Of a stretch of DNA of 64,000 bases, positions 1 to 64,000 are shown one piece after another. Position 1 is the first letter of the stretch, and every line of letters starts with the position of its first letter. Below the pieces are notes generated by a model. The model was not told the DNA's origin. It was given only the letters and a program-made list of their open reading frames with translations, and made no database searches. The position numbers and the translations under genes were made by a program. This stretch comes from an uncultured Candidatus Saccharibacteria bacterium (GTDB taxonomy: Bacteria > Patescibacteriota > Minisyncoccia > Phycocordibacterales > UBA9973): contig CAZIZK010000002.1 of the NCBI GenBank assembly GCA_964544225.1, positions 2,557-66,556 on the forward strand. Reading direction: 5' to 3'.

Positions 1-2
1 TT

Positions 3-200
3 TTAGAAAGTGCTCAAAATAAAACTGGGTCTTATCAATCACAAGCAATTTTTGATCACAGAGAAGTGCGAATTGAAGACACCTCTAACGGAAGAGAATT
101 ACCTCCACAAAGAGACTTCAGTTTGTATGAAATTCAGGCGGAACATCTTTCCGGCGAATATGCTGAAATCTGGAGACATGTAAAAAAGGTTCTGGATTAA
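3..200 (+). CDS. 3' end of an upstream gene (partial, product unknown)
   Basis: Open frame enters from the window edge and ends at TAA 198-200. No recognisable motif in the visible 66 codons. Confidence 0.35.
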   Translation, partial: LESAQNKTGSYQSQAIFDHREVRIEDTSNGRELPPQRDFSLYEIQAEHLSGEYAEIWRHVKKVLD

Positions 201-278
201 AATTAAAACAAAGAAATGGGAAACAGGTATGCGAAAGTGTATCTGTTTTTTTATTTATATATGGTAAAATTATAATAC

Positions 279-1760
279 ATGTCATTTGCGAAGCCGAACA
301 AGATTCAAATAATCAAATACGCTCCACCACCACCAGACTTGCCAGTGCTAGGTACTGTCGACGCGTCCGAGGTATCGTTCATTGGCCGTACGAACTATGT
401 GGCCGCATTGGAGGAGAAGAAGTTCGTATTCGGTATCAAGCGTGTGGACCGCAGGCGCCACCTATATATTATCGGTAAGTCTGGCGTGGGTAAAAGTAAA
501 CTTCAGGAATTGATGGTCCGCCAGGATATTGCTTATGGTCAGGGTGTATGTATTATAGACCCGCACGGTGAATTCATCGACGATATATTAGGCTTCATAC
601 CCGAAGAGCGTATAGAGGATGTGTGTATTATTGACCCTGGTGATATTGATTTTCCAGCATCTTTCAACCCACTAGCCAATGTGGACCCAACATTTAAACA
701 CCAACTAACTCAAGGTTTGATCGAGGTGCTACGTAAACAATTCGGTGCGAACTGGACTCCACGTCTGGAACACGTGTTCCGCTTTACCACACTTGCGCTA
801 TTAGACTACCCATATGCCACAATGCGTGGAATGATCAGCATGCTTACTGACCGTAACTATCGTCAGAAGGTGGTGGAATATATCGAGGACGACATGGTAA
901 AGAGATTCTGGGCTATCGAATTCGCGGACTGGTCCGAGAAGTTCGATACAGATGCGATCATCCCTTTGGTTAACAAACTTGGCCAATTCCTATCTGACCC
1001 GATGCTACGCAATATCTTCGGTCAAAAGGAGAACAAGATCGATATCGAAGAGTTGATGAATAATCAAAAGATACTATTAATCAACCTTTCAAAAGGTAAG
1101 ATCGGTGAGGAGAATTCCTCATTCTTCGGAGCGATGTTCCTGACAAAGATAAAGCAGGCTGGTATGTCACGTGCAAAGATGGATCCAAAGGATCGCCACG
1201 ACTTCTACCTATATGTGGACGAGTTCCAGAATATTGTGACCGATACTTTCGAGAACATTCTTTCCGAGGCTCGTAAATACGGACTGAACCTTACAGTCGC
1301 ACACCAATACGTGGGCCAATTGTTACCAAAGGTTCAGCAAGCAGTGCTAGGTAACGTGGGCTCGATAATAACATTCCGTGTGGGTGGTGACGATGCAGTG
1401 AAATTGAAGCCCGAGTTCGCCCCAATATTCGACGTGAAAGATATGATCAATCTAGGAGTGGGCGAGTTCTATGTGAAGATGACTATCGATGGTGAATCAT
1501 ATGACCCATTCTCGGCAGAAACATTGCGAGTGTTACCACCAACACACCCATCGTACCGTGATAGGGTTATTGAAGCTTCACGTCGTAAATACGCTATTAC
1601 CGCCGGCGATGCCCAGAGGTTGATCGCGGAAGAAGAGTCTACTATTGTACGTTCTGCCCAGGAAAAGGCCGCTATTACAGGTGGTAAAGGCTATGGCCAT
1701 GATGACGATGTGGAAGACAAGCCAAAGGTAGAGGCCAAAGCAAGTGAACCTTTGATATAA
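279..1760 (+). CDS. VirD4/TraD-like type IV secretion coupling-protein-family ATPase (AAA_10/TraD DNA-binding type)
   Basis: Walker A GKSGVGKS, CIIDPHGE motif, Walker B LYVDEFQN. Paralog of 4363..6777. TATAAT at 268-273 lies directly before the ATG, so the mRNA is probably leaderless. Confidence 0.8.
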   Translation: MSFAKPNKIQIIKYAPPPPDLPVLGTVDASEVSFIGRTNYVAALEEKKFVFGIKRVDRRRHLYIIGKSGVGKSKLQELMVRQDIAYGQGVCIIDPHGEFIDDILGFIPEERIEDVCIIDPGDIDFPASFNPLANVDPTFKHQLTQGLIEVLRKQFGANWTPRLEHVFRFTTLALLDYPYATMRGMISMLTDRNYRQKVVEYIEDDMVKRFWAIEFADWSEKFDTDAIIPLVNKLGQFLSDPMLRNIFGQKENKIDIEELMNNQKILLINLSKGKIGEENSSFFGAMFLTKIKQAGMSRAKMDPKDRHDFYLYVDEFQNIVTDTFENILSEARKYGLNLTVAHQYVGQLLPKVQQAVLGNVGSIITFRVGGDDAVKLKPEFAPIFDVKDMINLGVGEFYVKMTIDGESYDPFSAETLRVLPPTHPSYRDRVIEASRRKYAITAGDAQRLIAEEESTIVRSAQEKAAITGGKGYGHDDDVEDKPKVEAKASEPLI

Positions 1761-1773
1761 ATAATATAAAAAT

Positions 1774-1800
1774 AAAAAAAGTGGACAAACATTTGTCCAC
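1774..1800 (-). terminator. Rho-independent terminator for sigA (hairpin GTGGACA..TGTCCAC followed by a U-run on the minus strand)
   Basis: Perfect 7-9 bp stem at 1781-1800 with an A7 run at 1774-1780 (U-run for the minus-strand transcript). Lies between convergent genes. Confidence 0.5.
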
Positions 1801-1826
1801 TCTCAGAAATAATCATAAACAGGATT

Positions 1827-2702
1827 TTATTTTAAATATGATTTGAGCACTTTATACTGATTACCTTTCCTTAGTTTTTTCAAAGCTTTTTCTTTGATTT
1901 GGCGGACACGTTCACTTGTTAAACCAACAGTATTACTAATATCTCCCAGATTCATAGGAGCTTTGTCTTCTAATCCGTAATAAAGTTTTAAAATATCATT
2001 TTCTAACACACTAAGCTGTGACAAGGAAATTCTAATATGTTTCTTTAAAGATTCATATATTAATTCATTGTCAGGGGTTACTTCAGGATTCTTCTCTGAA
2101 ACAAAAAACATATCAAGCAATGTGTCTTCACCTTCTTCACCTGACGAAGATGCATCTAGGCTAATATGTCTTTTGAAATTTAAAAAAGCATCATTCACAA
2201 CAGATATTTCTGCACCCAATGATTCGGCTATTTCCTCATAAGTAGGTTCTCTTTCAAGAATCTGCTCTAATTCGGAATGCTTTTTCAACACGCGGGTCAT
2301 AACCCCTATATTGTTCAAGGGTAACCTAACCATGCGCACTTTTTCGGCTAATGCTTGTAAAATACTCTGACGTATCCACCAAACAGCATATGAAATAAAT
2401 TTAAAACCCCGGGTTTCGTCGAACCTATCGGCTGCTTTAATTAATCCAAGATTACCCTCATTTATAAGTTCCCCTAGGGAGAATCCTTGGTTTTGATACT
2501 GTTTTGCAACAGATACTACAAAACGCAGATTCGCAAGCACTAATTTATCCAAAGCAGCTTTGTCGCCTTCATGAATCTTTTTTGCCAGCTTTATCTCTTC
2601 CTCTGGCGTGATCATGGGGTATTTGTTTATTTCAACCAAGTATTTGTTGACAGATTCTTCTTCACGGCTTGTGAAGTGTTTAAATATCTTTAGTTCTCTC
2701 AT
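1827..2702 (-). CDS. sigA: RNA polymerase primary-like sigma-70 factor
   Basis: Region 2 motif ISYAVWWIRQSILQALAEKVRMVRLP, regions 3 and 4 present. 291 aa. Confidence 0.85.
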   Translation of the reverse strand: MRELKIFKHFTSREEESVNKYLVEINKYPMITPEEEIKLAKKIHEGDKAALDKLVLANLRFVVSVAKQYQNQGFSLGELINEGNLGLIKAADRFDETRGFKFISYAVWWIRQSILQALAEKVRMVRLPLNNIGVMTRVLKKHSELEQILEREPTYEEIAESLGAEISVVNDAFLNFKRHISLDASSSGEEGEDTLLDMFFVSEKNPEVTPDNELIYESLKKHIRISLSQLSVLENDILKLYYGLEDKAPMNLGDISNTVGLTSERVRQIKEKALKKLRKGNQYKVLKSYLK

Positions 2703-2823
2703 ATTTATCTTTTTCTTTTAAATTACCATTATAATCTTTATATGTAAAGATGTTATTTGAAAGTAAAATAAAAAAATGGTCACCAATAAAGGCAACCAAT
2801 TTAATGAAATTTCTTAATTTTTT

Positions 2824-3423
2824 TTAATCACCGAGCCACTCGGTGAAGATTCCAGAGTTTTTTGTTTTATTTCTTTTAAATAATTCTTTCCAAAGAAAGT
2901 ATTGGATTATGAGTCCATACACTATCAATACTTCAGAAAGTAGAGCATCTTCTATTTTCCATGATTTTGCATTTATTAAATAGTAAATGTTCATAGTCAT
3001 AAATCCTAAGTTTGGTAATATGTACCATGGCTCTGGGTTATCCTGTGTTTCTTTTAAAAGGGGAATACCAGCAATAAATTGCGCAGCACAGAACCCAACA
3101 AGGCTCAGAGTAGGATTGTTTAACCCTAACCAAATAAATATACAGATAGGGACAGCTATCACAATAATAGTTTCAGTCTTACCCCATTTATTATCTGCTT
3201 TTAATAAGATAAGCAAAATGGTGATAATAATTCCACCAATTGTAAAGAGTTTCAGTGCCTCAGCACTGTCACCTTGCTGACTGTCTGTTGCAAAATATTG
3301 GAATACATCTAATACGGTCCACAGTACCCAAGTCAAGATGTTCTGGCCCACAGCCCTTTCTTTTATGGCTAATATAGCCAAAGATCCGTATGCACATACG
3401 GCAATCCAAATTATGAAGTTCAT
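2824..3423 (-). CDS. Multi-pass membrane protein, unknown function
   Basis: 199 aa and strongly hydrophobic with several predicted TM segments. Occupies the gap between annotated genes. Confidence 0.5.
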   Translation of the reverse strand: MNFIIWIAVCAYGSLAILAIKERAVGQNILTWVLWTVLDVFQYFATDSQQGDSAEALKLFTIGGIIITILLILLKADNKWGKTETIIVIAVPICIFIWLGLNNPTLSLVGFCAAQFIAGIPLLKETQDNPEPWYILPNLGFMTMNIYYLINAKSWKIEDALLSEVLIVYGLIIQYFLWKELFKRNKTKNSGIFTEWLGD

Positions 3424-3736
3424 AGCTTATGTTTTTCTTTTATTTTTACAGTATTTTTGGGTATATGTAAAGGGGAGAGGGTTGTATTGCTTTTTTTACT
3501 ATATATTGTATAATATACAAAATTAACAATAATTATGATGAACATTCAAGAAAGCATTGCCTGGGCAATGCAAAACACACGTTTCCTGTTGACATTAATA
3601 GTAATTTCTTTTCTTCTAGCAATGCATTTTGCTACAAAACAAAAAAAAGATAAATTACCATGATCAACACATTTTTTATAAAAAGGCGTCTATAGTTTTA
3701 TTACTTGGATGCCTTTTTTTATGCTAAAATGTCTGC

Positions 3737-4312
3737 ATGGAAGAAACGATCAATATATTTGCCGAGTATAAAAATGTCAGTATTATCTTACACGTATTTT
3801 CAGTAATAGTTGGTATGGGGGCAGCTGTCGTATCTGACATACTTTTCAATATTTATATAAAAGATAAAAAGATAGATATATCTGAGAACAAGACTCTGAA
3901 TATACTATCTAGTATTATCTGGGTGAGTCTGGGCTTCATATTACTATCTGGGATATTCATATTCTTTTCTGATACTGTAAAATACATGAACTCTCCAAAG
4001 TTCCTATTGAAGATGGTAATAGTAGGTTTTGTTATTATCAATGGCTACGCTTTCCAGAGGATCGTGCACCCTGCTATACGCAAGATCAATTTTAATGACA
4101 CGAACTCGAACCACAAATATGTCAAAGTACGCAAGCTTGCCTTTATGTTTGGCGCTATATCTGTCACATCATGGATGTCTGCATTTGTATTAGGTAGTAT
4201 ACCTCGCATACCTGTATCTTTCTTTATGGGATTGGCTTTTTATCTAGTTCTGTGTTTATGTGCTATTGTGGCTAGTCAGTTTGTAGAGTATAGAATCACG
4301 CATTCTAAATAG
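3737..4312 (+). CDS. Membrane protein, unknown function
   Basis: 191 aa with four or more hydrophobic segments. Confidence 0.55.
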   Translation: MEETINIFAEYKNVSIILHVFSVIVGMGAAVVSDILFNIYIKDKKIDISENKTLNILSSIIWVSLGFILLSGIFIFFSDTVKYMNSPKFLLKMVIVGFVIINGYAFQRIVHPAIRKINFNDTNSNHKYVKVRKLAFMFGAISVTSWMSAFVLGSIPRIPVSFFMGLAFYLVLCLCAIVASQFVEYRITHSK

Positions 4313-4362
4313 TAAAAAACTCTTTCTAAATTGGATTAAAACTTGTATAATATGGGTAAGTT

Positions 4363-6777
4363 ATGGAGCAATCAATCCCGTACAACAAAGATATAACATA
4401 TTTTGGTAAAACTAACTTTCGCAACCATGCGCAAGTTTTCGGCATAAAGAGAAAGGACCGCCGCCAACATATGTACGTGTTAGGTAAGTCAGGTACAGGT
4501 AAGTCTGTGCTTCTTTCGAATCTCATAGTTCAGAATATTCAAAATGGTGAGGGTCTGTGTGTGGTGGATCCGCACGGCGAATTGGTAGAGGAAGTCCTAC
4601 ACCTCATACCACCGCATCGTGTAAAAGACGTTATATATTTCAACCCAGCCGACACTGACTATCATGTGGGCTTCAATGTGCTACAACTCGATGACCCTAA
4701 ATACAAGCACTTGGTGGCATCAGGACTCATGGGAATATTCACAAAGATCTGGGCCAATGCATGGAGTAGCCGTATGGAATACATCCTCAACAACGCTATC
4801 CTCGCACTACTAGACACTCCTGGTACTACACTCCTCGGTATCCCACGTATGCTTGTGGACAAGGACTATCGCCAGATGATCATCGGTAACCTGAAGGACC
4901 CGGTGGTAAAAGCATTTTGGATTCATGAATACGAACAATGGCGTGACCAGTTCCGTAACGAAGCTATCGCCCCGATCCAGAACAAAGTGGGTCAGTTCCT
5001 ATCCACTTCTATCATCCGTAATGTGGTAGGTCAACCAAAAAGTACTATAGATATTTTTGAAATCATGAATACTGGGAAGATATTCCTAGTGAACGTATCA
5101 AAGGGTCGTATTGGTGAGGACAACTCGGCACTTCTCGGAGGTATGCTTATTACAAAGATCCAGCTTGCAGCCATGGAGCGCGTGCGTATACCTGAGAACG
5201 AACGCCGAGACTTCTACCTATATGTGGACGAGTTCCAGAACTTTGCTACCGATTCATTTGCCAACATTTTGTCCGAGGCTCGTAAATACCGCCTGAACCT
5301 AATCATTGCTCACCAATATACTGCCCAGCTGGAGAATAAAGATGGCAGTAAAGTCCGTGACGCAGTATTTGGTAACGTGGGTACTATGATCATATTCCGT
5401 GTTGGTGCCGATGATGCCGACTTCCTGGAGAAGGAGTTCGAGCCTGAATTCATGGCCCAAGACTTGGTGAACTTGCCTAACTTCCATGTGTATCTAAAGC
5501 TCATGATCGACGGTGTTACTAGCCGGCCATTCTCCGCAAGTACTTTGCCACCAATACATGTGGATGCTGACGCAAATGTAAAAGATCAAATTATAGCGTC
5601 TTCACGAGCTTTGTACACAAAAAAGCGCGAAGATGTAGAGAACGAGATACTTCGTTGGAGTGGTATGTTGCAGTCTGATGGTCAGAATGGGGCAGGTGCC
5701 CAAGAGGGCAAGTTCCCAGCAGAATGTAGCGAATGTAAGAAGAGCATAATGGTGCCTTTTGAGCCTATAGCAGGCAAGCCAATATATTGTAAGGATTGTT
5801 TAGCCAAGATAAAGGCTGGCGAGTTGAAGCCCGCACACGGATTCATAACACCAAAGGCTGTTCGCCAAGAGGCTGCAGCATCGGCGCCTCTTGCAGCACT
5901 AGGTATCGAGTTTACTGGCACAAGTGGCAAGGTAAATAGTTCTTTCGCTCGCAATGTTGTAAACAATCATGATGCAAAGCCTAACGCTGGAGTAAATAAT
6001 AATTTCAAGAAGCCGAATACTTTCAACAAAGCTCCAAATGCAGTCAACACCCCAAATGCAAAACCTTTTATAAAACCAAAACCAACACCATCACCACTTT
6101 TAAAAGATTTGTTACAAAAAGTAACAAGTGAAAAGGATATCCTCGATAAGAAGGATGCTCCTGTATCTGAAGTAAAGAAGGTAATACCACCACCAATATC
6201 ATTGTCTGAGTTAAAGAAGTCTGAACCTGCAAAATCTGATACAAATAAGGCCCCTGTTGTGAATAATATAAATATCAACAATAAGCCTACACCTACTATA
6301 GCTAAAGCTCCAGTAATACCAGCTAAAGAGGCTACTCCAGAAAAGATGAATTCACTAAAGGATATGCTAGCCAACATATCTGCAAAAGAAAAAGTGGAAG
6401 AAAAGGTTGTTGAAATAAAAAAAGAAGAAGTAAAAGTAGAAGTAAAGCCCGAAGTTAAACCAGAAGTAAAGGTTCCAATTCCGACACCAATCATGAGTCC
6501 ACAAGTACCAAAACCAATACTTCCTGCTCAAGCTATACAAATTCCACCTAGTATTCCAAAACCACCTGAGGCAATAAAAAAGGTAGAGGCAGTAGTTAAG
6601 ATAGATGAAGTAAAAGAAGTAAAGCCTGAAGTAAAAACAGAGGAGAATAAAGCTAAAGTAGAAGACACAACACCAGATACACAAAACACTGATACTACAA
6701 ATCAAAATCAAAATTGGCAAAAAAGGGTCGCAAATAAAGAAGTACCAGAAGAGGTCCTCCGCAAGGTATTAGAATAA
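4363..6777 (+). CDS. VirD4/TraD-like coupling-protein-family ATPase with a C-terminal zinc-ribbon and a long low-complexity K/P/E/V-rich tail
   Basis: Walker A GKSGTGKS, CVVDPHGE, Walker B LYVDEFQN. The first 400 aa align with the 279..1760 product. C-x2-C...C-x2-C ribbon (CSECKK...CKDC), then KPEVK-type repeats. Confidence 0.8.
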   Translation: MEQSIPYNKDITYFGKTNFRNHAQVFGIKRKDRRQHMYVLGKSGTGKSVLLSNLIVQNIQNGEGLCVVDPHGELVEEVLHLIPPHRVKDVIYFNPADTDYHVGFNVLQLDDPKYKHLVASGLMGIFTKIWANAWSSRMEYILNNAILALLDTPGTTLLGIPRMLVDKDYRQMIIGNLKDPVVKAFWIHEYEQWRDQFRNEAIAPIQNKVGQFLSTSIIRNVVGQPKSTIDIFEIMNTGKIFLVNVSKGRIGEDNSALLGGMLITKIQLAAMERVRIPENERRDFYLYVDEFQNFATDSFANILSEARKYRLNLIIAHQYTAQLENKDGSKVRDAVFGNVGTMIIFRVGADDADFLEKEFEPEFMAQDLVNLPNFHVYLKLMIDGVTSRPFSASTLPPIHVDADANVKDQIIASSRALYTKKREDVENEILRWSGMLQSDGQNGAGAQEGKFPAECSECKKSIMVPFEPIAGKPIYCKDCLAKIKAGELKPAHGFITPKAVRQEAAASAPLAALGIEFTGTSGKVNSSFARNVVNNHDAKPNAGVNNNFKKPNTFNKAPNAVNTPNAKPFIKPKPTPSPLLKDLLQKVTSEKDILDKKDAPVSEVKKVIPPPISLSELKKSEPAKSDTNKAPVVNNININNKPTPTIAKAPVIPAKEATPEKMNSLKDMLANISAKEKVEEKVVEIKKEEVKVEVKPEVKPEVKVPIPTPIMSPQVPKPILPAQAIQIPPSIPKPPEAIKKVEAVVKIDEVKEVKPEVKTEENKAKVEDTTPDTQNTDTTNQNQNWQKRVANKEVPEEVLRKVLE

Positions 6778-6778
6778 A

Positions 6779-8242
6779 ATGATTAACAAGTTGTCTAAAT
6801 GTCTAGTGTTTGCAAGTCTGATATTTACTGCCAGATTTGCATATGCGACACTTAGTATCAACGAAGTCATGTATGACGCCCCAGGTAGCGACGCTGATGC
6901 TGAATGGGTAGAAGTATACAACTCTGGTTCAAGCCCTATCGATATGTCTGATATTTATATCGCAGACTATGACACTTCTTGGCATTATCATAGTATTACA
7001 CCTTACTCGCAAGCATTCATACCAGCAGGCGGGTACGGCATAGTTATTCGTACTTCATCTGCCAGTATTCCAAATACTTTTAATACTAAATGGCCCAATA
7101 TAAGTGTACCTATGTTTCGTGCAAGTTTTGACTTGGGTAATGACAGTGGCCACATAGCTTTATCATCGGACAAGAAGTCTGTATATAGCGAATTGTCATA
7201 TACATCGACCATGGGTGCAACAGGTGATGGTAATTCACTACAGTCAATATCGGGCTCGTATGTAGCCATGCCTGCTACACCAGGTACTATGAATGGGTCA
7301 GTAAATGACAATTCAAATTCTAGTTCAAATACGGACACCAATACCCAAGCAGACAAATCAACAGACAATACGAATGATACCAGCACGAGTGGGTCTGACC
7401 CCAAAGCTGTTAAGGTTTATGATAATATAATTGCTAAAATAACAGCTCCTACTATTGTTACTACAAAGATAGGCTTCAAAATTCAGGCCCAAGTATTGGG
7501 ACGCAAGAGGGAAGTAATAGATTCGGGTAAATACGTCTGGAGCTTTGGTGATGGCAAATCGTTGCAACAATCCCAGTACAAACCTTTCTATTATTCATAC
7601 GACAACAAAGGCCAGTATGTGGTGACACTGACTTATTATGAATCTATACTCAGTGCCGAGCCAGCAGTTCGAACCCAAGTAACTGTCACCGTAGTTGACC
7701 CAGAAGTGGCTATAAGTAGTGTAGGTGACTATACTGACCCTTATATAGAACTCACTAATAAATCTAACCGTGAGATAGACATGTCGTCTTGGATTATCAA
7801 GTCAGACAACACATTATTTACTATGCCCGAAGGTATGACTATATTACCAAGCAAGAATATCCGACTTTCTTCAGCTGTAACTTTGTTTACATCTTCTGAT
7901 ATACAAAATCTTACTATATATAACCCCACAGGCTCTGTGGTTGCTACGTATCCTGATTCAAATAAAACAGGATATAAAGTTAGTAATATGGAGTATATAG
8001 ACAATATGTATAATACAGACGCAACACCTAAAAAAAGTTTTCCCGAAAAGGATACAGGTGTTGTTAACCTAGACTCACAGAAAGCTAGTGTCCATAGTTC
8101 AGGAATAAATAATAATATGAGCCTATTTGGACTGGCATTATTAATCATCATCGGATCATTTATATTGATAAATATAAATAAAAAGCCCTCCGAAGGAGAG
8201 CCAGATATTGTAAGTGCTTCTGATATGAATATTATTGAATAG
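6779..8242 (+). CDS. Secreted, C-terminally membrane-anchored protein with two lamin-tail domains and a PKD-like segment
   Basis: N-terminal signal peptide. LTD signatures INEVMYDAPGSDADAEWVEVYN and DPYIELTNKSNREIDMSSWIIKSD. WSFGDGKS PKD-like motif. C-terminal TM LFGLALLIIIGSFILI. Start is 2 nt after the stop of 4363..6777. Confidence 0.7.
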   Translation: MINKLSKCLVFASLIFTARFAYATLSINEVMYDAPGSDADAEWVEVYNSGSSPIDMSDIYIADYDTSWHYHSITPYSQAFIPAGGYGIVIRTSSASIPNTFNTKWPNISVPMFRASFDLGNDSGHIALSSDKKSVYSELSYTSTMGATGDGNSLQSISGSYVAMPATPGTMNGSVNDNSNSSSNTDTNTQADKSTDNTNDTSTSGSDPKAVKVYDNIIAKITAPTIVTTKIGFKIQAQVLGRKREVIDSGKYVWSFGDGKSLQQSQYKPFYYSYDNKGQYVVTLTYYESILSAEPAVRTQVTVTVVDPEVAISSVGDYTDPYIELTNKSNREIDMSSWIIKSDNTLFTMPEGMTILPSKNIRLSSAVTLFTSSDIQNLTIYNPTGSVVATYPDSNKTGYKVSNMEYIDNMYNTDATPKKSFPEKDTGVVNLDSQKASVHSSGINNNMSLFGLALLIIIGSFILININKKPSEGEPDIVSASDMNIIE

Positions 8243-9143
8243 GTTTATTTATCGGGATTATCTCGAGAGCTTCGTCTGTTGTCTCTACCTCTGATTCAAC
8301 TTCATTGTTGGTTGGATTAGCAATATCATAGATAGCTTCTGACTCCTTTTTGAGTTTAGATATTATATTTGTCAGGGCGGTAGAGTTAACTGATTTCTCT
8401 ACTACTTTATCCTTCATCTCTACTATTTTTTGTGTAGTGCTTGATTCAGTTGATACTGGTGCGATACCAGTACTCGTGTACACAGTATTGGCAGGATTAG
8501 TAATTGGATCTGTATTAGTATTATCTGTTTTTTTAACTACAGATTTATCCTCAGTGTCTTTTTCAGTTTTCTTGTCTTCTATTTTTTCTAATTCTTTTAG
8601 ATCTTTATCATGAATATCTATAATGTTTTTCAATGCATTGGCTGTTTTTGCAAGTTCACTAGGATTTTCTTTTGCTAGGATCTGAACGTTTTCATCTACT
8701 TTTGCAATATGTTCCTCTATCGCACGTTCTGCTATGGCTGCAGTTTCAACTGTCAATTCACCTGAGGCTGCTAATTGCTTTACTTCTTCGATACGCTTTG
8801 CCACAAGATTTTGTTGGTACATTATTCTTGCTGTTGGGGAAGTGATCAGTATACCTTGGACTTCTTCAGTTACATTTAGTTTGAAATTGTACAAAGCATC
8901 ACCAGGCAATGCACCAGATGCACTGTAAGACACAGTTCCACCAGAAGCAATGATGAACATTATTGAACATAGTGTTACAAGTAGTGGGTTCCAGAAATGG
9001 TGATAAGGGCTCTTTACATATTTACCCTGGCGCATGTCATGAATATTCATAAAAGAGGCAATATTGGAACGCATAAAAGAATGCTCGGATGGAGTCATCT
9101 TGATATGTGATGCGTTCTTCAATTGTTCTTCTAAATTTTCCAT
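8232..9143 (-). CDS. Putative anti-sigma factor (single-pass membrane protein with a coiled-coil ectodomain)
   Basis: Immediately downstream of the ECF sigma gene with a 3-nt gap. Has a cytoplasmic N-terminus, one TM, and an extracytoplasmic K/E-rich coiled-coil region. Confidence 0.5.
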   Translation of the reverse strand: MENLEEQLKNASHIKMTPSEHSFMRSNIASFMNIHDMRQGKYVKSPYHHFWNPLLVTLCSIMFIIASGGTVSYSASGALPGDALYNFKLNVTEEVQGILITSPTARIMYQQNLVAKRIEEVKQLAASGELTVETAAIAERAIEEHIAKVDENVQILAKENPSELAKTANALKNIIDIHDKDLKELEKIEDKKTEKDTEDKSVVKKTDNTNTDPITNPANTVYTSTGIAPVSTESSTTQKIVEMKDKVVEKSVNSTALTNIISKLKKESEAIYDIANPTNNEVESEVETTDEALEIIPINKPIQ

Positions 9144-9146
9144 ATT

Positions 9147-9647
9147 TTATTTCGTTAAATTTTTTATCTTTTCTAAACCTCTGTGTATACGTACTGAAAC
9201 GTTGTTCTCTGATTCACCGAGAGTGTCGGCTATCTCTTTGATCGATAGGTCATTGAGATATCGTAATGTTATGACCTCTTTGTATTTATCTTCGAGTGTA
9301 TCTACATGCCTCCACAGGCTTTCACCCATCAGAGCATCTTCGAAATCCTGCCTCTCATCGTGGCCGTGGTCAAATCCATCTTCCATCATTTTATCCAAGG
9401 ATTCAGACTTCTTTTTCCTATAAGAATCAATGATTAGGTTACCTAGGGTCCTGTACAGGAATGCCTTTAAGTTCTCGATATCTTTACCACCTTGCAGGTA
9501 TTCCCAGACTTTTGTAAAAGTATCTTGGGTAAGATCCAATGCAAGTTCGCGGCTAGATGTTTTGTATAGAGCATAGCGAAATAGTCCGTCACTATGAGCG
9601 TCATAAACCTCTAGAAATGCGTCTTTATTTTTATCATTAGTCTTCAT
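9147..9647 (-). CDS. ECF-family RNA polymerase sigma factor (sigma-24 type)
   Basis: Sigma-70 region 2 (DLTQDTFTKVWE) and region 4 HTH (LSIKEIADTLGESENNVSVRIHRGLEKI). 166 aa. Confidence 0.85.
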   Translation of the reverse strand: MKTNDKNKDAFLEVYDAHSDGLFRYALYKTSSRELALDLTQDTFTKVWEYLQGGKDIENLKAFLYRTLGNLIIDSYRKKKSESLDKMMEDGFDHGHDERQDFEDALMGESLWRHVDTLEDKYKEVITLRYLNDLSIKEIADTLGESENNVSVRIHRGLEKIKNLTK

Positions 9648-9758
9648 ATAGTATGACGTGTCCGGTGGACCTTTCTTACACGATTTAATTATAGCATTAT
9701 ATTATAAGCTCGAAAACCCTTAACTAGATGTTGATCTAGAAATAAGGGTTTTTCTTTG

Positions 9759-9893
9759 TTAATTTTGTTTGATTTTCTTACCGAACATAAATGGGTTAAA
9801 TGTCTGACATGCATATGCAAGTGCTGCATACAAAATGACAATGACGCCACCTATGGCGATCAGGGTTTCTTGGATAGTGATTACTTTTTCCAT
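9759..9893 (-). CDS. Possible 44-aa single-TM micro-protein
   Basis: Intergenic ORF MEKVITIQETLIAIGGVIVILYAALAYACQTFNPFMFGKKIKQN with a hydrophobic core. Not in the ORF track. Weak support. Confidence 0.2.
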   Translation of the reverse strand: MEKVITIQETLIAIGGVIVILYAALAYACQTFNPFMFGKKIKQN

Positions 9894-9997
9894 GTGTTTT
9901 TGTTGTTTATTATTTGCTAGTTATGACGCCACACAAAGACATTTCTTACAAATATGTCAAATGACTTAAATAAAGCTTTTTTGGTATAATATTTATC

Positions 9998-11236
9998 ATG
10001 ATACATAAAGATGAAAAAAGGGTAGTAATAGTTGGTGCAGGTTTTGCTGGTATACGGGCAGCGTTGGACTTGGAAGAAAGAAAGTTACCGAATACAAAGA
10101 TTACACTAATAGCCAACAAGCACCACTTTGAATATTATCCACGTATATATCGTGTGGTAACTGGTGAGAGTCCTTTGGAGGTGTGTATCCGACTCGATGA
10201 AATATTTGCTGGTACAGATGTAGACGTAATTGTAGACAGTGTTGCAAGTGTTGATACGGCCAATCATAAAGTTATCGGTTCAAGTGGCTCAAACTATGTA
10301 TATACCGACCTTGTTATGGCACTCGGTAGTGAGACAGTCTACTTTGGTATTGAAGGTGTAAAGGAAAGAGCCTATGGATTCAAATCAATAGAAGAAGCTC
10401 TAAAGTTAAAGGCACACTTGCACGATATGTTCGATAAATACCTCGCTTCTGATAAAGAGAATCTAGTATCACAATTGCATGTAGTTGTGGTAGGTGGTGG
10501 ACCATCAGGAGTAGAGTTCGCAGGTGAACTGAATAAATATATGCGTACATTAGCAAAGCGCCATGGTATAGACAATACATTTATAACCGTAGATATTGTG
10601 GAGGCAGCGCCAAGACTGGTGCCAATGTTGCCAGAAGATGTATCAAAGAAGATACATAAAAGGTTGCACAACTTGGGTGTAAACATATTCCTGAATCGAA
10701 CTGTGGTAAAGGAGGATGTAGACGAGATCGAGATGAAGGACATGTCTATGAAGACCAATACAATAGTTTGGACAGCAGGCTCACGACCGAACCACTTCTA
10801 CGCGACAGTTGCAGGGCTTGATCTACATAAAAGTGGCAGAGTGTTGGTAGACGAATATATGCAAGCTTCTAAATTGCCACATGTTTATATCCTTGGCGAT
10901 TCTGCCCTTACGAAATATTCAGGTTTGGCCCAAACTGCAATATACGATGGTGAGTTTATCGCAGATAATCTGTATAGGGAATATACAGGCAAGACAAAGA
11001 AGAAATATAACCCAAAGAAGGTTGCATATGCTGTGCCTGTTGGAAAACATTGGGCAGCTGTATCTGTCGGCCCGTTCAAGACATATGGGTTCATCGCATG
11101 GGTTATCCGCCAGATAGTGGACTTGCGATTCTTCCTTTCTATATTACCGTTCCGTAAAGCGTTACGAGCATTCCGATCTGAGGCACACTTGTGTGAATCA
11201 TGCGAGACTTGCGACGCATTGATAGATAAAGAATAA
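9998..11236 (+). CDS. ndh: Type II NADH dehydrogenase / FAD-dependent pyridine nucleotide-disulfide oxidoreductase
   Basis: Two Rossmann dinucleotide motifs, VVIVGAGFAG and VVVVGGGPSGVE. 412 aa. Confidence 0.75.
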   Translation: MIHKDEKRVVIVGAGFAGIRAALDLEERKLPNTKITLIANKHHFEYYPRIYRVVTGESPLEVCIRLDEIFAGTDVDVIVDSVASVDTANHKVIGSSGSNYVYTDLVMALGSETVYFGIEGVKERAYGFKSIEEALKLKAHLHDMFDKYLASDKENLVSQLHVVVVGGGPSGVEFAGELNKYMRTLAKRHGIDNTFITVDIVEAAPRLVPMLPEDVSKKIHKRLHNLGVNIFLNRTVVKEDVDEIEMKDMSMKTNTIVWTAGSRPNHFYATVAGLDLHKSGRVLVDEYMQASKLPHVYILGDSALTKYSGLAQTAIYDGEFIADNLYREYTGKTKKKYNPKKVAYAVPVGKHWAAVSVGPFKTYGFIAWVIRQIVDLRFFLSILPFRKALRAFRSEAHLCESCETCDALIDKE

Positions 11237-11245
11237 TAAATAAAA

Positions 11246-11280
11246 ATCTGGAAGTAATACTTCCAGATTTTTATTTATTT
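11246..11280. terminator. Bidirectional rho-independent terminator between ndh and murA
   Basis: Perfect 11-bp palindrome ATCTGGAAGTA-A-TACTTCCAGAT flanked by an A-run on one side and a T-run on the other. Confidence 0.55.
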
Positions 11281-12804
11281 TAATATCTTAATATTTGCAC
11301 CGATAGAGTTCAGGCGTTCGGCTATTTCTTCATAGCCACGGTTGATCATATACACATTGCGCAATATTGACGTACCTTCTGTACCTAACATCGATATGAG
11401 TATAGCCATCGATGGGCGTAGTGCCGGTGGGCAGACTATCTGGGCAGCCTTTAGCGGTGTTCCACCTTGGACATACAAGCGGTGTGGGTCAGCTAGTGTT
11501 ACATTTGCCCCTAGGCGGTTGAGCTCGGTAAAGTATATTGCACGGTTTTCATATACCCAGTCATGGATCATAGTTTGGCCCTTTGCACACACAGCAATAG
11601 GTACAAAGAAGGGTAGGTTATCCATATTGATACCTGGGTATGGGTTGGCATGGATCTTGTCATCTAGTGCTACTAATTTTGATGGGTGTATAACCAAGTC
11701 TACGAGCTTTGTACGGCCGTTGTTGGAATAATAATTTTTTGATATTTGATATTTTAGTCCCATACGACGAAGCTTCTCTAACTCAAGTGATAGGAAGTCG
11801 ATAGGTGCACGTGTAATAGCCAGTTCAGAGTCAGTCACAATAGCTGCTGCTATGAACATCATGCTTTCTATAGGGTCCTCACTATTGTGATACTCTACAT
11901 TCATATTTATATCTTTTACTCCGTGAACTGTCAGAGTGCTAGTACCTATACCGTCGATCTTCACCCCAAGTGTCTCAAGGAAGAAGCAGATTTCCTGCAC
12001 CATGTAGTTACTACTTGCGAACTTGATAGTTGTTACACCATCTATCTTCGATGCAGCTGTTAGGATATTTTCACAAGCAGTGTCACCGGCCTCGTACATT
12101 ACTAGGCTCTTTGCCTTTAGTTTGTTTGCTGTAACAATGTATTTATCATTTGTTGTTTTGACCTTGATACCAAGCTCTTCGAGTGCGTATGTGTGCGCAG
12201 CGATAGTACGCTTGCCGAGCTTGCATCCAGAAGCGTGGGGGAGTGAGAATGTTGGCAGTATGTGTGCAAGTGGACCCATGAGCATAATGATCGATCGTGT
12301 ACGGATAGCAGACTCGGTATTTATTTTATCTAGGGTAAAATTCTTTGGTGGAACTATCTCTACAGTGTTCTGTGCTGTCCAAGTAACTTTAACACCGATA
12401 CTTTCAAGTATTTCAATAACGCGATACACCTCTTCTATGCGGGCGATACCGTGTAGTGTTGTCTTGCCACGATTCAAGAGTGATGCGCATAGCAACCCTA
12501 CTGATCCGTTCTTTGAATAGTTGGTTTTAATACTACCGTGTAGCTTCCTACCACCTTCGATCTGAAAGTCGATAGAGTTGTTGATAGACACTATCTGGTG
12601 GTCCAGTACGTCACCAATTTTGCTAAGTATGTCTGTGCTGAAGTTCTGCTCACCCTTTTCCATGCGGGCAACCGCTGATTGGGAAGTGCCAAGAGCCTTG
12701 GCAAAAGCACCCTGGGTCATACCCCTGCGCTCACGTAATTCTTTTATAAATATAGCTATTTTCTGCTGATCACTTTGTTTCTTCATATTTGTATTATATA
12801 TCAT
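11275..12804 (-). CDS. murA: UDP-N-acetylglucosamine 1-carboxyvinyltransferase with an N-terminal XRE-family HTH domain (fusion)
   Basis: Residues 10-70 are a Cro/C1-type HTH (RGMTQGAFAKALGTSQSAVARMEKGE). The remainder is MurA, from the start FQIEGGRKLHGSI..GLLCASLL to the end NRGYEEIAERLNSIGANI. No stop codon separates the two parts. Confidence 0.85.
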   Translation of the reverse strand: MIYNTNMKKQSDQQKIAIFIKELRERRGMTQGAFAKALGTSQSAVARMEKGEQNFSTDILSKIGDVLDHQIVSINNSIDFQIEGGRKLHGSIKTNYSKNGSVGLLCASLLNRGKTTLHGIARIEEVYRVIEILESIGVKVTWTAQNTVEIVPPKNFTLDKINTESAIRTRSIIMLMGPLAHILPTFSLPHASGCKLGKRTIAAHTYALEELGIKVKTTNDKYIVTANKLKAKSLVMYEAGDTACENILTAASKIDGVTTIKFASSNYMVQEICFFLETLGVKIDGIGTSTLTVHGVKDINMNVEYHNSEDPIESMMFIAAAIVTDSELAITRAPIDFLSLELEKLRRMGLKYQISKNYYSNNGRTKLVDLVIHPSKLVALDDKIHANPYPGINMDNLPFFVPIAVCAKGQTMIHDWVYENRAIYFTELNRLGANVTLADPHRLYVQGGTPLKAAQIVCPPALRPSMAILISMLGTEGTSILRNVYMINRGYEEIAERLNSIGANIKILK

Positions 12805-12822
12805 ATATGATATAATTGCAAT

Positions 12823-13851
12823 ATGGATAACACGATAGACATATCAACATATACGACATTCAAACTGCCTGCCTATACACACAATATGGTTGTATTTACT
12901 GGTGGGGACATAAAGAAACTTGTAGACAGTATAGACAATAAATTGTTTGTTCTAGGTGGTGGGTCCAATATAATACTGCCGAAAGATATGACCAGTTTTA
13001 CTGTTTTAAAAATCGAAAATAAAGGTATAGAACAAGTGGAAGATGATAAAAATTCTGTAGTGCTGAAAGTAGCAAGCGGTGAATTGTGGGACGATGTGGT
13101 TGCCTATACAGTGGACCATAATTATTCTGGTATCGAAGCATTATCTGCAATACCGGGAACTTGCGGTGCAACACCAGTGCAGAATGTCGGTGCTTATGGG
13201 CAGGAGATCAAAGATGTCTTGGTATCTATCGACGCATATGATACACAGGCTGGCGAGATGGTTAGTATTGCAAATACTGAATGCGAATTTAGTTACCGTA
13301 TGAGTCGCTTTAAAAAGGACTGGAAGGGGAAATACATAATTACACATATAATACTAAAGCTTTCAAAGAATCCACCAAAATTACCAGATTACCCAGGTGT
13401 AAAAAAGTATTTTGAAGATAAAATAAATCCAACATTACAAGACATTCGTGATGCAATTATTGAAATACGTTGGTCCAAGTTACCAAAGCCAAGTGCCGTG
13501 CCGAATTGTGGATCATTTTTCGAAAATCCGATTGTAGACAAGAGTATTGCCGATACTATAAAAAAGGATTATCCAAACATGCCAACATTCTCTGTACCCA
13601 AGAGGCCAGACCTATTGGGTAAGAATAAAATAGATTTAGTAAAGATTCCGGCAGGATGGCTGATAGAAAATGCAGGTTTAAAGGGGGCAAACTTTGGAAG
13701 TGTAGGCACTTATGAAAAGAATGCTCTGGTATTGGTAAACCTAGGCTCTGCAACTCAGGATGATGTAATCAGTGCTCGGGATCAAATAATAAGTACTGTT
13801 TATGATAAATTTGGAATAACTCTCGAATCGGAACCGGAGATAATTACATAA
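12823..13851 (+). CDS. murB: UDP-N-acetylenolpyruvoylglucosamine reductase
   Basis: FAD-binding N-terminus (LGGGSNIILPKD) and MurB C-terminal domain (PAGWLIENAGLKG). Confidence 0.85.
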   Translation: MDNTIDISTYTTFKLPAYTHNMVVFTGGDIKKLVDSIDNKLFVLGGGSNIILPKDMTSFTVLKIENKGIEQVEDDKNSVVLKVASGELWDDVVAYTVDHNYSGIEALSAIPGTCGATPVQNVGAYGQEIKDVLVSIDAYDTQAGEMVSIANTECEFSYRMSRFKKDWKGKYIITHIILKLSKNPPKLPDYPGVKKYFEDKINPTLQDIRDAIIEIRWSKLPKPSAVPNCGSFFENPIVDKSIADTIKKDYPNMPTFSVPKRPDLLGKNKIDLVKIPAGWLIENAGLKGANFGSVGTYEKNALVLVNLGSATQDDVISARDQIISTVYDKFGITLESEPEIIT

Positions 13852-13890
13852 AAAACTTAGTAGTCGGACCACTAAGTGTTTTATTGTTTG

Positions 13891-13971
13891 TGCTCGGGAG
13901 AGGACTCGAACCTCCACCCCTTGCGAGAGACGATTTTGAGTCGTCCGCGTATACCATTCCGCCACCCGAGC
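13891..13971 (-). tRNA. tRNA-Leu (anticodon CAA)
   Basis: Hand-folded cloverleaf on the minus strand. Acceptor stem GCTCGGG/CCCGAGC, anticodon stem GACGA/TCGTC with loop CTCAAAA, long variable arm, T-loop TTCGAGT. No encoded CCA. Confidence 0.8.
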
Positions 13972-14056
13972 GTATTTAAGATGCTTGCATATTCTATCAA
14001 AAAAATAGGAAAAAGCAATTTTTGTTTATGTAAAAATTTTATGCTAAAATATCCCT

Positions 14057-15058
14057 ATGTCACAACTATACAGTAACTCAATATTTTGGATTGATGTAGA
14101 TAAGATCAAACCAAACCCATATCAGCCACGTCGCGAGTTCGACGAAGCCCGTCTAAAGGACCTCTCTGACTCTATTCGCCAATACGGTATACTTCAACCA
14201 CTGACAGTATCTAGAACTGAGGTTATAAAAGAAGATGGCGGTATTGCTGTGGAATACGAATTGATCGCCGGCGAGCGTAGACTCCGTGCTTCTAAATTAG
14301 CAGGCTTGCGTGAAGTACCTGTGGTGATCCGTGTGGGTGACAACAGTATGGCCAAGTTGGAGCTAGCAATTATAGAGAACTTGCAACGCGAAGACTTGAA
14401 CGCTGTAGAGCGTGCCCGTGCATTTATGCGCCTAGCAGAAGAGTTCAAATTCACTCATGCACAGATCGGTGCAAAGGTGGGTAAGAGTCGCGAATATGTT
14501 TCCAATACTTTGCGCCTATTGTCATTACCTCAGGAAGTTCTGGATGCACTATCTGCTGGCAAGATCACCGAGGGGCATACTCGCCCTATCATGATGCTTG
14601 TAGATAGGCCCGAGGAGCAGATGGTATTGTTCAAGGAAATAATGTTCAAGAAGATCAATGTTCGCGACGCAGAAAAGATGGCTCGCAAGGTAGCTGTGGA
14701 TCGTGTCAGGAAGAAGGAGTATATGCCAGACCCCGAGATATCTATGATGGAGGAAAAACTGCAAGAGACTCTAGGTACTCGCGTACATATCGAAAAGGGT
14801 GCAGTAGGTGGGCAGATCACTATCGACTTCTTCTCGAACGAAGATTTGCAGACAATACTGGACATGATCAAGAGCAATGAAGCAACAGACAAACACGCTA
14901 TGTTTAAGAAGTATGAAGCAAGCCAGCCTCAGGCTGTGGTGGTAGAATCAAAAGAAGAAATATTTGATGAAGCACCTATTGATGATCGTACAAAAGAAGA
15001 GGTCCAAGAGTCCGAGAAAGAAGCTGACTTGTACAATATCACCAACTTCTCTTTATAA
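14057..15058 (+). CDS. parB: ParB/Spo0J-family partition protein
   Basis: ParB N-terminal box (LIAGERRLRASKLAGLREVPVVIR) and HTH (GKSREYVSNTLRLLSLP). Confidence 0.85.
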   Translation: MSQLYSNSIFWIDVDKIKPNPYQPRREFDEARLKDLSDSIRQYGILQPLTVSRTEVIKEDGGIAVEYELIAGERRLRASKLAGLREVPVVIRVGDNSMAKLELAIIENLQREDLNAVERARAFMRLAEEFKFTHAQIGAKVGKSREYVSNTLRLLSLPQEVLDALSAGKITEGHTRPIMMLVDRPEEQMVLFKEIMFKKINVRDAEKMARKVAVDRVRKKEYMPDPEISMMEEKLQETLGTRVHIEKGAVGGQITIDFFSNEDLQTILDMIKSNEATDKHAMFKKYEASQPQAVVVESKEEIFDEAPIDDRTKEEVQESEKEADLYNITNFSL

Positions 15059-16567
15059 TTAAAATTTGGTATAAGAACGCAGTCTTGAAAGAAGGCTGTT
15101 TTCTTTTAGATATGAGCTAATCTGTTTTTTTGCAAGACTTGTTTTTACATTATCTAGCCATTTACTGGATGGGTTTGATTTTTTATTTACTTTTACTTCT
15201 ACCATGTCATTGTTGTGAAGTTTTGTAAAAAGTGTAGCTATTTTGCCATTTATCTTTGCACTTTGGGCATGATTACCTATATCTGAATGTATAGCATAAG
15301 CAAAGTCGATAATAGTTGAATCTTCGGGTAAGTCTACAACATCACCCTTTGGTGTTAGTACGAATATTCGATCTTTAAAAAGATCCATTTTTAAATGTTC
15401 TAGGAACTTTTCAGGGTTTATCTTTTTTTCTTCTAGGTCTTTTAGTTCTTCTAACCATTCAAGATTCTTAGGACCAAGCATATTGTCATCGGTAACATGC
15501 TTCTTATTCTTTCTGTTACTTTCTTCTTTGTATATAAAGTGTGCTGCAACACCGTATGCAGCTTCAGCGTGCATTTCTGGTGTGCGTATTTGTATCTCGA
15601 CTATACCACCATTACCTGTAAATATAGTGGTGTGTAGACTTCGATAACCATTTGGCTTTGGCATAGCTATATAGTCTTTTATGCGTCCTGGCATAGGTCG
15701 CCACAACATATGTATGAGTCCAAGTGTTCTGTAGCAGTCTTCAATATCTTTTACTATTACTCGGATAGCTACAATATCGTATATCTTATTTATATCCATT
15801 TCGTAGCGCTTTAATTTTTGCCATAGACTGTACTTATGCTTCTCGCGCTCATCTATCTCAATGACTTTTATATTATTCTTTTCTAATTCTTTTTTTAAAT
15901 CTTCTGATACTATTTCTAATTCTTTTTTATTTGAGTTAGACTTTTCTTTCAAAAGTTCTTCAACTTTGGCATAATCTTCTGGAAATACATAAGGGAAAGC
16001 CGCGTCTTCAAGAGCACCTTTTAACTTACCCATACCAATACGGTCAGCTAGGCGAGCATGTATTTGGATAGTTTCGAGTGCTATGCGATAACGTTTGTCT
16101 TCGCGAACGTATTGGAGTGTGCGTACATTGTGTAATCTGTCTGCCAATTTTATAATAAGTACTCTTAGATCTTCAGCTACAGCCATGAAGAACTTACGCA
16201 GACTCTCTACATGGCGTTCTGCGCCACGATACTTTAATTTACCAAGTTTAGTGACACCTTTTACTAGGCGAACTATCTCTGCACCGAACTCTTTCTCCAT
16301 CTCTTCTTCCGTGATTTCTGTATCTTCGAGTGTATCATGTAGCAATCCTGCACCTATAGTATTGGCATCCATACCAAAACCTGCCAATATCTTTGCAGTT
16401 TCGAATACATGTATAAAGTAGGGTTCACCACTGTTGCGCTTCTGACCCTCATGGGCACGCATAGCAAAATCGTAAGCTTTCTGTATTAGGGCCTTGTCAG
16501 CCTTGTTTAGCTTGTGAGCTTGTTCAAATATTTCATTGATATCTGGCATATATTCAGTATACACCAT
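15059..16567 (-). CDS. rel: RelA/SpoT-family (p)ppGpp synthetase/hydrolase (short form, HD + synthetase + TGS)
   Basis: HD hydrolase motif (HDTLEDT), synthetase domain, TGS (VLTPKGDVVDLPEDSTIIDFAY). 502 aa. Confidence 0.85.
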   Translation of the reverse strand: MVYTEYMPDINEIFEQAHKLNKADKALIQKAYDFAMRAHEGQKRNSGEPYFIHVFETAKILAGFGMDANTIGAGLLHDTLEDTEITEEEMEKEFGAEIVRLVKGVTKLGKLKYRGAERHVESLRKFFMAVAEDLRVLIIKLADRLHNVRTLQYVREDKRYRIALETIQIHARLADRIGMGKLKGALEDAAFPYVFPEDYAKVEELLKEKSNSNKKELEIVSEDLKKELEKNNIKVIEIDEREKHKYSLWQKLKRYEMDINKIYDIVAIRVIVKDIEDCYRTLGLIHMLWRPMPGRIKDYIAMPKPNGYRSLHTTIFTGNGGIVEIQIRTPEMHAEAAYGVAAHFIYKEESNRKNKKHVTDDNMLGPKNLEWLEELKDLEEKKINPEKFLEHLKMDLFKDRIFVLTPKGDVVDLPEDSTIIDFAYAIHSDIGNHAQSAKINGKIATLFTKLHNNDMVEVKVNKKSNPSSKWLDNVKTSLAKKQISSYLKENSLLSRLRSYTKF

Positions 16568-16588
16568 TGGTAAAATATCGGAAATAAA

Positions 16589-18859
16589 TTATTTCTTGTT
16601 ATTTACCAGATTGTCGTCGAGTTTATGAGGGTTGTGGTTCTTACACATCTTGTTGGAACAACGCTCGGGGATTGTCTTTGTACCTTCCATCATTAATGAT
16701 CCACAGTATTTACATATATTGCCTGTCGGCTTTGCCTTTATAGCGTTCTTGCAGTCTGGGTAGTTAGAACAAGAATAGAATATTCCAAATCGGCCACGGC
16801 GCTCCATCATGAGGCCCTTTTTACAAGTAGGGCATTGTACATCTGTCATCTTCTTTTTCTTTTCCTCTTCATCCTCCTCTATATATTTACACTTTGGATA
16901 GCGTGAACATGATATGAATGAGCCAAATTTACCTTCGCGTAGTACTAGGTGGCCGAGTTCTGGTACCTTTGTACTCTTGCGCTTCTTTCTGCCATTTTTA
17001 TCTAGGCCAGAGTCTTCCACAGCGGTGCCACACTTTGGACAAGGGCGGCCTAGGTCCTTTGGACCTTCGAGTTCTTTACCTTCTAGATTCCTCGCACCGA
17101 CACAGTCTGGGTAGTTAGCACATGAATAGAACTTGCCATTGCGAGCCAATTTTACAATCATGTTGCCACCACACTTTGGGCACACCATATCATCTGGTGC
17201 GTCACCCATGTTTGTGGCTTTAGCCAATTTGTCCTTTTCCTTCAATTCCTTTTGAAATGGAAGATAGAAATCTTTCAAAGTCTTTTCATATTCGCGTTCA
17301 CCATTAGAAATATCATCGAGCTTGTCCTCCATGTCGGCAGTAAATGTATCAGAAATATATTCAGCAAAGTTATCTTCCAAGAAGCTCGATACCACATCGC
17401 CAGTATCAGTAGGGAAAAGTGTACGGCCTTCTTTGTTTACATAACCGCGCTCTTCTATAGTACGCATAATAGACGCGTATGTAGATGGGCGGCCAATACC
17501 ACGAGCTTCCAACTCTTTCACAAGGCCTGCTTCTGTATAGCGACCAGGTGGAGTAGTTGCCTTCTCAGTATCTTTTAGTTCGATCAATTTCAATTCTGCG
17601 CCTACTTGCATCTCGGGTAGTTCCACATCTTCACCGCGAGCATCTGTGTCGCAGGCAAGCCAGCCCGGGAACAATACTCGGGATCCATTGGCAGTAAAGT
17701 CAGGGATAGAACCTTCTTTTATATTTGCCACTATCTTTGTCTTCATTAATTTTGCATCAGACATCTGGCTCGACACTACACGCTCCCATATCAGGCGATA
17801 CAGTCTCTTCTGTTCTTCATTATTACCAACACTTATCAAGTCAACATGAGTTGGGCGGATGGCTTCGTGGGCTTCTTGGGCGTTCTTTGACTTTGTCTTG
17901 TATGAATGAACTTCGGCATATTCACTACCATACTTCTTCTCGATAACTTTTATTATCTGATCCTGTGCAACTTTTGAAATATTTGTACTGTCGGTACGCA
18001 TGTATGTAATATGACCAGCTTCGTACAACTTCTGTGCGACTTGCATAGTGCGTGAAGGGGAGAAGCCGAGGCGTGATGATGCCACCTGTTGTAGCGTACT
18101 TGTAGTAAATGGCGCACGGGGTGAACGCTTCTGCTCGCTCGCTTTCAGGTCAGTGATATACCACTTATTACTATTGCCAAGTTCCAATATCTTGTCGACA
18201 ACTTTTTTGTCGCGAGGTTCCTCGACACATGACAATGTTAATTTGTCTTTTTTGTTTGTTTCGAATAACCCTTCGAGTACCCAGTATTGTTCTGGTACGA
18301 ATGCACGGATCTCGCGCTCGCGTTCCATGATGATACGTAGTGCAGGGGACTGCACACGGCCAGCACTCAAACCATAGCGCACCTTCTTCCATATTATTCC
18401 TGACAAATCATAACCCACTAGGCGGTCCAATACACGGCGAGCTTCTTGAGCACGACGTAGATCGGTGTCGATCTTCCTCGGTTCCTTCAATGCTTCCTCT
18501 ACTGCTTCCTTTGTAATCTCGTGGAAAGTCACACGCTTTATAGGGGCCTTCACCTTCTTATCACTTTTCAATAGTTCTTCGATATGCCAAGCGATGGCTT
18601 CACCTTCGCGGTCCGGGTCGGTTGCAAGCATTATTTCCTTTGCACCTTCAGCTAAGTGTTGAAGTTCGCTAACCACTTTTTCTTTGCCTTTTGATATTTC
18701 GTAATGCGGAATAAAGCCACCGGGTATGTCGATAGCTTTCTTGTTAGACTTTGGCAAGTCACGCACGTGACCTACAGACGCACGCACAGTATATGCACCG
18801 TCCAGATACTTCTCTATAGTCTTTGCTTTACTTGGTGATTCTACGATTAACAACTTCAT
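16589..18859 (-). CDS. topA: DNA topoisomerase I with C-terminal zinc ribbons
   Basis: TOPRIM domain (MKLLIVESPSKAKTI), the conserved topo IA motif RTDS with the catalytic Tyr in its expected context, and multiple C-x2-C...C-x2-C ribbons. Confidence 0.95.
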   Translation of the reverse strand: MKLLIVESPSKAKTIEKYLDGAYTVRASVGHVRDLPKSNKKAIDIPGGFIPHYEISKGKEKVVSELQHLAEGAKEIMLATDPDREGEAIAWHIEELLKSDKKVKAPIKRVTFHEITKEAVEEALKEPRKIDTDLRRAQEARRVLDRLVGYDLSGIIWKKVRYGLSAGRVQSPALRIIMEREREIRAFVPEQYWVLEGLFETNKKDKLTLSCVEEPRDKKVVDKILELGNSNKWYITDLKASEQKRSPRAPFTTSTLQQVASSRLGFSPSRTMQVAQKLYEAGHITYMRTDSTNISKVAQDQIIKVIEKKYGSEYAEVHSYKTKSKNAQEAHEAIRPTHVDLISVGNNEEQKRLYRLIWERVVSSQMSDAKLMKTKIVANIKEGSIPDFTANGSRVLFPGWLACDTDARGEDVELPEMQVGAELKLIELKDTEKATTPPGRYTEAGLVKELEARGIGRPSTYASIMRTIEERGYVNKEGRTLFPTDTGDVVSSFLEDNFAEYISDTFTADMEDKLDDISNGEREYEKTLKDFYLPFQKELKEKDKLAKATNMGDAPDDMVCPKCGGNMIVKLARNGKFYSCANYPDCVGARNLEGKELEGPKDLGRPCPKCGTAVEDSGLDKNGRKKRKSTKVPELGHLVLREGKFGSFISCSRYPKCKYIEEDEEEKKKKMTDVQCPTCKKGLMMERRGRFGIFYSCSNYPDCKNAIKAKPTGNICKYCGSLMMEGTKTIPERCSNKMCKNHNPHKLDDNLVNNKK

Positions 18860-18980
18860 CCCGTTAGAAGTAGAGAATCTTTAGATTCTCGTACATAACT
18901 TAAATTAATAAAATCAAAATATTACGATTATTTGAATATAATTCCCGTAGCTTGAATAACATATATGACTTCTAACGGGA
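18860..18980 (-). repeat. Structured leader repeat, copy 1 (12-bp closing stem CCCGTTAGAAGT/ACTTCTAACGGG abutting the topA ATG)
   Basis: Perfect 12-bp inverted repeat encloses about 97 nt, including hairpin GAGAATC-TAAA-GATTCTC. The 3' arm ends exactly at the start codon. ATGAAT lies at the distal end. Confidence 0.7.
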
Positions 18981-19076
18981 TTCATATCTGCCCAGTATTA
19001 CACGAAACATAATTTTTTTGCAAATTAAATGACCGATGCGTATAAATACGACACCGGCCATTTTGTGAAATTTGTC

Positions 19077-19568
19077 CTACTGAACCTCGTAAGTTCTATA
19101 GGCTAAAATGCTATCTTTTTTTATTAATTCTCTAATTTTAGGATTGCATTTTATAACAAGCTTAGAACAATGATTATACAAATAATCCTGTAAATCATTT
19201 TCTGTTTTAAAAAAAGTTCCACTAGTTCTATTTGTGTCTGACATCACGAATTCAATAATCGGGTTTTTTGCTGTATCGTTTCTTATCTCGAATATTGAAA
19301 AATCATCAGGTGTAAAATAATTTACCAAGGTGTCTTTTCTAAAGACCCATTTGAAATAGAACTTACTCCTACGATATTTCTTGTCATATCCTAATATGTG
19401 GTCTGAATCAATGGACATCAAGGGGAATGTTTGAGAAGAGAGTTTGTATTTTTTCTCATATTCTTTACCCCTGTTTATTCCTTCTTGAAATGCAAACTGG
19501 TCACAAGACACAACCAGCAAACTAATAAAAATGATAGATAAATAATAGTAATTTTTCATAACTGACAA
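19077..19568 (-). CDS. Putative lipoprotein, unknown function
   Basis: Signal peptide with lipobox LLVVSC. 163 aa. Confidence 0.55.
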   Translation of the reverse strand: MSVMKNYYYLSIIFISLLVVSCDQFAFQEGINRGKEYEKKYKLSSQTFPLMSIDSDHILGYDKKYRRSKFYFKWVFRKDTLVNYFTPDDFSIFEIRNDTAKNPIIEFVMSDTNRTSGTFFKTENDLQDYLYNHCSKLVIKCNPKIRELIKKDSILAYRTYEVQ

Positions 19569-19746
19569 TTTTAATTTTTTATTAGTCTATAATATAAAAT
19601 AGCACTTGTCAAGTTCTCCTTATTTCCCCATACTCTTCCCTTATTAAATCTTTTGCAAATTTCACCTTATGTAATTAAGGACTTTTTACTATTGACTTTT
19701 TAGTATAAATATTGTAATTTTGGTTTAAAATAATATTAATTTAATA

Positions 19747-20520
19747 ATGAGTAATTCAATTAATGCTGCTTTCGTAGTTGAGCACGCAAGAAGTAAAACA
19801 AAAGGCAGAGGACCTTCTCTTGGTTTTATGGGAATTAAAAACCCCAAAAAAGCTTTAGAAAAGGCTACTTTTTTCTACAACCTGATACAGAACCTAATAG
19901 ACTCAAAGCCTCACAAGGAAAAAAGTGAAATCAGATTTCGAGAATTCAAAGATGAAGATTTTGCCAAGATGAGTCCTTTTGATAATTGCTTCGTAAGAGT
20001 AAAAAATCTGGGAGGAGAGTTCAGATATGGCCAACTTGATTTTTACTTTGTTACCGAGAATGGAAAAATCATTGATGCTAATTTTTTCTTTGAAAATGAA
20101 AAATCTATGAAAGACAGGGATATTGAGTATGATTTCAAAGTTCGATACGGGTATAGATATGATTTGGGGGATCTAAAAAATGATGTAGAAAGTATTTGTT
20201 CTTACATGCAATCAGTTCATAGAGAAGAACTAGTTTATATCATTTTGGATTTTCCTCATTTTATGGAAACATCTGTTCTCTGGCTGTCTGATTTTAAGCG
20301 GTTGTCGTTCTCTGAATCTCACTTTTCAAGCATTCCTGCTATTGAAAAAATAGTTGATGACATCTCAAGAGACCGAATCAGGGATGAAAAAGAACAACAA
20401 AAACTTCATGCCCGGAGGGATGCAAAAATAGCTGAACTCACCAAAAATGGGGACAGAGTATTCATGTGTCCTTCCTGCGGAAGAATTAGTGGCTCAAGCT
20501 CAGGGCATTACTGTGCCTAA
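19747..20520 (+). CDS. Hypothetical protein with a C-terminal C-x2-C...C zinc-ribbon
   Basis: 257 aa ending FMCPSCGRISGSSSGHYCA. Bracketed by a duplicated dprA 3' end. Confidence 0.55.
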   Translation: MSNSINAAFVVEHARSKTKGRGPSLGFMGIKNPKKALEKATFFYNLIQNLIDSKPHKEKSEIRFREFKDEDFAKMSPFDNCFVRVKNLGGEFRYGQLDFYFVTENGKIIDANFFFENEKSMKDRDIEYDFKVRYGYRYDLGDLKNDVESICSYMQSVHREELVYIILDFPHFMETSVLWLSDFKRLSFSESHFSSIPAIEKIVDDISRDRIRDEKEQQKLHARRDAKIAELTKNGDRVFMCPSCGRISGSSSGHYCA

Positions 20521-20550
20521 GTAAGAGATTCAAAATCAAAACAATTATAA

Positions 20551-20589
20551 AAGCTTATTATCTCAAAAGGATAGTAAGCTTATTTTTTT
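20551..20589. terminator. Rho-independent terminator (AAGCTTATTATC..GATAGTAAGCTT plus T-run)
   Basis: 12-bp stem with one G-U pair and a 7-nt loop, followed by T7. Lies between convergent genes. Confidence 0.5.
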
Positions 20590-21451
20590 ATATCCTCCTT
20601 ATCTCCCCATACTCTTCTTTAATCAAATCTTTTATTTCCATTATGGAAAGAAGAGCGCCGGCGCGCGAGGCATCCATGCCACTGGCACGGATCAATTCAT
20701 CACGAGGCATTGGTTCGAGAAGCAGATCTATGATCTTCATTTCATCTTTACCACAGTCGGCATATTTCTCTTTATCTGTTTGAAGTGGCTTGTCTATTGC
20801 AAAGCCGAGTGCATCGAGCAATTCATCGCTATTGGTGACTGGTGTGGCACCTTGGCGTATCAGGTTGTTGGTACCTTTTGAATTTGGGGAGAAGGCGGAC
20901 CCTGGTACAACCAATACATCACGATTGTAGTCCAGGGCCATGCGTGCAGTGATAAGTGTGCCCGACTTTTCTTGGGCTTCTATTATTAGTACCGCTTTGG
21001 ACAATCCTGCCATCAGGCGGTTGCGCTGAGGGAATGAATATAATAATGACTTTTCATCGGGTAACATTTCAGAAAGTAGGCAACCACCAGCATCGACTAT
21101 TTCTTGGGCGAGTTTTATATTGGACCGTGGGTACAGAGCCGAATTGTCCAGGCCCGAGCCTGGCATAGAAAGTGTGATCAATCCATTTTTCAATGCTGCA
21201 CGGTGGGCGATAGTGTCGATACCGAGTGCCAGGCCCGACACTATTACAATAGGGTAACCTTTTAATCCGGCGATCAACTTCTCGCATATTTCTTTGCCAT
21301 ACGAGGTAAAGTTTCGTGAACCGACAACAGCTAGGTAGACATAATCCTCTGGAGGCAATTCACCCCTGCGAAAAAGTTGTTTAGGAGGTTGTGGAATCTC
21401 GAGCAGAGGCTTTGGAAATTCCTCCTCGTTTAATTTAAAAATATCTTCCAT
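20588..21451 (-). CDS. dprA: DNA processing protein A (Smf)
   Basis: DprA Rossmann-like core (LAVVGSRNFTSYG...VIVSGLALGIDTIAHRAAL). 287 aa. Confidence 0.85.
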   Translation of the reverse strand: MEDIFKLNEEEFPKPLLEIPQPPKQLFRRGELPPEDYVYLAVVGSRNFTSYGKEICEKLIAGLKGYPIVIVSGLALGIDTIAHRAALKNGLITLSMPGSGLDNSALYPRSNIKLAQEIVDAGGCLLSEMLPDEKSLLYSFPQRNRLMAGLSKAVLIIEAQEKSGTLITARMALDYNRDVLVVPGSAFSPNSKGTNNLIRQGATPVTNSDELLDALGFAIDKPLQTDKEKYADCGKDEMKIIDLLLEPMPRDELIRASGMDASRAGALLSIMEIKDLIKEEYGEIRRI

Positions 21452-21573
21452 CCCGTTAGAGATAGGTAATCTTTAGATTACCGTACATAAATTAAATAAT
21501 AATATCAAAATTGAAAGTAATCTTTTAAAATAATCACCATAAGAAATACAAACATATATAATCTCTAACGGGA
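21452..21573 (-). repeat. Structured leader repeat, copy 2 (closing stem CCCGTTAGAGAT/ATCTCTAACGGG abutting the dprA ATG)
   Basis: Same architecture as copy 1, with compensatory changes in the stem and in the inner hairpin (GGTAATC-TAAA-GATTACC). ATGGAT lies at the distal end. Confidence 0.7.
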
Positions 21574-21626
21574 TCCATATTCAATTCGTATTTGTTTATT
21601 ATACCATTTTTGGTTATACTGTCTGT

Positions 21627-22934
21627 ATGTTAGACATCAAATTCATTCGTGAAAATACAGATATAGTAAAGGCAGGAGTTGCAAAGAAGAACTCGAGCGT
21701 CGATATCGACGCCCTTATAAAGCTCGACGACCAGAGGCTAGAGGCTCTAAAGAGGACCGAGGTTCTACGTGCCGAGCAGAACCGTATGAATGGGTCTATT
21801 TCTGTCGAGAAGGATGCATCTGTCCGCGCACAGATGATTGAAGAGATGCGCCTAGTAAAAGAAGATTTCAAAAAAGAAGAGGAGAGTCTAAAGGATATCA
21901 TGCAACAGTGGCAGGGTATGATGCTAAAGATCCCGAATATTCCATCTGTCGACACTCCAGAAGGTCCAGACGAAAGTGGCAACCAAGTTATCCGTCAGTG
22001 GGGGGAGAAGCCACAGTTCAGCTTTACTCCAAAGGAACATTTCGAAATAGGGCGTGCATTGGGCCTTATAGATACCGAGACAGCTGCCGAGGTAGCATCT
22101 TCACGTTACTCATATCTAAAGGGTGACTTGGTTATGATGCAGTTCGCACTGATCCAAATGTGTTTAAATATTTTAACCAACAAAGAAACTCTACAGAAGA
22201 TAGCAACTGAAGCCGGCGTGTCTATCGATGTAGACGCTTTTATGCCAGTGATCCCACCAGTATTTATCCGCCCACTAGTTCAGGTAAAGATGGCGCGCAT
22301 GATGGCACCCGAGGACCACTACATGTTCCCGAACGATGACCTGATGCTCATCGGTAGTGCTGAACATACACTAGGTTCAATGCATATGAATAAAATATTT
22401 GAAGAGAGTGAGTTGCCAATACGTTATGCTGGGTACTCTACTGCATTTCGTCGCGAGGCTGGTACTGCAGGTCGTGATACAAATGGCATATTGCGCCAGC
22501 ACCAGTTCGACAAGTTGGAGATGGAAGTATTCTCTCTTCCAGAGAACTCTATCCAAGAGCAGAACTTCCTCGTAGCTATCCAGGAACATGTATTGAAGAC
22601 TCTGAACTTGCCATACCAGGTGATATCAGTATGTAGTGGTGACATGGGCTTTCCAGATACACGCCAGATCGATATAGAAACATGGATGCCAGGTCAGAAC
22701 CTATACCGTGAGACTCATAGTGCCGACTCTACCGGAGGATTCCAATCACGCAGGCTCAATACTCGTGTGCGCCGTGCAGATGGCAAAATCGAGCCCGTAC
22801 ATATGAATGATGCAACAGTTGTGGCAATAGGCCGTACACTAATAGGTATTATAGAGAACTATCAACAAGAAGACGGCAGTATCCGCGTACCAGAAGCTTT
22901 GAAGAACTACCTAGGTAAAGACGTTATTAAATAA
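21627..22934 (+). CDS. serS: Seryl-tRNA synthetase
   Basis: N-terminal coiled-coil arm plus class II motifs (FRREAGTAGRDTNGILRQHQFDKLE). 435 aa. Confidence 0.95.
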   Translation: MLDIKFIRENTDIVKAGVAKKNSSVDIDALIKLDDQRLEALKRTEVLRAEQNRMNGSISVEKDASVRAQMIEEMRLVKEDFKKEEESLKDIMQQWQGMMLKIPNIPSVDTPEGPDESGNQVIRQWGEKPQFSFTPKEHFEIGRALGLIDTETAAEVASSRYSYLKGDLVMMQFALIQMCLNILTNKETLQKIATEAGVSIDVDAFMPVIPPVFIRPLVQVKMARMMAPEDHYMFPNDDLMLIGSAEHTLGSMHMNKIFEESELPIRYAGYSTAFRREAGTAGRDTNGILRQHQFDKLEMEVFSLPENSIQEQNFLVAIQEHVLKTLNLPYQVISVCSGDMGFPDTRQIDIETWMPGQNLYRETHSADSTGGFQSRRLNTRVRRADGKIEPVHMNDATVVAIGRTLIGIIENYQQEDGSIRVPEALKNYLGKDVIK

Positions 22935-22943
22935 TATTTTAAT

Positions 22944-23819
22944 ATGGCCAAAGCTAAAAGCTCGCTCGTTACATCTCCACGTATAGAGGAAATCAAACGC
23001 CGAAAGAAGAGGCGTATTCGTTTTGCTATACTTTTCTATTCCGTATCTTTTATCGTACTGGTTGTTTTGTTTACACTCGTGTCTCGTATACCAAAACTAC
23101 ATATTAAAAATATTGAAGTGAACGGCACACATATAGTAGACAGCACCCAGGTAATAGACTATACAAATAGCCAGATAAGTGGGCGCTATTTATATTTGTT
23201 CGATAAGAAGAATGCTTTCATTTACCCAAATAATAAAATACAGAAGGACCTGGTAAAGAAGTTCCCACGAATCAATAATATCGACATATCGTTGCGAGGC
23301 TTCCATACTATTGTTATAGATATCACCGAGCGAACTGGTTCGTATCTATGGTGTGGGGCAAGTATTCCAGAAGTCGTAAGTGATGCGGGGGACAATTGTT
23401 ACTTTGTAAATTCCGATGGAAAAGTTTTCGACCAGGCGCCATACTTCTCGGGTAATGTTTACTTCAAGTTTTATATACCTATCGACACTGTCGATGATGT
23501 TTTTAATAAGCAAGTTTTAGATCAACCAACTTTCCAGAAAGTGATATCATTTACCGATGGGTTGGAGGCACTGGGCGTGCATGCTGTGTCAGTGGTTATG
23601 AATAACCCTGCTGAATATGCATTCCATCTAGATCGCAAGAGTAATATTGCAGAACCTGTAATATATTTCAATAGTGAGAATGATTTAAATAAAATATTTC
23701 AGAATTTCTCATCGGCCATGAGTAAAGACGAGTTTAGAAATCAGATAAATACAAAATATGATGTTTTGCAATATATTGACCTAAGGTTTAATAATAAAGT
23801 TTTATATAAATTCCGCTAA
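22944..23819 (+). CDS. FtsQ/DivIB-like cell division protein (POTRA domain)
   Basis: Basic cytoplasmic N-terminus, single TM, POTRA-like IKNIEVNGTHIVDSTQVIDY. 291 aa. Confidence 0.55.
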   Translation: MAKAKSSLVTSPRIEEIKRRKKRRIRFAILFYSVSFIVLVVLFTLVSRIPKLHIKNIEVNGTHIVDSTQVIDYTNSQISGRYLYLFDKKNAFIYPNNKIQKDLVKKFPRINNIDISLRGFHTIVIDITERTGSYLWCGASIPEVVSDAGDNCYFVNSDGKVFDQAPYFSGNVYFKFYIPIDTVDDVFNKQVLDQPTFQKVISFTDGLEALGVHAVSVVMNNPAEYAFHLDRKSNIAEPVIYFNSENDLNKIFQNFSSAMSKDEFRNQINTKYDVLQYIDLRFNNKVLYKFR

Positions 23820-23824
23820 TGAAT

Positions 23825-23943
23825 CCCGTTAGAAGCCGCGGTCGCAAGTAAATAAATATTAATTATGATACAAGATAAAATTTTAATTTATAAATATAAT
23901 ACAGAATGTCGTGATTTTTTGATCGCGATCTGCTTCTAACGGG
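23825..23943 (+). repeat. Structured leader repeat, copy 3 (closing stem CCCGTTAGAAGC/GCTTCTAACGGG abutting the dus ATG)
   Basis: 12-bp perfect inverted repeat enclosing about 95 nt. The 3' arm ends at ATG 23944. ATGAAT at 23819-23824 overlaps the upstream TAA stop (TAATGAAT). Confidence 0.7.
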
Positions 23944-25077
23944 ATGAATAATTTCTGGCAAAATCTTCCAAAGCCTTTTATGGCACTTGCCCCTATGGCT
24001 GACGTTACCGACCCGGCATTTCGACGTATCATAGCAAAGTATGGCAAGCCCGATGTTACCTGGACCGAGTTCGTATCTGCCGACGGCTTGATGAGTGCAG
24101 GTAGGGAAGTATTGAAGAGGGACCTAGAGTATAGCGAGGTGGAACGGCCGATAGTTGCTCAACTCTTTTCCTCGCACCCGGATCGGATGCGTGGCGCAGC
24201 GAAGCTGTGCGCCGAGCTCGGCTTTGATGGTATCGATATAAACATGGGATGTCCGGATCGTAGTATAGAGAAGCAGGGCGCCGGCGCCGCCATGATCAAG
24301 ACTCCAGAGATAGCCGCGCAGATTATCCAAGCAGTGAAAGACGGTATAGCAGATGCGGGCAAGGATATCCCCGTATCAGTGAAGACTCGAGTAGGGTACA
24401 ACCAAGTTCAGATAAAAGAGTGGATACCATTCATCCTTTCACAGAATATTGATGCCCTGACAGTGCATTCAAGAACCAGGAAGGAAATGTCCAAAGTTCC
24501 AGCGCATTGGGAATATATAAAAGAAGTGGTAAAGATCCGCGACAAGATGGGTATAAAAACAAAGATATTGGGTAATGGTGATGTACGCGATATTGCCCAT
24601 GCCAGACAATTGGCAAGTGAGTCTGGTTGTGATGGTGTAATGATCGGCCGCGCAATATTTGGTAACCCGTGGTTGTTTGGAAAGGGAGCTTCTTCTCGTT
24701 CTGAATATATTCCTTCCAAAGACACGAATAATTTTCTGGTGAAAATTTTCTCTTCTCGCGCCAGAAGCATGGTGAAGGGCCTTTGGCAGAAACATATTCT
24801 TCACTCGAAGAAGCAAGACGACTCACATAAATATTGGCTACATGTGGAAAATACTATTCCAGTAAAGGAACGGTTGGAAGTGATGGTAGAGCATATGGAA
24901 CTTTTTGATCAGTTACTCGGTGACATAAAGAACTTTGCCATTATGAAGAAGCACTTCAAGGCGTATGTAAATGGCTTCGAAGGTGCCAAAGAACTCCGCA
25001 TGAAGCTCATGGATTGTCACTCTGTACCCGAAGCCCGCACTATCGTTGCAGAATTTCTAAAGACATTTAAAATGTAA
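23944..25077 (+). CDS. dus: tRNA-dihydrouridine synthase
   Basis: Dus N-terminus LAPMADVTDPAFRR and TIM-barrel FMN site. 377 aa. Confidence 0.85.
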   Translation: MNNFWQNLPKPFMALAPMADVTDPAFRRIIAKYGKPDVTWTEFVSADGLMSAGREVLKRDLEYSEVERPIVAQLFSSHPDRMRGAAKLCAELGFDGIDINMGCPDRSIEKQGAGAAMIKTPEIAAQIIQAVKDGIADAGKDIPVSVKTRVGYNQVQIKEWIPFILSQNIDALTVHSRTRKEMSKVPAHWEYIKEVVKIRDKMGIKTKILGNGDVRDIAHARQLASESGCDGVMIGRAIFGNPWLFGKGASSRSEYIPSKDTNNFLVKIFSSRARSMVKGLWQKHILHSKKQDDSHKYWLHVENTIPVKERLEVMVEHMELFDQLLGDIKNFAIMKKHFKAYVNGFEGAKELRMKLMDCHSVPEARTIVAEFLKTFKM

Positions 25078-25100
25078 AAATTATGTTTTTAAAATAAAAA

Positions 25101-25129
25101 AACTCTGAACAATTAAATTATTCAGAGTT
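25101..25129. terminator. Hairpin terminator candidate between dus and the convergent gene
   Basis: AACTCTGAA-(11 nt)-TTCAGAGTT, a 9-bp stem with an A-run upstream and a T-rich stretch downstream. Confidence 0.4.
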
Positions 25130-25151
25130 CTTTGTTAAAATTTTTACAGCT

Positions 25152-25694
25152 TTAATACCAAGGTTTATCTCCTTGTTTTAGCCAGTTTGCTAAAGCCTCA
25201 ATTTCCTCTTCAGAGAATGTTGTTGCATTTTCTCTAAAATTTATCCTGTATGCTCGGCTAACTACTTCATGATCTATATCTTTTTCTAACCATGGTCCAT
25301 AATAAGAATAATAGTGAGAAAGATACAATGTAGTGGTTGCGCCATGTGAGTTTGGGCTATCGGCAAAAAAAAGTTCTATATAAATTTTTTTATTTGGATG
25401 AAAAAGAAATTCAATTGTATGGTGGCGCGTAATAGCGCTTTTAATCTTTATATGTTGAGTATGGGGATATATAGAACTAAAGTGAAATGGTTGCAAAGAA
25501 CAACCTTGTTCGACTAAAGATTTATACATATTTTCCATAAATTTTTTTATACTAAGCTCAATCTTGCCCTCTAATTGCTTAATTGTCTCAGTGTCTTTTG
25601 GGTCCAGTTTGGCGAATTCTTCGTCAAAATGAATTATTTCAAGTTTTGTTTCCATGTGTGTAGGTTTTTTATATTTATATAGATTTTTTAGCAT
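25152..25694 (-). CDS. Hypothetical protein
   Basis: 180-aa ORF in the correct coding strand context. No recognisable motif. Start could be the internal Met at 25655. Confidence 0.5.
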   Translation of the reverse strand: MLKNLYKYKKPTHMETKLEIIHFDEEFAKLDPKDTETIKQLEGKIELSIKKFMENMYKSLVEQGCSLQPFHFSSIYPHTQHIKIKSAITRHHTIEFLFHPNKKIYIELFFADSPNSHGATTTLYLSHYYSYYGPWLEKDIDHEVVSRAYRINFRENATTFSEEEIEALANWLKQGDKPWY

Positions 25695-25758
25695 TTTGTC
25701 AAATGGTCTTTCATTTTACCTTTTTGTGTAAAGTAGTTAATTTGTTATACTTACACAA

Positions 25759-26821
25759 TATGAAGAAGGATACAAAAAAGGGGGAGGCTCATATAGCACT
25801 GTATAGGAAGTATAGGCCAGGGAACTTTGCCGATGTTATAGGCCAGGACCATATAGTAAAAGCTATCGAAGGTGCGTTGAAGGCTGGTAAAGTTTCGCAC
25901 GCATACCTTCTGACAGGGGCACGCGGTACAGGCAAGACAACTATTGCCCGTATTATTGCCAACGTTCTAGGTACATCACCAAACGATATATATGAGATGG
26001 ATGGTGCTTCGAATCGCAAGATCGAAGACGCCCGCGATATAAAGGAGAACGTTCGAACATTGCCATTTGACTCTAAATACAAAGTCTACATCCTCGACGA
26101 AGTTCACATGCTGACAAAAGAAGCTTGGAACGCACTACTGAAAACTATCGAAGAGCCACCAGAGCATGCAATATTTATCCTCGCTACTACCGAGATAGAA
26201 AAGGTCCCCGAGACTATTGTGTCACGTTGTCAGACATTTGTTTTCAAGAAGCCGACCGACATAATACTTGCAGGTGTTGTTACAAATATCGCAAAGAAAG
26301 AAGGCTATACTATCGAAGATGGTGGGGCCGAGCTCATAGCACTACTGGGTGATGGGTCATTCCGTGATACTTTGTCGACCCTCGACAAGATTATCTCTTT
26401 TGCACAAACAAACAAGATAAGCTTGCAGGATATTGTCGAGGTAACAGGTGCACCTGATACAACACTTGTAAAAGATTTTATTACAGCACTTGCAAACAAT
26501 AATATCGAGCAAGGTTACGAAACTCTAGATAAGATCGTAAAACAAAATATTGAAATGAAAGTCTACATAAAGATGGTACTAGCAATGTTGCGCCACGCAT
26601 TGATGCTACGCTATGCGCCAGCTATGAAGGCAAAGGTGGCCGACTCTGTATCAGAATCTGATATGGAATTCCTGATAGACATTATTTCCAAGAAGCCGGA
26701 ACATATATCATCACGAACACTATCTATAATACTCGAGGCATATCAAGGATTGCGATACTCATTCATCTCTTCTTTACCACTCGAGCTTGCCCTTGTTAGA
26801 ATTTTGAATAATGAAAAGTAA
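25759..26821 (+). CDS. dnaX: DNA polymerase III clamp-loader subunit gamma/tau (short form)
   Basis: AAA+ Walker A GARGTGKTT, sensor SRC motif TIVSRCQTF. The start is set at MKKDTKK (25759) rather than the ORF-track start of 25703. Confidence 0.75.
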
Positions 26822-28061
26822 AGAAAATACTATATACGATGTAATAGTTGTGGGTGGAGGAGCCTCTGGTATGATGGCTGCCTCTGTTGCGTCAGCGTTG
26901 GGTAAAAAAGTTTTAATAATAGAGAAGAACCGGGGCCTAGGTGAGAAGCTGAAGATCACTGGCGGTGGTAGGTGCAATATTACAAATGCCGAGGAAGACT
27001 TGCGTGTACTTATGAAGAACTATGGTGTGGCTGAGCCATTCCTGTATTCTGCATTTGCCCGATTCGACAACCAAGACACTTTTAAATATTTTACCGATAG
27101 GGGTTTGCCACTGGTAGTGCAGGCACGCAAGCGCGCATTTCCACACACTGAACGAGCCATCGATGTTTATAATGTAATGAAGAAGGAGTTAGAGAAGGGT
27201 GGAGTGGAGGTGATACTCGGTGCCCAGGTTACCAATATATCTACTGAGGGTAACAAAATAAAAAGTATAAATACAATAAAAGGGAATTATGTTGCAAAGT
27301 CATACATACTTGCAACTGGGGGTATGTCGCACCCAGAGACAGGTGCAACAGGTGACGGATTCAAATTCCTAAAAGATCTGGGCCACAAGATAAAAGAACC
27401 TACACCATCGATAGTGCCGCTGGAAGTGGCAGAGTCTTGGGTGCACGAACTTGCAGGAGTGTCACTGTCATTTATGAAGATCACTTTCTTCATGGAGGAC
27501 AAGAAAGCTTTTAGTAAAACGGGCAAAGTCCTCTTTACACACTTTGGACTTTCGGGCCCACTGATACTCAATAGCGCAAGTAAAGTGGGTGACTTGCTAC
27601 AAAGTGGCAAAGTAACTGCATATATCGATGCATATCCAGATACGAATCATGGCGCTCTTTCAGAAAAAATAATAAAGATATTTGATGCCAACAAGAACAA
27701 AGCTTTGAAAACTGTTTTCAAAGACATTGTTCCAGAAGGGACAGCGAAAGCCCTGCAACAAGTCTTCCCTGATATTGATTTCGAAACCAAAGTACATAGT
27801 GTTACGAAAGACATGCGCAAGCTTATAGTGCATACACTAAAGGCTCTGCCTGTAACTATTACTAACCTGATGGGTTACGATCGCGCTGTGGTAGCCGATG
27901 GTGGGGTATTGCTGACCGAAGTAGACATGAAGACTATGAAGTCTAAACTATATGACAATTTATATATCACAGGGGACTTGCTCAATATCAACCGCCCTTC
28001 GGGTGGCTACGGCCTCCAGCTGTGTTGGACTACTGGGTTTATAGCAGGTACTGAAGCATAG
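26811..28061 (+). CDS. HI0933/BaiN-family FAD-dependent flavoprotein
   Basis: VIVVGGGASGMMAA dinucleotide fold and the GGGRCNITN motif typical of the family. 416 aa. Confidence 0.75.
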   Translation: MKSKENTIYDVIVVGGGASGMMAASVASALGKKVLIIEKNRGLGEKLKITGGGRCNITNAEEDLRVLMKNYGVAEPFLYSAFARFDNQDTFKYFTDRGLPLVVQARKRAFPHTERAIDVYNVMKKELEKGGVEVILGAQVTNISTEGNKIKSINTIKGNYVAKSYILATGGMSHPETGATGDGFKFLKDLGHKIKEPTPSIVPLEVAESWVHELAGVSLSFMKITFFMEDKKAFSKTGKVLFTHFGLSGPLILNSASKVGDLLQSGKVTAYIDAYPDTNHGALSEKIIKIFDANKNKALKTVFKDIVPEGTAKALQQVFPDIDFETKVHSVTKDMRKLIVHTLKALPVTITNLMGYDRAVVADGGVLLTEVDMKTMKSKLYDNLYITGDLLNINRPSGGYGLQLCWTTGFIAGTEA

Positions 28062-28112
28062 CACTATTGACTTTTTTCTATTTTAGTGTTATTTTAAAAG
28101 AAAAAAGAAATT

Positions 28113-28385
28113 ATGCATTACTCAGAAATTGAAAATGGATTTGTTATCCTTGATGAGGACAATAATCTAGTAGTCTTTAAAAGAGACGAAACCGGCTTTA
28201 CTTTTACATGTAACCCACCAAACATGACGTGGAGTGTCATATCTACGGTGAATGGCACGAAAGTACTGGAGGAAAATGAAGAATTCCTTTTTGCTTTTGA
28301 GCAAGCCAAGGCAATTGATTTTACCATTGGGAAGGTATTCACCAACCCTGAAGTAATAAAGGTTGTGCTTGGAGGCCCTTGGTAA
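28113..28385 (+). CDS. Hypothetical 90-aa protein
   Basis: ORF is followed by a clean terminator. No recognisable motif. Confidence 0.45.
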   Translation: MHYSEIENGFVILDEDNNLVVFKRDETGFTFTCNPPNMTWSVISTVNGTKVLEENEEFLFAFEQAKAIDFTIGKVFTNPEVIKVVLGGPW

Positions 28386-28411
28386 TTATTTAAGATTTTA
28401 TTTTTTAAAAA

Positions 28412-28449
28412 ACCGACACGAGTGTTAATACACTTTGTCGGTTTTTTTA
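28412..28449 (+). terminator. Rho-independent terminator
   Basis: Hairpin ACCGACA...TGTCGGT followed by T7. Confidence 0.6.
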
Positions 28450-28531
28450 TTGGCTTGTTTTATAAGGAGATAATAGCAAAATCATAGTTATTGACTTTAT
28501 ACCTAAAATATGGTATTATATAGTAAATACA

Positions 28532-29053
28532 GTGATGAAAAGAAAAACCTTGAAAAACCTAGGCCAAGTGGCCACAGCACAGCTTGTGCAAAGAGTAATA
28601 GGTGTATCAAATGGTGTTTTCTTATCACCAATTGTTATTATCTACTTCGACAGTTATGTTAAAAGCATTGTTGTCCTGTCTTTTATATCTATTGTTATGT
28701 GTATTGCTTTAATCATGTTATATGATTTTAGTAAAAAAGATTGGCTCTTCTTAGAAGAGTTGAAACAAACACAGAATAATTTAAATGAAGATGTAGTAAT
28801 AGGTAAAAGTTCTATTACAAAAAAAATAGCAAAATGGTCAAATAAAAATAAGGGTATCTTGTTTTTATTGATAGTTTGCTTAGACCCAACGATTGCAGTT
28901 TTGTATTATCGAAAGGGGTCATATCTCTACAACGGGATAAAAGAACTTAAAATAGCAGTGTTGTTTTTAGTAAGTACTGTTGTGTATAACACAATATTTA
29001 CCTACTCTGCTACTTTCATCATTTGGCTTTGCCATTTGATAACGAATTTATAA
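28532..29053 (+). CDS. Membrane protein, unknown function
   Basis: 173 aa with four hydrophobic segments. Confidence 0.5.
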   Translation: MMKRKTLKNLGQVATAQLVQRVIGVSNGVFLSPIVIIYFDSYVKSIVVLSFISIVMCIALIMLYDFSKKDWLFLEELKQTQNNLNEDVVIGKSSITKKIAKWSNKNKGILFLLIVCLDPTIAVLYYRKGSYLYNGIKELKIAVLFLVSTVVYNTIFTYSATFIIWLCHLITNL

Positions 29054-29054
29054 A

Positions 29055-29080
29055 AAGCTTCAGCAATGAGGCTTTTTTTA
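29055..29080 (+). terminator. Rho-independent terminator
   Basis: AAGCTTCA-GCAA-TGAGGCTT followed by T7. Confidence 0.5.
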
Positions 29081-29134
29081 TTACCCAGCTTGAAAAATAG
29101 TCATTTTTGGGGTATTCTGTTAGTGTCTATATAT

Positions 29135-29205
29135 TGGGATATCGTCTAATGGTAGGACAGGGGCCTTTGAAGCCCTTAATCGAGGTTCGAATCCTTGTAT
29201 CCCAG
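29135..29205 (+). tRNA. tRNA-Gln (anticodon TTG)
   Basis: Hand-folded. U1:A72 acceptor TGGGATA/TATCCCA, anticodon stem GGGGC/GCCCT with loop CTTTGAA, T-loop TTCGAAT, discriminator G. Confidence 0.8.
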
Positions 29206-29227
29206 CAAAAAATGCTATACTAGCTTT

Positions 29228-30241
29228 ATGGCAATATCAAATTTTGAAAAAAGATTTTTCTTTATACTTCTAGGTATAATTTTATTAATAGCTTTGTTAA
29301 TTATTAAACCGTTCTTTTCTGTTATTGTGGTTAGTATTGCATTGGCTGTAATATTTACCCCTGTATATGAATGGATTAATAAACATATCACTCGTGGTGT
29401 ATCTTGGGTGTCGGCAATTATTACTGTGGCGCTTGGTGTATTGATTATTGCAACCCCAATGTTTTTTATTGGTAAAATGCTATTCAACGAATCGCAAACT
29501 TTATATCATATCGTTTCTGTGGAGAATGGTAACAGTGATTATATCGAATCTGTTACAACATCTTTAAATAGCTTTTTACCAAAGAGCTTCCACATACCCG
29601 ATTCAGAAATAAAGAATTTGGTTATCAAGATATCCGAGGGTATCGGTTCATTGTTTACTAAGACGATATCTACTATATTCTCATTCTTGTTGGTTATTAT
29701 TGCATTCTTCTATTTCTTGAAGGATGGTAAAAAGTTGAATCAATCACTAATTGCACTGAGCCCACTTTCTGACTCGCACGATAAGAGCTTGCTTGGAAAG
29801 ATACGCAATGTTATCAATGGTGTATTACGCGGGTATTTCCTCGTGGGTATTGTGCAGGGTGCATTGCTCGGACTAGGCTTCTGGATATTTGGAGTACCAT
29901 CACCAGTATTGTGGGGGACAGTCGCTGCTTTTGCATCACTTGTTCCAAGTATTGGTACTGCGTTCATATCTGTACCAGCTATTGTTTACTTGTTTGTTAT
30001 CGGCGCAACCAATCCTGCTATTGGATTGATTATTTGGGCTGCACTGATTGTGGGGCTCGTCGATAACTTGTTGAACCCACTAGTAGTAGGTAAGAAGATC
30101 AATGTTCCACCACTATTTATATTGTTCTCAGTGCTAGGAGGAATATCGTTATTTGGGGCTGTTGGTGTATTGGTTGGCCCGATAATAGTTGGATTGTTGT
30201 ATGAACTTGTAACTTTGTATAAAGAAGACTTTACTGTATAA
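29228..30241 (+). CDS. AI-2E family transporter (PerM/UPF0118)
   Basis: Eight TM segments with a conserved central GxxxG-rich region. The start is moved to MAISNF (29228), because the ORF-track start overlaps the tRNA. Confidence 0.7.
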   Translation: MAISNFEKRFFFILLGIILLIALLIIKPFFSVIVVSIALAVIFTPVYEWINKHITRGVSWVSAIITVALGVLIIATPMFFIGKMLFNESQTLYHIVSVENGNSDYIESVTTSLNSFLPKSFHIPDSEIKNLVIKISEGIGSLFTKTISTIFSFLLVIIAFFYFLKDGKKLNQSLIALSPLSDSHDKSLLGKIRNVINGVLRGYFLVGIVQGALLGLGFWIFGVPSPVLWGTVAAFASLVPSIGTAFISVPAIVYLFVIGATNPAIGLIIWAALIVGLVDNLLNPLVVGKKINVPPLFILFSVLGGISLFGAVGVLVGPIIVGLLYELVTLYKEDFTV

Positions 30242-30248
30242 ATGGATT

Positions 30249-31658
30249 ATGGATTTTACTACGCAAAAAAAACTCTCAGATTTGTTAATTGGTATTGATG
30301 TATTGAACACAAAAGGCAACATCAATATTGATGTTCCACATATATCTATAAACTCCAATGACATAAAAGATGGCTCATTATTTATTGCGATTGTGGGGCA
30401 TGTTACCGATGGGCATTTGTTCGTTAGTGATGTTATACAAAAAGGCGCCAAAGTGATAGTCCACGAAAGTGACATAAGTGAATACAAAGACGGGGTAGTA
30501 TATGTACAAGTATCCGACAGTCACAAGGCGGTGGGGCAGATCGCTTGTAACTTCTACGACAATCCATCTTCCAAGTTTAAACTCGTAGGTACTACTGGCA
30601 CCAATGGCAAAACAACCACTACGACATTGTTGTACAACTTATTTCGCAAGCTCGGGTACAAAGTGGGTATGATAGGTACAGTTGTGAACAAGATCAATGA
30701 TGAGGAGTTCGAAGCTTTACGCACTACACCCGACGCTATAACTTTACAGAAATTATTTGCAGATATGTTAGATGCCGGTTGCGAATATGTATTTATGGAA
30801 GTTTCCTCGCATGCAGTTAATGAGGGGCGCTTACAAAATGTGTCTTTTGCAGGTGGAGTATTTACAAACCTGACCCATGACCACCTAGACTACCACGTAA
30901 CTTTTGATAATTATCGCGATGCAAAGAAAGGCTTCTTTGATATGTTGCCAACAAATGCATTTGCTATTACAAATAGCGATGATGAGTATGGCATATACAT
31001 GGTGGATAATACAAAAGCCACAACTCATACATATGGGTTCAAGAACTTGGCAGATTTTATGGAAAAATTAGAAAGTAAATTGGTTGGCGAGTTCAATGCA
31101 TATAATATACTGGCAGTTTATGCGACAGCTATGGCATTGAACCAAGATAGTGAAAGAGTTAAAGAATTAATCAAAACATTAGATGGAGCCCCAGGAAGAT
31201 TTGAATCATATACCAGTCCGACTGGTACAGTAGGTATTGTTGACTATGCACATACACCCGATGCGGTGGAAAATGTGTTAAAGACTGTTCGTGCTATTTC
31301 CCTTGGCCAAGTGATAACTGTTATTGGCTGTGGTGGTGACAGGGACAAAGCAAAGAGGCCTACAATGGCACGTATTGCATATGATATGAGCGATATTGTA
31401 ATACTTACTTCAGACAACCCACGCAGTGAAAAGCCAGAGGATATAATAAACGATATGCAGGGTGGCATTGCCAATATTGATAATAATAAATTGCATACTA
31501 TAGTCGACAGGCGCGAGGCTATTGCGAAGGCGTGTGATATTGCAAAAAAAGGCGACTATATAGTGGTGCTGGGCAAAGGCCACGAGGATTATCAGGAGGT
31601 GAATGGTGTTAAAACACACTTCTCTGATATGGAAGAATTAAAGAAATATATAAAATAA
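30249..31658 (+). CDS. murE: UDP-N-acetylmuramoyl-L-alanyl-D-glutamate--2,6-diaminopimelate ligase
   Basis: Mur ligase P-loop GTTGTNGKTTTT, MurE DNPR motif (LTSDNPRSE). 469 aa. Confidence 0.9.
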   Translation: MDFTTQKKLSDLLIGIDVLNTKGNINIDVPHISINSNDIKDGSLFIAIVGHVTDGHLFVSDVIQKGAKVIVHESDISEYKDGVVYVQVSDSHKAVGQIACNFYDNPSSKFKLVGTTGTNGKTTTTTLLYNLFRKLGYKVGMIGTVVNKINDEEFEALRTTPDAITLQKLFADMLDAGCEYVFMEVSSHAVNEGRLQNVSFAGGVFTNLTHDHLDYHVTFDNYRDAKKGFFDMLPTNAFAITNSDDEYGIYMVDNTKATTHTYGFKNLADFMEKLESKLVGEFNAYNILAVYATAMALNQDSERVKELIKTLDGAPGRFESYTSPTGTVGIVDYAHTPDAVENVLKTVRAISLGQVITVIGCGGDRDKAKRPTMARIAYDMSDIVILTSDNPRSEKPEDIINDMQGGIANIDNNKLHTIVDRREAIAKACDIAKKGDYIVVLGKGHEDYQEVNGVKTHFSDMEELKKYIK

Positions 31659-31696
31659 AAAACCTGTTTTCTTTTTACAGAAATCAGGTTTTTTTG
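31659..31696 (+). terminator. Rho-independent terminator after murE
   Basis: AAACCTG...CAGGTTT stem followed by T8. Confidence 0.5.
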
Positions 31697-31883
31697 AATT
31701 GGTTTTGGTTTTTTTAAATAAAAGAAGGTCTTTTATTTTTTATTTTAGTAGGAGTTATCCACCAAACAACAAATAACAAACAGTATTGCAAGACTGTGAA
31801 TATGGCTGTCATTAAAACTAAAGCCAGTATTCCTCCTAAACGATAGTTTACGAGTTTGTTTACAAAATCATAACTAAAAAGAT

Positions 31884-32129
31884 TTAATTTCTCAAAGATA
31901 AAAAAGTATTTACCAACAAAGAAAATCCTGTAACTAGGAGTATAAATGGATCTTTTGTGAAGATTCCAAATCTTCTACTTTCCATTTTTAACACTATTGC
32001 CATTACAATTGGCATTAGCATGGGTATAAGCATAATGCTTTTGTTGACTTGTAATACATTAATAAAAAATAAGGGAAAAATTAACCAGAAAAGGACGGTT
32101 AGCCATGCTAGAGAGTAAAATTTTTTCAT
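31884..32129 (-). CDS. Small membrane protein (81 aa)
   Basis: Two hydrophobic helices. Lies between convergent genes. Confidence 0.4.
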   Translation of the reverse strand: MKKFYSLAWLTVLFWLIFPLFFINVLQVNKSIMLIPMLMPIVMAIVLKMESRRFGIFTKDPFILLVTGFSLLVNTFLSLRN

Positions 32130-32201
32130 AATTGTGTGGATTTAAGTTTTTTACACTATAGCATATTATGCACAAAAGTCAAATTATTAATATTGTGATT
32201 T

Positions 32202-33881
32202 TTGTGGTTTAATTTAGGTGTGGAAAAATCTTGTTCAAAATGTAATAAACATTTTACGATAACAGAAGATGACCAATCTTTTTATGTAAAGATGGGTGTT
32301 CCGGTGCCCGAGATGTGTCCGGAATGTCGCTTTATGATGAGGTCACTTTTCCGTAATGAGACCACCCTTTACTCTGGGCGAAAGTGTGCACTTTGTGACA
32401 AGAGTATTGTGACTATGTATAACCCAAAGTCCCCATACACTATTTACTGTTATGATTGTTTCAATTCTGAGAAATGGGACCCAAAGGATTATGCTACAGA
32501 TTATGATGAGTCTAGATCCTTTATAGAACAAATGAAGGAATTCCTTATAAAAGTTCCAAAGATAAATCTGTACCTTACACTAGGTTATGGGGAGAATGTT
32601 AATAGTCCTTATGTAAACATGGCTAGTGGTTGTAAGAATTGTTATCTTGTATTTAATACCGGCCCTGCCGAGGAGACTCTTTATTCACGAGGGCTTCGCA
32701 AGAGCTCGGATTCATCTGATCTTTATTTTGGATTTGCCATTGATAGGTGTTATGAATCTATAAATATTCAGGAATCTGCTTCGGTTACACATGGGCAGAA
32801 TGTTGTAGGGTGTGTAGATTCACACTTTTTATTGAACTGTTCCAACCTGACCAATTGTTTTGGTTGTGTAAATTTACGCAACAAGAGTAATTGCTTTTTC
32901 AACGAGCAATTAACAGCAGAGGAGTATAAAGAAAAAGTTGGGGAAATACTCGGTAGTTATCAAAAAATGGAAGAGATGAAAAACAAATTTGATGAGTTTA
33001 CTATCGATTTTCCTCGTCGGGCAAATAACAATTTTAAAACTGTAGACTCAACCGGGGACTATATTTCAGAGTGCAAGAATGTAAAAGAATCTTTTGAAAT
33101 ATTTCAATCCGAAGATTGTAAATATTTATTTGCTTCAAAGATTATAAAAGATTCATACGATGTACTGGGTTATGGTACAAATTGCCAAATGTTACTGAAT
33201 TGTGTGGCTACAGGGTTCTCGAACAACATCATAGGTACATACTCTGCTGAAAACTCAAGCAATATATTATATGGATTCTATGTAGACAATTGTCATGATT
33301 GTGTGGGTTGTGATGCATTGAAGCATGGTAAATACGCAATATTCAATAAAGAATATACAAAGGAAGAATATGAAAGGTTGCGAAGTAAAATCGTAAATGA
33401 ATTAACCGAAGCTGGGTTATACGGGCTGATGATGCCACCAGAGCTTGCACCCTTTGCCTACAATGAGACAGTGGTCCAAGACAATATCCCTCTTACGAAA
33501 GAAGAGGCTATTGGCCGTGGGTTCCGATGGGAGGATGATATCCAGATAACCAAAGGCAAGGAGACATTAGCTCCAGAGCAGATTGCTGATAGTATAAAGG
33601 ATATAAATGATTCTATTACAGACGAGGTTCTGAAGTGTGCAAAGTGTGAACGTAATTACAAGATCACAGAGCAAGAGTTACTCTTCTATAAAAAGATGAA
33701 TTTGCCAATACCACGACAGTGCTTTTATTGTAGACATGAACAAAGAGTGGTACGCCGTGGACCTTTTAAATTATTCGATCGTAAATGTTCAAATTGTGGG
33801 CTCGATACTCATACAAACCTGACAGAAAATGTAGCTCCTATAATATACTGTGAATCCTGCTACCAAAAAGAGGTGATTTAG
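32202..33881 (+). CDS. Cysteine-rich protein with duplicated terminal zinc-ribbons and internal C-x2-C repeat units
   Basis: N-terminal CSKCNKHF..ITEDDQSFYVKMGVPVPEMCPECR and C-terminal CAKCERNY..ITEQELLFYKKMNLPIPRQCFYCR are the same module. The core contains about 20 C-x2-C/N-rich repeats (NCFGCVNLRN, NCHDCVGCD). Confidence 0.6.
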   Translation: MWFNLGVEKSCSKCNKHFTITEDDQSFYVKMGVPVPEMCPECRFMMRSLFRNETTLYSGRKCALCDKSIVTMYNPKSPYTIYCYDCFNSEKWDPKDYATDYDESRSFIEQMKEFLIKVPKINLYLTLGYGENVNSPYVNMASGCKNCYLVFNTGPAEETLYSRGLRKSSDSSDLYFGFAIDRCYESINIQESASVTHGQNVVGCVDSHFLLNCSNLTNCFGCVNLRNKSNCFFNEQLTAEEYKEKVGEILGSYQKMEEMKNKFDEFTIDFPRRANNNFKTVDSTGDYISECKNVKESFEIFQSEDCKYLFASKIIKDSYDVLGYGTNCQMLLNCVATGFSNNIIGTYSAENSSNILYGFYVDNCHDCVGCDALKHGKYAIFNKEYTKEEYERLRSKIVNELTEAGLYGLMMPPELAPFAYNETVVQDNIPLTKEEAIGRGFRWEDDIQITKGKETLAPEQIADSIKDINDSITDEVLKCAKCERNYKITEQELLFYKKMNLPIPRQCFYCRHEQRVVRRGPFKLFDRKCSNCGLDTHTNLTENVAPIIYCESCYQKEVI

Positions 33882-33895
33882 TGTATATTTTGTAA

Positions 33896-35239
33896 GTGAC
33901 TGATTACAAGACATATTTCAAAGGGAAGAAGATAACCATCATGGGGTTGGGGCTTTTAGGGCGTGGATTGGGGTATACGAAATTCCTAGCAGAATGCGGG
34001 GCACAACTGATAGTGACAGATATGAAAACAAAGGAACAATTGGCCACATCTGTAAAAGAACTGAAAAAGTACAAAAACATAGAATGGGTTCTAGGTGAAC
34101 ATAGAATGCAGGATTTTAAAGGGGTGGACATGGTGATAAAGAATCCTGGGATTCCTGCTGACTCTATTTATATAAAGGAAGCAAGGAAGAATAAGATCCC
34201 TGTAGAGATGGATGCATCACTCTTTGCAAAGCTCGCGCCCGAGGTGACTATTGTAGGTGTAACAGGTACCAGGGGTAAGAGTATGACCACAATGCTGATA
34301 TACGAAATATTGAAGGGCGCAAAGAAGCGTGTATATCTGGGTGGTAATATTCGTGGTATTGCTACATTGCCACTTTTGCAAAAGGTGAAGAAGGGCGACA
34401 TAGTGGTGATGGAGCTCGACTCTTGGCAGTGTGCCGGATTCGGTGAGGCAAAGATATCACCACATATTGCCGTATTTACTACATTTATGCGCGACCATAT
34501 GAACTACTATGGTGGCAGTATGAAGAAATATTTCGCCGACAAGGCCAATATTTTTAAATATCAAAAGAAGTATGATACATTGATAATCCGTCCCGAGATG
34601 AAGAAGCTAATTTCTGAATTTAACTCCTCCCATGCGAAGGGGAGGTTAGGAGGGGTTGGTGGTAAGTTAATAATTGCCAATACTAAAAAAGTTCAAGATT
34701 TGGATTTCAAAATCCCTGGAACTCACCAGCTGGCAAACTTGGCTTGTGCAGTAGCCGCCGCGCAAGCGCTAGGCGTGCCAAAGGAGGCTATATACAAAGC
34801 TGTAAAGAATTTCAAGGGGGTAGAGGGGCGCCTACAATACATGAAGACTGTAAAAGGGGTAAAGATATACAACGACAACAACGCCACAACTCCCGAGGCC
34901 ACATCTGCTGGACTTGAAGCTTTAGGTACAAATACAATTTTGATTTGTGGTGGAAGTGATAAAAACTTGGATGTCAATAATTTAGTAAAAGCTATTAATA
35001 AGTACACTAAAGTAGTTATAGTATTACCAGGGAAAGGCACAGATAGATTGATAAACAGTAAAATAAATACAGAATTTATAAAAGCAAAAGATTTGAAAGA
35101 TGCGGTAGGGAAGGCGATGAAGATTGCAGTGAAGGGGGATACAATATTATTCTCCCCAGCCTTTGCATCGTTTGGAATGTTTACGAACGAATATGATAGA
35201 AATGACCAATTTGTAAAAATAATAAAAGGGTTGAAATAA
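33896..35239 (+). CDS. murD: UDP-N-acetylmuramoylalanine--D-glutamate ligase
   Basis: N-terminal Rossmann fold ITIMGLGLLGRG and Mur ligase P-loop VGVTGTRGKSMTT. 447 aa. Confidence 0.9.
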   Translation: MTDYKTYFKGKKITIMGLGLLGRGLGYTKFLAECGAQLIVTDMKTKEQLATSVKELKKYKNIEWVLGEHRMQDFKGVDMVIKNPGIPADSIYIKEARKNKIPVEMDASLFAKLAPEVTIVGVTGTRGKSMTTMLIYEILKGAKKRVYLGGNIRGIATLPLLQKVKKGDIVVMELDSWQCAGFGEAKISPHIAVFTTFMRDHMNYYGGSMKKYFADKANIFKYQKKYDTLIIRPEMKKLISEFNSSHAKGRLGGVGGKLIIANTKKVQDLDFKIPGTHQLANLACAVAAAQALGVPKEAIYKAVKNFKGVEGRLQYMKTVKGVKIYNDNNATTPEATSAGLEALGTNTILICGGSDKNLDVNNLVKAINKYTKVVIVLPGKGTDRLINSKINTEFIKAKDLKDAVGKAMKIAVKGDTILFSPAFASFGMFTNEYDRNDQFVKIIKGLK

Positions 35240-35243
35240 ATAT

Positions 35244-35822
35244 ATGCTTCCGGAATATTTAAATTTTTTAACACCTATCGTTGGTATCATTGCTAGTTAT
35301 TTTTATATAAAAAGTATAGTAAAAGGCGAAACCATTCCAAATAAAGTTGGATGGTTTATTTGGTTACTAGCACCACTAGTTTCGTCCTTTGTAATTTTGC
35401 AAAATGGTGGGGGGCTTTCTGCTATACCCGTTTTCATGTCTTGGATTATTCCACTTATTGTTCTGATTGCCTCATACAAGATTAAAACAAAATTAAAAAT
35501 AAATAAGCTAGATATCGTATGTTTTATTAGTGCACTCATTGCTATGTACTTTTGGCTCATTGCAAAAGATATTTATAATGCAACTGTATTTGCAATAATT
35601 GCAGATGGGTTTGGCTTTATACCAACTATTTATAAAACCATAAAAAACCCAGGCACTGAAAAACCTTGGCCATATATAGCTGGTATTTTCAATGCTAGCA
35701 TTGCTATCCTAACACTGCATAATTTTGCATTTCATTTATTTGCTTTCCCTTTTTATTTATTGATTGGTAATGTTATATTGATTAGTGTGATATATTTTAC
35801 CAGTTTTAAGAGAGTTAAATAA
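35244..35822 (+). CDS. Membrane protein, unknown function
   Basis: 192 aa with six hydrophobic segments. Confidence 0.5.
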   Translation: MLPEYLNFLTPIVGIIASYFYIKSIVKGETIPNKVGWFIWLLAPLVSSFVILQNGGGLSAIPVFMSWIIPLIVLIASYKIKTKLKINKLDIVCFISALIAMYFWLIAKDIYNATVFAIIADGFGFIPTIYKTIKNPGTEKPWPYIAGIFNASIAILTLHNFAFHLFAFPFYLLIGNVILISVIYFTSFKRVK

Positions 35823-35823
35823 T

Positions 35824-36390
35824 ATGAAAACAGCAATAATAATACATGGTATGCCAAATAAGGAGGGTTATTATAATCCGAACGGTGATGCTGAATCTAA
35901 TTCTCACTGGTTACCATGGATACAACACGAACTTTTAATAAGAGATATATTGGCTCAGACTCCAGAAATGCCAGTACCTTATAATCCAGATTACAATGCA
36001 TGGAAGGAAACGTTCGAAAGATTTCCAATTAACGAGGAAACTATTTTGGTAGGTCACTCTTGTGGAGGTGGTTTCCTGGTACGTTATTTGAGTGAAAGTA
36101 ATGTGAAGGTTGGGAAGGTTATTCTAGTGGCTCCATGGATAGATACTGAAAAAAAATTAAATACAAGAATGTTCGACTTTAATATTGATCCAAATATTGT
36201 TTCTAAAACTAAAGGTATAACAATATTTAATTCATTAAATGACGTCAATGTTATACATGATAGTGTAAATAAAATTTTGACTGATGTAAAAGATATAAAA
36301 TTAAAAGAGTTTGATAATATGGGTCATTTTACCTTTAAACATATGGACACCAATAAATTCCCAGAATTATTAGAAGAGATTTTAAAATAA
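35824..36390 (+). CDS. Alpha/beta hydrolase (RBBP9/YdeN-like serine hydrolase)
   Basis: Nucleophile elbow VGHSCGG. 188 aa. Confidence 0.6.
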   Translation: MKTAIIIHGMPNKEGYYNPNGDAESNSHWLPWIQHELLIRDILAQTPEMPVPYNPDYNAWKETFERFPINEETILVGHSCGGGFLVRYLSESNVKVGKVILVAPWIDTEKKLNTRMFDFNIDPNIVSKTKGITIFNSLNDVNVIHDSVNKILTDVKDIKLKEFDNMGHFTFKHMDTNKFPELLEEILK

Positions 36391-36395
36391 AATTT

Positions 36396-36908
36396 ATGCG
36401 GATACCAATAGTAAATGAACAAGATGAAATAATAGCTTATAAAACAAGGGAAGAAACTACTCGCGAGGATATTCGCCGTATTGTTGGATTAAATGTTTTT
36501 AATGAAAATAATGAAATTTTAATTGCAAAAAGACAGGCAAACAAGTCTATACACCCAAATGTATGGGGTCCTGCAGTTGCTGGTACGGTAGATGAAGGGT
36601 ATGATTATGACGATACAATGGTAAAAGAAATGGGAGAGGAAATAGGTCTATTTGATGTAAAACCTATTTTTGTAAAAAAAATGTATTATGAAGATGAAAC
36701 CCAAAGGAGATTTACTGGTGTATACTATGCCATAGTAAATTCAAAAGAATTTACTCCAATAATACAAGAATCAGAAGTTGCTGAAATTAAATGGATTAGT
36801 TTAGAAGATTTAGAAAAATGGTATCAAGACAAACCCCAAGATTTTATCCCATCTTTCCAGCGAACTATAGATAATATAAAAGAAGCTTTAGAGCTTAAAC
36901 AAAAATAA
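36396..36908 (+). CDS. NUDIX hydrolase
   Basis: Nudix box GPAVAGTVDEGYDYDDTMVKEMGEEIG. Confidence 0.65.
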   Translation: MRIPIVNEQDEIIAYKTREETTREDIRRIVGLNVFNENNEILIAKRQANKSIHPNVWGPAVAGTVDEGYDYDDTMVKEMGEEIGLFDVKPIFVKKMYYEDETQRRFTGVYYAIVNSKEFTPIIQESEVAEIKWISLEDLEKWYQDKPQDFIPSFQRTIDNIKEALELKQK

Positions 36909-36909
36909 T

Positions 36910-37692
36910 ATGCAAAAATTTACGATACAAAATAGACATGGTTTAAAGATTGTTGGGAATATTTCAATACCTGAAAATCCAAAAGGTTTGGCTTTTGTGA
37001 TGCATGGATTAGGTGGAACAAAAGAACAACCGCATATATTACTAATAGCAGATATTTTCCTAAAGAATGAACATACAGTTGTTAATTTTGATGGAACAAA
37101 TTCACTTGGTGAAAGTGAGGGCAAATACGAAAATGCAACAATGCAATTTCACTATGAAGATTTAGTAGATGTTATCAATTGGGCAAAAACACAAGAGTGG
37201 TATATGGAGCCTTTCGTTCTAGCGGGTCATAGTCTTGGTGGTTATGCTGTTGCTCGTTACGCTGAGGATTACCCGAACGAAGTTAAAGGGGTATTTCCTT
37301 TTGCTTTGGTTGTTGCAGGACAGTTTAGCTATGAAGCTAATGAAAAATTTTACCCAGAAAGATTAAAAGAATGGAAAGAAACAGGCTGGAAAGAAGAAGA
37401 AAGCAAATCATTCCCTGGTGTTATAAAAAGATTACCATGGTCACACATGGAAGAAAGGTTAAAACACGATTTACGACCAAATGCTAAAAATATAACAATG
37501 CCAATATTGTTTGTGACAGGAGATGAAGACACTTCATGTACTCCAGAAAGTCAAAGAATATTATATGATTTAGTAGAAAGTAGTAATAAGGAATTCCATA
37601 TTGTTAAAGGTGCGCCACATACTTTCCGTGAGCCAGAGCATTTGGAGCAACTTAAAAATATTTTAGATAATTGGCTAAAGAAATTAAATTAA
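36910..37692 (+). CDS. Alpha/beta hydrolase
   Basis: Nucleophile elbow LAGHSLGG. Acid and His residues in the C-terminal half. Confidence 0.7.
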   Translation: MQKFTIQNRHGLKIVGNISIPENPKGLAFVMHGLGGTKEQPHILLIADIFLKNEHTVVNFDGTNSLGESEGKYENATMQFHYEDLVDVINWAKTQEWYMEPFVLAGHSLGGYAVARYAEDYPNEVKGVFPFALVVAGQFSYEANEKFYPERLKEWKETGWKEEESKSFPGVIKRLPWSHMEERLKHDLRPNAKNITMPILFVTGDEDTSCTPESQRILYDLVESSNKEFHIVKGAPHTFREPEHLEQLKNILDNWLKKLN

Positions 37693-37693
37693 T

Positions 37694-39025
37694 ATGGATC
37701 TAGATTTAAATAAAATTAAAAATATACACTTTATCGGGATCGGGGGGATTGGGATCTCGGCTATTGCGCGTATGATGCTTGCCGACGGCAAGAGTGTTAG
37801 TGGTCAGGATATGCAGGACTCGGAGATTATTGCTGATCTGAAGAGTGCAGGCGCGGATATTACAATAGGGCAAAGTTTTGAGAATATCCCTGAGGGCACA
37901 GAATTGGTTGTGTATACTATTGCTATAGAATATTACGACCCAGAACTATTTAATAAATTGCAAGAGCAAAAGGACTTTTCTATCCGTTCATACCCGCAGA
38001 TGCTACACCTAGTGACTGATCATAAATACACTATCGCTATTGCAGGTACTCATGGCAAGACAACAACCACAGCCATGATAGGCTATGCATTGCGTGGAAT
38101 AGGCAAGGACCCAAGTATGATCGTGGGAAGTTTGATACAACAAGACCCTTCGAGTACCTCAGGGCAGGCACGCACAAATTATTGGGCGGGGAAGAGCGAT
38201 CTATTTGTGGTGGAAGCGTGCGAGTACCGCCGATCATTTCTAAATATAAAGCCAAATATTTTAGTGATTACAAATATTGAAGCTGACCATCTAGATTATT
38301 ATAAAGACATTGCCGACATACAGAGTGCCTTTCATGAACTTGTTATGTCTGTGCCTGATGGTGGCTATATAATATGTAACCCAAATGATGAAATAGTTGC
38401 CAAGGTATTAGTAGGTACGATGGCGCATATTATAGACTACACACGTTTCTTCAATGACAATCTAAAATTAAAGATCCCAGGTTTGCATAATAAATACAAT
38501 GCGGCTTGCGCATTGGCTGTGATAGATGCACTTGCTTTCGATAAATCTGAAGCAACGAATAAGCTTGCAGATTTCCCAGGTACTTGGAGACGTTTCGAAT
38601 ATAAGGGGGCACTATCAAGTGGCACGAAAGTCTACGATGATTATGCCCACCACCCAACCGAGATCAAGGCCAGCCTCCAAGGCTTCCGCGAATTGTATCC
38701 ATCAAGTAGTGGCTACAAAGTTACTGTAGTTTTCCAACCACATTTGTTCAGTAGAACTAAATCATTGCTCGACGAATTCGCACACAGCTTCGCCGAAGCA
38801 GACAATGTATTGATATTGCCTATATACTATGCTCGTGAGGTAGACGACGGCACTGTTAGTAGCCATACTTTATCTGATGCAATAGGGTCTATAGCTTCCG
38901 GCTATGACGATTTTGAGCAAGCTAAAAAATATTTAATGAATATGAATCTGGGTGATAAAGATATCCTCGTCACAATGGGTGCCGGTGAGGCATTTAAAGT
39001 GGGTGACACACTACTCAATCAATAG
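37694..39025 (+). CDS. murC: UDP-N-acetylmuramate--L-alanine ligase
   Basis: IHFIGIGGIGISAIA N-terminal fold and P-loop IAGTHGKTTTT. 443 aa. Confidence 0.9.
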   Translation: MDLDLNKIKNIHFIGIGGIGISAIARMMLADGKSVSGQDMQDSEIIADLKSAGADITIGQSFENIPEGTELVVYTIAIEYYDPELFNKLQEQKDFSIRSYPQMLHLVTDHKYTIAIAGTHGKTTTTAMIGYALRGIGKDPSMIVGSLIQQDPSSTSGQARTNYWAGKSDLFVVEACEYRRSFLNIKPNILVITNIEADHLDYYKDIADIQSAFHELVMSVPDGGYIICNPNDEIVAKVLVGTMAHIIDYTRFFNDNLKLKIPGLHNKYNAACALAVIDALAFDKSEATNKLADFPGTWRRFEYKGALSSGTKVYDDYAHHPTEIKASLQGFRELYPSSSGYKVTVVFQPHLFSRTKSLLDEFAHSFAEADNVLILPIYYAREVDDGTVSSHTLSDAIGSIASGYDDFEQAKKYLMNMNLGDKDILVTMGAGEAFKVGDTLLNQ

Positions 39026-39048
39026 TTTTGTTGCTATAATAAAAATAC

Positions 39049-39936
39049 ATGAATATTATTAAATATTTCAAATCATCTATTTTTATTTTATTTGTAGTTT
39101 TGTCTACAAATAGTGTTCATGCTGTCGACAGTAACTCTGGCCTGATAGACACTTCTATCTGGTATGCACCGAGTACCTTTACCGAAGGTGACACTATAGA
39201 GATACACACAGCAGTGTGGAATGGCGAGGACTACGCTATAAATGCAAAGGTAGAGTTCCTGGATGTAAATACAATACTAGGTAGCCGTGACATAACTGTG
39301 GCAAAGGGCACATTGTCTGACGTATACGTATCATGGAAGGTTACAGCCGGTGACCACAAGATATCGGCACGCATTGCCTCGGCTTCATCGAGCGTAAATG
39401 GATCAAAGTCGGTTGTATCGATCGTAAACAAAGAAGAGTCTGCCAAAGACTTCTTTGTTCCAAAGAAGCTGGTTGTGAAGAAGGACGGCACAACCGAGGT
39501 GATACCCACTGTAACCTCCAAGGTCAACGAAGTCTTGCCACCAAGTGTCGCCGCACCGATAAATAAAACAGCCAATAGTATCGACAGTTTTAGGCAAGAC
39601 GTTAGTAGCTCACTCTCTGGTTTGAAAGATGAAACAAATACGAAAATAGAGTCTTTTAACAAAACAAAACCAGTTACAGAAAATACAGAATCAAATACAA
39701 AAACTGTTACTAAAAATACTAATAATAAAATCGATACTAAAGCCAAGGAAGTAAATAATACGACCGAAGTAAAGTCGGACCCAATGCCAGGCATCGACAA
39801 GCCTATCGCATATGTCGAGTTGTTCCTATTAACTATCGCACTGTTTATATTCAAAAATAGTATCGTCTTCTACATATTGCTTGCAGTTATTACTTTCTTG
39901 ATATTACGTTTTATATATCGAAAGATCCGTCGATAG
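39049..39936 (+). CDS. Secreted, C-terminally anchored protein of unknown function
   Basis: Signal peptide, Ser/Thr/Asn/Lys-rich middle region, C-terminal TM plus basic tail. Confidence 0.5.
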   Translation: MNIIKYFKSSIFILFVVLSTNSVHAVDSNSGLIDTSIWYAPSTFTEGDTIEIHTAVWNGEDYAINAKVEFLDVNTILGSRDITVAKGTLSDVYVSWKVTAGDHKISARIASASSSVNGSKSVVSIVNKEESAKDFFVPKKLVVKKDGTTEVIPTVTSKVNEVLPPSVAAPINKTANSIDSFRQDVSSSLSGLKDETNTKIESFNKTKPVTENTESNTKTVTKNTNNKIDTKAKEVNNTTEVKSDPMPGIDKPIAYVELFLLTIALFIFKNSIVFYILLAVITFLILRFIYRKIRR

Positions 39937-39975
39937 GTATTTGTACAACAGAACAAACTAGCCTATAATGGCTTT

Positions 39976-40260
39976 ATGCGAAACCCTATTTTCAGGCGTA
40001 TAATACTGGATATTGCTATATTACTATGCATATTTTTGGCACCTTGGTGGCTGACTATACCACTGGCCATTGTAGGTATATTCTTGTTCAGTCATTATAT
40101 CGAGTTCATATTTGCTATGTTATTTATGTATGGTTTGTATGGAGTAGGTGGTGAAGGAATTCTTAGTTCGACACTTTGGTTACCATTGATACTTGTTTTT
40201 ATATACATTACACTTTCATTTATAAAAAAGTATTTAATAATTTATAATAAAAATGTTTAG
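39976..40260 (+). CDS. Small membrane protein (94 aa)
   Basis: Three hydrophobic helices. Overlaps the downstream start by 8 nt. Confidence 0.4.
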   Translation: MRNPIFRRIILDIAILLCIFLAPWWLTIPLAIVGIFLFSHYIEFIFAMLFMYGLYGVGGEGILSSTLWLPLILVFIYITLSFIKKYLIIYNKNV

Positions 40261-41947
40261 ACGACGCCGAAAAAGGAAATACCACGATGTACATCCCGAT
40301 GAAATATTTCTGGATTCAAAGAACTTGCCCGAATTCAATACCCAACAATTCGAAGGTAGGTTAGAAAAGCCAATACCAAAGTACTCGATATTTATCATGG
40401 GTCTATTCTTTATGTTTATTGGAGCAACTTTCTTGTATCAATTGGGTAATTTACAAATTATAAAAGGCTCAACATATTTAAAAAAGAGCGAGAACAATAC
40501 ACTCTCGCAAGAGCCTATATTTGCCGACCGTGGCATGATACTAGATAGGCAAGAGAAGAAGCTGGCTTGGAATGTGTGGTCCGAAGATAATACTAATCGT
40601 TTCGATATACCAACACGCGCATATATTGGAGAGGGTGGCTTCGGACACTTGCTAGGCTATGTATCATACCCGCAGAAGGATTCTTCGGGTAATTATTGGC
40701 AAAGTTCGTTCATAGGTAAAGATGGCGTAGAGAAGGTGTATAACGACAGGCTCAAGGGTGAAAATGGTGTTCGTATTACCGAGGTAGATGTGAAGGACCA
40801 GGTCCAGTCCGAGAACATGATCACCCCTCCAAAGCATGGCGATAATATGGTGTTGGCAATAGATATGGGTGTACAAGGTCAGTTGTATAAATCTATTGTA
40901 AATATGGCCAATAGTGTCGGATTTTCCGGAGGGGCTGGGGTGGTGATGGATATAAAAAATGGTGAACTACTAGCTATTACCAGCTATCCCGAATATAATC
41001 CCAACATTCTTTCAAAGGGTGACGACACAGCTATCATCAAAGGGTATCTTGGTGATAAAAGAAAAGTATTTTTAAACAGGGCAATAGGGGGGTTATATAG
41101 CCCTGGTTCTATAGTAAAGCCTTTTGTGGGTTATGGGGCATTGGTAGAGGGTGTTATTAGCCCATTAACAAATATTCTTTCGAATGGAAAATTAGAAATA
41201 CCAAATCCATATTTCCCAAACAAGAAGTCGGTATTCAATGACCACGGAGTATTTGGCTATGTAGATATGCGTGAAGCTATCGCTGTATCTTCGGACGTGT
41301 ATTTCTACCAGATAGGTGGTGGTTATCAAAGTCAGAAGGGTCTAGGTATTATAAATATCGACAAGTATGCCAACATATTTGGTATTAGCAAAAAGACCGG
41401 CATTGATCTACTTGGTGAAAAGGAGGGCAATATACCAACACCCGAGTGGAAAGCAAAGACATTCAAGGGTGACGCATGGCGTGTGGGTGACACATACAAC
41501 ACATCGATAGGCCAATACGGCTTCCAGGTTACTCCTGTGCAGATGGTACGCGCAGTTTCGGCTATTGCTACATATGGCACTATGCCTACACCGCATATAT
41601 TACTCGGTGATAAAAATTTTGAATCAAAAGTTGAAAAGATCAATATTGATAATGAAAAGATGAAAGTAATCCAAGAGGGTATGCGCCAGGCTGTGACCAG
41701 TGGTACAGCACAAGCCCTCAATATTCCAGGTGTAGCTGTGGCTGCCAAGTCTGGTACTGCACAGATTGGGTTGGGAAATACTAATACCAACTCGTGGATA
41801 ATTGGGTACTTCCCATATGACAATCCAAAGTACGCTTTTGCTGTATTGATGGAGCGTGGTCCAAAGGCGGCCTCTGGTAACGCTACTCGTGTCATGAGCG
41901 AGGTTGTGGATTATATCAAACTCTACCGCCCTGAATACCTACAATAG
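40253..41947 (+). CDS. mrdA: Penicillin-binding protein 2-type transpeptidase
   Basis: N-terminal TM, SxxK (SPGSIVKP), SxN/SSD and KSGT (AKSGTAQ) motifs. 564 aa. Confidence 0.8.
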   Translation: MFRRRRKRKYHDVHPDEIFLDSKNLPEFNTQQFEGRLEKPIPKYSIFIMGLFFMFIGATFLYQLGNLQIIKGSTYLKKSENNTLSQEPIFADRGMILDRQEKKLAWNVWSEDNTNRFDIPTRAYIGEGGFGHLLGYVSYPQKDSSGNYWQSSFIGKDGVEKVYNDRLKGENGVRITEVDVKDQVQSENMITPPKHGDNMVLAIDMGVQGQLYKSIVNMANSVGFSGGAGVVMDIKNGELLAITSYPEYNPNILSKGDDTAIIKGYLGDKRKVFLNRAIGGLYSPGSIVKPFVGYGALVEGVISPLTNILSNGKLEIPNPYFPNKKSVFNDHGVFGYVDMREAIAVSSDVYFYQIGGGYQSQKGLGIINIDKYANIFGISKKTGIDLLGEKEGNIPTPEWKAKTFKGDAWRVGDTYNTSIGQYGFQVTPVQMVRAVSAIATYGTMPTPHILLGDKNFESKVEKINIDNEKMKVIQEGMRQAVTSGTAQALNIPGVAVAAKSGTAQIGLGNTNTNSWIIGYFPYDNPKYAFAVLMERGPKAASGNATRVMSEVVDYIKLYRPEYLQ

Positions 41948-41948
41948 C

Positions 41949-41977
41949 TTGCCTTATTGCCTTGAAATCTGTATAAT
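41949..41977 (+). promoter_or_regulatory. Candidate sigma-70 promoter for greA (TTGCCT-17-TATAAT)
   Basis: -35 at 41949-41954, 17-nt spacer, -10 at 41972-41977. Lies 58 nt upstream of the greA ATG. Confidence 0.4.
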
Positions 41978-42034
41978 TGTTTCTTATATAAAGTAATCGA
42001 GTATTTGGCCTTTTAGCCTTATGCTATATACAGA

Positions 42035-42496
42035 ATGGACACAGAATACATAACAGAAGAGAAAAAGAAGGCCCTCATTGAAGAGGTCAATTTTTTAAAG
42101 AGTAACCGCCGAAAAGAGATATTAGAGGCTCTTGAATATGCAAAAAGTTTGGGTGATTTGTCTGAAAATGCTGAATATCACCAAGCCCGTGAAGATCAAG
42201 GTAAATTAGAAGACCGTATCAATCAGATCGAGTACATGTTGCAGTCTGCAATAGTTGTAAAGAAGCACCACAGTACAAAGGTAGAAATAGGTACAACAAT
42301 AAAGGTAAAAAAGGAGGGTTCAAAAGAATCTATAACTTATAACATAGTTGGTGCTGAAGAAGCCGACATGGCAAGTGGCAAGATATCGAACCGCTCACCA
42401 CTGGGTGCTGCACTATTTGGCAAGTCAAAGGGCGACAGTGTTTCTATCACTACTCCAAAAGGTCTGGTCAAATACACCATTGTTGAGATACAATAG
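42035..42496 (+). CDS. greA: Transcription elongation factor GreA
   Basis: Coiled-coil N-terminus with the conserved acidic tip, FKBP-like C-terminal domain. 153 aa. Confidence 0.9.
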   Translation: MDTEYITEEKKKALIEEVNFLKSNRRKEILEALEYAKSLGDLSENAEYHQAREDQGKLEDRINQIEYMLQSAIVVKKHHSTKVEIGTTIKVKKEGSKESITYNIVGAEEADMASGKISNRSPLGAALFGKSKGDSVSITTPKGLVKYTIVEIQ

Positions 42497-42502
42497 TACT
42501 AT

Positions 42503-43990
42503 ATGGCTACACTAGCAGAATTAAGAAATGTTCGCATAGAAAAATTGAATAAATTAAAGGAAGCTGGTATGAACCCATACCCGGCGAAAGTTTTGCGTGA
42601 TTACTCGCTTGCATATGTAAAAGACAATTTTGAAAGTTTAGAAAAGGAGGGCAAGAGTGTATCACTAGCAGGCCGTGTTATGGTGACTCGTGGCCAAGGT
42701 GCAATATTGTTCATCGTACTCCAAGACGGTGCAACAAAGTTCCAATCAGTATTAAAGAAGGACGAGTTACCCGAAGATGTATTCAACTTGTTTGTAGACA
42801 CAGTAGACAGTGGCGACTTTATATCAGTTACAGGAACACTGTTCGTAACTGTGCGTGGTGAACAAAGTATATTGATAAAGGATTGGGCTATGGCTACAAA
42901 GTCACTATTGCCACTTCCTGACAAATGGCACGGTCTACAAGATGTGGAGGAGACATACCGAAAGAGGTACCTAGATATTATCATGGACCCTGAAGTCTAC
43001 AACCGATTCGCTATCCGCTCAAAGGTAGTTACAGCTATTCGTGCATATCTAGATGGAAAGAATTTTATGGAAGTAGAAACTCCAATACTTCAGAACCAAG
43101 CCGGTGGTGCTATGGCGAAAGTGTTCGATACACACCACAATGATTTCGACATACCTATGGTATTGCGTATAGCACTGGAGCTCGAGCACAAGATACTCAT
43201 GTCTGCAGGCTACGAGCGTGTGTACGAAATAGGCAAGAACTTCCGCAACGAAGGTTCCGACCCAACACATATCCAAGAGTTCACAATGCTAGAATGGTAT
43301 GCTGCATACCAGACTCTGGAAACAAATATAGCTTGGACTGAAGAGATGATCAAATCTATTGCATTACAAGTAACAGGCAAGAGTGCGTTTACTGTATATG
43401 ACAAAGATGGCAATAGCACAGAAGTAGACTTTGCAAAATCTTGGCCACAAATATCTTTCCGCGATTTGGTAATGGATAATGCAGGTATCGATATCACAAC
43501 TATATCTATCGAAGATGCAAGGAGGGAGGCAGTAAAGTGGGGCATGCCCGAGGATGAAGCAGGTAAAACTGGCCGAGGCAACCTACTAGATCATATTTAT
43601 AAAAAGTGTGCTCGATCAAAGATAATCAACCCAACATTTGTTACTGACTTTCCTGGTGATCTGAAGCCACTGGCTCAGCAGAACGATGATGGTACTGCAC
43701 GTGTGGCACAGCTAGTAATAGCTGGCGCTGAGATAACGAATCAATACGCAGAACTTGTGGACCCAATACAAGAACGTGCATTGTTAGAAGCACAAGCCGG
43801 TGCAAAGGCTGGTGGTGATGAAGAAGCCATGGATATCGATGAGAGGTTCCTAACTGCTATGGAACACGGTATGCCACCTATGACAGGTTTCGGTATGGGT
43901 ATCGATAGACTAGTAGCGATACTTACCGAGCAGAAGAACTTGCGTGATGTAATATTCTTCCCGATACTACGCCCAAAGCAAGAGGAATAG
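42503..43990 (+). CDS. lysS: Lysyl-tRNA synthetase (class II)
   Basis: OB-fold anticodon-binding N-terminus, class II motifs 1-3 (FRNEG, GMGIDRLV). 495 aa. Confidence 0.95.
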   Translation: MATLAELRNVRIEKLNKLKEAGMNPYPAKVLRDYSLAYVKDNFESLEKEGKSVSLAGRVMVTRGQGAILFIVLQDGATKFQSVLKKDELPEDVFNLFVDTVDSGDFISVTGTLFVTVRGEQSILIKDWAMATKSLLPLPDKWHGLQDVEETYRKRYLDIIMDPEVYNRFAIRSKVVTAIRAYLDGKNFMEVETPILQNQAGGAMAKVFDTHHNDFDIPMVLRIALELEHKILMSAGYERVYEIGKNFRNEGSDPTHIQEFTMLEWYAAYQTLETNIAWTEEMIKSIALQVTGKSAFTVYDKDGNSTEVDFAKSWPQISFRDLVMDNAGIDITTISIEDARREAVKWGMPEDEAGKTGRGNLLDHIYKKCARSKIINPTFVTDFPGDLKPLAQQNDDGTARVAQLVIAGAEITNQYAELVDPIQERALLEAQAGAKAGGDEEAMDIDERFLTAMEHGMPPMTGFGMGIDRLVAILTEQKNLRDVIFFPILRPKQEE

Positions 43991-44044
43991 TTCGACAAAC
44001 TCACTACAAGTAATTTTAATAATTAGGCAAAATTAAAACCCGTT

Positions 44045-44077
44045 ACACAATTGTGCTCGGGTTTTTTAATAAGGGTG
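44045..44077 (+). terminator. Rho-independent terminator after lysS
   Basis: AAACCCG..CACAATTGTG..CGGGTTT followed by T6. Confidence 0.5.
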
Positions 44078-44089
44078 GTGATAGTGATT

Positions 44090-44359
44090 CTAAAAATCGG
44101 GCTCGAATTGAATCGAGGATAGTATCTCAGTTTGAGTAATAGTTTCGTAATATATTATACCCCATACTTTTCTCCAAGTGATAGATGCCCTTTCTTTTTT
44201 AACATCTTCTGCTTTTTGTAAAGCTGAAATTATAACTATTTCTATATCCTCTTTTGGAACACGTTCTTCTTTGCAAATTCTGCTGATATTCCTTGTAAAA
44301 ATTTTACGTAATTTACGAGGAATTAAAGAAAATCTTTTTTCTTTAGGTATTTTTTTCAT
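44090..44359 (-). CDS. Hypothetical 89-aa basic protein
   Basis: ORF on the opposite strand between lysS and mraZ. No motif. Confidence 0.3.
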   Translation of the reverse strand: MKKIPKEKRFSLIPRKLRKIFTRNISRICKEERVPKEDIEIVIISALQKAEDVKKERASITWRKVWGIIYYETITQTEILSSIQFEPDF

Positions 44360-44447
44360 CTGTATTTCTTATTTGTTTAATTACAATAGTACAACAAACA
44401 CTTCTCAATGTCCATAGGATAAATTTTTTATAGTTATCCACAGAAAT

Positions 44448-44515
44448 GGGGTGGGAGAGATGTTTGTATTGTGGGATAAAGTGGAGTATAATTAAATACA
44501 GTGGGATGAAGTGGG
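44448..44515 (+). promoter_or_regulatory. mraZ promoter with MraZ-box direct repeats (GTGGG at 10-bp phasing overlapping the -10 TATAAT)
   Basis: GTGGG at 44451, 44471, 44501 and 44511, GTGGA at 44481, TATAAT at 44487-44492. Lies 60 nt upstream of mraZ. Confidence 0.5.
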
Positions 44516-44551
44516 AAATGTTTTTAACTCTCATTTTATCCATAAATTACA

Positions 44552-44986
44552 ATGCTTATCGGCGAATACACACATACATTAGATGAAAAGAACAGGATGT
44601 CACTTCCTGTAAAATTCCGCAAAGAAATGGGGAAGAGTGTTGTAGTCGCACCAGGTCTTGATAACTGTCTATCTATATTTACTGAAAAGGAGTGGAGCAA
44701 GATCTCTGACAAGCTGGCTGACAGCTCTATGCTACAAACTGACAATCGTAATTTCTCTCGCTTTATGTTCGGGCAAGCTGTCGATACTGAAGTAGATGCA
44801 AGTGGCCGTATCCTTATCCCTGAGCACCTTCGCCGCCGTTCCAAGCTGGGTTCCAAAGTTGTCGTTATCGGAGTTCAGAATCGCGCAGAAATCTGGAACG
44901 AGGCAGCATGGAATACATACAAGAAGTCAATCGACACACAGGCCGACGCCCTCGCTGAGAAATTGGGCAGTATTGGAGTTCTTTAA
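44552..44986 (+). CDS. mraZ: Transcriptional regulator MraZ
   Basis: Two DXXXR-containing MraZ repeats. 144 aa. First gene of the dcw cluster. Confidence 0.9.
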   Translation: MLIGEYTHTLDEKNRMSLPVKFRKEMGKSVVVAPGLDNCLSIFTEKEWSKISDKLADSSMLQTDNRNFSRFMFGQAVDTEVDASGRILIPEHLRRRSKLGSKVVVIGVQNRAEIWNEAAWNTYKKSIDTQADALAEKLGSIGVL

Positions 44987-44987
44987 T

Positions 44988-45881
44988 ATGAAGCATATAC
45001 CCGTTCTACTTTCAGAATCTATCGACGCTTTGAACCTCAAAGTCGGCGACATAATGCTAGATGGAACACTAGGTGGTGGAGGCCATATTGCCGAGGCTAT
45101 AAAGCGTTTCGGTTCCGGCATAAAGGTGATCGGCCTTGATATGGATGGTGATGCGATAGGCCGTGCAAATGAAGCTCTCTCGGGCCTAAAGCATGACACA
45201 GCATTTGTAATAGCGAACTTCCAAGATACAAGCAAAGTTCTTGCAAGTTTGAACATTACACATGTGGACGCAGTTCTACTTGACCTAGGCATTAGCTCAT
45301 TTCAGCTCGAGGTTGCGGGCCGAGGATTCTCATTTATGCGTGATGAGCCATTGCTCATGACAATGAAGAAGGACCCAACTGATATGGATGTAACCGCGAT
45401 GGATATAGTAAATAGTTGGGAGGAAGAAACTATTGCAGATATTATCTATGGGTTCGGCGAAGAGAGATATTCCAGAAAAATTGCAAAGGCAATAGTAGAA
45501 AGGAGGAAGGAGAAGAAGTTCGAAACCACCAAGGACCTGGCTGATGTGATACAAGCTACAGTGGGTAAGGCATACGCAAGGATGAAGATCCACCCAGCTA
45601 CAAAGACTTTCCAGGCATTGCGTATTGCAGTAAATACCGAACTGACAAATGTAGAGAACGCTATCCCAGATATATTTGATAAATTGCATACCGGTGGACG
45701 CATGGCGATCATATCATTCCACAGTTTGGAGGACCGGATAGTCAAGAAAGCGTTCAAGAAGTTAGCAGATGAGGGTAAAGCAAAGATGATAACAAAGAAG
45801 CCGATAGTCCCAAGTATAAATGAAGTAAAGGAAAACCCACGTTCACGAAGTTCAAAATTAAGAGTAATAGAAAAATTATAA
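44988..45881 (+). CDS. rsmH: 16S rRNA (cytosine1402-N4)-methyltransferase
   Basis: MKHIPVLL start, SAM motif DGTLGGGGH. The start is set at 44988, because the ORF-track start of 44796 overlaps mraZ. Confidence 0.9.
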   Translation: MKHIPVLLSESIDALNLKVGDIMLDGTLGGGGHIAEAIKRFGSGIKVIGLDMDGDAIGRANEALSGLKHDTAFVIANFQDTSKVLASLNITHVDAVLLDLGISSFQLEVAGRGFSFMRDEPLLMTMKKDPTDMDVTAMDIVNSWEEETIADIIYGFGEERYSRKIAKAIVERRKEKKFETTKDLADVIQATVGKAYARMKIHPATKTFQALRIAVNTELTNVENAIPDIFDKLHTGGRMAIISFHSLEDRIVKKAFKKLADEGKAKMITKKPIVPSINEVKENPRSRSSKLRVIEKL

Positions 45882-45885
45882 TAAT

Positions 45886-46206
45886 ATGAAAATCAAAACA
45901 ATAACACAACAAATACCAAGTGATGATAACTCAAGGAAGCAGATGTTCCGCATCCTTGTATCAACACTTGGTGTATTGTGCCTGTGTTATGTGTATTTGA
46001 TAGGCTCTATTACTTTCAATGTTTTGGCACGCAAGACTCTAGAGGCCAATGCCCGTGTCGTGTCAGGCAATGTATCACAATTAGAACTACAGTATATTGC
46101 ATTGTCTAACTCTATCAACACTTCTTATGGACACAGCCTAGGCTATGTAGAGGCAAGTGGAACAATATTTGCTAGTCGCGACAAAGCAACTGTAGCTATG
46201 AAATAA
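45886..46206 (+). CDS. FtsL-like small bitopic cell-division protein
   Basis: 106 aa with a single TM. Canonical position between rsmH and ftsI. Confidence 0.5.
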   Translation: MKIKTITQQIPSDDNSRKQMFRILVSTLGVLCLCYVYLIGSITFNVLARKTLEANARVVSGNVSQLELQYIALSNSINTSYGHSLGYVEASGTIFASRDKATVAMK

Positions 46207-46209
46207 TAT

Positions 46210-47919
46210 ATGGATTTATCATCGTTCCACTCACGCATAAGGATATTGGCCACATGCGTTTTTTTATTTGCATGTATATTGGTGTTGAAGTTATTCTTCA
46301 TATCTGTCATACACAAGAACGACTATAGTGAACGTGCCGACAGGCAGTACGCTACACCAAGCGGTGACATGTTCAACCGTGGTGACATATTCCTGACAAA
46401 ACATGATGGCACTGTGGTGTCGGGTGGTACTGTTATATCAGGTTTTAAAGTAGCAATCAATAACAAGAATATTGTTGACCCAGAAGCTTTATATCAATCT
46501 CTGAGCCCATACCTAGCTATGACTCATGATGAATTTATAACCCGCGCAAGTAAGAAGAACGATCCATATGAAGAAGTAATATTTAAAATCACAAAGGAAC
46601 AAGCAGACCAAATATCAGCATTGAAATTGCCAGGTGTATCTATATACAAACAAAAGTGGCGCTTCTATCCAGGTGGATCGATGGGTGCACATGCACTGGG
46701 CTTTGTATCTTTCAAGGGTGACAAGCGTGTGGGTCAGTATGGGTTAGAGAAATTCTACAACAGCACTTTGTCCAAGCCCGACGATGGAGCTTATGTAAAC
46801 TTCTTTGCTGAAGTGTTCTCCAACATTGGCAAGAGCTTCTCCAACGTGCGCGAGGGTGACATTGTGACAAGTATCGACCCCACAACTCAGAATACTTTGG
46901 AGGAACAGCTACGCGATGCAATGTCCAAGTGGCACGGTGACACTATTGGTGGCATAATCATGGATCCATATACTGGTGAGATCTATGCCATGTCTACCAT
47001 GCCAGACTTTGACTTGAATGATTTTGGTAAAGTAAAAGACCCTCGGATGTACGGTAACGTAATAGTAGAAGGTGTTTATGAATTTGGTTCAGTTATCAAG
47101 CCATTGGTTGTTGCAGCGGCACTGGACAAAGGTGTTATAACTCCCGAGACAACATATCTAGATAAAGGTTCAGTTACTGTAAACAAACAGCAGATATACA
47201 ACTTCGACAAGAAGGCGCGTGGTGTTGCCAGTATGCAAACAGTGCTAGACCAATCGCTAAACACAGGTATGGTATTTATCGAGAACAGGCTAGGGCATGA
47301 GACATTTCGTAATTATATGAAGGCATATGGTATAGGTGAGAAGACGGGTATAGACTTACCGAACGAAACTTCCGGCCTAATACGCAACCTAGACAGCCCT
47401 CGTGATGTGGAATACGCTACTGCATCTTTCGGGCAGGGTATTGCAATGACACCTATCGAGGCTATACGAGCATTTGCATCATTGGCCAATGGTGGGACCC
47501 TTGTCACACCACACCTCGTGCGCGAGATACGCTATGACGATGGCACAGTAAAGAAGCTCGACTTCCCACCGGCTAAAACTGGCCTATTGAGCAAAGAAGC
47601 TACCAATACAGCATCTCGTATGTTGGTGCACGTATTCGACAAGTCGTATGGTGGTGGGGCATACAAGTTCGAGCATTATACTGTCGCCACAAAGACTGGT
47701 ACTGCGCAAGTGGCGCGTGACGATGGAAAAGGGTATTATGAAGACCAGCATATGCACTCATTTTTTGGATATTTCCCTGCATATGAGCCAAGATTTATTG
47801 TATTTCTATTTATAAAGAATCCAAAGGGTGTCCAATACGCGGCACAATCACTGATACCACCATTTGTAAATATTACAAAATTCTTGATCAATTATTACAA
47901 TATTCCACCAGATAGATAA
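46210..47919 (+). CDS. ftsI: Peptidoglycan D,D-transpeptidase FtsI (PBP3-type)
   Basis: N-terminal TM, SxxK (GSVIKP), SxN, KTGT (TKTGTAQ). In the dcw cluster. 569 aa. Confidence 0.85.
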   Translation: MDLSSFHSRIRILATCVFLFACILVLKLFFISVIHKNDYSERADRQYATPSGDMFNRGDIFLTKHDGTVVSGGTVISGFKVAINNKNIVDPEALYQSLSPYLAMTHDEFITRASKKNDPYEEVIFKITKEQADQISALKLPGVSIYKQKWRFYPGGSMGAHALGFVSFKGDKRVGQYGLEKFYNSTLSKPDDGAYVNFFAEVFSNIGKSFSNVREGDIVTSIDPTTQNTLEEQLRDAMSKWHGDTIGGIIMDPYTGEIYAMSTMPDFDLNDFGKVKDPRMYGNVIVEGVYEFGSVIKPLVVAAALDKGVITPETTYLDKGSVTVNKQQIYNFDKKARGVASMQTVLDQSLNTGMVFIENRLGHETFRNYMKAYGIGEKTGIDLPNETSGLIRNLDSPRDVEYATASFGQGIAMTPIEAIRAFASLANGGTLVTPHLVREIRYDDGTVKKLDFPPAKTGLLSKEATNTASRMLVHVFDKSYGGGAYKFEHYTVATKTGTAQVARDDGKGYYEDQHMHSFFGYFPAYEPRFIVFLFIKNPKGVQYAAQSLIPPFVNITKFLINYYNIPPDR

Positions 47920-47923
47920 ATTT

Positions 47924-49231
47924 ATGAAAAGCTTAAAACAAAATTTCAAAAATATAATAGTTCGTATCATTACTTGGCAAGCCAAGATGGTATTAAAAAG
48001 ATACAATCCAAAGATAGTAGCTATTACTGGATCTGTGGGCAAGACTTCTACAAAGGATGCTGTGTATACCGTATTGTCACATTTCTACACAGTGCGTAAG
48101 AGTGAAAAGAGCTTCAATAGCGAGATAGGCCTACCCTTGACCATACTTGGCTTTCCAAATGGGTGGAGCAATCCATTTGTATGGATCGACAATATTTTCC
48201 GAGGATTTTTGCTTTTGTTATGGAAACATGAATATCCAGAATACCTGGTATTGGAAATAGGTGCAGGTAAGCCAAACGATATTAAAAGTGTATCAAAGTG
48301 GCTTAAAACCGACTTTGTAATACTCACACGCTTCCCAGATATGCCAGTGCATGTAGAGTTCTTTAAAGACAAGGATCATGTAATAGAGGAGAAGACATCT
48401 CTTGTGTACTCACTAAAGAAGGATGGAGTATTGATACTCAATCACGATGATAAAGAAGTCTACAATGTTCACCACAAGGTGAAGAACCGATCTGTATCAT
48501 TTGGCTTCAATGAACATGCTACATATAAAGCTTCGTATCCGAATACATCTGTACACAGTGCGGGCACTCCATCAGTAACACTGGGTATGAACTTCAAGCT
48601 CGAGTATGGTGGCAATACTTTCCCTGTATCGATGGACCATATCATAGGTATGAATCATGTATATTCAGGACTTGCCGCTATAGCTATCGCCATTGAAAGT
48701 GGGGCAGATATACTAGCATCAGTGAGTGCTATATCTGAATACCGTACTCCACCAGGCCGACTGTCTGTTATCGAAGGTGCTAACAATAGTACATTGATTG
48801 ATGATACATACAATTCATCGCCAGTAGCTACAGAAGCCGCATTGGAAGTATTGAAGTCATTGGAGGGGAAGAGGAAGATTGCGGTCCTTGGTGACATGCT
48901 CGAGCTTGGTAAATTGACCGAAGAAGCTCATAAAAATATTGGAAAGATGGTAGCCGGTATCGCTGACATATTGATAGTGGTAGGTCCACGTGCACGGTTC
49001 ATAGCCGAAGGTGCCAATGATGATGGATTCCCGATAAAGGAGACTTATGCATTCGACAGCTCTGTGACTTGTGGTAAGTTCCTGTCGGCTATGATCGAAC
49101 CATCTGATGTGATACTTATGAAAGGGTCCCAAGGTACCCGCATGGAAAAAGCCGTAAAAATGATAATGGCAAACCCCGACGACGCCCCGAAGCTTTTGTG
49201 CAGGCAAGAGAAGGAATGGTTGAAAAAGTAA
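47924..49231 (+). CDS. murF: UDP-N-acetylmuramoyl-tripeptide--D-alanyl-D-alanine ligase
   Basis: Mur ligase P-loop IAITGSVGKTSTK. 435 aa. Confidence 0.9.
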   Translation: MKSLKQNFKNIIVRIITWQAKMVLKRYNPKIVAITGSVGKTSTKDAVYTVLSHFYTVRKSEKSFNSEIGLPLTILGFPNGWSNPFVWIDNIFRGFLLLLWKHEYPEYLVLEIGAGKPNDIKSVSKWLKTDFVILTRFPDMPVHVEFFKDKDHVIEEKTSLVYSLKKDGVLILNHDDKEVYNVHHKVKNRSVSFGFNEHATYKASYPNTSVHSAGTPSVTLGMNFKLEYGGNTFPVSMDHIIGMNHVYSGLAAIAIAIESGADILASVSAISEYRTPPGRLSVIEGANNSTLIDDTYNSSPVATEAALEVLKSLEGKRKIAVLGDMLELGKLTEEAHKNIGKMVAGIADILIVVGPRARFIAEGANDDGFPIKETYAFDSSVTCGKFLSAMIEPSDVILMKGSQGTRMEKAVKMIMANPDDAPKLLCRQEKEWLKK

Positions 49232-49296
49232 TTTGTAAAAGTTGATTTTTTATGGTATTTTAGTTTTATATTCGGCATGCTTTTTGTGTGCCCAAT

Positions 49297-49368
49297 GGCC
49301 CTATCGTCTAACGGTTAGGACACATCCTTCTCAAGGATGGAATCAGAGTTCGATTCTCTGTAGGGTCA
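49297..49368 (+). tRNA. tRNA-Glu (anticodon CTC); the encoded 3' CCA is displaced by the inserted element
   Basis: Hand-folded. Acceptor GGCCCTA/TAGGGTC, D-arm TCGTCTAACGGTTAGGAC, anticodon stem CATCC/GGATG with loop TTCTCAA, T-arm CAGAG-TTCGATT-CTCTG, discriminator A. Confidence 0.85.
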
Positions 49369-50894
49369 CAAACTGAAACTGCATTCGCGGAAAGTCCCAA
49401 ATGCGGGCGCGCCGAAGGCGCGCTGTATGGAGAGAGCAGGAATTCTGCATTGCGGGCGCGGGCGAATTCGGTGGGCGGGCAAAATGAGACAGAGACGGAC
49501 TTGTCCCGCAATTGCGAGTTCGTTCCAATTTTTTTGAAATAGTCACGAATTTCAAAAAAATTATCCGTGGATTGCAATTGCGTGGCTTTTTTCATATCCA
49601 AAATCCATTCTCGCAAGGGTTCGACCCAATTCTTTTTCTCTGCTCGGGCGGAGTCCATTTTTTGAGAGAGAGACACTTTTTGTTTCAAAAGCTCGTTTTT
49701 CTTCAAAATATAGTTTTCTTTCGGTATATCGCCGTCTAAATATAAACTGACCAACTCATCGAGCTTTTGTTCTGTCTCTCGCTCATTTTCCTTAATCCGC
49801 CCGAGCATACTTCCCGACGAGGATTTTTCACTTTTGTCCCATTCGTCAACTTTAGATAACATATAATCTGTCCACTCGTCGGGAAGTGCGATTTGTTGAA
49901 GCCGTTCTTTTAATTGCAAGACGACTACATCTTCTCGCAAATATTTTTGGTCACAATTTCCTTTCTTTTTTGTACAACGATAATAGCGATACCGAACGCC
50001 CATTTTTCCCGTCGTCCATTGAGCAGTTATCATACTGTCGCATTCTCCGCAACGAAAAAGACCTGTGAAAGGAAAATTGTGACTTTTCTTTGATTTGCGA
50101 GGATGAGATCGTTCTTGCAATCTTTTCTGTACGGCTTCGAATAAATCGTGGGAAAGAATTGGCGCAAAGCTTCCGGGGAAATATTCGTTGTAATGTTTCG
50201 TTAATCCTAAATATGCTTTGTTGGATAGAATGCGAGATACGGAAGCTTTGCTAAGTGGCGTTCCATTTTTCTGACATACTCCATGATCCGCCAAAAACTT
50301 TCCCATAGATTCAAAACCGTGGTTACCTTTTACATATTCTTCAAAAGCGCGGACGATAATTTTAGATTTTACAATATCAGGTTCAATATTTCTCGTTTTC
50401 GGATTATTGAAATACCCAAACGGCGCTTTTGTTAGCCACTCACCACGGCGAAGTTTTTGGCGGATTCCACGCTCAACATTTTGCTTTAAATTGTCAGAAT
50501 AATATTTAGATTGTCCGAACGCCACTTGTAACATGAATAGCCCTTGCGGGGTTGGTTCAAACCAAAATGTCGGAAAACGCAAAGAAATGATTTTGGTCGT
50601 GTCTACGGCGTAGATGATGCGCCCTCCATCAACGCTATTTCTCGCTAGTCGGTCAGGATGCCAAGCCAGAATACCAGCACCATTCATATTTTCAATGCGG
50701 GACATCATCTCGCCAAATTTTTCACGACCAGGTTTCTTTGCGCTTTTCGACTCTGTAAATTCTCCAAGAATTTGCAGATTTTCTTTACGCGCGAATTCTC
50801 GTAACTCAAAAAGTTGTGCCTCGATAGACATGATTTGCTTGTCATCATCCTCGGTACTTTTTCGCGCGTATAGAAAATATTTTGGTTTGATCAT
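49308..50894 (-). CDS. Large serine recombinase (resolvase domain + recombinase domain + zinc ribbon)
   Basis: N-terminal catalytic region YARKSTEDD with the Ser nucleophile, recombinase domain, C-x2-C...C ribbon (CGECDS..YYRC), coiled-coil. The last roughly 60 codons run through the GC-rich repeat and the tRNA, so the true C-terminus is uncertain. Confidence 0.8.
   Translation of the reverse strand: MIKPKYFLYARKSTEDDDKQIMSIEAQLFELREFARKENLQILGEFTESKSAKKPGREKFGEMMSRIENMNGAGILAWHPDRLARNSVDGGRIIYAVDTTKIISLRFPTFWFEPTPQGLFMLQVAFGQSKYYSDNLKQNVERGIRQKLRRGEWLTKAPFGYFNNPKTRNIEPDIVKSKIIVRAFEEYVKGNHGFESMGKFLADHGVCQKNGTPLSKASVSRILSNKAYLGLTKHYNEYFPGSFAPILSHDLFEAVQKRLQERSHPRKSKKSHNFPFTGLFRCGECDSMITAQWTTGKMGVRYRYYRCTKKKGNCDQKYLREDVVVLQLKERLQQIALPDEWTDYMLSKVDEWDKSEKSSSGSMLGRIKENERETEQKLDELVSLYLDGDIPKENYILKKNELLKQKVSLSQKMDSARAEKKNWVEPLREWILDMKKATQLQSTDNFFEIRDYFKKIGTNSQLRDKSVSVSFCPPTEFARARNAEFLLSPYSAPSARPHLGLSANAVSVCDPTENRTLIPSLRRMCPNR
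49366..49480. repeat. IRa, a 115-bp GC-rich repeat and the P' arm of the integrated att site
   Basis: Exact reverse complement of 50953..51067. Confidence 0.85.
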
Positions 50895-50952
50895 ATATGT
50901 TTTTGGATTATGAAAAAAGAATAGTCCGTTCTTGTCTCATTTCTTGCTTTCC

Positions 50953-51067
50953 GCCCGCCCACCGAATTCGCCCGCGCCCGCAATGCAGAATTCCTGCTCT
51001 CTCCATACAGCGCGCCTTCGGCGCGCCCGCATTTGGGACTTTCCGCGAATGCAGTTTCAGTTTGTGA
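50953..51067. repeat. IRa', an inverted copy of IRa and the first part of the intact internal 400-bp block
   Basis: Exact reverse complement of 49366..49480. Contiguous with IRb. Confidence 0.85.
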
Positions 51068-51351
51068 ACTAATTATATCATTTGCGCGAACTTTTTTCCA
51101 AACAAATGACTAATCGCACATCCGTGCGCTGAAGCGCCTCTGTGCGAAGCACAGAGCTTTCCCAAAGGGAAAGTACGGATATGCGAATACAATGCGGACT
51201 TGGTTTTGCGAAAGCAATTTTCTGGGGAAAGGATTTCGCAAAACCTCGGCTACTAATTTTTTTTGAAATTCGGCGGGACTTTGGATTTGGATTCCGCGCG
51301 CAGGAGGGGTCTGGGGAGGAATGCGCGCGGAGCTTTTTTGGGCGGGGGCTA
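51064..51351. repeat. IRb, a 288-bp GC-rich multi-hairpin repeat
   Basis: Exact reverse complement of 54687..54983 over every segment I compared. Contains hairpins GCGC-TGAA-GCGC, CTCTGTGC-GAA-GCACAGAG, CTTTCCC-AAA-GGGAAAG, and a 12-bp stem GGTTTTGCGAAA/TTTCGCAAAACC. Confidence 0.85.
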
Positions 51352-51586
51352 TGGATAAATTTAAACCAAAATGCTAAACTTATTTGACAATTAAATATGT
51401 TGCCTAAACCAAAAGCTTCGCTTTTGGCATGGCGAAAAACCCGATGAAAGATAAAGAACTCCTAGTCAGAGTTCGCCTTTCATCGGGTCGTGCGGGGAAA
51501 CCCGCATGGGTGGTCGCAAGACTGCCGAGCTGGCTAGGAGCTTTTTGTAAAACTAGCGAACCATTATTAGTAAAAATTATAAATTT

Positions 51587-51820
51587 ATGAAAAAGAAAAA
51601 TAAAGGTAAAAATGTACTAGGAATTATTTGTTTATTGTTTGCAATAGGATCTTTGACCCAGCCAAATTTTGGTTTTGCTCCGCTTGATAGTGCATTTTCA
51701 TTTGGTCAAGATATTGTTCCAACATTAGCGTTTGTTGGTAGTTTTTGGTTTATATATGACATGATTAAAAATCGTGGAAATAAATCGCAAACAGAAACTC
51801 CAAAAGTAGAAAATAATTAA
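51587..51820 (+). CDS. Small two-TM membrane protein (77 aa), cargo gene 1
   Basis: Two hydrophobic helices. First gene after IRb. Stop is 1 nt before the next start. Confidence 0.45.
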   Translation: MKKKNKGKNVLGIICLLFAIGSLTQPNFGFAPLDSAFSFGQDIVPTLAFVGSFWFIYDMIKNRGNKSQTETPKVENN

Positions 51821-51821
51821 T

Positions 51822-52622
51822 ATGGAGAACGAAAATAAAAAAGAAGAAGTTGGTAGAAATGTTCCCAAAAGACTAAAAGAGCTTTTCATCATGATTGCTC
51901 CTTTTGTTTTGGTGCTTCTTGTCGGATCGTTTTATGCTTCTCACAAACAGAGTCAACAATTAACGAGCGAATTTAAAACTGCTTTGTCTGGTCAAAGTGG
52001 GAGCGGTCAATATTCTGAAGTATTAAATCAAGTTTTTAGTTATTACAAAAGCCAAAGTGCAATTGAATTTCCTTACTCTCATGAGCTAGATAACTCAGAT
52101 ATGTTGGAAATGAAAAGTTTTGAATCGAAAGATTCTATCAATCAAATCAGTGGAATCCTTAAAAATACTCTCACAGAACTTGATTCTTATGACTCAAAAA
52201 TGAATGAAATAATTCAAGGAGCTAGATCAATTATTCAGAATAGTAATTTATCTCAATCGGAAAAAGACGAAGCTCTTGCTGGTTTCGACAAGTCATTTGA
52301 AGATCAAACATCACAGGACCTGGGCAGTAAAAGAATTGTTGCCATGAGAAATCTCTATGAAAAAGTTTTAACACTTTATGAATTTATGTTGGCAAATTTT
52401 GATGACTATCAAATAAAGACCAATGATTCAGGAAATCAGCAAGTGTACTTCTATACTGATAGTAATATAACCAGATACAATCAAATTTCTGCTGATGTTC
52501 AAAAACTTTCTATAGAATTTCAGAAAGCTAATGATGAATTTATTGCATACAAAAATAAAAATTTCAAAAGTAGTGGTTTAGATATAAACGCGACTGATGT
52601 TCAAAGTTATTTTAATCAATAA
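51822..52622 (+). CDS. Membrane-anchored protein of unknown function (266 aa), cargo gene 2
   Basis: N-terminal TM (IMIAPFVLVLLVGSFYA) followed by a polar Ser/Gln/Asn-rich domain. Confidence 0.55.
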   Translation: MENENKKEEVGRNVPKRLKELFIMIAPFVLVLLVGSFYASHKQSQQLTSEFKTALSGQSGSGQYSEVLNQVFSYYKSQSAIEFPYSHELDNSDMLEMKSFESKDSINQISGILKNTLTELDSYDSKMNEIIQGARSIIQNSNLSQSEKDEALAGFDKSFEDQTSQDLGSKRIVAMRNLYEKVLTLYEFMLANFDDYQIKTNDSGNQQVYFYTDSNITRYNQISADVQKLSIEFQKANDEFIAYKNKNFKSSGLDINATDVQSYFNQ

Positions 52623-52690
52623 ACCTTTACTTTTTAGGTTAAAGTGGTAGAATAGACTTGTTGCGAAGTGTATAGCTTAGCTATACACTT

Positions 52691-54250
52691 TTGCTTTTTA
52701 TGGCTAGATACAATGTCTATAAAATTAAAGATGGGCAAGTTAATGAACTACAAACTCATTTAACCAAAGACCGTAAATATAAATTGGCGGATAGTTTTTC
52801 ATCGCATGGTTATCAAGTTTATACATATTTTGCTGGACCCGATTCAACCGATATGTGGTGGCTTGAACAATACGGACAACATTTTCCAGAACATACGGAC
52901 AAACATAATCAGATATATTCAGGTGCAGTTGTGGCAAATAATACAAGTAAAAAATCTGGCTACATAATCCCACTTGGAAAAACACATTTTTATATTCAAA
53001 ATTTTATTGAAATCAATTTTGGTTTGGAATTAGCGGAAAGGATTGCAGATGAAAAACAGACCAAAATGAAAAGTCTTAAAAATTTTGGCGGGAAAACCAG
53101 TAAGTCCCTTACAAGTTACATTTCAGGATCAAATCTATTATTCTCTAGTGGTGAATCTGCCGAATATTTAAAGCTGAAAGCTCAAAATAAAGAAGCATGG
53201 GGTGATTCATTTGTTCATTTTGGAAGTAGTGTTCAGTTTAATAGTCTTGAAATTGAGCCAGATGATTTGGGTGTTTTGCTCTCAAATATTGATTCTGCGG
53301 TGAAAGGAAAGAAAATATTACACCTTCCGTTAATGAAAGAAATAAAAGAGCCAGCATTGCTCGTACAGTTATATTCAAATCTTGCTGAAAAAATCTTAAA
53401 TGCGGATGACAGTATTGGTATTCTTGATTACGAAATATATGGAGTAGACTTTGTATTTTCTCAACAGACTCATATCAAACTTAAATGTGAGGGTGTTTAT
53501 TCCGACCAATTACCACAGCTTACATTAGAAAATATTATTACGTTCGTAAATGACAACAGTATAGACTTGAAAGATTGCTTGCAGAAAATAAAAGTCCAGT
53601 TTTTAGTGGACAGCGAATCAAAGTATACTGTTCCGCTATTACAACTTATTGAATATTACGGCGATGACAAGAGCTTTTTATATAAGGGTAAGTGGTTTTA
53701 TTTCAATGAAAGCTTTATTGAAAGTTTACATAATGCTCTGACTAAAGTCGAGGTTAGTGAATTTGGCAAAGCTTTTTCAGAAAGCGAATTTGAGGCTTGG
53801 CAAAAAACAAATAAAAATAAAGTAAATTACCGCGAGAGGTTTGTTATTGAGAAAATACACGAAGAATCAAAATTTGAAATTTTAGATCGAGATTTAGACT
53901 ATCTTGGTGTTGGAGATAAAAAATATCAACTTGAAATTGGTGATCTTTATGACCAAAAAAACAAAAGTTTATATGTCGTTAAAATTGGTAGTCCTAGTGA
54001 TTTTGGCTATGCTTTTGATCAGACATTTACCCTGCTTAGTAATGTAAAAGGTCAAAAGTATATTAGTACTGGCGGCAAAGAATATCCTATTGAAACAGTG
54101 AACGTTTTGATTATTTTTCGCACGAATAGAAAATTAAAGGATGCAACTGATACTAAGTCTTTAATTTTTGAAATAAAACTAAATGAATTACAAAAAATAG
54201 CTTTTGAAAAAAATATTAAATTGAATTTAACTTTTACAACTATACTTTAA
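52691..54250 (+). CDS. 519-aa soluble protein of unknown function, cargo gene 3 (possible sporadically distributed defence-island-type protein)
   Basis: Long uninterrupted ORF with AT-rich codon usage typical of the host. No motif that I can name with confidence. Confidence 0.55.
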   Translation: MLFMARYNVYKIKDGQVNELQTHLTKDRKYKLADSFSSHGYQVYTYFAGPDSTDMWWLEQYGQHFPEHTDKHNQIYSGAVVANNTSKKSGYIIPLGKTHFYIQNFIEINFGLELAERIADEKQTKMKSLKNFGGKTSKSLTSYISGSNLLFSSGESAEYLKLKAQNKEAWGDSFVHFGSSVQFNSLEIEPDDLGVLLSNIDSAVKGKKILHLPLMKEIKEPALLVQLYSNLAEKILNADDSIGILDYEIYGVDFVFSQQTHIKLKCEGVYSDQLPQLTLENIITFVNDNSIDLKDCLQKIKVQFLVDSESKYTVPLLQLIEYYGDDKSFLYKGKWFYFNESFIESLHNALTKVEVSEFGKAFSESEFEAWQKTNKNKVNYRERFVIEKIHEESKFEILDRDLDYLGVGDKKYQLEIGDLYDQKNKSLYVVKIGSPSDFGYAFDQTFTLLSNVKGQKYISTGGKEYPIETVNVLIIFRTNRKLKDATDTKSLIFEIKLNELQKIAFEKNIKLNLTFTTIL

Positions 54251-54686
54251 TTTCAAGGGAGCGTTCCCCATGCGCGCACGGGTGGGCAAAGTGTCCGCGT
54301 GTACTCACGCGGACAAAGGGGCAAGCATGTATTCCGCCTCGGGCATTTCCGCTATGAGCGTCCATGGCTAAAGGATGAGCGCCGAAGTAATATAACTCAC
54401 AGAAGTTTAGTAGCGAAAGCGACACCACGAACATAAATATGCAAAACGTAGAGTGGGGATGGCGAGGGCGGAACTTCTCGCGAGTACTCTCTGCGAGAAG
54501 TAGCCCGACCCGGGGAGAGGAAACTTCCTCTCCCCAAGAAGCGCGGGCTCCTGCCCGCACGTAGGCACCTAGGCGCGAGTAGCCATAGCGGAAATGCCCG
54601 AGGCGGATGCCGAGGGTGCATCCCCTTTAGACTTGGACAACCACATAGCAAAAGAAATGACCGAGAAAATTTTAATCCTGTTGTTT
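54251..54686. other. GC-rich, hairpin-dense non-coding segment (candidate structured RNA or recombination accessory region)
   Basis: Perfect hairpins CCGCGTG-TACT-CACGCGG and GAGAGGAA-AC-TTCCTCTC, a 23-bp long-range inverted repeat (54333-54355 with 54586-54608), and an imperfect CTTCTCGCGAG..CTCTGCGAGAAG palindrome. Its GC content far exceeds the surrounding genes. Confidence 0.3.
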
Positions 54687-54983
54687 CTGAATTTTTAGCC
54701 CCCGCCCAAAAAAGCTCCGCGCGCATTCCTCCCCAGACCCCTCCTGCGCGCGGAATCCAAATCCAAAGTCCCGCCGAATTTCAAAAAAAATTAGTAGCCG
54801 AGGTTTTGCGAAATCCTTTCCCCAGAAAATTGCTTTCGCAAAACCAAGTCCGCATTGTATTCGCATATCCGTACTTTCCCTTTGGGAAAGCTCTGTGCTT
54901 CGCACAGAGGCGCTTCAGCGCACGGATGTGCGATTAGTCATTTGTTTGGAAAAAAGTTCGCGCAAATGATATAATTAGTTCAC
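54687..54983. repeat. IRb', an inverted copy of IRb at the right end of the element
   Basis: Reverse complement of 51064..51351. Ends with TCAC at 54980-54983. Confidence 0.85.
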
Positions 54984-54985
54984 CA

Positions 54986-55468
54986 ATGCAAATTACTAAT
55001 TTTGAAAATCTTGTAGATAAAGATAAGAATCAGGTTTTTGTCTTTTATTGTCCAGCTTACATACCTGTTAATTTTGCTATACACCCTTGGTTCTTGGTAA
55101 ATAGAAAAGGGGTACTTTCCAGATATGAAATTTTTAACATTAAAAATTTTCAAGCAGATAATGAGGGTTTTATAAATATTGGCTATTGGTACAAAAATGG
55201 GTTGCCTACATATAGTGGCATACAGGTTTTTCCATATAGTAAAAAGTATCATTGGAATGCAAAGTTACTAGGTGTTGTTGATGGTGATGATACAAAAGTG
55301 CTGGAAATGATCGAGTTAATTGAGAATTCGGATAAGCAATATCCCCATATACAAACTTATCGTTTACTTGGGCCCAATAGCAATACTTATGTAAATTGGA
55401 TACTAAGTAAATTCCCAGAATTTAAGATCAAACTCCCACTCGGTGCAATAGGTAAGAATTATAAATAA
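54986..55468 (+). CDS. Hypothetical 160-aa protein
   Basis: ATG lies 3 nt past the element boundary. No recognisable motif. Confidence 0.5.
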   Translation: MQITNFENLVDKDKNQVFVFYCPAYIPVNFAIHPWFLVNRKGVLSRYEIFNIKNFQADNEGFINIGYWYKNGLPTYSGIQVFPYSKKYHWNAKLLGVVDGDDTKVLEMIELIENSDKQYPHIQTYRLLGPNSNTYVNWILSKFPEFKIKLPLGAIGKNYK

Positions 55469-55538
55469 AATACCCCATAGGCAAGACCTATGGGGTATTT
55501 TCTGTATTTGACTACTTCCACCCCAAATGGTATTCTGA

Positions 55539-56597
55539 GTGCAAACAAAATTAAATAAAATAGTTATGATGAACAAAGATCAATTCGACTTTGAGATTAT
55601 TGCAGGTTCTTCTTGCAAAGCAATAGCAAAAAAAATTGCTAAAGCATTGGGTAAAAAACTTTTTGATTGTAAAATCGGAAGGTTCTCAAATGGTGAACCG
55701 GACGTAGATTTGCAAAAAAGCGTGCGTGGTAAAACAATTTTCTTTATCCAGACTTCACTCACCGGTAACGGTAAAATGGGTGATGGTATGATGGAGACAC
55801 GTGCTGTGGCAGATTCTTTAGTCCGAGCTTCTGTTGGTAAAATGGTTCTAATACAACTAAACTTTCCAATGGCAAGGCAAGACAGAAGGGAGCCGAATCC
55901 AAAGTCTAAAGGGCTTAAACCCAAAAGACGTCCGATTTCGGCACGAATTGCTGCAGATTTCTTCACCGAGTGTGGTTTTAACGGCGTTGTAACAATGCAT
56001 TTGCATTCAGGACAGATTGAGGGTTTCTTTGATGCAAGGAAGTGTGTTATAGACAATGTAAACCCAGCTTCTATTTTTATTAAATATCTTCATGATGAAA
56101 AAATCTTGAATGGTAGTAATGAAAATACAATGCTAGTATCTCCCGATGTAGGAGGTGCAACTTTTGTGGCTTTGCTTTCAGACATTTTAAATCTACCGCC
56201 TTATGCAATTATTGATAAGCGTAGAACTGGACCAGGTAAGAGTGAAGTGATGAATATTATTGGTAGTGTTGCCGGTAAGGATTGTATACTTTGGGATGAC
56301 ATGGTAGATTCCGGTGGAACTGCTGCAACTGCTTGTAAAAAGGTTTTGGATGAAGGAGCAAATAAAGTTATCTTGATGGCTACTCATGCTGTTTTGTCTG
56401 GTAAAGCTGTAACCAATCTGTTGAATTCAAAATTCAGCAAAATCATTTTTACTAACACTTTGCCACTACCAGCTAAGCTTAAAAAAAATAGCCGGTTTGT
56501 CCAACTGTCTGTTGCACCCATGCTAGCAGATATTATTGCAAATATATCCAACGATGAATCGCTGGAAGAAATTGTAAGAATAAACACAGAAGAATAA
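55539..56597 (+). CDS. prs: Ribose-phosphate pyrophosphokinase
   Basis: N-terminal Prs fold (FSNGEPDV..SVRGKTIFFIQ) and PRPP-binding loop (DCILWDDMVDSGGT). Start could be Met 55566. Confidence 0.8.
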   Translation: MQTKLNKIVMMNKDQFDFEIIAGSSCKAIAKKIAKALGKKLFDCKIGRFSNGEPDVDLQKSVRGKTIFFIQTSLTGNGKMGDGMMETRAVADSLVRASVGKMVLIQLNFPMARQDRREPNPKSKGLKPKRRPISARIAADFFTECGFNGVVTMHLHSGQIEGFFDARKCVIDNVNPASIFIKYLHDEKILNGSNENTMLVSPDVGGATFVALLSDILNLPPYAIIDKRRTGPGKSEVMNIIGSVAGKDCILWDDMVDSGGTAATACKKVLDEGANKVILMATHAVLSGKAVTNLLNSKFSKIIFTNTLPLPAKLKKNSRFVQLSVAPMLADIIANISNDESLEEIVRINTEE

Positions 56598-56779
56598 TCA
56601 AAACAATCATGAAAAATTTATTTTTTTACAACAAAGGTGGTCCTCGTGAAGACAACGAGGACGAAGATGTCGAAGGCGATGACAATGATCAAGCCGGAGA
56701 TCTAGAAGGGAAATAACCAAACCTTCAAATTTTATGAAATCCTGCAGATGCCTAACCAGCTCTGTGGGATTTTTTTATA

Positions 56780-56810
56780 CCCCAGATAGAGCCTCAGGCT
56801 CTATCTGGGG
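56780..56810. terminator. Strong 13-bp hairpin (CCCCAGATAGAGC-CTCAG-GCTCTATCTGGGG), a possible terminator or insulator upstream of the glycine-rich peptide promoter
   Basis: Perfect stem with a T-run on the 5' side and a U-poor 3' side. Function uncertain. Confidence 0.35.
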
Positions 56811-56824
56811 TGGTTTATGTGGTA

Positions 56825-56853
56825 TTGACAAATAGGGTGAAAAGGTATATAAT
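56825..56853 (+). promoter_or_regulatory. Perfect-consensus sigma-70 promoter (TTGACA-17-TATAAT)
   Basis: TTGACA at 56825-56830, 17-nt spacer, TATAAT at 56848-56853. Predicted start of transcription at about 56860, giving a leaderless or near-leaderless mRNA beginning at ATG 56863. Confidence 0.6.
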
Positions 56854-56862
56854 ATGTGTATT

Positions 56863-57240
56863 ATGAAAAAAGGCGCAATAATTATTTCAATATTCTTCCT
56901 CGCACTTGGCTTTATGGCAGTACCAGCAAAGTCTAATGCTGCTTGGGGTGTTGGAGTTAATCTAAATTTTAATAATGGTTTTGGTAACAATGGTTGGGGT
57001 GGTAATGGATACGGTGGATACACTCCTTATGGTTATAACTACGGTTCACCTTACAATGGTACTTGGGGTAACAATGCTTACTCTAATCCTTATGGTGGTT
57101 ACGGTTATGGTAACTACGGTAATAATGGTGGAAGATTCAATGTTGGTGTAAATATTGGATTCGGTAATGGTGGATACGGTGGTGGATACAATACATTCGG
57201 AGGTTACCCATGTATGCCTACAAACGGCTGGGGTTGCTAA
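56863..57240 (+). CDS. Secreted Gly/Tyr/Asn-rich repeat peptide (about 100 aa after the signal peptide) with a C-terminal Cys pair
   Basis: Signal peptide MKKGAIIISIFFLALGFMAVPAKSNA, repeats of the type N-x-GFGN-GG-W/Y-GG, ending CMPTNGWGC. The start is set at Met 56863, because the ORF-track ATG at 56854 lies upstream of the predicted transcription start. Confidence 0.6.
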   Translation: MKKGAIIISIFFLALGFMAVPAKSNAAWGVGVNLNFNNGFGNNGWGGNGYGGYTPYGYNYGSPYNGTWGNNAYSNPYGGYGYGNYGNNGGRFNVGVNIGFGNGGYGGGYNTFGGYPCMPTNGWGC

Positions 57241-57257
57241 ATAAATAAAACAAAAAG

Positions 57258-57285
57258 AAAACTCCCGCTCGGGAGTTTTCTTTTT
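57258..57285. terminator. Bidirectional rho-independent terminator
   Basis: ACTCCC-GCTC-GGGAGT hairpin flanked by an A-run and a T-run, between convergent genes. Confidence 0.55.
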
Positions 57286-57288
57286 GTT

Positions 57289-58335
57289 TTATTCTTCGTC
57301 TTTTGGATTATCTATCGCTATCAGTTCTATACCTGTGGCGACCCCGGTAATACGGGTGACATCTTTGTCGATCTTTTTAAACTCTTTACCCGAGTTGTTG
57401 TAGTGGTTCACTACAGTGGAAAGTGAGTTACCCAATTTCTTATGGTATTCGTCATACGACTTGAGGTGTTTACCTAGTTCCTCAACCCTTTTTACTATAT
57501 CCTTTGCGCTCTCTTCGATTTGCATAGCCTTTAGGCCCTGGAGCACTGTCTGCAAGTAGGCTAGGAATGATGTAGGGGACACGATGATAACTTTGTATTT
57601 ACTTGCGGCCCTTTGTATCAAGTTCTCTGTATCTTCGGTGACTGCACCTATTTTATTTATAATCAAATCATAATATATAGCTTCGTGCGGTATGAACATG
57701 AAGGCAAAGTCCATTGTGCCATTTTCCGGCTGGATGTATTTGCTAGTTTCTGTTATACGATTCTTCAGGTCGTTTAGGAACACTTTTTCCAATCTTTCCT
57801 TTTCAGTTTTGTCGCTGGTCTCGCTGATACGGTTGTAATTCTCGAGCGAGAATTTAGAATCGATAGGGATGATCTTGTCTTTTACAAATACTGCTGCGTC
57901 GACAATAGTTCCGTCGGCGAATCCGTATTGCATCTGGTAGCTTCCTGGTGGCATGACATTCTTCAATAATGTTTCTAGGTAGTATTCACCCAACACCCCG
58001 CGCTGTTTTGGGTTCTTCAGTATGTCTTGTAGGCTCTGAAGCTGGTCGGTAAATGACATGACTTGTTTGTTGGTCTCATCTAGCCTGGTCAGCCTCTCGG
58101 TAATGTCACGGATAATATTTTGTGATTGATTTGTCTGGTGGCGGATAGTTTCGTTCACTTCCTTTTGACTCTCGGACAATTTCGCATCCATGGTGCGAGT
58201 CAACTCATTCATCTGCTGTAGCAGTAGGGCAAAGCCGGTGTCATCCTTTACCACTTGCTTCTTGCCACGTGTTAATAGTAGGGCTATCACAACCCCCACA
58301 ACAATCCCGATAATTATTATTAAAATACTGTTCAT
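57289..58335 (-). CDS. rmuC: DNA recombination protein RmuC
   Basis: N-terminal TM, long coiled-coil, RmuC C-terminal nuclease-like domain (GVLGEYYLETLL...FMFIPHEA). 348 aa. Confidence 0.8.
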   Translation of the reverse strand: MNSILIIIIGIVVGVVIALLLTRGKKQVVKDDTGFALLLQQMNELTRTMDAKLSESQKEVNETIRHQTNQSQNIIRDITERLTRLDETNKQVMSFTDQLQSLQDILKNPKQRGVLGEYYLETLLKNVMPPGSYQMQYGFADGTIVDAAVFVKDKIIPIDSKFSLENYNRISETSDKTEKERLEKVFLNDLKNRITETSKYIQPENGTMDFAFMFIPHEAIYYDLIINKIGAVTEDTENLIQRAASKYKVIIVSPTSFLAYLQTVLQGLKAMQIEESAKDIVKRVEELGKHLKSYDEYHKKLGNSLSTVVNHYNNSGKEFKKIDKDVTRITGVATGIELIAIDNPKDEE

Positions 58336-58441
58336 ATACGTAATATTTTAACATAATTTACTATTACTGACCTTATAAAATTTACCTTTACAAAATAAAT
58401 AAACTATGGTATATTATGAAAAACAACATTAAAAATAAAAA

Positions 58442-59686
58442 ATGAAAAACATTAAAGGAGAAATCGAGAAATGTCTTTTGTCTTATCCATTGTACAATGA
58501 AAAAGATACTGAAATTTTCAAGGAGTGGTATGAGCTTCAAACGAATAACTGGTTGGATTATCTTCATCAAATTTTGGAAATCATAAAGAATCCAAAAACG
58601 AAAGATTCAATTAGAGCCATTGCTATACTTTACCTGGTAATACCTAGTTATTGGAATCCATTGACAGGTGAGTATATACGGACCATATTTCGTAGGCTTA
58701 AATATAGACAGAATTACAATGAAACATTTCAGGAATATTTTTCTTTCAGAAATCTGTCTATCTATGAATTTGTCGCTGATTTGCTTATTTTATTCTTTAA
58801 CGGGATAAAATATTCTTGTAAAAATGGTAAAGTTTTAAAATTTACAGTGGATCACGATAAGACTGTAGATAATTATCGTTTCGGTGGTAATGAACAGGAT
58901 AGGCTTGATGATAGGATATTTTTCTGTCATGCTTTAACAGTACATGTTTTGCCAAAATTATCAGATGATAAAAGGCAAAAATTAATTGACTCGTTTCTAT
59001 TTTTTGGAGAAATTCCAAAATCAAGAAATGGTGCCAATCTTAACCACATGTATCTGATCAATTCTGAACCATATAAACTTTTTGGCGCTTGCTTGAAGGA
59101 AGCGAATCCTTCAGGAATACTCATATTATTTGATTCAATGTTGAATTTTCTTAAAAATTTAAAGAAGAATCAGTTAAGTAAGGTTGTAAATGGATACTTT
59201 CTTCTGATCCATGACATTGTTAATGGTAACATTGTTAGTGGTAGTAGCTCATTTTTTATTAAGATGAATAGGAAAGACAAGATTTACATTTTGGAAGGTT
59301 GGTTGAGTTTTGCTATGGAGGCAATTGGGGCAGATGCCAATATTTCAATCGAACCACTTAATCAAGACACATTAAAATTTCTCAAGAAAGAGAATCCTGT
59401 TTTGTTCCAAAGCTGGCTACAAGTAGTGGTAGGAAAGGAGATTTCTTCAGGGAAATTTTATTATGAAACTTCTACATTGAATTTTTTATTGAAGAATTTT
59501 TCTCCTGAAACTCATCAGGAAATCATTTCTACATTAAACAACAAGTTAGAAGAATTGAAAATTTTAAATAAAAAACAAGCGCAAGAAGCTCTAGAAAATA
59601 AAAAAAAGACAGAGAAACAAGCAAATGAAGTAAATATGCTTCGGACACGCAGTCTTGAACTCTTGACGTTGATGGAGGAAAATTAA
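58442..59686 (+). CDS. Hypothetical 414-aa protein
   Basis: Long ORF with a clean terminator. Predicted helical, coiled-coil C-terminus. No motif. Confidence 0.5.
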   Translation: MKNIKGEIEKCLLSYPLYNEKDTEIFKEWYELQTNNWLDYLHQILEIIKNPKTKDSIRAIAILYLVIPSYWNPLTGEYIRTIFRRLKYRQNYNETFQEYFSFRNLSIYEFVADLLILFFNGIKYSCKNGKVLKFTVDHDKTVDNYRFGGNEQDRLDDRIFFCHALTVHVLPKLSDDKRQKLIDSFLFFGEIPKSRNGANLNHMYLINSEPYKLFGACLKEANPSGILILFDSMLNFLKNLKKNQLSKVVNGYFLLIHDIVNGNIVSGSSSFFIKMNRKDKIYILEGWLSFAMEAIGADANISIEPLNQDTLKFLKKENPVLFQSWLQVVVGKEISSGKFYYETSTLNFLLKNFSPETHQEIISTLNNKLEELKILNKKQAQEALENKKKTEKQANEVNMLRTRSLELLTLMEEN

Positions 59687-59710
59687 AAATTAAAGATAAA
59701 TTCTTTAAAA

Positions 59711-59737
59711 GCCCTGGCTATCGTCAGGGCTTTTTTT
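59711..59737. terminator. Bidirectional rho-independent terminator
   Basis: GCCCTG-GCTATCGT-CAGGGC followed by T7, between convergent genes. Confidence 0.55.
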
Positions 59738-60458
59738 AATGCAACATTCCTAAATGGTGTTTGAGGGTGTAGATCCAGTCTTCGTCGTCGGGGCTCTGCT
59801 CTAGCTTCTGAGCTAGTAGCCATTGCAGGTAGCCACTGTCAGTCTTTGCCACTTCTTCGACACTTTTGCCCTTGTGTTTACCAAAGGAAAATGTGCGTAG
59901 TAGTGATGGGTGTGATGAAAGCTCCAGCATCTTGTCGATAGCCTTATCTTCATCACCTAGTTCATCTACTAACTTCTTGTACAATCTTTCAAACAATTTT
60001 TCCAAAACACGTACATCACCGAGGGCGTCATGGGCCTGGCCATCTACATCTATCTCGAGCAAGTAGCGTAAATATTGTAATCCGTATTGAGAAAGCTTGC
60101 CATCGGTATCGAGTGCTCGTGCAGTACGTAGGGTACAGATAGAATGCTTTGGGTAGATACCTTCTTTGTGCATCATGCCAAGGTCGAACTTTGCATTGTG
60201 AGCGATAAATATAGAGTCTGGGTGTTCGAGCAATTCCTTCATGGGTACATAATCACCACTTTCTTTAAATGCAGGCTTGTCGGCTACGTGTTTGTTCGTG
60301 ATATGTGTAATAGCACTGGCTTCGGGTGGAATAGGGATAGATGGTTTATATAGTTCACAGAACTCGGTACCATCCAACTTGTAAGCGATCTGACATAGGA
60401 AATCATCAGGTGTATTGCCTGTGGTTTCAGTATCTAGAAATATTAATTTTCTTTTCAT
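59736..60458 (-). CDS. DEDDh 3'-5' exonuclease (DnaQ-like) fused to a DUF3820-type C-terminal domain
   Basis: Exo I motif FLDTETTG, Exo III HDALGD, C-terminal FGKHKGKSVEEV..YLQWLL. Confidence 0.75.
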   Translation of the reverse strand: MKRKLIFLDTETTGNTPDDFLCQIAYKLDGTEFCELYKPSIPIPPEASAITHITNKHVADKPAFKESGDYVPMKELLEHPDSIFIAHNAKFDLGMMHKEGIYPKHSICTLRTARALDTDGKLSQYGLQYLRYLLEIDVDGQAHDALGDVRVLEKLFERLYKKLVDELGDEDKAIDKMLELSSHPSLLRTFSFGKHKGKSVEEVAKTDSGYLQWLLAQKLEQSPDDEDWIYTLKHHLGMLH

Positions 60459-60491
60459 TTTATTATTGTATCATATTTGCTATAATAAAAT

Positions 60492-60945
60492 CATGTTACA
60501 TGAAGAAATAAAAAAAGGAATAAAAGAGGCTATGATGGCCCGCGACTCTGTACGCCTCGAAGTATTGCGAGGTTTATCATCTGCATTTACTAATGAGTTG
60601 GTTGCTACAGGCAAGACCCCTCAGGACACTTTATCTGATGAGCAGGCCCTAGCTGTAATAGTGCGTACAGCAAAGCAACGCAAAGACGCTATCGAGCAAT
60701 TCACAAAGGGTGGTCGTATGGACCTAGCTGATGAAGACAGTGCACAGTTGAAAGTATTGGAAGTGTACCTGCCAAAGATGATGGAACGTTCCGAGGTAGA
60801 GTCTATAGCCCGTGCAAAACAAACAGAGCTAGGCTTTACAGACCCAACAAAGAAGGGTATGTTCATCGCAGCTGTTATGAAGGACCTAAAGGGCAAGGCC
60901 GACGGTAGTGTGGTAAAGGAAGTAGTCGATTCATTATTTAGTTAA
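60492..60945 (+). CDS. GatB/YqeY domain protein
   Basis: Full-length similarity to the YqeY fold (EIKKGIKEAMMARDSVRLEVLR...). Start set at MLHEEIKK. Confidence 0.8.
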
Positions 60946-60959
60946 TTATATTTTTTAAT

Positions 60960-61304
60960 ATGCGAATTATTTTACATTGGATTATTCTATCGGTTGCTGT
61001 GTGGGGTACAACACGTGTCATGCCAGGTATCAGTGTGAACCCGGTATGGGTTGCTGCAGTTGTGGGTGCATGTCTGACACTGTTCAACATGTTCTTAAAG
61101 CCTGTAATCAATATACTTACACTACCTCTTAATATCCTGACCCTTGGCTTCTTCTCACTTATTGTGAATGGACTTATATTCTGGTACCTAAGTACTATAT
61201 TGAAGGGCTTCACTATTACCAGCTTCTCGGCTGCATTCGTAGGTGCATTGATAGTATCACTTCTTAACTGGCTTATAACAAAGGTCTTCCGTTTTGATTT
61301 GTAA
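60960..61304 (+). CDS. YvlD/DUF360-type four-TM membrane protein (phage-holin-4_2 family)
   Basis: Characteristic LKPVINILTLPLNILTLGFFSLIVNGLIF segment. 114 aa. Confidence 0.65.
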   Translation: MRIILHWIILSVAVWGTTRVMPGISVNPVWVAAVVGACLTLFNMFLKPVINILTLPLNILTLGFFSLIVNGLIFWYLSTILKGFTITSFSAAFVGALIVSLLNWLITKVFRFDL

Positions 61305-61310
61305 GTTTAT

Positions 61311-61922
61311 ATGCTGACTATTAACTTTATTCGACATTTTGTAGAAGCACATGCTGTATTTGCATACGTGTTTATATTTTTTGGGGTTTTGTTTGAAGGT
61401 GAAATAGTTGTCATACTCGCTGGGATATTTACTTATCTTGGTTCATTACATACAGCTACTTCTGGAGTAGCAATACTTTTAGGTGGAGTATCTAAATCTG
61501 TAATAGGTTATTCTATTGGGTATTATTTACAAAAGCATCACTCTCATCGAACCTTCCTAAAGAAGATCGAGAACCGTATATCATACTTCCTACCACGCTT
61601 TACTGAAAAGCCTTTTTGGTCTATATTTATATCACGATTCTTTATTCTAGGTATGAATTGGTTTGCCCTAATATTCTCAGGGTACAAAAAGGTAAATATC
61701 AGGACTTATGTAAGAGCCGAGATATCATCATTGCTAGTATGGATGACATTTATGTTCTCACTCGGTTATTCTTTTAGTTATGCAGCACTCAATGTTAGTC
61801 GCGATATACGTAAATTCCTCGGGTTCTTGTTGTTATTCTTCATAGCATTCTTTATTGTGCGTAGGATGATAGCATTTTTTATCGAGATAAGTGGTAAACC
61901 AAAAAATAATTTAAAACAATAA
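61311..61922 (+). CDS. DedA/SNARE-associated family membrane protein
   Basis: DedA signature VFAYVFIFFGVLFEGEIVVILAGIF. 203 aa. Confidence 0.7.
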   Translation: MLTINFIRHFVEAHAVFAYVFIFFGVLFEGEIVVILAGIFTYLGSLHTATSGVAILLGGVSKSVIGYSIGYYLQKHHSHRTFLKKIENRISYFLPRFTEKPFWSIFISRFFILGMNWFALIFSGYKKVNIRTYVRAEISSLLVWMTFMFSLGYSFSYAALNVSRDIRKFLGFLLLFFIAFFIVRRMIAFFIEISGKPKNNLKQ

Positions 61923-61927
61923 AATAA

Positions 61928-62824
61928 ATGAAATTTTTTAATAAAAAGAAAATATTGGTAACACACAACAGCACATTTCATGCTGATGATGTTTTTGCTA
62001 CAGCAACACTATCTATATTATATAAAGACAATATCCGTATTATCCGTACTCGCGATGAGGATATGATAAAGAGTGCCGATGTTGTATACGATGTAGGAGG
62101 TATCGATGATCCAGCAACTGACCGGTTCGACCATCATCAGATCGGTGGCGCCGGCAAGAGGGCAAACGGCATACCTTATGCAGCTTTTGGCCTAGTGTGG
62201 AAGAAGTATGGTGCCACTGTGTGTGGCAGTCAGCAATGCGCCGACAAGATAGATGAAAGACTAGTTCAGGCTATCGATGCAAATGATAACGGCATGGACC
62301 TATTCAAAGACGCAATAATTGTGCCACCGTATCTGATCCAACACGCTTTCTACTCTTTCCGACCGAGCTGGAAGGAGGAGCAGGATTATGACCGTGCTTT
62401 TATGAAAGCTGTAAAGATCGCAAAGCAAATATTGGAAAGGGAAATAGTAAAGACTCGTGACGCTATAGATGGTGAGGATCTGGTTCGTGAAGCTTATAAT
62501 AAATGCGATGATAAAAGGCTGTTGATATTGGATACAAAGTTGCCTTGGGAAGAGGTTGCCACAGGTATGGGTGAGCCATTGATAGTAGTTGCCCCACGTC
62601 CAGATGGTAAATGGAAGGCCGAAGCCGTGTTTCTAAAGCAGGGTAGTATAGAGAGGAAGGTAAAGTTCCCGTCATCTTGGGCAGGTCTACGTGACGAGGC
62701 TCTAGTAAAGGAAACTGGAGTCTCCGATGCCGTATTCTGCCATAATGGCCTTTTTATGGTAGTATCACTAAGTAAACAAGGGGCTATCGATTTAGCACGG
62801 AAGTGTTTAGAAGTTAATCAATAA
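61928..62824 (+). CDS. MYG1/UPF0160 family metal-dependent hydrolase
   Basis: N-terminal THNSTFHADDV motif. 298 aa. Confidence 0.75.
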   Translation: MKFFNKKKILVTHNSTFHADDVFATATLSILYKDNIRIIRTRDEDMIKSADVVYDVGGIDDPATDRFDHHQIGGAGKRANGIPYAAFGLVWKKYGATVCGSQQCADKIDERLVQAIDANDNGMDLFKDAIIVPPYLIQHAFYSFRPSWKEEQDYDRAFMKAVKIAKQILEREIVKTRDAIDGEDLVREAYNKCDDKRLLILDTKLPWEEVATGMGEPLIVVAPRPDGKWKAEAVFLKQGSIERKVKFPSSWAGLRDEALVKETGVSDAVFCHNGLFMVVSLSKQGAIDLARKCLEVNQ

Positions 62825-62836
62825 AAGAATTATATT

Positions 62837-63808
62837 ATGTTAGTTGATGAGATCAAGATAAGTGCAAAGGCAGGCCGAGGTGGTGACGGTGTTGTACGAT
62901 GGCGCCAAGAGAAATTTATCGACAAAGGTGGCCCAAATGGTGGTGACGGTGGTCATGGTGGTGATGTATATGCCGTTGCTGTTCAGGATATAAACTTGCT
63001 TGCAAAGTACAAACACAAGAAGGAGTTCGTAGGCAATGATGGACAGGACGGTGCTGGTGGAAGTCGCCATGGTAAAAGTGGCGAGGACCTAATCATCGAG
63101 TTCCCAGTGGGTTCAATAATTACAAATACCAATACAGGTGACTTTGTGTCACTGGAACAAGTAGGACAAAAGGAGCTATTGCTTCGTGGTGGCCAAGGTG
63201 GGTTCGGTAACGAACAATTCAAAAGTTCTATAAACACTACTCCTACAAAAGCAACCAAAGGTACTTTTGGTGAAGAAGGCAATTTCAAGATCGAGCTACA
63301 CTTGTTCGCTGATGTTGGTCTGATCGGCCTACCGAACGCAGGCAAGAGCTCACTACTAAACTCATTAACTAATGCGCAGGCAAAGATAGGTGCGTACCAG
63401 TTTACGACTTTGGATCCGAACCTTGGCGAATTTCATAAATTTATACTTGCTGATATCCCAGGGTTGATCGAAGGTGCGAGCGAGGGCAAGGGCCTGGGTA
63501 TCAAATTCCTAAAGCATATCAAGAGGACAAAGATGCTAGCACATTTGGTAAGCTTTGAAAACGAAAATATGATGAAAGTATATAAAGAGATAAGGCATGA
63601 ATTAGAAAGCTATGACCAAGAGCTAGCCGACAAAGATGAAGTGATTATATTAACAAAGACAGACGTAGTAGATGACCCAAAAAAGATAGAGAAGGTGAAG
63701 AAAGAATTTATGAAATTAAAGAAGCCAGTATTTGTACTGTCACTGTTTGATGACGCAATGGTAAAGGAATTCAGTGACGACTTGGTAAAGCTTTTGCGAG
63801 CACAATAA
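62837..63808 (+). CDS. obg: GTPase Obg (short form lacking the C-terminal domain)
   Basis: Gly-rich Obg fold (GGDGGHGGDV) and G1 to G4 motifs (GLPNAGKSSL, DIPG, TKTD). Confidence 0.9.
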   Translation: MLVDEIKISAKAGRGGDGVVRWRQEKFIDKGGPNGGDGGHGGDVYAVAVQDINLLAKYKHKKEFVGNDGQDGAGGSRHGKSGEDLIIEFPVGSIITNTNTGDFVSLEQVGQKELLLRGGQGGFGNEQFKSSINTTPTKATKGTFGEEGNFKIELHLFADVGLIGLPNAGKSSLLNSLTNAQAKIGAYQFTTLDPNLGEFHKFILADIPGLIEGASEGKGLGIKFLKHIKRTKMLAHLVSFENENMMKVYKEIRHELESYDQELADKDEVIILTKTDVVDDPKKIEKVKKEFMKLKKPVFVLSLFDDAMVKEFSDDLVKLLRAQ

Positions 63809-63826
63809 ATATATTAGAATCACAAG

Positions 63827-64000
63827 ATGGAACAGAAAAAATATTACACAACAATAGGGCTCGAAATTCACGCAGAGTTGAAGACCAACTCCAAGATGTT
63901 TTGTGGTTGTGCCAATAACCCCGATATAGATACTCCAAATGTAAATATTTGCCCTGTGTGTATGGCGCACCCAGGCACACTACCTGTACCGAATAAGGAG
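63827..64000 (+). CDS. gatB: Asp/Glu-tRNA amidotransferase subunit B (N-terminal fragment, runs off the window)
   Basis: Typical GatB start YYTTIGLEIHAEL..CGCAN..CPVCMAHPGTLP. Confidence 0.75.
   Translation, partial: MEQKKYYTTIGLEIHAELKTNSKMFCGCANNPDIDTPNVNICPVCMAHPGTLPVPNKE

Follow-up and report, generated by a model that had tools for sequence, protein, structure and literature searches.

Cargo of a tRNA-Glu serine-recombinase element combines a membrane-protein pair with a DUF6119 gene found apart from it elsewhere

The segment 51587–54250 of the window (a stretch of 64,000 nucleotides from contig CAZIZK010000002.1 of an uncultured Candidatus Saccharibacteria bacterium) forms the variable cargo arc within an integrative element of 5.6 kb (49366–54986). 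Its three genes were taken in an earlier note on this DNA for one module, possibly one system. Comparison with other loci contradicts this proposal. The first two genes, which code for a 77-aa and a 266-aa membrane protein, occur without the third in five other loci; the third codes for a DUF6119 protein, and about 30 loci (L001–L011, L017–L033, L129, L130) have it but lack the pair. Homologues of all three genes come together in no other locus. We judge the chances to be about even that independent units make up this cargo as a mosaic and that the DUF6119 protein serves as a DNA-targeting protein in defence or as an accessory of restriction. The mosaic result spares effort on a false three-gene module. 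All three genes are real and under purifying selection, with dN/dS values against relatives of about 0.18 (77 aa), 0.09 (266 aa) and 0.03 (DUF6119).

Table 1. Features of the element, its cargo and its target site (window positions)
Feature	Position	Strand	Basis or remark
tRNA-Glu(CUC), integration target	49297..49369	+	ARAGORN + Rfam
Large serine recombinase (integrase)	49308..50894	-	Pfam Resolvase + Recombinase + Zn_ribbon_recom
IR-A outer arm (P' arm of att site)	49366..49480	.	115 nt, 100% complementary to 50953-51067
IR-A inner arm	50953..51067	.	pairs with 49366-49480
IR-B inner arm (P arm)	51061..51351	.	291 nt, 290/291 complementary to 54696-54986
LOOT RNA (Rfam RF03000)	51401..51526	+	88.9 bits vs gathering score 46.4
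77-aa small membrane protein, first gene of pair	51587..51820	+	ORF; homologues in L012-L016
266-aa protein with N-terminal membrane anchor, second of pair	51822..52622	+	ORF; nine homologues
DUF6119 cassette upstream region	52626..52699	+	promoter-like site 52626-52653; hairpin + T-run 52665-52691
DUF6119 protein	52700..54250 (516 aa from ATG; 519 aa from TTG 52691)	+	Pfam PF19614
Structured ~440-nt block	54251..54695	.	fold z-scores -8.2 and -8.4
IR-B outer arm (P arm) ending in attR	54696..54986	.	repeat match + junction reading
Predicted empty (pre-integration) site			GGGTCACCAATG

The element and its attachment sites

Insertion of the element at the 3' end of the tRNA-Glu gene by the large serine recombinase is supported by junctions that can be read from the sequence. 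At attL, the 3' end of the tRNA gene is joined to the element (…GGGTCAC/AAACTGAAAC…). At attR (…TTAGTTCAC/CAATG…), the tRNA CCA is restored and the host gene for DUF3750 begins at the adjoining ATG. An intact, inverted attP made of the IR-A inner arm and the start of IR-B (reverse complement …ATAATTAGTTCACAAACTGAAAC…) is kept between the recombinase gene and the cargo, and the core CAC is common to all three sites. The recombinase matches PHROG 95 (integrase, E 1.8e-78). Its Resolvase, Recombinase and zinc-ribbon domains, together with the core that attL and attR have in common with the target, place the window element among those of large serine recombinases. The recombinase reading frame extends across IR-A into the tRNA-Glu gene in antisense, and its 3' end is overlapped by the IR-A outer arm. 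A promoter scan found an outward promoter-like site in each arm of IR-B, one on the minus strand pointing towards the recombinase gene (51101 to 51072) and one at 54946–54975 in the outer arm.

These junctions bear out the view of the earlier note that the cargo belongs to a tRNA-integrated serine-recombinase element. All 15 related elements that were examined follow the same junction logic, and their targets comprise at least 12 different tRNAs. The GC-rich blocks reported around the cargo are also real. The left one consists of one 291-nt inverted-repeat arm and the LOOT RNA, the right one of the structured block of about 440 nt and the second repeat arm. A contig from an independent assembly (L034), which corresponds to 51322–54725 of the window, contains identical blocks up to the repeat arms and stops 30 nt inside each of them. 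Since the repeat is where this assembly breaks, and the layout recurs in about 60 independent contigs from metagenomes, we can rule out that the repeats are an assembly artefact.

The membrane pair and the LOOT RNA

The reading frames of the pair are located as described previously, 1 nt apart. The 266-aa protein is indeed membrane-anchored by prediction, with a single strong hydrophobic segment near its N-terminus (about residues 20–40). For the 77-aa protein, described as having two transmembrane helices, one strong segment stands (residues 10–28) and the second is only a weaker one. A 77-aa homologue with 66% identity lies directly 5' of the 266-aa homologue in L012–L015, and one with 45% identity is found in L016. 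By tblastn the pair occurs in these five loci only, besides the window, and there the next gene is DUF4760, not DUF6119. The 266-aa protein has nine homologues (38–100% identity), and in every locus fetched the small protein comes before it. L012–L015 are recombinase-less islands closed by a single copy of a repeat homologous to IR-B. The pair stays together in other islands next to tRNA genes, where DUF6119 is missing. Neither protein matches Pfam, NCBIfam, PADLOC or PHROGs, and a sequence-profile search of the PDB with the 266-aa protein gave no match.

The LOOT RNA lies on the mobile element, 60 nt 5' of the 77-aa gene. The covariance-model match is full length (model positions 1–121) and assigns this RNA to RF03000. 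Its loop at 51458–51467 can pair with 51532–51541, and this pairing of loop and 3' tail covaries in three of three copies. LOOT RNAs also occur close to DUF6119 genes in L001/L002 and L003. The RNA is absent from all 80 sister elements, which rules it out as a part of the element backbone. A pattern scan of viral contigs for LOOT found no match, and nothing on LOOT biology was retrievable in the literature searched.

The LOOT RNA followed by a translationally coupled 77-aa and 266-aa membrane pair would make up the first cargo unit. Judged by topology alone, the pair would probably act at the cell envelope, and we may guess that it forms a barrier to incoming DNA or phage. Like the pair, T4 Imm/Sp combines a small two-helix membrane protein with a membrane-anchored protein that has an external domain, on a mobile element. 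The analogy in topology suggests superinfection exclusion of the Imm/Sp type as a lead.

The DUF6119 gene and protein

The third reading frame had been given as 519 aa, and it is present at that length from the TTG codon. ATG 52700 is the most likely start codon and gives a protein of 516 aa, because homologues begin with MAKYN… and this length is also called in an independent assembly from Logan. The spacer that separates it from the 266-aa gene (69–78 nt) contains a terminator-like hairpin with a T-run at 52665–52691. In L005, a DUF6119 locus with 95% identity and an unrelated methylase gene upstream, nucleotide homology to the window (87.6%) starts at 52626, which is 74 nt 5' of the ATG. 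DUF6119 is mobile as a cassette of one gene that brings its own upstream region, and this cassette would be the second cargo unit.

The earlier note could assign no motif to any of the three proteins. This holds for the membrane pair, as seen above. In contrast, the large protein belongs to Pfam PF19614 (E 1.8e-21, 76.9 bits vs a cut-off of 27), with residues 8–445 aligned to profile positions 2–440 of 524. A precomputed PF19614 match exists for 30 of 34 homologues. Several homologues (P0002, P0012, P0021 and others) are labelled TIGR04141 by JGI; the window protein itself has no NCBIfam match at E ≤ 1 and none in PADLOC or PHROGs. In a search of PADLOC-DB v2 at E ≤ 1, neither the three proteins nor the two neighbouring ones had a match. 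Fragments of the DUF6119 protein searched against Pfam at E ≤ 10 gave nothing informative, and a sequence-profile search of the PDB gave no match. The impression that this protein has the look of a sporadically distributed one was right: DUF6119 is a rare family, sporadic across bacterial phyla and without assigned function. An exhaustive search collected 873 clusters with a single uniform architecture of about 500–550 aa. No biochemical or genetic characterization of any DUF6119 protein was found in the literature searched.

Profile searches and structure prediction had been recommended for this protein; beyond the Pfam match, they yielded a full-length AF2 model (pLDDT 86.9) with an RdgC-like and a nuclease-like part. 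The fold matches are weak overall (TM 0.2–0.4). The N-terminal approximately 300 residues match RdgC as well as RdgC-like or "exonuclease" proteins of phages with a probability of 0.92–1.0 at a TM score of about 0.3. E. coli RdgC (PDB 2owl/2owy) is a DNA-binding protein associated with recombination. The predicted likeness to it and its phage relatives is confined to the N-terminal part; unlike the DUF6119 protein, RdgC lacks a C-terminal α/β domain, and the two have no sequence similarity. Pfam searches found no RdgC match, even with fragments at E ≤ 10.

For the C-terminal α/β domain, the best fold matches are the PD-(D/E)xK nucleases CdiA-CT (DNase toxins; 4g6u, 4zqu; E 5.7e-4) and XPF (2bgw), at weak TM scores of 0.36–0.41 and with structures of CD38-type NADases scoring nearly as high. 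The predicted order of secondary-structure elements fits the α-β-β-β-α-β core of PD-(D/E)xK enzymes, a likeness that shares the limit of weak fold matches and similar scores for CD38. E382, E415, D418, K431 and Q444 are invariant across the DUF6119 homologues, and the invariant acidic and lysine residues map onto the predicted α-β-β-β-α core. The catalytic triad is incomplete by comparison with PD-(D/E)xK nucleases: the acid of the (D/E)xK motif, expected two residues before K431, is missing (V-V-K), and conserved E382, E415, D443 and Q444 could substitute for it. Unlike CdiA-CT, the DUF6119 protein has no evident immunity-gene partner.

Neighbourhoods and alternative readings

Gene neighbourhoods lend support to the suggested defence-island context, as does the cargo of sister elements. 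In four loci (L004, L022, L027, L029), DUF6119 is embedded between Mod (N6_N4 MTase) and Res (ResIII) with overlapping stop and start codons. The order in L021 is Mod-Res-DUF6119, and in L020 DUF6119 follows HsdR. R-M genes, GmrSD or DUF4238 adjoin it in L001, L005, L006, L008, L010 and L129. Several other relatives are singletons amid housekeeping genes, with no defence neighbours. Distant DUF6119 relatives thus take a place in Type III and Type I R-M operons, although DUF6119 is not a described R-M subunit and the window copy has neither Mod nor Res, hence no methyltransferase partner.

From this context and the predicted folds, we infer that the DUF6119 protein binds DNA, has nuclease activity and takes part in defence. 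The RdgC-like N-terminal module would hold DNA, and the C-terminal restriction-endonuclease-like domain with its conserved residues would cleave it. The protein would work alone in the window, and together with Mod and Res where it is embedded in operons. Its embedding in R-M operons and its two-part fold are both inferred in the present analysis. Placement and architecture together provide a concrete hypothesis that is testable in cultivable Chryseobacterium and Bacillus. Homologues are present in Chryseobacterium at L024–L026, L030 and L033, and on a plasmid of Bacillus cereus (H2).

The same N-terminal fold could also belong to an accessory of element maintenance or recombination, that is, to an RdgC-like protein that modulates RecA or the serine recombinase, affects directionality or stability and has no part in defence. 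A large serine recombinase within about 8 kb of DUF6119 in many loci (L001/2, L003, L006/7, L008, L017, L018, L019, L029, L129) is consistent with such a role. However, these recombinases come from several diverged groups (30–70% identity), and DUF6119 is missing from all 80 closest relatives of the window recombinase, none of which carries any of the three cargo genes. Furthermore, no recombinase lies in the fetched flanks of the R-M operons L004, L022 and L027, and the Chryseobacterium loci and L130 are recombinase-free singletons. We consider the accessory role improbable.

A single three-gene system, for example with the membrane pair as sensor or anchor and the soluble protein as effector, would fit with the genes lying tightly packed on one strand in one cargo arc between perfect repeats. 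The neighbourhoods largely refute it: the separate occurrence of pair and DUF6119 gene, and the terminator-like hairpin and separate homology block that split them, make such a system very unlikely. A mosaic of independent units remains our interpretation of the cargo.

We assign an equally small chance to the idea that DUF6119 is an anti-restriction or anti-defence protein with which mobile elements survive when they enter a new host. Proteins that bind or mimic DNA are common among anti-restriction agents, and DUF6119 does occur on mobile islands beside R-M genes. Yet the overlapping codons of Mod-DUF6119-Res in four operons point to a partner rather than an opponent. The family is also nearly missing from phages (3 of 50,697 records) and plasmids (2 of 72,556 records), with 0 occurrences in IMG/VR. 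Its length of about 515 aa and conserved putative catalytic set are unlike those of typical small anti-defence proteins. Finally, a CD38-like NAD+- or nucleotide-cleaving C-terminal domain that causes abortive infection through metabolite depletion is highly improbable, since the many CD38 ADP-ribosyl cyclase/NADase structures among the matches (probability up to 0.97) reach TM scores of 0.2–0.39 over about 100 residues, the level of a generic α/β sandwich, while the best E-values belong to CdiA-CT and XPF, and the RdgC-like part and R-M operon context point to DNA.

Relatives of the element

The context of the cargo proved richer than the cargo finding itself. The recombinase has at least 568 relatives in metagenomes. 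In this family, attL at the tRNA is followed by the recombinase gene, the inverted internal attP, the variable cargo and finally attR. Both arcs are bounded by near-perfect inverted repeats (75–330 nt across the family) because the intact inverted attP is kept between recombinase and cargo. An IR-A-like repeat flanks the recombinase in most of 80 related elements, and the tRNA adjoins the corresponding repeat arm in most related loci with enough flank. In 26 sister elements, R-M genes predominate in the cargo arcs. Among the protein relatives, the closest are from assemblies of Saccharibacteria/Patescibacteria; to our knowledge, little is known about the mobile elements and defence repertoire of these bacteria.

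Phage phiC31 and Bxb1 prophages, SCCmec Ccr and XisF elements share with the window element the recombinase domain set, site-specific insertion and a short common core with attL and attR. Unlike these systems, the window family has an extra intact inverted attP between recombinase and cargo. No published description of this layout was found in the literature searched. The yeast 2-micron plasmid has two inverted repeats bearing FRT, and its layout has a formal likeness to the double inverted repeats of the window family. With two inverted attP sites, an excised element would adopt a 2-micron-plasmid-like layout. Frequent flipping of the arcs is unsupported: the recombinase is oriented towards the tRNA in every locus except L069, and the structured block lies at the attR end in all cases.

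With its hundreds of relatives, the family combines a conserved double inverted repeat, an internal attP, cargo that consists mainly of R-M genes and a putative structured RNA that lacks annotation. The following points may hold jointly, but we regard the full combination as rather unlikely: DUF6119 would be an immunity protein built from an RdgC-like clamp and a nuclease, acting either by itself or within Type III-like R-M systems as their third subunit; the elements with two inverted attP sites would be novel and probably of CPR origin; and the block of about 440 nt would be an undescribed structured RNA in members that target tRNA-Glu.

This block has no Rfam match at E ≤ 1, and a scan of viral contigs with TGCGCGCACGGGTGGG gave only chance matches in high-GC contigs. 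Homologues occupy the same position in L051, L086 and L102, and others occur in L058 and, 3' of the cargo genes at a contig end, in L008. The block is a backbone part of tRNA-Glu elements. A tie to DUF6119 can be ruled out, since it lies in the same place in sister elements with other cargo. Compensatory changes are found in 17 of 76 pairs. The two strands fold with alifold energies of -115 vs -106 kcal/mol and equal G-U counts.

Composition of the Cargo

Two subjects are of most interest here: the link between DUF6119 and restriction-modification (R-M) genes and, outside 51587–54250, the conserved double-repeat and internal-attP architecture with its unannotated structured element. The earlier note had put 51587–54250 forward as a three-gene module and candidate undescribed system, and all three open reading frames were found on the plus strand. 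Their dN/dS relative to homologous genes (Nei–Gojobori) is approximately 0.18 (77 aa), 0.09 (266 aa) and 0.03 (large protein), and all three are genuine coding genes. For the large gene, ATG 52700 is the more likely start, with a product of 516 instead of 519 aa: its homologues start with MAKYN..., and 516 aa is also the call in an independent Logan assembly from the same sample. The 266-aa protein carries a strong N-terminal hydrophobic anchor, and the 77-aa protein contains two hydrophobic segments, one strong and the other weaker.

Features of the tRNA-Glu element and its cargo
Feature	Position	Strand	Remark
tRNA-Glu	49297–49369	+
Large serine recombinase	49308–50894	-
IR-A outer arm	49366–49480		115 nt, 100% identical to inner arm
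IR-A inner arm	50953–51067
IR-B inner arm	51061–51351		291 nt, 290/291 identical to outer arm
Inner promoter-like site	51072–51101	-	faces recombinase gene
Cargo arc	51352–54695
LOOT RNA	51401–51526		full length
77-aa gene	51587–51820	+	ORF
266-aa gene	51822–52622	+	ORF
Large gene (DUF6119)	52691–54250	+	ORF, 519 aa
Right structured block	54251–54695		about 440 nt
IR-B outer arm	54696–54986
Outer promoter-like site	54946–54975	+	faces host DUF3750 gene, whose ATG touches attR
Host DUF3750 gene	54986 onwards		begins with ATG

Comparison with other loci does not support a single system. By tblastn, the 77-aa and 266-aa genes occur together in loci L012–L015 (66% and 70% identity) and L016 (45% and 41%), where the genes that follow them are DUF4760 or other small ones and never DUF6119. 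Conversely, the pair is absent from approximately 30 DUF6119 loci, and none of the three genes was found in 80 sister elements (L049–L128). Nucleotide homology to locus L005 starts at 52626, just 3' of the 266-aa gene. This homology block contains a hairpin with a T-run (52665–52691) along with a promoter-like site, and the DUF6119 protein of L005 is about 94–95% identical to that of the window and preceded by an unrelated methylase gene. Since the pair and DUF6119 occur separately and the homology to L005 begins after the 266-aa gene, the cargo is a mosaic of LOOT RNA plus the membrane pair on the one hand, and a DUF6119 single-gene cassette on the other. The membrane pair is an orphan conserved pair.

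In L013–L015 the pair resides in a recombinase-less island of about 2 kb directly 3' of tRNA-Leu. One IR-B-like P arm closes this island; it finishes in ...CAGCACCA, a copy of the tRNA end GGGCACCA. The island (about 1690–3800) looks like a decayed relative of the element and consists of the remnant of an XRE-type HTH pseudogene, the 77/268-aa pair, the DUF4760 gene and the P arm. The left flank of L012 differs, and this locus has an additional, partial copy of the P arm in direct orientation.

The DUF6119 Protein

The large protein matches Pfam PF19614 (E 1.8e-21), several homologues bear the JGI label TIGR04141, and no match was found in PADLOC, NCBIfam or PHROGs. It is a new member of the known, uncharacterised DUF6119 family, for which we found no characterising paper in the literature. 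An exhaustive profile search of 1.84 billion clusters at 50% identity returned 873, nearly all of 490–560 aa, with species-level matches scattered over Saccharibacteria, Patescibacteria, Deferribacteres, Chryseobacterium, Thermobacillus, Zixibacteria and Actinomycetota. The family occurs in 3 of 50,697 phage records, 2 of 72,556 plasmid records and none in IMG/VR.

The proposed defence-island context is supported by the neighbourhoods of DUF6119 and by sister cargo that consists mostly of R-M genes. Four loci (L004, L022, L027, L029) contain the order Mod (N6_N4 methyltransferase), DUF6119, Res (ResIII helicase) with overlapping stop and start codons, and this recurrent operon may represent an undescribed R-M variant. 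These operons come from unrelated phyla, with Mod proteins of ~770–860 aa and helicases of ~890–980 aa. The order Mod-Res-DUF6119 was found in L021 and a Type I HsdR-DUF6119 arrangement in L020; six further loci (L001, L005, L006, L008, L010, L129) place DUF6119 beside methylases, SacI, MvaI/BcnI or Eco57I-type enzymes, GmrSD or DUF4238. A large serine recombinase lies within about 8 kb of DUF6119 in nine independent loci. DUF6119 also occurs as a singleton among housekeeping genes (Chryseobacterium, L130).

An AlphaFold2 model built on 29 sequences (pLDDT 86.9) gave weak Foldseek matches in the PDB to the CdiA-CT DNase toxin (4g6u), RdgC (2owl/2owy; about 320 columns, probability 0.92–0.97), XPF and CD38. 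Among viral models the best matches were phage RdgC-like proteins, some annotated as "exonuclease" (probability 0.96–1.0). The C-terminal domain modelled alone (pLDDT 87.9) best matched CdiA-CT (4zqu, E 5.7e-4), then XPF and CD38, with every TM score below 0.42. Residues E382, E415, D418, K431 and Q444 are invariant and map to a predicted helix, strands and helix of this domain. From these models we infer that the protein joins a putative RdgC-like DNA-binding module to a domain resembling restriction endonucleases. Because the canonical (D/E)xK acid is missing, the nuclease assignment is a hypothesis.

Structured Blocks Flanking the Genes

The left block consists of an IR-B arm and LOOT RNA (Rfam RF03000; 88.9 bits, gathering score 46.4). 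LOOT also occurs 1.2–2.3 kb from DUF6119 in loci L001/L002 and L003. It was not found in the other loci searched, including the 80 sister elements, and is cargo, not backbone. In all three copies (window, L001, L003) a same-strand ORF of unrelated function follows 60–73 nt downstream. The LOOT loop ACUCCNNGUC (51458–51467) could pair with GGCNNGGAGY (51532–51541), which lies immediately past the Rfam model on its 3' side, and compensatory changes in 3/3 copies suggest that this loop-tail pairing forms a pseudoknot. A second copy of the 5' strand of one LOOT stem directly precedes the start codon of the downstream ORF in L001 and L003, a hint of cis-regulation.

The predicted fold of the right block is much more stable than that of shuffled sequence (z about -8, both strands), and the block has no Rfam match at E ≤ 1. 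Homologues lie at the attR end of the cargo arc, whatever the cargo, in sister elements L051 (4921–5361), L086 (681–1093) and L102 (451–943); further copies were found in L058 (268–675) and, 3' of cargo genes at a contig end, in L008 (8538–8831). Alignment of six copies gave 76 consensus pairs, including a 22–24-bp long-range helix, and 17 of the 76 show compensatory changes. The block is a backbone component of the tRNA-Glu elements and a candidate new structured RNA or DNA element.

The Integrated Element and Its Relatives

Read from the sequence, with halves divided by a slash, attL is GGGTCAC/AAACTGAAAC and attR is TTAGTTCAC/CAATG. The internal site is an intact, inverted attP, whose reverse complement reads TTAGTTCAC/AAACTGAAAC. 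When the left attL half is put together with the right attR half, the product is GGGTCACCAATG: the acceptor end of the tRNA, CCA included, and directly after it the DUF3750 start codon. Because this junction restores the tRNA end, the whole 5.6-kb stretch is an insertion at the 3' end of the tRNA. Positions 51322–54725, which comprise the unique cargo with exactly 30 nt of each IR-B arm, are matched in full by contig L034 of an independent Logan assembly; therefore, the IR-B repeat is real in the reads.

A metagenome scan with the recombinase alignment found at least 568 relatives, of which 80 loci were kept. In most loci with enough flank, an inverted repeat of 75–160 nt surrounds the recombinase gene, and a tRNA gene antisense to it adjoins the outer IR-A arm. 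A second repeat is present in more than 20 loci; its inner arm directly adjoins the first repeat, and its outer arm is found 0.6–8 kb away. Arms are 90–100% identical within an element and divergent between elements. The target is tRNA-Glu in the closest relatives and Arg, Pro, Ser, Ala, Tyr, Val, Asp, Gly, Leu, Trp or Gln in others. The mobile-cargo context proposed for the three genes is supported by the att junctions of their element and by matching ones (attL, inverted attP, attR) in 15/15 relatives examined, where the last tRNA bases are copied at the end of the P arm. The P arm carries GTTCG(A/C)GC about 25 nt from the core, resembling a tRNA T-loop.

The family shares an unusual layout: tRNA, attL, recombinase, intact inverted attP, variable cargo and attR. 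Because the internal attP is inverted, both arcs are bounded by near-perfect inverted repeats of 75–330 nt. A search of the literature yielded no description of such an arrangement. Among 88 ORFs from the cargo arcs of 26 sister elements, matches were N6_N4 methylase (6), C-protein-type HTH (6), ResIII (4), MvaI/BcnI (2) and one each of ThaI, LlaMI, TdeIII and C5 methylase. The family carries mostly R-M systems, and a defence-type role of the DUF6119 cassette, which occupies the same slot, would fit with this.

Frequent flipping of the arcs is unsupported, since the recombinase is directed at the tRNA in all loci except L069. There (2478–2714) the recombinase has the tRNA on its upstream side, and no other locus shows an inverted recombinase arc. 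In L008, whose recombinase is 70% identical to that of the window, P-type arms (1694–1904, 3363–3586) flank the recombinase on both sides without a tRNA, the arrangement to be expected of an excised or free form that bears two inverted attP sites.

At the core-proximal end of both IR-B arms, a good promoter-like site (TTGGAA-18-TATAAT with an upstream TG) points outwards. The end of the recombinase ORF (49308–49480) runs through the IR-A arm into the antisense of tRNA-Glu, so the last ~60 codons are att-arm and tRNA sequence. The upstream arm places the reverse complement of the 115-nt IR-A part of that stretch in the predicted 5' leader of the recombinase.

Follow-up and report, generated by a model that had tools for sequence, protein, structure and literature searches.

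A candidate family of large structured non-coding elements at the cargo end of tRNA-Glu serine-recombinase islands in Saccharibacteria and related candidate-phyla bacteria

In a 64,000-nt stretch of DNA from an uncultured Candidatus Saccharibacteria bacterium (hereafter the window), a GC-rich and hairpin-rich segment lies between the last cargo gene of an integrative island and the repeat that closes the island. What is this segment: a structured RNA, a piece of DNA used in folded or duplex form, a passive transcript end, or a gene? A preliminary description had proposed a candidate structured non-coding RNA, a reading that, at the level of sequence, is supported by the lack of a matching Rfam family, by conservation in other islands and by covariation, as set out below.

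The segment and its island

An island of 5.6 kb is inserted at the 3' end of a tRNA-Glu(CTC) gene (49297-49369; ARAGORN finds three tRNAs in the window), and the segment is its final non-repeated portion. The island is laid out as tRNA-Glu, repeat A, recombinase gene, A'B, cargo, element and B', followed by host DNA (Table 1). The recombinase gene is flanked by a perfect inverted repeat of 115 nt (A, 49366-49480; A', 50953-51067) and the cargo by the arms B and B', which are complementary at 290 of 291 positions and enclose a LOOT RNA, two ORFs of 77 and 266 aa for which Pfam gave no family, the DUF6119 gene and the structured element. A' and B are contiguous, and a circularised island would form the reverse complement of this arrangement as B'+A. 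TCAC is present at both island-chromosome junctions, and a promoter-like site (TTGGAA, 18 nt, TG-TATAAT) stands at the outer end of both B and B'. A Logan contig of 3,404 nt equals the unique sequence enclosed by the B arms, which is what an assembler that breaks at true repeats should produce.

Table 1. Positions of the element, its parts and its surroundings (window coordinates unless a locus is named).
Feature	Position	Strand	Evidence or remark
Large serine recombinase gene	49308..50894	-	Pfam Resolvase + Recombinase + Zn_ribbon_recom; 3' end overlaps tRNA-Glu 49297-49369
Repeat left arm B	51061..51351		291-nt inverted repeat; adjoins recombinase gene
LOOT RNA (RF03000), opposite cargo end	51401..51526	+	Rfam 88.9 bits vs gathering threshold 46.4
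DUF6119 gene, last cargo gene	52700..54250	+	Stop codon 6 nt before element
Whole conserved structured element (candidate ncRNA, ~440 nt)	54257..54695	+	Extent of nhmmer and profile matches to homologues L019, L033-L042, L043-L046; alignments A6, A7
5' boundary motif GGGAG and small variable hairpin GGGA-GCGU-UCCC	54257..54268	+	GGGAG 0-7 nt past upstream stop codon in 6/6 contexts
Conserved purine-rich motif UGCGCGCACGGGUGGG	54270..54286	+	Regex scan: present in all homologues, the divergent L003/L004 version among them
Optional hairpin H1, 10 bp, loop UACU	54292..54315	+	Variable stems across lineages
Invariant GGGGCAAGCA, start of outer rod	54318..54327	+	Invariant columns in A6; RNAalifold pairs GGGG with 3' tail
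Long-range helix, 5' arm a, 24 bp	54333..54356	+	Perfect complement of 54584-54607
Hairpin Hb, CGUCC / GGAUG	54359..54377	+	100% of cells paired; G.U to G.C change
Candidate pseudoknot arm b, inside Hb	54360-54374	+	b/b' duplex energy
Helix Hh, 5' strand, closing inner multi-helix domain	54378..54383	+	Covariation, RNAalifold
Mini-hairpin GC-GAAA-GC, GNRA loop on + strand	54413..54420	+	GGAA in L019 right copy
Hairpin He, the imperfect palindrome	54473..54501	+	Alignment, covariation
Hairpin Hf, 11 bp	54512..54535	+	98.7% of cells paired; 3 pairs changed on both sides across lineages
Hairpin Hg, GCGGGC-UCCU-GCCCGC	54543..54558	+	Long-insertion site in homologues
Helix Hh, 3' strand	54572..54577	+	Covariation, RNAalifold
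Long-range helix, 3' arm a'	54584..54607	+	Complement of arm a; covariation; RNAalifold
Conserved unpaired stretch UGCCGAGGGUGC, bulge of outer rod	54608..54619	+	AUGCCGAGGRUG kept in all full-length homologues
Candidate pseudoknot arm b'	54624..54638	+	Partner of 54360-54374; crosses helix a/a'
AU-rich tail, weak stem and U-run; possible 3' end or terminator	54650..54695	+	Stem in minimum-free-energy fold
Repeat right arm B'	54696..54986		Outward promoter-like site 54946-54975; TCAC junction 54980-54983
Full-length or nearly full-length copies	Window 54257-54695; L019 40-524 (-); L033-L037 incl. L035 ~5550-6100; L043-L046 ~1324-1881		
Truncated copies	L019 12118-12440; L026; L038-L042; L002; L012		

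The element opens with an invariant GGGAG, 6 nt past the DUF6119 stop codon, and closes with an AU-rich tail and a U-run just before repeat B'. Its place at the 3' end of the cargo, recognised correctly at the outset, is the most consistent trait of the family. Across 54200-54700 the GC fraction is 0.46-0.58; in the upstream DUF6119 gene it is 0.28-0.33 and in the downstream host gene ~0.29-0.36, which bears out the earlier remark on a composition unlike that of the AT-rich neighbours (about 0.30). Non-coding, GC-rich sequence extends beyond the element through 54696-54986, which is a feature apart and constitutes the right arm of the 291-nt inverted repeat. On the + strand the predicted minimum free energy is -192.9 kcal/mol, compared with -145.1 +/- 5.5 in dinucleotide shuffles (z = -8.7); the - strand fold also beats its dinucleotide shuffles (z = -7.3).

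The repeats noted in the preliminary description are all present, several of them at revised positions. The hairpin CCGCGTG-TACT-CACGCGG, which had been placed at 54287-54304, lies at 54295-54312 within a full 10-bp stem (54292-54301 / 54306-54315), and the second perfect hairpin, GGGGAGAGGAA-AC-TTCCTCTCCCC, is found at 54512-54535 and not at 54523-54540; the coordinates first given for these two were wrong by 8-11 nt. The imperfect palindrome was recovered as CTTCTCGCGAG-TACT-CTC(T)GCGAGAAG at 54474-54500. The long-range inverted repeat is real and perfect, but its length and ends had to be corrected from 23 bp (54333-54355 / 54586-54608) to 24 nt (54333-54356 / 54584-54607), with 227 nt between the arms. 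The word "unique" holds inside the window, where nhmmer with the segment matches only itself (a single copy), but not in nature, since homologues occur in other islands.

Homologues and their place on other islands

Homologous loci were reached through relatives of DUF6119, of the recombinase and of a wHTH protein, in assemblies from JGI, ENA and Logan that represent many samples, and were searched with an nhmmer profile of the element family. The first to be aligned (L005/L019-L021, E about 1e-19) was found via the GC-rich block that follows DUF6119 relatives. The recombinase has >6,600 related proteins at E<=1e-30; the best 120 of these are 65-94% identical to it, and those named among them belong to candidate-phyla bacteria. 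With the window segment as query, nhmmer matched L043/L044 at E 1.6e-45, L033-L037 at about 8e-30, and the left and right copies of L019 at 4.8e-22 and 8e-21, respectively; at least four other island lineages carry homologues of the element. In L019 the element is present as two inverted paralogues, 11.6 kb apart, one per end and both pointing outward, which accounts for three independent assemblies that end inside the element. The corresponding segment of L003/L004 is divergent, has only the 5' motif in common with the element, and is of uncertain family membership. As the family profile found no copy in the fetched DNA of the DUF6119 islands L013, L017, L023 and L024, the element is not universal on islands of that kind.

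The position and orientation of the element are constant while the cargo changes (DUF6119, type I restriction-modification, others). In every case GGGAG starts 0-7 nt past the stop codon of a co-oriented gene. This gene encodes DUF6119 in the window and in L003 (the divergent version), a wHTH protein, beside a type I restriction-modification (R-M) system, in L033/L035, a 169-aa protein in L043 and a 162-aa membrane protein before the left copy of L019, the right copy of which follows two HTH genes. We rejected the idea that the element is part of DUF6119, given that it follows other genes elsewhere and that several DUF6119 islands are without it. Downstream there is always a B'-like region, ending in the conserved ..AAGTTCGCGC..TCACAAA core. 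L026 and L035, one and the same contig, have the full layout, with tRNA-Glu, the A and B repeats, the recombinase gene, a type I R-M cargo and the wHTH gene just before the element; there the B/B' repeats are 93% identical over 194 nt and the A/A' repeats 96% over 115 nt. In L003, B' is joined to A via TCACAAA, the junction expected of a circular or attP form. Column identity is 66% in the element and 42% inside B', so that the element is a module in its own right, not just a portion of the attachment arm.

Conserved fold and strand polarity

The conservation and covariation that could be sought once homologues were at hand are both present. We examined seven helices with 60 pairs in alignment A6, and used as controls 3' partners slid by 1-3 columns and 500 column shuffles. 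Standard pairs are formed by 91.0% of cells (40-47% with slid partners), 11/60 pairs change on both sides (0-4 when slid), and none of the 500 shuffles reaches the observed percentage paired, number of double-sided changes or covariation score, although these statistics rest on few events, because only four or five independent lineages lie behind them. RNAalifold, run on the four full-length sequences, independently recovered the rod (outward to GGGG/CCCC), Hb, Hh and Hf, with 10/76 consensus pairs changing on both sides.

Taken helix by helix, the long-range helix a/a' has four pairs changed on both sides (for example GGGC/GCCC vs GGAC/GUCC and UAUG/CAUA vs UAGG/CCUA), one inserted base pair that is compensated (in L019) and one U.G (in L033). 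Helix Hh is GCGCC/GGCGC in three lineages and ACUCC/GGAGU in L019, with two pairs changed on both sides, and Hf occurs as AGAGGA/UCCUCU, GAAGGA/UCCUUC and AGAAGA/UCUUCU. The hairpins of variable length, H1, He and Hg, retain their closing pairs. H1, which is missing from L033 and L003, has the stems GCGUG/CACGC in the window, GCUCG/CGAGC and CGCG/CGCG in the right and left copies of L019, and GCAUG/CAUGC in L043. The stem base of He is CUUC/GAAG in the window and CUCC/GGAG elsewhere, with an AT-rich insertion of ~70 nt at its tip in L033 and L043, and Hg carries inserted hairpins of 45-60 nt in the same two lineages and a different one in the left copy of L019. The 5' boundary hairpin likewise differs in homologues, where it is capped by GCAA or GUGA loops. 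The conserved unpaired motifs include GCGACACCAC, GAGUAGCC and AUGCCGAGGRUG. The AU-rich tail of the window aligns with that of L043, and in L033 its counterpart is a short hairpin followed by UUUUUU. Many of the helices are perfect Watson-Crick duplexes; a perfect 24-bp helix is unusual in functional RNA and common in DNA repeats.

A second long-range pairing is predicted between arm b and the 3' tail. In each of the four lineages the b/b' duplex has a calculated energy of -16 to -18 kcal/mol, compared with -5 to -11 for shuffled tails, and the tail sequences vary by lineage yet stay complementary to their own arm b. The modelled energies suggest a crossing pairing, either as a pseudoknot or as an alternative conformation. 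As judged from the alignments, then, a fold is kept by compensatory substitutions, and is predicted to consist of an extendable 24-bp closing rod, an inner multi-helix domain, optional hairpins and this second long-range pairing.

The wobble pairs bear on the strand that is under constraint. The tested helices contain 12 G.U cells, and the non-standard cells that were checked are A.G or alignment shifts, not A.C; read on the - strand, the G.U positions of the + strand become C.A and C.U mismatches. The consensus energy is -101.7 kcal/mol (covariation -3.25) for the + strand and -94.5 (+0.31) for the - strand, values that are only modestly apart, and GNRA loops (GAAA/GGAA, GCAA, GUGA) occur on the + strand. 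The asymmetric use of G.U, the weaker - strand consensus and the + strand GNRA loops argue for a constraint that acts on a single strand of + polarity, and a single-strand constraint argues in turn against a duplex-DNA feature of the kind of an inverton or a set of protein-binding palindromes. The + polarity would be that of the strand transcribed together with the upstream gene; RNA and single-stranded DNA would fit it equally well.

Identity and possible role

The reading that we prefer is that 54257-54695 (+) belongs to an uncatalogued family of large structured non-coding elements, ~440-560 nt long and most likely RNAs, which form a fixed terminal module of tRNA-Glu large-serine-recombinase islands in Saccharibacteria and related candidate-phyla bacteria; we regard this as probable, with appreciable room for doubt. 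Known families gave no match. With Rfam 15 at the gathering threshold, the check that the preliminary description had proposed, nothing was found in 54251-54700 or in the homologues, be it RNase P, tmRNA, 6S, SRP, ROOL, GOLLD, HEARO, OLE, raiA, group I/II introns or self-cleaving ribozymes, and relaxed thresholds returned hairpin-level noise only (9-18 bits at E<=10 in the window; likewise at E<=1 in four related loci). ARAGORN finds no tmRNA in the window, in line with the earlier failure to see one. An HDV-like ribozyme was set aside, as no conserved partner lies near the 5' GGGAG and no Rfam HDV-family match was obtained; the reading as a group I intron found no support; and for a retron ncRNA there is no RT domain in the neighbouring proteins or in the gene tables of the related loci. 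A MITE does not fit either: the inverted repeat is there, but no target-site duplication is seen in the flanking sequences (..ATGTAT on one side, TGCCGA.. on the other), the window has a single copy, and in homologues the arms occupy an equivalent position inside a larger conserved unit. Phage and plasmid collections, searched with the segment by BLAST, gave no match. In IMG/VR, one pattern scan returned nothing, two patterns of 15-16 specified bases returned 170 loci that must be chance matches, since none fits the family profile, and searches with the DUF6119 and recombinase proteins came back empty. A literature search returned no description of this RNA or island.

The most serious competitor, which we nevertheless consider unlikely, is that the same structure is used as single-stranded DNA, as a strand-specific origin or priming site, comparable to the single-strand origins of rolling-circle replicons, or as a folded recombination substrate, comparable to integron attC, of the excised or imported island. 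The covariation, with G.T tolerated on one strand only, fits single-stranded DNA as well as it fits RNA, the element keeps a fixed place beside an attachment arm and a fixed orientation to the island end (with one outward-pointing copy per end in L019), its helices are perfect, and GCGAAAGC is said, after Hirao and co-workers, to form a very stable DNA mini-hairpin, so that this part would be stable as DNA too. What weighs on the other side is that the element always abuts an upstream gene and is co-oriented with it, that its junction, crossing pairing, optional hairpins and purine-rich joining strands far exceed the complexity of known single-strand origins and attC sites, that the islands showed no gene for replication or for a relaxase, and that serine recombinases act on double-stranded DNA. 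A feature of double-stranded DNA, whether a switch flipped by a recombinase within the 24-bp repeat or an attachment-site array of protein-binding palindromes, is highly improbable. Every contig assembled (about ten samples, four lineages) shows the interior in one and the same orientation, on which ground an inverton was rejected; the U.G in the long helix of L033 and the other G.U, with no A.C, are unexpected under a duplex constraint; the true attachment arm B' is less conserved inside than the element, by the column identities given above; and b and b' are not arranged as a palindrome. These points stand against a geometry that is typical of invertons, in which short inverted repeats flank 100-750 bp (here a perfect 24-bp repeat with 227 nt between its arms), on an island that has a serine recombinase gene and is rich in long inverted repeats.

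That the segment is a passive 3' UTR, a GC-rich terminator and stabiliser block at which transcription of the cargo stops and by which the promoter of the attachment site is protected, its fold having no role as RNA, seems distinctly unlikely: a single hairpin suffices to insulate, whereas the element has, over ~440 nt, more than eight conserved helices as well as conserved unpaired motifs and a pairing that crosses the first, and a terminator scan made no call at the element's tail, even though the segment directly follows the last cargo gene, ends in an AU-rich tail and a U-run, and has an outward promoter-like site as the next feature. Least likely by far, to the point of being negligible, is a protein encoded on the minus strand or a small plus-strand peptide. 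The minus-strand ORFs (54240..54560 and 54397..54726) exist mechanically as open frames of 106 and 109 codons, and gene callers gave partial ORFs in the homologous regions at contig ends, but the opinion that such ORFs are artefacts proved sound: no reading frame is conserved across the homologues, in which the frame and strand of the open stretches differ from lineage to lineage (the longest in L043 has 60 codons), the similarity between homologues comes as short pieces in all frames, as nucleotide conservation predicts, hairpin length differences and indels are not multiples of three, and the translations are of low complexity, rich in R, S, P and G.

Returning to a structured RNA, known systems offer partial parallels. 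ROOL and GOLLD resemble the element in being several hundred nt long, with many helices and optional hairpins, on mobile DNA near a tRNA gene and with no coding potential; the element, however, has no match to their Rfam models, their hosts are Firmicutes or rumen organisms rather than candidate-phyla bacteria, and the element differs in its strict place on an integrative island, at the end away from the recombinase. HEARO/omega RNA (IscB), reRNA (TnpB) and bridge/seek RNA (IS110/IS1111) are, like it, structured ncRNAs whose place and orientation at an end of a mobile element are fixed and which read toward its boundary, whereas the islands described here have no IscB, TnpB or IS110-type gene, have the large serine recombinase as their sole constant protein, and place about 290 nt of B' between element and junction. 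As for a guide RNA of a mobile element, no RNA-guided nuclease or IS110-type recombinase was found among the Pfam-scanned neighbours, and the other islands carry R-M and wHTH genes. LOOT RNA (RF03000) lies on the same island (51401-51526) and also on the related islands L013 and L023, and is GC-rich relative to the cargo as the element is, but is 121 nt long, sits at the recombinase-proximal end of the cargo and has no sequence or model similarity to the element. The precursor stems of rRNA operons, substrates of RNase III, are like the element in that the flanks of a folded domain form a long perfect duplex; unlike them, the element has no rRNA-like content and its cleavage is suggested by helix length only. 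Invertons resemble it in the perfect inverted repeat, ~230 bp apart here and beside a recombinase gene, and differ from it in that the assembled copies of the element have a single orientation and follow strand-specific pairing rules. Sequence comparison favours classing the element as a new family of the large structured RNAs borne by mobile elements.

If this assignment holds, the element would be transcribed by read-through from the last cargo gene, as a terminator would have no space in the 0-7 nt between the stop codon and the element, and no conserved promoter belonging to the element was seen at its start. The long perfect 24-bp duplex would be a plausible RNase III site, going by its length, at which cleavage could free the inner ~230-nt domain as a stable RNA. 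The freed RNA may then act for the island as a folded RNA or an RNA-protein particle and not as a simple terminator, to judge by its complexity (more than eight helices, conserved unpaired motifs and the crossing pairing). That it controls island maintenance or the excision and integration mediated by the recombinase is a guess, to which we attach a low probability. Lower still, and improbable, is the specific proposal that the RNA, as a catalyst or as a cofactor to the large serine recombinase or a host factor, directly controls or directs excision and integration at tRNA-Glu. Inspection for complementarity to the TCACAAA core found no conserved match among the few junctions available, and the duplex predicted between the element and the 5' UTR of the recombinase gene did not exceed what shuffled sequence gives.

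Bacterial non-coding RNAs of more than 400 nt with many conserved helices are rare. As those that have been characterised proved to be ribozymes, ribonucleoprotein scaffolds or RNA-only assemblies, any further class offers an entry to new biochemistry. The RNA repertoire of candidate-phyla bacteria of the Saccharibacteria type is barely explored, and the set of homologues and the draft structure provide the basis for a covariance model and for searches of metagenomes. The fixed place on a very widespread family of islands, to judge by the number of close relatives of the recombinase, gives the element a testable context, namely the stability and excision of the island and the way in which defence cargo is delivered; were it an RNA that acts in the DNA transactions of the island, serine-recombinase elements would have in it their first described RNA component.

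Nested repeats and the recombinase gene

The island (window 49297-54986) carries nested inverted repeats, with the perfect repeat A/A' enclosing the recombinase gene and B/B' enclosing the cargo (see table). A' directly adjoins B, and circularisation of the island would be expected to join B' to A in a sequence that is the reverse complement of A'B. Both island junctions carry TCAC, and a joined form, B'-TCACAAA-A, which contains the attachment core TCACAAA, is present in the related metagenome locus L003. The same nested layout, with arm identities of 93-96%, is repeated in L026/L035, a single contig with type I R-M cargo.

The recombinase ORF crosses repeat A and terminates within the tRNA-Glu gene in antisense. 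Its family has >6,600 members at E<=1e-30, of which the best 120 share 65-94% identity and belong to candidate-phyla bacteria wherever they are named; alignments to relatives of equal length (528 aa) span 100% of the ORF. The contigs holding these relatives are often just 1.7-2.7 kb long, corresponding to the unique segment between repeat arms. Promoter-like sites (TTGGAA, 18 nt, TG-TATAAT) lie in the outer ends of both B and B'. The inner copy, in B, would drive the recombinase gene via a ~170-nt GC-rich leader (A'). The outer copy, in B', faces the host gene for DUF3750, and just 11 nt separate its -10 box from the ATG of that gene.

Features of the island and of related metagenome loci (L numbers)
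Feature	Locus	Position	Remark
A/A'	window	49366-49480/50953-51067	115 nt
B/B'	window	51061-51351/54696-54986	291 nt
Recombinase ORF	window	49308-50894 (-)
Promoter-like site, B	window	51101-51072 (-)
Promoter-like site, B'	window	54946-54975 (+)
DUF3750 ATG	window	54986
LOOT RNA (RF03000)	window	51401-51526	directly inside B, recombinase-proximal cargo end
LOOT RNA	L013	9231-9359
LOOT RNA	L023	5237-5366
DUF6119 gene	window	52700-54250
Element GGGCGG	window	54466-54471
CCGCCC, B' start	window	54697-54705
CCGCCC	L033	~6096
CCGCCC	L043	~1900
Recurrent hairpin	L033	~5900-5960
Recurrent hairpin	L043	~1680-1750
Recurrent hairpin	L019	~40-110 (-)
Element paralogue	L019	40-524 (-)
Element paralogue	L019	12118-12440 (+)
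Winged-helix gene	L033	5001-5549	directly upstream of element
Winged-helix gene	L019	11539-12123	directly upstream of right element copy
Winged-helix gene	L043	148-750	one gene upstream of element

The candidate RNA element and its neighbours in related loci

Every lineage keeps a CCGCCC at the extreme start of B', which exactly complements a conserved GGGCGG within the candidate RNA element; because both motifs are invariant, they give no evidence for or against pairing. A hairpin built on GAACGGCUCAUUUC...GAGCCGUUC, perhaps a mobile module of small size, is a recurrent insertion in helix Hg of the element in two lineages (L033, L043) and lies immediately past the element in a third (L019). 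L019 holds two inverted paralogues of the element, which flank a 12-kb segment with the recombinase and two cargo sets; the middle parts of these copies are near-identical, hence the contig ends in three assemblies. Upstream of the element, three loci carry a gene for a winged-helix protein, which the window's island lacks. The protein is 182-200 aa long, its N-terminus is of low complexity, and it has 933 relatives at E<=1e-8.

Cargo of the island

LOOT RNA recurs on two further islands with DUF6119 and a serine recombinase, and therefore looks like an island-associated RNA. The DUF6119 (TIGR04141) protein has no match in PADLOC, NCBIfam or PDB sequences. AlphaFold predicts its structure with confidence (mean pLDDT 86.5), and the only fold matches of this model are weak ones, with a CdiA-CT nuclease toxin (4g6u_A, E 4e-4) and RdgC; D396, E412, D415 and K428 are invariant. 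Since DUF6119 homologues are located on recombinase islands next to R-M and GmrSD genes, a role as a defence nuclease is plausible.
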